A stretch of 64,000 nt of DNA from Macrostomum lignano (lineage: Eukaryota), in the NCBI GenBank assembly GCA_002269645.1, contig NIVC01000634.1:43698-107697 (forward strand), read 5' to 3'. Shown here piece after piece: positions 1 to 64,000 of the stretch (the stretch's first letter is position 1; every line of letters begins with the position of its first letter). The notes under the pieces were generated by a model, which was given only the letters and a program-made list of their open reading frames with translations, did no database searches and had not been told where the DNA came from. The position numbers and the translations under genes were made by a program.

Positions 1-59
1 CAAGATTGAACTTGGTTCTGGGAGAATGCTAAGTCTTCGTAGACGGTACGACAGTTGGA

Positions 60-520
60 GTCATAGGCAGCTTAGGTCATAGACAACTTGGGTCATAGAC
101 AGCTTGGGTCATAGACAGCTTGGGTCATAGACAACTTGGGTCATAGACAGCTTGGGTCATAGACAGCTTGGGTCATAGAAAGCTTGGGGCATAGACAGCT
201 TGGGTCATAGAAAACTTGGGTCATGGACAGCTTGGGTCATAGACTGCGTGGGTCATAGACTGCTTGGGTCATAGACAGCTTGGGTTATAGACAGCTTGGG
301 TCATGGACAGCTTGGGTCATAGACTGCTTGGGTCATAGACAGCTTGGGTTATAGACAGATTGACTCATAGACAGTTGAGGTCATAGACAGCTTGAGTCAT
401 AGACGGCTTGGGTCATAGACTGTTTGGGTCATGAAAAGCTTGGGGCATAGACAGCTTGGGTTATAGAAAACTTGGGTCATAGACAGTTTGGTTCGTAGAA
501 AATTGGGTCATTTACATTGT
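60..520. repeat. Minisatellite, ~16-bp unit (CATAGACAGCTTGGGT)
   Basis: Directly visible tandem copies with point variants. Confidence 0.9.
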
Positions 521-1339
521 ACTGCTTCATAGACTGTTTGAAAAGAAAAATCAAAACTTACTATCTCGCTAACGCATTCCGAATCCAACTAGACCCTCAA
601 TTTCTTTCATAAATTGGTCCCATATTTTGCCCACCATTACACGTAGGAGCACCACGTTGAGGCGAACAAAAGTTCTAATGTTTTTTCTCCCCTCTTTTTG
701 GCAGTTTCGTAGCCTTTTTCTTCTCTCCAGCATATTGATATTTTTCTATATTAGAAAGAATCTTCATATACTCTAAGTAGTTCGCAAGCGTTTTTTGAAA
801 GCGATTAGTAGGATTATCACCATGTTTGGAAGTACCAAAACAATTGCTTGATATTGACGCTACCAGCTTATTCTATAAAACTATCTACTGATGTATGCTA
901 CTTTCAGTAGGCCTAATTGTCTTCTAGAAAGCTAATACTCGTTTATCTGTCACTCGTATGCTTCTCTCTACTGTTTAAACAGCAATCAGTCTCGCTTCGT
1001 TATTTAAAACTCTTTGCTGTGCTTTTCTGCTTCAGCTACTAGTAAGTAGCAATCAAAGAATATTTCTTAATTTTCCATCGAACTATTTAATTTTTTTAAT
1101 TCTTGTTGCTACCCCAAAAATTTTATTATTTTTCTTGAGGAAATAAAAAACGCACGAAAGTTTTCAAATAAAGGTTTCAACCAGCAGCACAAATCCGGTC
1201 ATTGATGATTGTTTTCATTTTAGAATTAGAAGCTTTTTGAATATTTCTGTACACTGAGTGAGTGAGTCTGAGTGGGAACTGGCCGAGACAACCCTCGTTG
1301 TTTCGTTTCGTGAATACGAAAAGTTTTCGGTTTGTGGCC

Positions 1340-1890
1340 GTTTGGTCATGTGGATGCTCGAGTCATAGACGTTTTGTGACATGGACAATTGCGGTCATAG
1401 TTTTGGACATAAACCATTTAGGTCATATATACGAGTAGCTTGGGTTAACGACAGTTCGTGGGTCATAGATAGTTTGGGGTCATAGACAGTTGAGTCATAG
1501 ACAGTTGGGGTCATAGACAGTTGGGGTCATAGTTTTGGACAAAAAAACCGTTTAGGTCATATATAGCTTGGGTTAACGACAGTTCAGTGATAGCTAGAGT
1601 TACAGACCATGTGGTCAAAGACAGTTTGTGGGTCATATACAGTTTGGGTCATAGACAGTTTGTGGGTCATAGACAGCTTGCGTCATAGACAGTTTGTGAG
1701 TCATAGACAGTTTGAGTCAGTTTGTGGGTCATAGACAGTTGGGTCATAGGCAGTTTGTGGGTCATAGACGGTTGGGTCATAGACAGTTTGTGGGTCATAG
1801 ACAGTTGGGTGATAGACAGTTTTTTGGGTCAGATAGTTTGGGGTAATAGATCGTTGGGTTATAGACAGCTTGGGGTCGTAGACAGTTAAT
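1340..1890. repeat. Degenerate minisatellite, 16-18-bp unit (CATAGACAGTTTGTGGGT), same family as 60-520
   Basis: Tandem GGTCATAGACAG cores; the source of the spurious TVYDP ORF 1701..1931. Confidence 0.85.
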
Positions 1891-2427
1891 GTTAGAGAAA
1901 ATTCGTTTATTCGCAGCCAGACTTCACTCAACTCCTAAGATTATACTAGTTAGTTTGTTTAATCCAACTCAATATTTCTGTGTTCGAGCAGCAAATCTCG
2001 CATGACCATTGCTCGGATGCTTACAGTTCTGCGACTAAAACTAGCAAAAAACAACATGGAAAGCAAATATTCAGCTGAATCGCCAAGCTCATCTACTGCT
2101 GAGTTCATCCACTCGTAAACTATAAAACTACTGCAAATAATAAATGAGCCACGAAAGCGCTAACAGAAAACTGCTGATAGCGTACGGAACTAAGGAGCGG
2201 GTGAATTTAGGAACTAAACAAATTTCGCATAGCAACACAACGTGGAACGATAAAAGTACGGCGACAACCCATGGGAGTTTGAATTTGTTGGAGATTTTTT
2301 TCCAAAAAGTAAAATAAAAAACGACTTTGTCTGTGCAAAGAACGGAGTGCAAAAATATCGGCCTTCAATCAAGTTTCCATTGATCTTGCTTTGCCTCGCC
2401 TCGGAATTTTCAAAACAAATCGCCGTC

Positions 2428-2725
2428 CTTGTACTTTCGCCATTCTTGCACTTTAGCCGTCCTTGCACTTCAGCCATCCTTGCACTTTAGCCGTCCTTGC
2501 ACTTCAGCCATCCTTGCACTTTATCCGTCCTTGCACTTTAGCCGTCCTTGCACTTCAGTCATCCTTGCACTTTCGCCGTCCTTGCACTTCAGTCATCCTT
2601 GCACTTTAGCCATCCTTGCACTTCAGTCATCCTTGCACTTTCGCCGTCCTTGCACTTCAGCCGATCTTTTGTACTTTTCGCACTTTAGCCAATTCTCCTT
2701 GCACTTTACTCGTACTTGCACTAAA
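2428..2725. repeat. Minisatellite, 17-bp unit (CCTTGCACTTCAGCCAT) in the probable 3' UTR of the ENT4-like gene
   Basis: Visible tandem copies; degenerate copies begin right after the ENT4 stop at 2727. Confidence 0.85.
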
Positions 2726-2726
2726 G

Positions 2727-8082
<5,356 letters not shown>

Positions 8083-9072
8083 TGGCCAGATCCGCTGCGG
8101 CTCCGCCAGCGCTGCCAGCCGGCCCGGTCAGTTTTGTGCCGCTCAGCTCCGCGGCTTCTCCCGCCTCCCCTCCCCGCCTTCCCCGCCTTCCCCGCCTGTG
8201 CGCTCCGTGGATGAGGGGATCGGACAGGGAGTTGGGGATCGGACAGGGAGTTGGGGAATCAGGCACGGGAGTGTACAGGCGGGTTGAGGTTGTTATTTGG
8301 GAGGAGAGATGAAGGAGGCTGCGGTAGCAGCAGCCAGTACAGTTTTCCGCTGTCTGCCTGCCTGTCTGAATCCCCTTTCCCAAATCCACCCTGCGCAGCG
8401 CACGGCCCAGCCCGGCGCACAAGTCTGTCATCGGGCGCGAAAGCAACTCCAGCACTACTAGATAGTAGAAATGCACGCTAATTAAGCCTTTTTATAAATG
8501 TCTGAGCAGCATTCAGACAAGAACTGCTCAAGTGGAAGGACGGGAGACTGCGAGCCGTACGTTTCTTAGAAAACGTTTATGAGGCTGGTTTTTTCCGAAG
8601 ACTACACTATAGAGATAGGAATTTTTCATTTTTTCAGCACAAAAATTTGTTTTTGCTTTCGATAGTAGGCAGACCCAATGCTCCTCTTTTGATATGTTGT
8701 GCCTCTCTTATAGCTCTATTGATATTTATAAAGCTTTTTGTTCAGAAAATCAGGATTCTGTGTTAATACTTTGTTCCACGCACAACTGCACATGTCCTGT
8801 GCCGAAAAAGCATTAAAATGGCACGGCTCGGCTCATTGGTTTTATGAATCTATTCTGTCATTTTTAGCTCACTGTGTAACAATATGTGTAACAGAGATGA
8901 TTAAATAGATTTATTAAACCAAAGATTCGAGCTGTGCCATGCATTTTTATGATTTTTAGGTGCAGGGAATGTCTGTCTTCGCACCTTCTCAAACACGAAT
9001 CAATCATCAATCACTGGGGCATTCGGTGCAGCCCCAGTGCGCCAATCAGCACTGCGCATCAGCACAACGGAC

Positions 9073-9305
9073 CGCATGTGTGTCTGCATCAGCTGTGACT
9101 TCGGTAGCCATGTGTGTCTGCATCAGCTGTGACTTCGGTAGCCATGTGTGTCTGCATCAGCTGTGACTTCGGTAGCCATGTGTGTCTGCATCAGCTGTGA
9201 CTTCGGTGGCCATGTGTGTCTGCATCAGCTGTGACTTCGGTGGCCATGTGTGTCTGTATCAGCTGTGACTTCGGTGGCCATGTGTGTCTGCATCAGGTCT
9301 GACTT
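9073..9305. repeat. Minisatellite, 34-bp unit (CATGTGTGTCTGCATCAGCTGTGACTTCGGTAGC)
   Basis: About 7 visible tandem copies between the divergent ENT4-like and IQCH-like genes. Confidence 0.92.
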
Positions 9306-9951
9306 CGGTGGTCCACTGGCCTTCACCAAGGATACTCCGACTTCGCTTGATCAAGCCTTCACATCGGAGCAAACCTCAGCTGCGGAGCTCGGCTTACGCA
9401 CCCGAGGTGTGTTGCACTGCAGCTGCAGCATCTTCATCTGGCCGCAGTCATGCAGAACTGCAAAGGCAAATATAATTATAAATGCCTGAAATTTTTGTCA
9501 CGCGCAGCTCAAGTTCGCTGGAGAGGGCCGGAGCGTGTTGACCCCGCGGGTAGAACTGGCGAGACAGACAGAAATAAACTGGCATATGATCGACCGTTAC
9601 AGGGGGAGTGAGAGCTTGGCACCTGGGCCTGTGCTCAGTTTGCTGTGTTTGTCGAGACTGTGTTTTTCTCTGCTGGCGCTCAGCGGTGCGGAGAGGCGCA
9701 GCGAAGGAAGAGGGGGGAGGGGGGTCAGAGAAGAGAGCAGAGCGGTTGGCCCCACCGCAAGCCCCCCTCAGACCGCAGACTCAGCTCTCTTCCGCTCTCT
9801 CCATTTCTTTTCAAAAAGAGAGCAGGCGGGTCAACGGCAAAGCCTGACTCTGAGAGAAGAAAATGTTGAGGCCAGCGGAGCCGCTGAATTGAAACTCGTC
9901 ATTGCTGAAGCTGCTCAAGCTGCTCAAGCTGCTCAAGGCCTCTCCCCGGTT

Positions 9952-12601
9952 ATGATTGCCGACGACTCCGAGCGGGCGCTGACCTCCGGCCTGCTCAGCG
10001 CGCTGGGAACCGAGGCGCGCCAGATCCCGCTGCGCCCGACCACGGCCGGCCTCACCCGTCGGGCCCGCCTGGCCAAGCCGACGGCGCCTCTGCCGCTTGA
10101 GGAAGACGGCGGCTCCGGCGGGGACGGCGGCCTGCAGCTGCCGCTGATCGACGACGCTCGCCGACAGAAGCGTCGGAAGCGGCCACCAGCTGGCGGCTCC
10201 AGTCCGGACCGGCTGGAAGCACTCGGCCCCCGGCGCCTCGGCCGAACAAGGCGAGTCGGCGACTCGACCTGCCACGGCCGCCGCATCCTGGCGTCGACGC
10301 CGCTCGGAGACGTCGCCGAAGCCGATGGCTGCCGATGTTGCCGATTGCGTCAACACGCGCTACGCGGTGCTGAACGGCCGCACCCGGACGGAGGCCAGCG
10401 ATTTCGAGGCCTTCAGGCGGCGCTACGGCCGCGGCAGCGAATGGGGTCGCGTGGCGTGGGCGGCCCGCTGCATGGAGCAGTTCCTCACCGCCTACTCCGT
10501 GCCGATCGCCTTCGTCAACGGCGAGAAGCTGGCGGCCCTGGCTGAGCAGCTCGACTTGTCCGGCCGGCGGCCGACCGGAGCTCAGCTTCTCGACTGTCTC
10601 ATCAACCGGTCGGACGTGGCGCGGCTGGTGTCGCAGCCCGGCCGGCGGTTCTCCGGCCCGGACGGCCGGTTCCGAGCCTGCGCGCTCATCCAGGCCCGCT
10701 GGCGCGGCTTCGCGCAGCGCCGCCGCTACCTGGAGCTGCGGCGCCGGCGCCAGGCGGCCGTTGTCATCGCCACGGCCTGGCTGCTGCAACTGCGCCGGAG
10801 GGTCGCCCGGGTGCGTCTCAGCGAAGCCCGGTCGCAGCACCTAGACGGCTACAGGCGCAGGCTGCGGCTGCTCGCCAAGAACTGGGCGGACTGGCAGCGC
10901 CAGCGCCGCGTCCTGGTGCACATCCCGTCGGCTGGGCTCTCGGAGCGGACGCGGAGTCGTCTCGGCGATGACGGCATCGACCAGCTGCAGGCCGGGCAGA
11001 TGGCGCGGTTGTGCGACATCCGCGACCCAAATGTTGACGTCGTGCTGGTCTGCCCGCGGCCGGTGAGCCCGGAGGTGGCGCAGTACTTCAGCCGGCTGGC
11101 GGGCCTTCAGCCTGCCATCCGGTCGGGCCGCGCCGAGGACCAGGCGGACGCCAGCAGGAGGTTTCGCCTGGTGGTGCCGGAGGCGGTCGGTCAGTTCCGC
11201 GGGCTGCCGCTGTGCCTGTCCACCCTGCTCAACTACTCGCCGAAGGCGCTCCGCCAGATTCGCGAGGTGGTGGTGGGCCGGCGGGCCTTCATCGTGCCCG
11301 GGCTGGCCTGCGCCGACGACCTCGCCGTGGCCGACCAGCTGGACCTGCCGATCCTCTGCCCGGAGCCCGGCGCCCTACGGCTGTACAGCGGCAGCGCGGG
11401 AGTCGGAGAAATTCTTCGAGCTGCCGGGCTGCCGATGCCGCCGGGCGAAGCCGGGCTGGCGGCGTCGGTCGAATGTCTGGCTGACAGGCTGGCGGCGCTG
11501 GTCACCTCCAACCTGGACGTCGGCCGGTGGCAGGTGACGCTGGAGGATTCGGTCGACGAAGCGGAGGACGCGGATCGAAGCCGGCGGGTGTTCGACACGG
11601 AGCGACTTCGCTGTCGCCAGTGGGCGCTGGAGGAGCGGCAGCGGCTTGGAGAGGCGTGGTCAACGTCTTGGAGTCAGGAGGGCGTCAAGCTGAAGGTGCT
11701 GGAGGAGCTTCACCAGTCCGACTCGGCAGGGCTGAGCGGCCAGTGCGGCCGGGAGTTCCTGGCCGAGTTCGCCGCTCGCGGAGGCTGCATTCGAGCGTGC
11801 GCGGACGGCAGGGCGGCTCGGGTCAGCGCCGACCTCTGCGTTGAGCCGAGCGGAGCTGTGCGGCTCGTCAGCTGCGCGGACGGCGGCGGCAGCGGCGGTC
11901 CGAGGTTCGTACCCCAGTCAGCGCTGCCACCGAGCCGCCTCTCCGAGCTCTGTGGCCGGCTCGGCTCGGCCTGCTTCGAACGACGACTCATCGGGCACGT
12001 CAGCGTCGAATTCGACGTGTTCCAGGAGGGCGGCAGCTCCGCGCCTGCCGTGCTGACAGCCGGGCTGCGGTTCGGCTACTCGGACACGGCCGCGATGGCG
12101 CAGCTGCTGCAGTTCGCCACCAACTCCAGCCTCGACCCGGTTGGCCACGAGCTCACGATGAGGCGGCGGCTTCCCGGCGGCGGCGGCGGAGGCAGCAGCA
12201 GCGGAGTTCGGCACCGACCGCGCACCGCCGCTGCTGCAGTCGGCTCCACCGGCAGTGGTCGTCAGCGTCGATTTGCCGCTCTGTCGGCCGGCCTGCGGCA
12301 CTCCGGCCTGGCCGCCGTGGACTTCGGCGTCTTCTTCCAGCTGTGCAAAGCCCGTGGCGTCGGGTTCGACGTCGCGGACCTCACCGGCACCGTCTTCTGC
12401 CTGGCCGAATCGGCTCGGCGCGACCGCCTGTGCGTCCTGACGGTGTCGAACGGGTCGCATCGGGCGCGGGCGGAGTTCGCGCGGGTGCTGGCCGCCATCA
12501 ACGAGGAGCTGGGCGCGGCGGAGTTGTCGAACTTCGCGGACTACCTGCCGCCGGAGGGCGAGAGAGTCGAGCGGCTGAAGGCGCGGGGCTCGGAGGCCTG
12601 A
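9952..12601 (+). CDS. IQCH: IQ motif-containing protein H (IQCH)-like; main ORF 10325..12601, probable N-terminus from ATG 9952 in another frame
   Basis: IQ motif LIQARWRGFAQRRRY followed by AAVVIATAWL, RVLVHIPS, RLCDIRDPNVDVV, LNYSPKAL and DDLAVADQLDLPILCPEP, all collinear with IQCH as recalled. The 5' part (9952-~10200) is in a different frame, so the start is uncertain. Confidence 0.85.
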
Positions 12602-13237
12602 CGGAGAAAATCTGCTCAGGAAAGCAATGTATAAGAGAGATGAAACAGCGGCCAAAACACACGCCGGCTTCGGCTGACCTTCAGATATCTGGCAAACTAT
12701 ACAGCTAAACACTGAAGAGCTGCTCTCCCACTAATGCGTTTTGAAACTGCATATAAACTGTGCTTTTAAGTTTCCATAATTTTCAAGTGCGTGCCAGACA
12801 CTCTTACTGCAAGTAGCCAATTTGGAGTTGTATGGAGTTGAAGTACTACTCACAGTACGAACTTTGATTAGCGATGTACCTCGCTGAGTGTGATTGAAAT
12901 GTTATTTATGCTTTGCATTTTAGCTCTGGTAGGGTAGCAGTGAAGGCATGTCAGTCTGTACAGATAAATAAACTACTATGAGTAGTGCATATGTGTTGCT
13001 CAGTACAGCACTGTGCTTGAACTGCACTTCAGCAAGGAATTGAATGTTTATTTGTGAATTTATCTAGAAAATCTATTTATTGCATATTTTTATCCCATTG
13101 CGATTTCTCAGAATCCCACAACGCCGCGGGGCTTCCTTCTGTTCGATGATGAGCACCAGATGCCGCCGGGGTCGCGTGCTTCCCAGGTACTCAGCTCAAG
13201 CGGCTGCCACCTGCCCTTGGGAAAATCCCCGACCCCA

Positions 13238-14242
13238 ATCTGACACCTACATTGTAGCATCTGACACCTACATTGTAGCATCTGACACCTACATTGTAGC
13301 ATCTGACACCTACATTGTAGCATCTGACACCCACATTGTAGCATCTGACACCCATATTGTAGCATCTGACACCTACATTGTAGCATCTGACACCTACATT
13401 GTAGCATCTGACACCCACATTGTAGCATCTGACACCTACATTGTAGCATCTGACACCCACATTGTAGCATCTGACACCCACATTGTAGCATCTGACACCC
13501 ACATTGTAGCATCTGACACACACATTGTAGCATCTGACACCCATATTGTAGCATCTGACACCCACATTGTAGCATCTGACACCCACATTGTAGCATCTGA
13601 CACACACATTGTAGCATCTGACACCCACATTGTAGCATCTGACACCCACATTGTAGCATCTGACACACACATTGTAGCATCTGACACACACATTGTAGCA
13701 TCTGACACCCACATTGTAGCATCTGACACCCATATTGTAGCATCTGACACCCACATTGTAGCATCTGACACCCACATTGTAGCATCTGACACACATTGTA
13801 GCATCTGACACCCACATTGTAGCATCTGACACCCCCATTGTAGCATCTGACACACACATTGTAGCATCTGACACCCATATTGTAGCATCTGACACCCACA
13901 TTGTAGCATCTGACACCCATATTGTAGCATCTGACACCCACATTGTAGCATCTGACACACACATTGTAGCATCTGACACCCACATTGTAGCATCTGACAC
14001 CCACATTGTAGCATCTGACACCCACATTGTAGCATCTGACACCCACATTGTAGATTCTGACACCCACATTGTAGCATCTGACACCCACATTGTAGATTCT
14101 GACACCCACATTGTAGCATCTGACACCCACATTGTAGGGTCTGACACCCACATTGTAGATTCTGACACCCACATTGTAGCGTCTGACACCCACATTGTAG
14201 ATTCTGACACCCACATTGTAGCGTCTGACACCCACATTGTAC
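13238..14242. repeat. Minisatellite, 21-bp unit (TCTGACACCCACATTGTAGCA)
   Basis: About 47 visible copies between the convergent IQCH-like and beta-subunit genes; explains the SDTHIVA, VRCYNVG and CQMLQCG ORFs. Confidence 0.97.
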
Positions 14243-14493
14243 GCCCACCTTGTAGCTCTTGTGACCGCCGGGACATTTTGTGGCTTCTGACAGCCGTTAT
14301 AATTCTCTTGACACTGAAATAACGTTAATTTAAATCAAGTAACTATAAAAGGTGAAAGATTTTCAGTAATTGTCCAGCAAAAGAAGAGGACATGATTGAT
14401 ATCAGAGTCAGAATCCAGCTCAGATAAAGCAGAGCCATAGGTGTCAGTCAGCAACACTTTCATTCGCCGGGCTGCTCAACTGCAGCTCAGGTT

Positions 14494-15324
14494 CTACTTG
14501 AACAGCAGCTGCAGCCGCGCCGATGTGCTGGCGTTTCTCAGAATCTCGTTGTCCAGCCAGCAGGTGACGCTGATCAAGACGTTCCTCGGCGGCCGCCTCA
14601 GCTGCACCATCGCCACTGGGGGCAGGTAGAACGGCGAGTCAGTCACGTACGGGAAGAAGTACCTGGGGAAGTAGGTGAAGGATTGGGAGAGGTACCGCAT
14701 GGTGGGGTAGTAGGCCAGGCTGATGTTGGCCCCGGACACCGAGCATGCGATTCTGGGGTTCTCCGAGTAGTTCCTCGACAGCTGCGGTCCCGCCTTCACG
14801 AGGACGCACGGGTCGCCCCTGACGTAGCCGAAGGCCGCGTAGGCGTTGCAGGGGCCGAAGGCGGCAACGGATGGCACGCAGGTCTCGCCGACGGTCGGGT
14901 AGCGCTGCTCGCTGGCGCAGTCCGTGGGGCGCCGGCGGCCCCGGTTCAGCAGCGGGCGCCACACGCGGACCGATGCGTGGCTGAGCTGCTGACCGAGCCG
15001 CGACAACATCATCGCCATGGCCTCCGAGTTGGCCTGGTCCACCTCCACCCGGGGACCGCCGAAGTGGCTCCGAGGCTCGAGCAGCAGGTAGCCGGTGGGC
15101 GCCGGCTTGAGCAGCAGCAGGCAGACGACGGCGAGGAAGCCGGCGGCGAACAGCGTCATAATGGCCACGGCCAAAGCCACCTGGATCTTCAGCTGGTTGT
15201 CGGCGCTGCTGTCCACCTCTGTGACGGGTGCCGGCGCCGGTTCTTTCGTCGAGTCGACGGGGAAGTAGCGCGGCGAAAACCGGGACTGCCGCCGGGCGTA
15301 CTTGGCGCGCTGCGGCTCCGACAT
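14494..15324 (-). CDS. Na+/K+-ATPase beta-subunit-like type II membrane protein, 276 aa, intronless
   Basis: Single N-terminal TM helix. Ectodomain has six Cys in the beta-subunit spacing, FGPC...FGYVRGDPCVLVK, YFPRYFFPY and YLPPVAMVQL..PPRNVLISVTC. N-glycosylation sequons NYS, NIS and NAS are present. Confidence 0.85.
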   Translation of the reverse strand: MSEPQRAKYARRQSRFSPRYFPVDSTKEPAPAPVTEVDSSADNQLKIQVALAVAIMTLFAAGFLAVVCLLLLKPAPTGYLLLEPRSHFGGPRVEVDQANSEAMAMMLSRLGQQLSHASVRVWRPLLNRGRRRPTDCASEQRYPTVGETCVPSVAAFGPCNAYAAFGYVRGDPCVLVKAGPQLSRNYSENPRIACSVSGANISLAYYPTMRYLSQSFTYFPRYFFPYVTDSPFYLPPVAMVQLRRPPRNVLISVTCWLDNEILRNASTSARLQLLFK

Positions 15325-15377
15325 GGCCTGAGAGAGCAGCTGAACAGCCTCGGCGCGTTGAGCAGTGCGAGCTTCGC

Positions 15378-15384
15378 TTTTATA
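15378..15384 (-). promoter_or_regulatory. Candidate TATA box (TATAAAA) of the beta-subunit-like gene
   Basis: TATAAAA on the minus strand ~55 nt upstream of ATG 15324 in otherwise GC-rich sequence; motif and position only. Confidence 0.4.
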
Positions 15385-15949
15385 GGGCCTGGCATCCCAT
15401 CCTCCCTGCTCTCCCCGCTCCCCCCACTGACTCCTCTTCCCCTTTTTAGTCGAGCAATTTCCGATGGAGTTCCGCTGACAAGGCGAGCTGCCTGCCGCTG
15501 CAGCGCCTCGTCCGAATGCAATCGACTTTGAATGCTGGATGGGGCTGGATGAGGGAGGCTGGAGGCTGGGGGGAGGGACAGAAAGGAAGGCAGATGGCTA
15601 TTAATAATCTCCCACACACGCGCTCACAATGGCCTCGGGAAAATCATGCGCGACTGATTTTTTCGGCTTTGTATATAGCAGACTGTAGTGGGAAGTGAAC
15701 TATGCTGAGTAGAGATCCCACCTGAGCCTTATCAATCTGCGAGGTGATCTCACTGGTCACGCCTAGCAGGCATTTTGTCCTCTGAGACTCTGAAGCAGCA
15801 GACAGGCTATTTTATAGCATTAGAGCAACGTTTCTTGAGGTAGACATAAAACTCGTAGTTAATTAATTCAATAGAATATTAATTAGTTGCAATATTCTCT
15901 GTTAGGTGGCCAGGTGTGGCAGCCAGCGGTACATGTACAACCGCATGTG

Positions 15950-16102
15950 GATGCACTGTGTACAAGCACTGTGTACAAGCACTGTGTACATGCACTGTGT
16001 ACATGCACTGTGTACATGCACTGTGTACATGCACTGTGTACATGCACTGTGTACATGCACTGTGTAAATTGTGTGCATACACTGTTTAGAAGCACTGTGT
16101 AC
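15950..16102. repeat. Short minisatellite, 13-bp unit (CATGCACTGTGTA)
   Basis: Directly visible tandem copies. Confidence 0.85.
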
Positions 16103-17150
16103 AATAAAGTATGTTTTCAGCATGATAGAGGTCTAACTTGTCGGCAAGAGACTATGAAAGACAAGGTACGACCTGTTTCAGATTTCCGAAGGAGAATAAG
16201 AAGCCGTTGCGACATGCAAAACTTTCACCGAACTCAAAAGCGGCAACTTAGGAAGCGTCTCAGCTTGAGCTTGCAAGTTTGAGCTTCATAGAACGGCCCC
16301 AGGTATTCAGGGGTCCCCAGGCTGTATGAGCGCCCAGGCTGCATAAATTTCTGTCTGTCTGCAGCAGTCAGTTCGCGTAAGACTCTTATGTGCAGGCATG
16401 TGCAGGTATGTGCAGGTATGTCGATGTGATGCATCACTGAGCAGGATATTCTATTGAATCATTCCGCATTTCGGCTCTGAGCGTTCGGGCAGGGCGGAAA
16501 TCGATATGGCATTATCCCCTCGCAGTGTTCAGCCAGGTTTTTTCGGGAAAATAATCCCCACCTTGTTCTAGTAGGAATCCATTAGCATCGAAATGTATTC
16601 ATAGATTATTAAGCTACGGGCTGGAGAGTGCTTAGGCTTATCTGTGTGGCTAGCAAATGTCACTTCATAGACCGGAAATGCCTTACAAATTTGCCCATCT
16701 TGCAGTAGACTTTTACCGCGAAAAGCGAAGACGACGCGCCGCAAAAGTGCAAATGCAGGAAGGCGGGGAGTTTTGCTGCCTTATTGGCTCTGCTGTGCAG
16801 CTGGCGCCTGCATGTGTTCTTTCCGTCCGATAATCCGGGACTTGGAGAGCAAAGGAACCTCGGGGTGTGGCACTGCTGCAGGCCCCGCGTTCAACAATTG
16901 GGAATGGCCAACCGAAATGCCATCCAGGTTCCTCGCTCTCAGTTCGAACTTTTCTACCCCCCCCCCTTCTTCCCCGATCTGACGGACCCCGTTGAAAGTA
17001 TTCGGGAACTCGGGAAAAAAATCGGGATGGTAAAACCCAGGTGACCCCCCTGGTTCGAAAGCGCTTTTCGAACTCCCCCCTCTCCCAGGGAGTCAGGGGG
17101 ATAGAAATGCCCCGGCACGAGCGCTGTGCCTCCGGAAAAATTCGGTCGCG

Positions 17151-20100
17151 ATGTTCCGCTCAGCCAAGAGGACCCTCGCAACCGGCGCTGGCCGATCCGG
17201 CTCCTACCTGCGCGACATTCTCGCGCGACCTTCGGGCGGCGTCGAGGCCCCCAGCGACGACGGAGCCAATGACGCCCTCCAGCCGATGCTGCAGGCGTAC
17301 GATGAGAAGAACTTCACTGAGTTGGGACGCCTCCTAGGTGAGGGCGCGAACCCGCACTTGCCTCTCCGGGACAACCGGACGCTGGTGCAGCTGGCCGCCT
17401 TCGACGGCAACCTGCAGGCGCTGCGACTGTTCAAGGAGCAGGGCGTCGATTTGAACCGACGCGGACCGGACGGCAAAGTGCCGCTGCATCACGCGCTCAG
17501 TGCCAGGCGGCTGCTGACTGTCAAGAGGATGTGCCAGCTCGGCGCCAGTCCTGATGTGCCCTACTCGTCTGGCGCCTACCCGGTACACCGGTACAGCGGC
17601 CAGGCCAGCGTGGAGGTCATCCGATGCCTGCTCAGTAAGTTGTTGAGAAGACTACTTAAGGCTTTGAACCCCAACTAGTTCTTGATCGGGGAAGAAATTG
17701 CCTACATTTAGGCTCGTAAATCACATTATAAGAACAATCAGAATAATTGGCAGAAAATTTTAGGCCTTTAAAGCTCTGGCTGAATTAAAATCACTGTCAG
17801 AGATCACGGATGCAGAGTCACCATCATCAGCATAGGAAACGCTGCTGTGTGCGCTGCGTCCTTCTCCCACATTGGCAGCCTCTAAAACTGCCTACCTGCC
17901 AAAGGGTGCATCTACGAGCGTATTAATCTTGCGAATAGGACAGCAACATGTGCTGCAGCGGTGCGTTGATGAAAACTGCAATCCAGATGCCGCTGCACTC
18001 GCAACATTGAAGGAACAGTTGGCCCAGGTTTTTCAAATACAGATCTATAGTGGCTGCTGCTAAGAGAAACAGGGGTCTGCAGCAAGCAGATAAGGTCACA
18101 AAGAGGGAGGAGCCTTGAACGTCATTCCTAACCCTAACATTTCTGTAGCAGCAAGCCAGGGCTGAAAAGCTTGGTGGCAGCCGTTGAAGCCGCGAATGCT
18201 TTCATATAATGGGCAACCGAAATCGATTGGTCATATTTCAGCATGCAACGAAGCTCGAGTGTTGCCTTACTAGTGTAGAACAAATACTACTTCCAAGTCG
18301 CCAGTAGTAGCAAGAAATGCGTTTTGCAGTGAAATTTTGGCAGGTTCCTCTATTCTCTTGAAACTCATGCGCTCATTGAACTTTTTAAGTCTTCCAGGCT
18401 AAAGTATTGAATTCCAGCCAATGGCTTGGAAGCTGGTTTGGCTGGTTCCCATACGAATCCCATCATCTACTGCTTCCAGGGGACTGTAAAGCCAGACTGG
18501 ACGTGTACGACAGGCTCAACAACACTCCGCTGCACCGCGCCTGCCTCGAGGACTCGTTTCACCACGTGCTGGAGCTGATTGACTATTGCAGTGAGCAGAT
18601 TCTCAACCACCGCGGCTACGAGGGCAAGACCGCCTTGCACGTGGCTGTGCTTAACCAAAACCGGCGAATCATTCGCCTGCTGCTCACCCGCGGCTCCTTC
18701 GTCGACGTGCCCGCCAGCAACGGCAAGACGGCCATCGACCTGATAATGGGCGCTAATAATGTTGTGCTCATGAGCGACTTGGCTCATTTCTACACCGACC
18801 AGATGTCGGCGGCGGTGACCGCCACAAGCTTCAAGGAGTTGCTTGACGCGCCGCAATTCCTGCAGTACCTGGGCTTTCTGGACGCTGTGGACAACGAGTT
18901 CCAGGTGTGCAGCGTGCCGTACATTGACCTAGGCGAGGAGGAAGAGAAGCAGTTACTGAAGAAGGTAGTGAAGGATGAAAACATGGATCTCATCGAGTTT
19001 AAGGAGATTTTGATGAAGCTACTCCAGACCGAGGTGTTCCATGTGCTCTGCGACGAACAGAACGACTCCTTGCTGCGGAGAATGGCGGCCAACGTAGTCA
19101 GATACGTGCTGTTTCGTGAAGATGCAGTCATGTTAAAGAAGCTGGTTGCCTGCGGCCTTGTATGGAACCGTATCGAGGTCCTAATTGAGAACAAGCTCGA
19201 AGCGCTGTACCTGCATACCCCAGACCGCGGATTCGCTGGAATGCTGACTCACTTCTATCGGCACTTTGCCAGTGAACACAAAGTTCAGTGGGGACATCTG
19301 GCTAGGCACTACGGCCAGCGTTGCAGCGCCTTCGGAATGCAGGCCGACCGAGGCGGCCTGAACCAGGACGTTGCCTTCCTCCGCCACCCGATGCACACGC
19401 TGGTAATTTGGAGCATCCTGGCCGGCCGCAGCAAGCTCACGGAAATTCTACTACAGCGCGAGAGATTCGACGTTTTGCCGATGTCGCTATTTTGCGCGGC
19501 ACTGCTCCGCACCTTCAAGGACAACCCGAGCGTCAACGTGGACCCCGACAGCCTGGAAGAAAAGGCGCTGGCTTGTGAGAAGTTTGCCGTGAATATTGCA
19601 GAGACCGTGTTTGAGGTGGACACCTCCTATGATAAGTGCGTGACCACCGACTTCCTGCTGTACCCGCTACCCACCTACGGAAACGTTTCCTGTATGGACC
19701 TCGCCGCGAAGAACAGCTCTGCCCTGTTTCTGCAGAGCCCTCCATGCCAGATCGCTCTAGAGAAGAAATGGTACGGCACTCTGTATGATGCGAACGCCAT
19801 CATCCGCGAGATAATTATTTGGTTGGGCGTTATTCCCCTGAACCCAATCATACCGTGGTACCTGATGCGTCAGGAGCGAATCCTGAAGATTATGGACGAG
19901 CGGCACCGCAGCCCCACCAAAAAGAGCAGCTGCGATTCGGCTGAAAGTCAGGACTGCAGCTTCCTGCTGACCGACAGCCCCTCCGCGAAGGATGCCATTG
20001 TGGCAGAGACTGACCCAGACGAGTCGGTCGACGCCGACGGGGAAAATAGCAAAGGCGCCAATGAATCCGCCTCTAAAGAGGACAAGAAGAAGCAGGATAG

Positions 20101-22700
20101 TAGCGGCGAGCAGCAGCACCCAGCAGACGGTGTCAAAAAATCGCCTTCCACCGCGGGGGCCGGAGCGGTGGCGCGCCAGGAATGCTTCTTGTACCGATGG
20201 GCGCTGCATCTGTACGACTTTTACCATATCCCCGCAGTGAAGTTCCGCTACCACGCTACGTCGCACGTAATTATGGTGCTGCTCATGTCATACATCCTGC
20301 TCTACAACTGGGAGTACTCGATCGACATGATTGAGTGCATTATGTACTCCATCGTATTTGGCTACCTGATTGAGGAGATCGGAGAGTTCGTCAGCATCGT
20401 CCGGGAAGAAAACGTGAGAAACTTCTTCGCCAGCAAATGGAACATTATCGACATCGGCGCTGTGCTGTGCGCCATGATCAGCTTCAGCATCCGGCTCACT
20501 CGCCTCGACTACGTCATGGACACGAAGGAAGAGCACTTTTGGATGGACTTTGACGATACCGTCTGGTACATCGCGCGTGTCTTTTTAAGTAAGTTTATGG
20601 ATGACTTAGCTGGAGTTTCGACACCTATTCGTTGAGCTGAGCGCAGAACCTGGTTAAAGCAACGGGTTGATAGAAATAGGCGTGTACGGATCTGCCCAAA
20701 TCAGATGGACCCCTTATTTCAATCCGAATGCAAATGATAGGTCTAGGATGCGGTGATATATGGCGTAGGATCCAGGTTGTTAAAATCCAGGATGTCAGTC
20801 GTAAGATCCATGACGACAGGAGTAGAATCCAGGATTTCAAGAGTCAAATCCAGTATGTCAGGCATAAGATCCTAAGATCATAAGATAGGAGCTAAGTATG
20901 AAATGATAGAACAGGAATACGAGCTAAATCGGAATTCTGATGGCTACTCGTAGGTTAATCAGTCAGCACGTTTCAATTACAGGCGTCTCCTGCCTTCTCT
21001 ACTGGGTCCGGCTGCTGTACATCTCCACGGTGATGGAAACCCTCGGCCCAAAGCTGAAGATGATCGCCCGCATGACCAGCAAAGACATGATCCCGTTCCT
21101 ATTCATTCTTTTCATCTTCATATTCGGCTTCGGCGTTCTCATCCACGCGCTGTTGTTCCCGAACGGGTTCAAGGCCTACAACCCGGAGCAGATGAGCTCG
21201 ATTGATGTGGTGCTGGCCATGTTCAAAATCTGCTTCTACAGCATGGTCGGGGACTACAGCCTGGATACAATCATGGGTGACGACAGCTGCGATGCGATCT
21301 ACGAGAACAAGACGTTTAACTCGAACGGCTGCCCTCACAACACCGGCAGGTCAGAGCCGGATTAACATTCTACCGAATTATTACTGTGTTCGAATGAGTA
21401 GTTCTTTGGCATTCATTGGTGATTCAGTGCCCCAAGAGTTCATCAACCGGTTGGTGATCGGCATGCCAAACAGGGGCATATGGCGCCTTTTTACAGAATA
21501 GCTTTCGCACCCCTGGAGCCTGGAACTGGCTCTACTTCAAGAAATATCCTTGATACGCTCCTAATGCCACGACTAGTGATGACACAAGCATTCTCGTCAT
21601 TCTTTCACACGTTACTGAAGAAAGGCAGACACATGCAGAGTTGGCATAAGCTTGATACTCAGCAAAGGAAAGCTAAAATCAATGCCATCAATACCTGGGT
21701 TCATTCAGCCAGCGAGCCAAGCTATGAATTGAGGGGGGGCGTAGCCTGTGGTCCAGCGCGGCGCTCTTGTATGCCAGCGGCCCAGGCTCAATTTCAAGTG
21801 CAGTCACATTAATTCGGGGCTAAATTTGAATCTCCAGCAAAATTTGCGAGTCCTTCTGCTTCAACTGTCCATGCTTGATCTTCAATGAAAACCTTTCCCA
21901 GATATCTGGTGCCTTACTTCGTCCTGCCTCTCTACGTGATCGTTACGGAGATCCTCCTGCTCAACTTGATCATCGCGCTGTTCAGCAAGACGGTCGACGA
22001 GATTGACTCCAATTCCAAGGCCCTGTGGCAGTTCGAACGCAACGACCTCATCGAGGAGTTCCGCGGTCGGACCTCGCTGCCCCCTCCGTTGAACGTCATC
22101 CCGCTGGCCACCCGACTGCTGCTGCACGTCGTCAGGCGGCTCTGCCCGACAGCTCTGCTGCGCTTCCAGAGGGCTGCCCAGTTCAACCAGAAGCTGATCC
22201 TGCAGTTCCTGCTGTTTCAGGTTTGCCTTTGTCGGATCGACGGCTCCCTGAGCTCACTTTCTGAACTCACTCTACTCCCTTAACTCACTGCCCTGAACTC
22301 ACTCCTTAAAATCACTCTTGAAATCAGTCTCTGAAACTACTGGCCAGAACTAATCCCTTGAACTCCCTGAACTCTCCGACAGGCGGTGAGTCTGCGCAAC
22401 CAGCGCCAGCACATGATGGAGCAGTGCTGTGGCCTCGCCGACGACCAGAGTGAGCAGCTCTGCCAGCGCATCCAGGATATCGTCGAGACCGAGCTACTGA
22501 AGTCGAAGAAGTCCAATGAGCATCAGCCGTCCTCCTCGGCTAAGCCGTCATCGACGAAGCCGAGGACGGACGCGGAGGCGGGCGAGAAGGAGGGCACCAT
22601 CGACGCCATCTCGGCGTCAATCATGAACGCTGAGCCGCAGAAAAAGCGGCGCGATTCGCAGCTGTCCGCGGTGTCCCAGGAGCCCGAGCAGAAGGATTAG
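17151..22700 (+). CDS. TRPM/TRPS-like cation channel with an N-terminal ankyrin-repeat domain, ~1198 aa, 5 exons
   Basis: Exons 17151-17634, 18480-20588, 20983-21349, 21902-22220 and 22383-22700 are all GT-AG and phase-matched (3597 nt). About 6 ankyrin repeats (KVPLHHA, NTPLHRAC, KTALHVAV). MHR4-like segments LVIWSILAGR and YGNVSCMDLAA...LEKKWYG. Also FYHIPAVKF, KWNIID, LGPKLKMIARM, ILLLNLIIALF, TRP box WQFER and LPPPLNVI. Confidence 0.9.
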
Positions 22701-23195
22701 CGGAACTGAATCCGCCTGAGCTGACTGATTGCCGGCTTTGACCTTGAAGTTGGTCGATTTATAACTGTGAAACGCATCTAATACTACTGAACAGGCGCAC
22801 GTCAGCACGAAACGCTTTTCTAGGTTTGATAGCTGAAAATATTTATTTCATCAGCTTTGCTTTAGTCAATGCGCTCTGTTTAACATATCGCAATTTCTGC
22901 TGAGCTATTCAAACCCATCGAAGACTGTCTGTTGCTTAATTATTAGGTTTAATTATTATCGACTTTCAAGTAGTCTTCGCTTGCTAAGCTTTACTTTATT
23001 CTGCTTTAAATTTGGCTACTCACTGCAGTGCCCATTTAACCAGCCAAGCCATCAATATTGGATCAAACACTTGCTCCTTGCCTGGTCATCTCGAAAGTAG
23101 ATTCTAAGAAGTATCTACGAGCATAGTCATAACTGAGCATCGACGCCATCGCAAAAATCGAGGCTAAAATTTTGTTTATTATTTTCAGCTTCTTA

Positions 23196-25093
23196 TTACA
23201 TGCTTTGATAAATTGCATCGCAAAAATGGCATGTTACAAGTTCCGTAGTTACTGCTGCTTCTGTTTTTTTAAATAAAAGGTTGGTTATTGGATTATAGGT
23301 AATTTCTAGTTCTTGGGCAGCTGAGACCCATTGAATACCTATTGGACCCATTGACCCATTGGAGTACCTATTACCCACTCAATAGCTGGGGAGAACTCCA
23401 TGACTCACTGAATAGCTGAGGAGCACTCCATGACCCACTGAATAGCTGAGGAGCACTCCATGACGCACTGAATAGCTGAGGAGCACTCCATGACGCACTG
23501 AATAGCTGAGGAGCACTCCATGACCCACTGAATAGCTGAGGAGCACTCCATGACCCACTGAATAGCTGAGGAGCACTCCATGACGCACTGAATAGCTGAG
23601 GAGCACTCCATGACCCACTGAATAGCTGAGGAGCACTCCATGACGCACTGAATAGCTGAGGAGCACTCCATGACCCACTGAATAGCTGAGGAGTACTCCA
23701 TGACGCACTGAATAGCTGAGGAGCACTCCATGACCCACTGAATAGCTGAGGAGCACTCCATGACGCACTGAATAGCTGAGGAGCACTCCATGACGCACTG
23801 AATAGCTGGGGAGCACTCCATGACGCACTGAATAGCTGGGGAGCACTCCATGACGCACTGAATAGCTGGGGAGCACTCCATGACCTAGCTGGGGAGCACT
23901 CCATGACCCACTGAATAACTGGGGAGCACTCCAAGACCCACTGAATAGCTGAGGAGCACTCCATGACCTAGCTGGGGAGCACTCTATGACCCACTGAATA
24001 AGCTGGGGAGCACTCCAAGACCAACTGAATAGCTGAGGAGCACTCCATGACCTAGCTGGGGAGCACTCCATGACCCACTGAATATGCTGGGGAGCACTCC
24101 AAGACCCACTGAATAGCTGAGGAGCAGCACCCCACGACCCACTGGATTCCTAAGGAGCCGTGACCTGCATAAGGAAGAGTCAATGCAGCGCACTGGCGGT
24201 TATTCCAGTTCAACTCATCGAAAACCCAGCAGCTGCTCGGCCAATGGCTGCTCACCGGCCTCTGCCGCCTCCTTCTGCTCCTGGATCGCTTGATAGTCCG
24301 CCGGCCTGTCCGTGTAGAAGGCCACCTCGTTGATGCCGATGCACTTGTACCAGCTGTCGCTCCTCCACTTGATCACCTGCCGGTTGTGCAGCCCACTATT
24401 CTTCCTCTGGAACGACTGAACAGAAGGCAGAAACATTGGGGATCTGAGTGAGTTTTGAGTTACTTGTAAGGGATATAGATTGAAACCAAAACTGACAAAA
24501 GCACAGGATGGGAAAACTTATTAGCTTAGATGTGACTGACACAAAAACAGATAGGACTGACACAAACAGATTGGACTGACACAAACACAGATCGGACTGA
24601 CACAAACACAGATCGAACTGACACAAACACTAATGTTACTGGGAGCCAGCCGCAACCTCACCTTGATGCACTCGCTAATGAACAAGGAGCAATTATTCCT
24701 GAAATTGTAGGTATCTAACTCGCCACCAAACTCCAGCATCTCGTCGGCCAGGCTCTTCATCACTAACAGCTTAGCAACGGAGGTTCTCTTGGTGCTGGTC
24801 GGCAGAGAGCTCGGGTAGCTCCCGTTGTCGATGGGGTAGATGCCAAAAAGGATCCTGAAGCTGCCGTTCAGGGCGAACCTGTGGGTGAAGTTGTGCGCCA
24901 GGTAGTGGAACTGGCTCACCCCGCTCTTCAGGGCGGGCTCGCCCAGCTGCACGAACAGCACCACCTTGTACAGCGTCCGGCTGATCTCGTGACCTTGAAT
25001 GAACTGGTCGAAGTTCTTGCTGTTCAGCATCACCACCGAGGACCAGATTTTGAACGTCAGCTCGCTTGGGGCTACTCGCGACTCCAACTGCAT
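23196..25093 (-). CDS. Hypothetical protein, possibly a redox-inactive thioredoxin fold (ERp29/PDI-like), ~238 aa, 2-3 exons
   Basis: Exon 25093-24662 (AAG|GTGAGG) joins exon 24415-24256 (TTCAG|) in phase 0. A phase-1 donor GCCG|GTGAG at 24256 matches an acceptor at 23321, giving a third exon 23320-23196; without it the ORF ends at 24215. VVMLNSKNFDQFI..YKVVLF resembles a PDI/thioredoxin domain start; no CxxC. Confidence 0.45.
23385..24125. repeat. Minisatellite, 30-bp unit (CTCCATGACCCACTGAATAGCTGAGGAGCA)
   Basis: About 24 visible copies inside the putative last intron of the thioredoxin-like gene. Confidence 0.95.
24535..24630. repeat. Short ~21-bp tandem repeat (TGACACAAACACAGATCGGAC) in an intron
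   Basis: 4-5 degenerate copies. Confidence 0.7.
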
Positions 25094-27120
25094 TGTCGGA
25101 CTGTGCGGATGGCTGCAGCAAATGTCCTTTCCACCAGATGATGTTCAGCCACCAGATCTGCCGCTGAGCTCATCAGTTCTTTTGATTATTTGTCTATGGC
25201 CATTGAGTCCGTCAGTCAGAACAAGGTTAAAAATTTAATCAACTTCCGCGCTAAGAATTCCCAGTCGCTGGGAGCTTTGGGCTGCTTCTGCCCAAAAGAA
25301 GACCCGCCGTCAGCGAGGAGGCCCAGCATTCGTGCTCATTCCTCTGTTTAGAATAATTGGTGGTAACTGCTGTATTTTCTGCTTCCGTCCGTGCGGACCG
25401 CAGACGGGATGATCAGGGGTTCGGGTACTGGACTGCCCAGAGCTTGCCGGGTGGGATAGGCGAGAGAGTGGCGACCCCCGAGGCGTACGGACACTTCGAG
25501 GTGGAAGTGGAGAGTCTGGGAGCGTACAGACACTCGGCCAGCCCCACGGAGAGAGGGAGATGCAGATGATGAGGCTGTGAGCAGGTAGCCACTTAGCAGC
25601 AGCAGAGGTGAGCACGGGTACAGACACTTCGCAGACCCGAAGGAAGACGGTGGCAAGAGAAGTGGACAATGGAGACGGGACAAATTAACAAAAACGAACA
25701 CTGTCTTACCGGGAGGGGTCACTTGTCGCGTTCATGCAGGCGTGGCCTCTAATATTTTATTCTGCTCAAGCAAAAAGTTCGTAGTGGTAGAGGGAGAGCA
25801 GGGAGGCGAGAGCCGGGCGAGGGCCGCGCGCGCACATAAATGCTGGGTGAGCACTGAGTAGGGGACTGGGTGGGCTTAGCCACGCAGGGCTGGGGGTGGG
25901 GGCAAAACTCATAGAGTTGAAGGGCGAGAAAGAAGAAAGGGAAGTCTAGCCAATCAGGTGCCTCCACGGCGAGACACATGATTGGGCTAGCCCACGCGAG
26001 AGAGATGAAAAGACGCCAGCCAATGAAAATGTGGGTAAATGAAATTGGGAAAAACAAAATGAATGGCAGCTTTAGACGGAGGGGGCAAGCCAGAAAAAAC
26101 CAGTGGCAGGGAGAGGAGGAGGGGCGGAGAGCGCAGGGGTCGGGGCAAGGGCATTGTGAGGCGCAGCTCACAGCACTTAACTCTGCACTGCTTCAGTTCA
26201 CCCAGCTGTAAAATGGGTGCCAGCATTATCTGGGGTAATTGAGGCTGTGTGTGGCGACCCCCCGTTCTTGGACTTAACAGCCATGCGCAGCCTTCAGATG
26301 CGCCGCGCAATAGCTGCGGCTGAGCTGTCGGTTGCACATCTGTCCGCACATAAAAAACTTGTTTGTTATTATTATTATTGTTATTACTATTATAAACCCA
26401 TGGCCATATGGAATTTTCATAAATTAATCGAAAAGGGATGCTGTTCGAATTCCTGTTGTGTTAAATAATGAAGAACATCTGGGATTAACATCTGGAAGGC
26501 TCTTGTCCTTGAGAGGAGACTGCCTGACACTCAGTGCAAGGGCAGGGAGCGATTGCCTTCGCTGAACTACTGAATCCCTTCGCCCACGCTGTTTCGGGAC
26601 AGGGGGTGAGTGTTTTTAGGGTGAGGGGTCAAACCGACGGGCTCAATGTACATTCAACAAGCTAAGTACATTTCTCTGCGAAGGAGAGAGCCGCGCGGGC
26701 CGCAGCCTACACTGGGGCTGGGGTTATCGCTCGCCCGACAGGAAGGGGGGAGGGGAGAGGGGCCACAACGTACACTGAGGCTGTGGTTATCGGAAGACGG
26801 AGGGGAGGGGGCTGCAGCGGGAGGAAGACTGTAAGCGGCTGGGACAGGAGAGAGCTGAAAGGAGGGAAGGCGAGGAGCGGAGAGAGGCGAGAAGGCAGAA
26901 CGGGGCTTCCCGGCCTCTCCCAGGCATCAGTGCAGTTGAGCATCCAGTGTCGGAGCCGGCACAGGGGGGTTGGGGATGAGAAATGATTGAGGAGGGATTT
27001 GCGACCGACAACCCAGCTCAAGTCGGTCCTTAGCCAGTTCTGCCTCCCACCGAAGGCTTGGGAACGCAGAGAATTTTTGTTTTGCAAAAGCTATCGAGAC
27101 AGGCCTTGCAGAGAGAAGGC

Positions 27121-37005
<9,885 letters not shown>

Positions 37006-37474
37006 TCGGCTGTCTAAAGGAGACTGCCATCACTACTATTAGTAGCAGAAATGAATAGTAAAATTCTCAAATTTAAAAATGACAGCAGTTTGAAAAATTC
37101 CCGGAAATCTGGACCGATTCGACAGCTGAAAGGGCCGCAAATCTCTGTTTGCATCGTTATAAACTAAAACTTCATGTTCTGACTAAATTAGAAATTAGAG
37201 ATTTATTCTGTTGTGTAAAACTGCCATTATGTCCAAATGTTATTAAGTTCAGTTCATCATAAAGACAAATTTGAAAATCTGCAACATTAGCAGAGAAATT
37301 TTAACAAATATATCGATTAATAATTATTTTTTGTCTGTGTCATCATCATTGAGCAGAACTCGAGTGTATTGCTTTCTTGCCTATGAGCTCCGCCACGTGA
37401 CTCCATTTTCTCTTGTATTTTCACTGGCAAGAGTTTCATTTCTGACTTGAGTCACGGTTTCCTCTTTACTAAAC

Positions 37475-39110
37475 CTCTACTCTCTCAGTCTACTCTCTCA
37501 ATATCTACTCTCTCAATAAATCTCTACTCTCTCAATAAATCTCTACTCTCTCAATCTCTATTCTCTCAACATCTACTCTCTCAATATCTACTCTCTCAAT
37601 AAATCTCTACTCTCTCAATCTCTATTCTCTCAATCTCTACTCTCTCAATATCTACTCTCTCAATAAATCTCTACTCTCTCAATCTCTATTCTCTCAATCT
37701 CTACTCTCTCAATATCTACTCTCTCAATCTCTACTCTCTTAATCTTTACTCTCAATACATCTCTATTCTCTCAATAAATCTCTACTCTCTCAATCTCTAC
37801 TCTCTCAATCTCTACTCTCTCAATCTCTACTCTCTCAATCTCTACTCTCTCAATCTCTACTCTCTCAATATCTACTCTCTCAATCTCTACTCTCTCAATC
37901 TCTACTCTCTCAATCTCTACTCTCTCAATATCTACTCTCTCAATCTCTACTCTCTCAATCTCTACTCTCTCAATCTCTACTCTCTCAATCTCTACTCTCT
38001 CAATCTCTACTCTCTCAATCTCTACTCTCTCAATCTCTATTCTCTCAATCTCTACTCTCTCAATATCTACTCTCTCAATATCTACTCTCTCAATCTCTAC
38101 TCTCTCAATCTCTACTCTCTCAATATCTACTCTCTCAATAAATCTCTACTCTCTCAATCTCTATTCTCTCAATATCTACTCTCTCAATATCTACTCTCTC
38201 AATATCTACTCTCTCAATAAATCTCTACTCTCTCAATCTCTACTCTCTCAATATCTACTCTCTTAATATCTACTCTCTCAATCTCTACTCTCTTAATCTT
38301 TACTCTCAATACATCTCTATTCTCTCAATAAATCTCTACTCTCTCAATCTCTACTCTCTCAATCTCTACTCTCTCAATCTCTACTCTCTCAATCTCTACT
38401 CTCTCAATCTCTACTCTCTCAATCTCTACTCTCTCAATATCTACTCTCTCAATCTCTACTCTCTCAATCTCTACTCTCTCAATCTCTACTCTCTCAATAT
38501 CTACTCTCTCAATCTCTACTCTCTCAATCTCCACTCTCTCAATCTCTACTCTCTCAATATCTACTCTCTCAATATCTACTCTCTCAATAAATCTCTACTC
38601 TCTCAATCTCTACTCTCTCAATATCTACTCTCTTAATCTCTACTCTCTTAATCTTTACTCTCAATACATCTCTATTCTCTCAATAAATCTCTACTCTCTC
38701 AATCTCTACTCTCTCAATCTCTACTCTCTTAATCTTTACTCTCAATACATCTCTATTCTCTCAATAAATCTCTACTCTCTCAATCTCTACTCTCTCAATC
38801 TCTACTCTCTCAATCTCTACTCTCTCAATCTCTACTCTCTCAATCTCTACTCTCTCAATATCTACTCTCTCAATCTCTACTCTCTCAATCTCTATTCTCT
38901 CAATCTCTACTCTCTCAATATCTACTCTCTCAATATCTACTCTCTCAATAAATCTCTACTCTCTCAATCTCTACTCTCTCAATCTCTACTCTCTCAATCT
39001 CTACTCTCTTAATCTTTACCCTCAATACATCTCTATTCTCTCAATAAATCTCTACTCTCTCAATCCCCACTCTCTCAGTCTACTCTCTCAGTCTGCTTCT
39101 CTCAGTCTTT
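37475..39110. repeat. Minisatellite, 15-bp unit (CTCTACTCTCTCAAT), intergenic
   Basis: About 1.6 kb of visible tandem copies with recurring variant blocks. Confidence 0.96.
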
Positions 39111-39819
39111 GCTCTCTATCTCAACTCTGTGAGGCCAGATGCTTGTCATGACATGCACAGAGTAAAAAGCTCGCACAGAAGCGAGCTCGCATCCCCAGCT
39201 GCAGGCGCAGTCGAAATCTGTGGAACAAAGCTGCATGCTCAGAGCAGCTGTTGACATGCAAACAGCGTCACTCTCAGGCCCGCATCCGGCGACAAAAGCT
39301 GCTCAGAAAAGCGGCTCAAAGCAGAGCAGCAAAGCGAATGCAAAACAGCAATGGAAATTTTGCCTGCAAGATGCATTGATGTGCCGGCAGTTTGGTGTAT
39401 TCGGATAATTGCCTCCCATTCTGAGTATGCAGAACAAAGAGCGCGTGCTCAGTCAGGCGAGGCATCCCTTTGTCACGCATTTTTCGAGTCGATTGCAGCT
39501 GAAGCATATTGCTCACTGAACACAGCCGGATTTTACCTTGCCGTCTGGCTCTGCAGCCGCTCTAATTTTAGCCATTTTGCTGACGAGTTTTAAAAAATCC
39601 GAGCTTTACATTCAGCTTGCATTTTCACTGCATGTTGCTGCTGATTTTTTAGCCTAACATTTTATTTTAATTTCAAAGTCATCTGTTCCGATCTGAAAAC
39701 TGTTGATTAAAATTATTTGTTATTTTAAGTAGAATCAGATTTGTGCGAGTCTGCTTTTTGAGTTATAATTAGAGTCATGATTCGGTAAGTCATGACTCAG
39801 ATAGGGTCATAATTTAAAG

Positions 39820-40572
39820 AGTCATAGCACGGAGAGAGTCATAGTTTAAGGAGTCATAGTTCAAGGAGAGAGTCATAGTTTAAGAAGTCAGCACGGAGAG
39901 AGTCATATTTTAAGGAGTCATAGCACGGAGAGAGTCATATTTTAAGGAGTCATAGCACGGAGGGAGTCATAGTTTAAGGAGTCAGCACGGAGAGAGTCAT
40001 AGTTTAAGGAGTCATAGCACGGAGAGAGTCATTGTTTAAGGAGTCATAGCACGGAGAGAGTCATAGTTTAAGAAGTCAGCACGGAGAGAGTCATTGTTTA
40101 AGGAGTCATAGCACGGAGAGAGTCATAGTTTAAGAAGTCAGCACGGAGAGAGTCATAGTTTAAGGAGTCATAGTTCAAGGAGAGAGTCATAGTTTAAGAA
40201 GTCAGCACGGAGAGAGTCATATTTTAAGGAGTCATAGCACGGAGAGAGTCATATTTTAAGGAGTCATAGCACGGAGGGAGTCATAGTTTAAGGAGTCAGC
40301 ACGGAGAGAGTCATAGTTTAAGGAGTCATAGCACGGAGAGAGTCATTGTTTAAGGAGTCATAGCACGGAGAGAGTCATAGTTTAAGAAGTCAGCACGGAG
40401 AGAGTCATTGTTTAAGGAGTCATAGCACGGAGAGAGTCATAGTTTAAGAAGTCAGCACGGAGAGAGTCATAGTTTAAGAAGTCAGCACGGAGAGAGTCAT
40501 TGTTTAAGGAGTCATAGCACGGAGAGAGTCATAGTTTAAGAAGTCAGCACGGAGAGAGTCATAGTTTAAGGA
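39820..40572. repeat. Minisatellite, ~30-32-bp unit (GAGTCATAGCACGGAGAGAGTCATAGTTTAAG), intergenic
   Basis: Visible tandem copies built from a GAGTCATAG core. Confidence 0.93.
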
Positions 40573-41340
40573 AGTGTCGAAAGTGCGAAAGTGTCAATGA
40601 TTTTCGGACACGCCTTGTAGATTTTATAATTCGCAGTGGATTACAAAGCGTCAAAACTTTTGGCTGAGTCATGCGGTCTCGAAATTATTTTCAACATTTT
40701 TCAGGCTCTGCTGCTCAGGGGAGCACAGTGCGCACTCTGGGTGAGTGCTGGAACTGAGGACACTGCTCAGGCAAGCACCCCCACAGTGCGGTGACTGCAG
40801 AACTGCAGTAATCTTATCGTTGCAAGCACAAATATATCAGCCGAGGCGCCTGAGAACACGAGAGCGAGTTTCAGTTTGGCAAAGGGCCCGGGGGGGGGGG
40901 TGCTTGGCCTTGAAGTTCTGACAAAAATATCACCAAAAAATGGACAAATTATTTTTACCTTCAGCGAGTTCGGTCATAAAAAACTGTATTTGCGAGTGAA
41001 ACGCTGGGTAATTGCTGATGATAGTTATGTAATCAATACTGAAAATATGATTCGTAGCACCTGTGCTTGTTAGTTTGTACATAGTTACTGCAGGTTATCT
41101 GAGTTAGAAAAAAACAAAATATTGACTCGGTTTTAAAGGCCAATTCTGAAAAACTGACTCAATTCGGGTAGTTCATTGCTCACAGAAGAACTTCTTACCG
41201 GAGGGATAAGTTCTGACTAACAATCGTGCCTAAGCCTATAGGGTCCCCGGGTTCGATTCCCATCAACGTCACTCCACGTCAGCTGATGGCAGTCCTGACG
41301 CTCAGAGTTCGCGCACCAGCTCCACAGTCGTCGAAGGCCT

Positions 41341-43209
41341 TCAGCTGAGTGGCACCGCACTGACCCCGGGTTCGCCAGGCTGGCAGAAGTACACGGTGTA
41401 TTCCTCGGCGTTGAAGGCGCAGCCGGCCTCGTTGTCGCAGTAGAGGCGGCGCCGGGCCAGCCAGGGGTGCCGGGCGGCGCTCAGCTCGGCAGTGCGCAGC
41501 TCCGGCTCCGCCCCGGTGTCGTGCGGCTTCGCCGTGGCGAAGTGCGCAAACAGCGGCGGAGGGAGCGACGCCTCCGTTGGCGACGGTGGCGCAGTCAGGA
41601 GGTCCAGCGTGCGCAGCAGGGCGAAGCTCGGCGGCTGGTTGGCGAACACGGACACGCGGCCGAGCTGGCAGTCGGTGATGTACACGCAGCGCAGGCTGGT
41701 GCTCACCGCGCTGATTCGCGCGAGTCCCAGATGCTTGATGCAGCTGTTCAGCCTCTGCAGCTGCTGCTGCTGCTGCGGGTACAGCGGGCAGTTGAACACC
41801 TCGACAGTCGCCGTGCCGCCGTTAATGACAAACAGGCGCTCGTTGAGGTCGTCGTGGTGCAGTCCGCGCGGCAGGTTCAGGCCCGTCAGCTGCAGCCGGC
41901 AGGCGCCGCACAGGTCCGCCGCCAGCACACGGTTGTTCGGCCCGTCAGCCAAGAACAGCAGCTGAGCGCGCCGGCTAAAGTGCAGCGCCTCGAAGCGGCT
42001 GGCCGGCGCCCCGGCCGCGGCCGGGCAGGCGTCGAAGGACAGGCGCATACCTGTGAGCAGCTGGCCGGCAGTGGACAGCACCAGCAGCTGCGAGCCGCCG
42101 CTCTCGGCCGGCGCCACTCCGTATAGCACCACGTCCGGCAGCGTCGACCAGCCAAACCAGCCGCGCTGCCGCTTCACGCCGAACTTCGGCTTGTAGAAAA
42201 GCGCCTGCGAGGGCCGCACGATGGCCAGGTCCGCCAGCTTCGCGCCGCCGGTGTCCAGACGCCTCGCCGCGGCGCCCTGAGTCTGCTGCGGCTGCGGCTG
42301 CGTGCCTGACTGCTCATCCTGCGGCTTCGGTTGCGGAGATTCGTCAGCCGTCGAGCCGAGCAGCTCGGAGTGAAGCTCGGCCAGCAGGTTGAGCAGGCAG
42401 GGAAACACCCGGCAGGCGCTGCTCCGCTGCTGGCGCCGAAACTCGCTCAGAATCGCCGAGACATCGGCGCTGCGTCCGGCCAGCCGGCCCTTCACCGCCA
42501 GCTGAAACTCTTCGCCGAACGCGCCGCCGCGGCAAGGAGCCGACTGGCTGCTCGGCGGGACGGAGTCGGACCCCAGGATGGACAGCAGCTCCTCCCAGTT
42601 TCTGACAAGCTCCGGGCGGGTGTCGCTGCACCGAACCTCCTCGGTGGCATCCTCGCCCGCGGCGGAGCTCAGCGTCTTCAGCTGTTCCTCCAGCTGCGCT
42701 GTCCGCCGCCTGAGCTCGGCCGCCTCCTCGTGAAGCCGCAGCCGGTGACGCTCGAAGATGGCATCCGCTTCGGCGAAGATGGCGTCAAAAATGGCCAGCA
42801 GCTCCTCGTGGAGGCGGCGGTGCGCCAGCTGGTTCCGTTCGAGGGCCGCGGCGTCAGCCTCCACCAGCTGCGCCCTGCCGCGGAGCGTCTCGACCCGCTG
42901 GCCGGCCAGCTCGAGCTCCGCGCTCCATGCTGAGCTGCGCACTGAAAACTCGGCGACGTCGTCGAGTCGGCGACCGCTGATGCCGCTGCGCGGCGGCGCG
43001 GAGACTTTCGCCAACTTGTGCGCCTGCGGAGGCGTTGAAGACTGCGGCTGCTGCGGCTGCTGCGGCTTCGAGGGCTGGCGCTTTCGGTAGCGGTGCTTGG
43101 CGCCCTCGCTGCGGCCTCCGCGGCTTTCGGGCAGCCAGCCCTCGTCGACGCTGAACTCCTGGACGAAGCTTCCTACAGGGCCGTGCACCGGGTCAAGGAC
43201 GGAGAGCAT
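41341..43209 (-). CDS. Hypothetical protein with a coiled coil and a C-terminal NHL/YWTD-like beta-propeller, ~622 aa, intronless
   Basis: 1.9-kb stop-free, GC-rich, non-repetitive ORF; first ATG at 43209. Heptad-rich segment (LAGQRVETL...LEEQLKTL) and blade-like motifs LLFLADGPNNRV, LNLPRGLHHD..RLFVINGG..TVEVF and VYITDCQLGRVSVF. Confidence 0.7.
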   Translation of the reverse strand: MLSVLDPVHGPVGSFVQEFSVDEGWLPESRGGRSEGAKHRYRKRQPSKPQQPQQPQSSTPPQAHKLAKVSAPPRSGISGRRLDDVAEFSVRSSAWSAELELAGQRVETLRGRAQLVEADAAALERNQLAHRRLHEELLAIFDAIFAEADAIFERHRLRLHEEAAELRRRTAQLEEQLKTLSSAAGEDATEEVRCSDTRPELVRNWEELLSILGSDSVPPSSQSAPCRGGAFGEEFQLAVKGRLAGRSADVSAILSEFRRQQRSSACRVFPCLLNLLAELHSELLGSTADESPQPKPQDEQSGTQPQPQQTQGAAARRLDTGGAKLADLAIVRPSQALFYKPKFGVKRQRGWFGWSTLPDVVLYGVAPAESGGSQLLVLSTAGQLLTGMRLSFDACPAAAGAPASRFEALHFSRRAQLLFLADGPNNRVLAADLCGACRLQLTGLNLPRGLHHDDLNERLFVINGGTATVEVFNCPLYPQQQQQLQRLNSCIKHLGLARISAVSTSLRCVYITDCQLGRVSVFANQPPSFALLRTLDLLTAPPSPTEASLPPPLFAHFATAKPHDTGAEPELRTAELSAARHPWLARRRLYCDNEAGCAFNAEEYTVYFCQPGEPGVSAVPLS

Positions 43210-43281
43210 GATGCTGTGCTGCTTGTCTGTCTTGTGAGTTTCCAACTTTGGCTTGGAGCCGCTGCCAGGGTCTTGTGCACT

Positions 43282-43288
43282 TTTTATA
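43282..43288 (-). promoter_or_regulatory. Candidate TATA box (TATAAAA) upstream of the beta-propeller gene
   Basis: TATAAAA on the minus strand ~75 nt upstream of ATG 43209; motif and position only. Confidence 0.35.
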
Positions 43289-44204
43289 CACCTTAGTTGT
43301 GTGAGCCCTGCTGTGTACTCGGACTGCGTACAGAGAGAGATAGAGCGAGAGAGTACGATTAGAGACAGCGCAGAGGTCTGGCAATAACGAAAACATTAAA
43401 AAACATTTCTTTGACAGCAAGCAAGCCATGCCTTTGCTTTGCATTTTGTACTTGAGTAAATACAGCCAAGTAGAGAGTCACGCGCTGTGCCTGTATGAGC
43501 TCTGTAGTAGGTAGCGCCTCCACTGTCTTTCTTTTTATTTAAAACACCGCAGAACAGGCGCGTGGGAACGAAAGTTCTTATAAGCTACATAAGAACAAAT
43601 GCAAATTACGCAGCAAGTTTTAGGTGCAGCCGTCCTTCGCAAATATGACTGAATTTTATGCAGCTCACAAGCTCTGGCTTGTGAGGCAGTGGTCAGATGC
43701 TTCATTGTCCGCAGGCAGAAGTCTGAGGCCAGAGCTTTCACGCCCGTCTCCCGCTCCCTCATTAGAACCTGACTACTTAGGTCATTGATGGAGGGTCGCT
43801 TTGTGGGATGCAGTTGATGCCAGCGGTTTAACCGGCGCTGCAACTCATCTATCGAAATTATATTGCAGCTGAGTAAACAGAAGGGGAGGGAGCTACAGGT
43901 GGGAGCAGCTCACCTCACCTACCAGAGCCGCTGAGCTGGTGGGTTGGGGTGGGTGTTTTGGAAAAAATTATCCTATTTTCAAGCTTATCAGCCGCTGTTC
44001 CGAGATGTTATTGGTTGCTAGGCAAAAAATGAGAGAAAACACAGGGCGGCATGGGGTGGCCACTCCGTAAAAAATATTTTTTAACTCACCTCACCAGCTG
44101 CTGTGCGCCTGTAGCGATACCTGAGCTTGCGATTCTGCAGAGCTAACAAGCTTATGAGCTGTCTCAACTTGGTGAGTATAAACTGCTGCTCTTTGCCTCC
44201 GAGT

Positions 44205-45600
44205 GTCACCCTGGCTGAGTCCGCTCTCTGATGGCTGGTGTGCGATGCCACAGACAGTGACTGAGTCTGCTCTCTGATGGCTGGTGTGCGATGCCACAGA
44301 CCGTGACTGAGTCTGCTCTCTGATGGCTGGTGTGCGATGCCACAGACCGTGACTGAGTCTGCTCTCTGATGGCTGGTGTGCGATGCCACAGACAGTGACT
44401 GAGTCTGCTCTCTGATGGCTGGTGTGCGATGCCACAGACAGTGACTGAGTCTGCTCTCTGATGGCTGGTGTGCGATGCCACAGACCGTGACTGAGTCTGC
44501 TCTCTGATGGCTGGTGTGCGATGCCACAGACCGTGACTGAGTCTGCTCTCTGATGGCTGGTGTGCGATGCCACAGACAGTGACTGAGTCTGCTCTCTGAT
44601 GGCTGGTGTGCGATGCCACAGACAGTGACTGAGTCTGCTCTCTGATGGCTGGTGTGCGATGCCACAGACCGTGACTGAGTCTGCTCTCTGATGGCTGGTG
44701 TGCGATGCCACAGACAGTGACTGAGTCTGCTCTCTGATGGCTGGTGTGCGATGCCACAGACAGTGACTGAGTCTGCTCTCTGATGGCTGGTGTGCGATGC
44801 CACAGACCGTGACTGAGTCTGCTCTCTGATGGCTGGTGTGCGATGCCACAGACCGTGACTGAGTCTGCTCTCTGATGGCTGGTGTGCGATGCCACAGACA
44901 GTGACTGAGTCTGCTCTCTGATGGCTGGTGTGCGATGCCACAGACCGTGACTGAGTCTGCTCTCTGATGGCTGGTGTGCGATGCCACAGACCGTGACTGA
45001 GTCTGCTCTCTGATGGCTGGTGTGCGATGCCACAGACCGTGACTGAGTCTGCTCTCTGATGGCTGGTGTGCGATGCCACAGACCGTGACTGAGTCCGCTC
45101 TCTGATGGCTGGTGTGCGATGCCACAGACCGTGACTGAGTCTGCTCTCTGATGGCTGGTGTGCGATGCCACAGACAGTGACTGAGTCTGCTCTCTGATGG
45201 CTGGTGTGCGATGCCACAGACAGTGACTGAGTCTGCTCTCTGATGGCTGGTGTGCGATGCCACAGACAGTGACTGAGTCTGCTCTCTGATGGCTGGTGTG
45301 CGATGCCACAGACCGTGACTGAGTCTGCTCTCTGATGGCTGGTGTGCGATGCCACAGACAGTGACTGAGTCTGCTCTCTGATGGCTGGTGTGCGATGCCA
45401 CAGACCGTGACTGAGTCTGCTCTCTGATGGCTGGTGTGCGATGCCACAGACCGTGACTGAGTCTGCTCTCTGATGGCTGGTGTGCGATGCCACAGACAGT
45501 GACTGAGTCTGCTCTCTGATGGCTGGTGTGCGATGCCACAGACAGTGACTGAGTCTGCTCTCTGATGGCTGGTGTGCGATGCCACAGACCGTGACTGAGT
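44205..45600. repeat. Minisatellite, 46-bp unit (GTGACTGAGTCTGCTCTCTGATGGCTGGTGTGCGATGCCACAGACA/C)
   Basis: About 30 highly homogeneous copies ending ~95 nt before the polycystin ATG; explains the three 470-484 aa antisense ORFs. Confidence 0.97.
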
Positions 45601-45693
45601 TACTGCTGTCTGGCTTCGTGCATTTATACGTAGTTCAGTCATTTTGCCCGTGTTTCGCATTTTGTGCAGTCCTCTTCACCTCTGGCGGCAGCA

Positions 45694-63898
<18,205 letters not shown>

Positions 63899-64000
63899 CT
63901 GATGATTCAATTTTAAGCAAACTGCAAACTTCTCGTGAAGATAAAACCCTAATTAAAAACAACAATTTTTTACGAGGATTGTTCCATAAGTACTTATACT

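Follow-up and report, generated by a model that had tools for sequence, protein, structure and literature searches.

Members of the TRPM channel family are stated to have no ankyrin repeats (PMC7306681, PMC13143021). A gene on the forward strand of a 64,000-nucleotide stretch (the window) of the genome of the free-living flatworm Macrostomum lignano raises the question of whether such repeats can nevertheless precede a melastatin-type channel core, and of what kind of channel results. The original prediction described this gene as a chimera of an ankyrin N-terminus and a TRPM/TRPS core. Here we examine whether the gene is intact, to which family its product belongs and whether its design is new. 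We conclude that the locus is very probably an intact TRPM-like cation channel gene belonging to a flatworm-specific, ankyrin-bearing and SLOG-less clade that includes TRPM_MCLZ, the schistosome target of meclonazepam and the clade's characterised member (PMC10788528, PMC11731825, PMC12861061).

Gene structure and exon junctions

The gene has five exons, all with canonical GT..AG borders, and the joined exons give 3,597 nt in frame, encoding 1,198 amino acids and a stop codon (Table 1). No internal stop codon interrupts this joined frame, in agreement with the five phase-matched exons and single open reading frame originally proposed. The 5′ end could reach further, as the paralogs P0002 and P0003 have 120–175 extra N-terminal residues.

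Table 1 Features of the TRPM-like gene (window positions; slashes mark exon junctions)
Feature	Position	Strand	Description
Gene	17151–22700	+	TRPM-like channel gene, 5 exons
Start codon	17151	+	ATG
Exon 1	17151–17634	+	aa 1–161 plus 1 nt; N-terminus and ankyrin repeats 1 to 4a; ORF, GT donor
Ankyrin-repeat domain	17280–18790	+	aa 44–265, about 6 repeats, split by intron 1
Intron 1	17635–18479	+	845 nt, GT..AG; inside ankyrin repeat 4
Exon 2	18480–20588	+	aa 162–864; single 2.1-kb exon, one open frame (2,109 nt); ankyrin repeats 4b–6 and cap, MHR3/4-like region, disordered loop, pre-S1, S1–S4
MHR3/MHR4-like cytoplasmic helical region	18893–19924	+	about aa 300–643
Pfam TRPM2-like domain (PF25508)	19241–19729	+	aa 416–578
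Low-complexity acidic/Ser-rich loop	19925–20170	+	aa 644–725; before pre-S1
Pre-S1 and S1–S4 voltage-sensor-like domain	20207–21029	+	aa 738–880, spans intron 2; from alignment to Nematostella TRPM2 and family; landmarks H753, H757, Y790, E794, E797, N816, D819, R874, Y877
Intron 2	20589–20982	+	394 nt; after S4 (...ARVFLS/VSCLLYW)
Exon 3	20983–21349	+	aa 865–986; S4 end, S4–S5 linker, S5, pore helix, filter, pore-loop cysteines
Filter MVGDY	21240–21254	+	aa 951–955; in exon 3
Intron 3	21350–21901	+	552 nt; at ...NTGR/YLVP
Exon 4	21902–22220	+	aa 987–1093; S6, TRP helix, post-TRP helices; AF2 helices
TRP helix WQFERNDLIEEF with LPPP	22017–22091	+	in exon 4
Intron 4	22221–22382	+	162 nt; junction FLLFQ/AVSLRNQR
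Exon 5	22383–22700	+	aa 1094–1198; C-terminal long helix (about aa 1112–1139), disordered tail
Stop codon	22698–22700	+	TAG

The UniRef M. lignano model P0001 matches exons 2–5 at 100% identity, its three junctions included, and the junction at intron 4 also agrees with the continuous paralog sequence FLLYQAFSLRNNR. Exon 1 aligns with the paralog P0002 (BLASTP E 6e-27) and the alignment stops exactly at the paralog's ...CLL, where an 84-nt intron interrupts the P0002 gene at the codon position of intron 1 (...CLLR/ICKADV); introns also occur in that gene at places equivalent to introns 2 and 3. At the level of sequence, the predicted exon 1/2 junction is therefore supported by P0002. It might still be argued that the fusion exists only in the gene model, with one or more ankyrin exons taken from a separate upstream gene and a channel that starts later, since the public model P0001 leaves out exon 1 and opens with exon 2. 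However, P0001 begins mid-repeat and has no initiator methionine, and hence is a truncated model. Moreover, the uninterrupted exon 2 itself carries ankyrin sequence (aa 163–265), the MHR-like region and S1–S4, so that ankyrin module and channel belong to one gene whatever the splicing. The conserved intron position and the homology of exon 1 up to the exact junction also speak against an artefact, as do the identical collinear architecture in 13 homologs, among them the cestode protein P0282 (listed only in UniRef/MetaClust and taken to be transcript-derived), and the expression of a functional full-length Sm.TRPM_MCLZ (PMC10788528). We consider an artefact largely refuted already, and extremely improbable.

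Domain architecture of the predicted channel

Consistent with the roughly six ankyrin repeats that had been read across intron 1 without a break, VEVIRCLLR/DCKARL is present at the junction and Pfam identified Ank_2 (E 2e-20) and Ank (4e-13), together with Ank_3, Ank_4 and Ank_5, over about aa 60–250. Repeat starts of the xxPLH type lie at aa 109, 142, 176, 211 and 244, and the part encoded by exon 2 forms helix pairs with pLDDT above 90 in an AF2 model of aa 163–1198 (overall pLDDT 80.7, pTM 0.78). Pfam detected no SLOG, Nudix or kinase domain in the 1,198-aa protein, and the SLOG model PF18139 matched none of five ankyrin-clade proteins, whereas the control TRPMs P0136 and P0134 were positive. 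The proposals that an ankyrin module occupies the place of MHR1/2 (SLOG), and that the short tail has neither NUDT9-H nor kinase domain, thus agree with these scans. No Pfam domain was found in exon 5, the C-terminal helix of which corresponds to an AF2 helix at P0001 residues 950–977.

The MHR4-like region that had been placed after the repeats was recovered by PF25508 (38.6 bits; cut-off 27) and by hhalign comparison of ankyrin-family N-termini with those of SLOG-bearing TRPMs (probability 99.4%, E 6e-22; confident columns at aa ~455–640); in a phmmer comparison, the alignment to Nematostella TRPM2 (6co7) begins at aa 465. The acidic/Ser-rich loop that follows has AF2 pLDDT below 50 (P0001 residues 482–563) and is unconserved in paralogs.

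Downstream of this loop, Pfam Ion_trans spans aa 768–1025. A PDB search with the transmembrane region alone placed TRPM1–8 or TRPM2-like sequences in all of its top 60 positions (103–67 bits). For comparison, the NOMPC transmembrane domain reached only 40.5 bits. The best 50 Foldseek matches of the AF2 model were likewise all TRPM structures, with about 850–1,030 of 1,036 residues aligned. The core is thus of the melastatin type, as predicted, and every motif quoted in the original prediction lies where it had been reported: EEIGE (aa 793–797), WNIID (aa 815–819), the filter MVGDY, the two pore-loop cysteines (C967 and C981 in exon 3, which hardly vary among 43 TRPM and TRPM-like sequences) and WQFER with LPPP (aa 1029–1049). 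In the alignment to Nematostella TRPM2, the five TRPM Ca2+-site positions are occupied by E794, E797, N816, D819 and E1039; we take these columns to be the Ca2+ site, as in the structures of TRPM2/4/5/8, in which the second residue is Gln rather than the Glu found here (E797). In the same alignment, the Asp of MVGDY corresponds to the Glu in the Nematostella filter MYGEL. On this alignment, both the S2–S3 Ca2+-site residues and the acidic filter residue appear to be kept, as had been suggested.

The 1,198-aa protein therefore resembles canonical TRPMs (Nematostella TRPM2-like, vertebrate TRPM1–8 and flatworm TRPM_PZQ-type), its best sequence and fold matches, in its MHR4, S1–S6 and TRP helix, its conserved pore-loop disulfide cysteines, its acidic or amide Ca2+-site residues in S2 and S3, its WxFxR TRP box followed by PPP and its C-terminal helix. 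It differs from them in lacking the defining MHR1/2 (SLOG) and Cys-rich N-terminus as well as NUDT9-H and alpha-kinase domains, and in carrying canonical ankyrin repeats. An N-terminal ankyrin stack ahead of a six-transmembrane channel is shared with TRPN/NOMPC, TRPA, TRPC and TRPV, but the core is not of their type (NOMPC scoring well below the TRPMs) and the repeats are separated from S1 by an MHR4-like domain.

A flatworm family and its possible origins

To place the protein, we combined an exhaustive profile search, a local domain scan and name look-ups. Among the 150 best matches, all ankyrin-positive, SLOG-negative proteins with a species name come from flatworms (M. lignano, Opisthorchis, Schistocephalus and Dicrocoelium); P0128, P0129, P0144 and P0163 share these properties and have no species label. 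M. lignano has at least nine divergent paralog lineages with this architecture, which also occurs in trematode and cestode proteins, so the term 'chimeric' does not hold in the sense of a one-off event. In a neighbour-joining tree (290 columns, with no identifiable TRPS sequence included), the ankyrin-positive, SLOG-negative proteins fall into a single clade of 20 tips, free of SLOG proteins, in which the M. lignano subclade (bootstrap 99) and the neodermatan, parasite subclade (86) are united at a bootstrap of only 48%; the 1,198-aa protein groups with P0002, P0003 and P0123 at 98.

The ankyrin-bearing, SLOG-less TRPM-like architecture has been described by Park 2023/24, Sprague 2024 and Rohr 2026 (a parasitic-flatworm 'TRPM-like' clade). 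The original caveat that such proteins might already be reported was therefore justified, and for close homologs the architecture is indeed on record: the design is already published for flatworms, and the 1,198-aa protein adds a member to a known family rather than a new kind of channel. What is new here, modestly, is an expanded set of ankyrin TRPM-like genes in a free-living flatworm; general surveys of TRPM/TRPS evolution sampled no flatworm genes of this type.

How the family arose, and whether this copy works, allows other readings. Rather than descending from a TRPM in which ankyrin repeats replaced SLOG, the clade could represent an ancient lineage of family rank, sister to TRPM (and TRPS), in which the ancestral ankyrin repeats of group-1 TRP channels persisted and neither SLOG nor NUDT9-H was ever gained. 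Together with P0139/P0142 it falls outside all 106 SLOG-type TRPMs when the neighbour-joining tree is rooted on a distant ankyrin/Ion_trans protein; its canonical repeats run directly into the MHR3-like region, in which Burroughs 2015, as cited in PMC13143021, reported degenerate ankyrin repeats; and the surveys inferring an 'ankyrin-free TRPS–TRPM ancestor' had no flatworms sampled. However, such antiquity would imply that all other phyla had lost these channels, given that the species-named members are all flatworms. The deep nodes have bootstraps of 31–48, long-branch attraction to the root is likely, and all flatworm TRPMs, ankyrin-type and SLOG-type, cluster in 21% of replicates. The best profile scores after the ankyrin family belong to flatworm NUDT9-H TRPMs, and the MHR4-like region is clearly homologous to its SLOG-TRPM counterpart (hhalign). 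We regard an ancient branch as improbable. Membership of TRPS (soromelastatin, the C. elegans CED-11 type), raised in the original prediction, would make this the first flatworm report of that TRPM sister family. TRPS is mostly protostome, is missing from sampled non-mollusc lophotrochozoans and has a melastatin-related core outside the main TRPM groups, as does the ankyrin clade, but it is defined by SLOG/MHR1–4 and NUDT9-H and was explicitly found to be ankyrin-free (PMC7306681, PMC13143021). The 1,198-aa protein shows the reverse on all three counts, and we regard a TRPS assignment as very unlikely. Equally doubtful is the reading that, in a genome as rich in repeats and partly polyploid as that of M. 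lignano, this gene is one of many recent duplicates and is decaying without a working channel product. The family has undergone heavy duplication in this species, dense satellite arrays surround the gene and Asn1034 replaces a TRP-helix Tyr; against this stand the intact frame and splice sites, the retention of all nearly invariant family residues (pore cysteines, TRP-box W and R, and the residues of the Ca2+ site) and an identity of about 45% to the nearest paralogs, which indicates long independent maintenance.

Relation to TRPM_MCLZ and predicted channel properties

Within the flatworm clade, the link to Sm.TRPM_MCLZ (Smp_333650) is made through the spacing of landmark residues, length and descriptions in the literature. 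P0130, P0133 and P0126 match its published spacing H827/H831/Y864/E868/R943/x946 exactly; at x946, in S4, they have F (cestode), Y (trematode) or H. The Opisthorchis protein P0126 has the duplicated channel exon reported by Rohr 2026. The 1,198-aa protein falls in one clade with these proteins and shares with Sm.TRPM_MCLZ the N-terminal ankyrin repeats without SLOG/MHR1-2, the MHR4-like region, S1–S6, TRP helix, a short helical C-terminus without NUDT9-H, and a gene of few exons (five against three). Its membership of the M. lignano-specific radiation, sister to the parasite clade, however, makes it a co-ortholog or paralog rather than a 1:1 ortholog. Its identity to the parasite proteins is 21–24%; it has 1,198 rather than 1,380 residues, the parasite proteins carrying a long insert inside the ankyrin region, and its S3–S4 distance is five residues longer. 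Its source species is free-living, whereas the TRPM_MCLZ papers include no free-living species for this channel.

Of the six residues published as meclonazepam contacts, five are conserved (H753 and H757 in S1, Y790 and E794 in S2, and R874 in S4). The S4 residue that determines sensitivity is Tyr877, the low-sensitivity state, and the equivalent of the TRP-helix Tyr1117 is Asn1034; because of these two residues, sensitivity to meclonazepam is unlikely on our analysis.

By homology, the channel would be a tetramer held together by the S5–S6 pore domain and the C-terminal helix; it would conduct cations non-selectively and probably admit Ca2+, and the filter MVGDY suggests divalent permeability. 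Like other TRPMs, it would be expected to gate through the S1–S4 pocket and TRP helix. Intracellular Ca2+ is a plausible co-agonist because all five Ca2+-site positions are occupied, whereas gating by ADP-ribose or nucleotides is not expected, given that SLOG/MHR1-2 and NUDT9-H are both missing. In place of SLOG/MHR1-2, the roughly six N-terminal ankyrin repeats presumably offer an inter-subunit or partner-binding surface.

Gene model and domain composition

Five open segments between 17151 and 22700 on the forward strand join across canonical GT..AG introns into one 3,597-nt frame of 1,198 codons plus a stop codon, in agreement with the phase-matched exons of the original prediction. The UniRef Macrostomum lignano model of the same gene (P0001) is 100% identical to exons 2–5 over 1,036 residues, junctions included. 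Because P0001 begins mid-repeat (DCKARL) with no methionine and misses the stretch of 162 residues that exon 1 supplies at the N terminus, it is a truncated annotation; extending the public gene model by exon 1 (162 aa) is new.

Exons of the ankyrin-bearing channel gene, in window positions
Exon	Positions	Strand	Frame and borders
Exon 1	17151-17634	+	open frame, GT..AG borders
Exon 2	18480-20588	+	open frame, GT..AG borders
Exon 3	20983-21349	+	open frame, GT..AG borders
Exon 4	21902-22220	+	open frame, GT..AG borders
Exon 5	22383-22700	+	open frame, GT..AG borders

Exon 2 is a single 2,109-nt frame that encodes ankyrin repeats (aa 163–265), the MHR-like region and S1–S4, so the ankyrin–channel fusion is independent of any splice. 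The product of exon 1 matches the M. lignano paralog P0002 (E = 6e-27) in an alignment that stops exactly at ...CLL, the exon 1/2 junction. Moreover, the genomic locus of P0002 (L001) contains an 84-nt intron at the same codon as intron 1, between ...SCLLR and ICKADV. This alignment and the conserved intron provide independent support for the junction. The positions of introns 2 and 3 are also conserved in the P0002 gene, from which intron 4 is absent. Since the paralogs P0002 and P0003 carry 120–175 additional N-terminal residues, the 5′ end of the window gene may reach further upstream.

A Pfam scan of the spliced protein returned five ankyrin models past the cut-off at about aa 60–250 (Ank_2, E = 2e-20), the TRPM2-like domain PF25508 (aa 416–578; 38.6 bits, cut-off 27, profile positions 98–254 only) and Ion_trans (aa 768–1025). 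With xxPLH-type repeat starts at aa 109, 142, 176, 211 and 244 and an N-terminal capping unit, the protein has the roughly six ankyrin repeats originally counted. No SLOG (MHR1/2; PF18139), Nudix (NUDT9-H) or kinase domain was found in the protein by the Pfam scan, the last two as predicted. Local phmmer with two SLOG queries likewise detected no SLOG in the window protein or in the members of its clade, and PF18139 was absent from five clade members, with two control proteins (P0136 and P0134) scoring 269 and 93 bits. All of the motifs first read from the sequence are present where they had been placed: EEIGE (aa 793–797), WNIID (aa 815–819), the filter MVGDY (aa 951–955), the pore-loop cysteines C967 and C981, and WQFER followed by LPPP (aa 1029–1049). 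Such pore-loop cysteines are nearly invariant among 43 aligned TRPM and TRPM-like sequences. The domain and motif observation is thus confirmed as real and lies well above chance expectation.

A melastatin-type channel core

When the full protein was searched against the sequences of solved structures, aa 465–1068 aligned with Nematostella TRPM2 at 120 bits. NOMPC came first in this search solely via its ankyrin repeats, its TM domain scoring 40.5 bits; a TRPN/TRPA-type channel was rejected because the top total score of NOMPC is owed to those repeats alone. With a TM-only query, the best 60 distinct PDB sequences were all TRPM1–8 or TRPM2-like (103–67 bits). An AlphaFold2 model built on P0001 (aa 163–1198, with exon 1 outside the model) from a 43-sequence alignment reached a mean pLDDT of 80.7 and a pTM of 0.78, with disorder limited to the loop at aa 644–725 and the C-terminal tail. 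The best 50 Foldseek matches of this model in the PDB were all TRPM, with about 850–1,030 of its 1,036 residues aligned. TRPN, TRPA, TRPC and TRPV cores were rejected, as none was among the top PDB or Foldseek core matches.

Profile–profile comparison (hhalign) of the family with 27 SLOG-bearing TRPMs, N-terminal half against N-terminal half, gave a probability of 99.4% (E = 6e-22). Its columns were confident over aa ~455–640 (MHR4) and weaker over the MHR3 equivalent; where the ankyrin repeats face SLOG, column confidence was near zero, and homology of the two was rejected on this ground. The PDB, TM-only, Foldseek and hhalign results agree that MHR4 and the channel core are melastatin-type, and the ankyrin module stands where SLOG-bearing TRPMs have their Cys-rich and SLOG (MHR1/2) portion. 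The proposed replacement of MHR1/2 by an ankyrin module ahead of MHR4 and a TRPM core is borne out by these comparisons and by PF25508.

An ankyrin-bearing family in flatworms

Word-indexed protein searches with the non-ankyrin part or a 10-sequence family alignment got no further than the three nearest M. lignano proteins, and the same search with a full-length query was dominated by unrelated ankyrin proteins. An exhaustive profile search of 1.84 billion representatives yielded 2,485 matches, the best 150 of which were analysed by local scans for ankyrin, SLOG and NUDT9-H, with seven verified by Pfam. Among these 150, ankyrin repeats without SLOG were found in the window protein, P0002, P0003, P0121, P0122, P0124, P0125, P0127/P0277, P0135, P0129, P0130, P0133, P0126/P0275/P0276, P0144 and P0163. 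Nearly all other matches in this set that are long enough to include the N-terminal region carry SLOG, with or without NUDT9-H. The ankyrin-bearing, SLOG-free proteins with a species name come from M. lignano, Opisthorchis, Schistocephalus and Dicrocoelium (best 150 matches), a tally that leaves out the unnamed P0128, P0129, P0144 and P0163.

An NJ tree of the S1–TRP region (129 sequences, 290 columns, 200 bootstraps) was built without the schistosome protein Smp_333650 and without any sequence identifiable as TRPS. All ankyrin-bearing, SLOG-free proteins and four N-terminally truncated fragments fell into one 20-tip clade that contained zero SLOG proteins (bootstrap 48), in which an M. lignano subclade (bootstrap 99) is sister to a parasite subclade (bootstrap 86). 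With P0002, P0003 and P0123, the window protein forms a group supported at bootstrap 98. Three further M. lignano proteins of 480–691 aa (P0139, P0316 and P0142) are fragmentary models of another paralog with the N terminus missing. They carry the family hallmarks KFQYHLLSH (in S1), RQFDIIP and LPPPLNIL, and P0139/P0316 and P0142 join the ankyrin clade in 40% of bootstrap replicates; with them, M. lignano has at least nine paralog lineages of less than 50% mutual identity.

Two flatworm TRPMs bearing both SLOG and NUDT9-H also show a significant ankyrin-consensus match upstream of SLOG: P0146 (M. lignano, 1,781 aa; aa 99–211) and P0152 (Clonorchis, 1,708 aa; aa 93–181). Canonical flatworm TRPMs may therefore likewise have gained ankyrin repeats.

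The architecture, the novelty of which had been left for checking, turns out to be already described. The schistosome channel Sm.TRPM_MCLZ (Smp_333650) is the meclonazepam target (Park et al., PMC10788528); it is a 1,380-aa protein encoded by three exons and the sole S. mansoni TRPM paralog without SLOG, having ankyrin-like modules instead of the NH2-terminal MHR1/2 (Sprague et al., PMC11731825). A TRPM-like channel, so labelled owing to its ankyrin repeats, is reported in all parasitic flatworms, with a duplicated channel exon in Opisthorchis (Rohr et al. 2026, PMC12861061). Like this clade, the window protein combines N-terminal ankyrin repeats with a TRPM-type channel and has neither SLOG nor NUDT9-H. 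It shares the S1–S6 and TRP-helix core and the MHR3/MHR4 region (PF25508) before S1 with canonical TRPMs but, unlike them, lacks MHR1/2 and has canonical ankyrin repeats, which both Himmel 2020 and Morini 2026 describe as absent from TRPMs. In M. lignano, the window gene adds a hitherto unstudied member to the published flatworm TRPM_MCLZ-type family, to which the tree links it with a bootstrap of 48; the channel that it encodes is of a kind already known.

In the parasite homologs P0130, P0133 and P0126, we found the exact published spacing of H827/H831/Y864/E868/R943/x946 (4, 33, 4, 75 and 3 residues), the S4 residue being F in the cestode protein and Y in that of the trematode. The parasite matches are probably TRPM_MCLZ orthologs, connected through this residue spacing to Smp_333650, which itself lies outside the data set. 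In P0126 (Opisthorchis viverrini, 1,906 aa), the channel domain is present twice in full, one copy after the other (aa ~690–1000 and ~1370–1680), with the S4 residue N814 in copy one and H1493 in copy two. This tandem matches the alternative exons 3a/3b of Rohr et al. 2026, which the gene predictor has concatenated in the P0126 model.

Relative to the Sm.TRPM_MCLZ pocket (H827, H831, Y864, E868, R943 and Y1117), the window protein keeps five of six VSLD pocket residues (H753, H757, Y790, E794 and R874), its equivalent of Y1117 being N1034 in the TRP helix. The sensitivity-determining S4 residue is H946 in Sm.TRPM_MCLZ, whereas it is Y877 in the window protein. Given Tyr877 and Asn1034, we predict that its meclonazepam sensitivity is low.

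Origin, predicted function and genomic surroundings

Two recent accounts of TRPM/TRPS evolution describe both families as free of ankyrin repeats (Himmel 2020, PMC7306681) and every member as having MHR1/2, MHR3 and MHR4 (Morini 2026, PMC13143021). Our results show that these accounts are incomplete, because flatworms are absent from the sampling of both; the ankyrin-bearing family is, as a new point, an unacknowledged exception to these domain-architecture generalizations. Membership in TRPS (soromelastatins) fails on architecture: TRPS proteins have SLOG/MHR1–4 and NUDT9-H and are ankyrin-free (PMC7306681, PMC13143021), and the window protein is the reverse on all three counts. A gene-model artefact is essentially excluded by an ankyrin–channel join that lies within a single exon and by the conserved intron position.

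The most interesting alternative to a flatworm-specific domain swap is an old, family-level TRP lineage that split off before TRPM gained SLOG and NUDT9-H and kept ancestral ankyrin repeats. We consider it improbable. The NJ tree does place the ankyrin clade outside all SLOG-type TRPMs, but its deep nodes have only 31–48% support, and all flatworm TRPMs cluster together in 21% of replicates. Named members are confined to flatworms among the best 150 of 2,485 matches, which favours a derived state. Were the lineage old, it would contradict both the ‘ankyrin-free, SLOG- and Nudix-linked TRPM–TRPS ancestor’ and the universal MHR1–4 of TRPM/TRPS, each put forward without flatworm data, and the M. 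lignano radiation (at least nine divergent lineages versus one in Schistosoma mansoni) would account for most of its extant diversity.

By homology, the window protein would form a tetrameric non-selective cation channel. In its alignment with Nematostella TRPM2, five residues (E794, E797, N816, D819 and E1039) fall in the columns that we take to be the Ca2+ site of TRPM2/4/5/8, E797 standing where those channels have Gln; Ca2+ is thus a plausible co-agonist. In the filter, Asp954 follows Gly and aligns with the Glu of the Nematostella TRPM2 filter MYGEL, which points to divalent permeability. With SLOG and NUDT9-H both missing, gating by nucleotides or ADP-ribose would not be expected.

Free-living flatworm members of the clade go unmentioned in three papers on TRPM_MCLZ (PMC10788528, PMC11731825, PMC12861061). 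A further new point is that, judged by the sequences compared here, the family is strongly expanded in free-living M. lignano, and it would be older than the parasitic flatworms if the link between M. lignano and parasites (bootstrap 48) holds. Channels of the TRPM_MCLZ type, in which ankyrin repeats take over from the nucleotide-binding SLOG domain, have been validated as targets for anthelmintic drugs. Transgenesis is available in M. lignano, and this worm, with its expanded set of such genes, would thus offer an accessible system for the gating signals and ankyrin-stack partners of these channels.

Dense mini- and microsatellite arrays (53 TRF rows) run through the window (1–64000), for example at 13238–14241, 23373–24126, 37475–39128, 44208–45600 and 46739–47715. 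They include a 30-mer x26 that starts about 670 nt past the channel stop codon, a 15-mer x107, a 46-mer x30 and (CAGA)x244, and many long ‘ORFs’ in the window are satellite repeats read in frame. Introns 2 (within 20700–20900) and 4 (within 22240–22380) of the channel gene contain short internal direct repeats (‘..atccagga/tgtcag..’ and ‘aactcac(t)c’, respectively) that resemble miniature versions of the satellites filling the remaining window. A 634-aa ORF at 41341–43245 (−) has no Pfam match and is not an obvious tandem-repeat artefact. Upstream of the channel gene, a 758-aa ORF at 10325–12601 (+) encodes an IQCH-like ATP-grasp domain (PF24923, E = 3e-41), and a 796-aa ORF at 48049–50439 (+) with a PKD domain (PF00801, E = 7e-19) may belong to a larger polycystin/REJ-type or adhesion gene.
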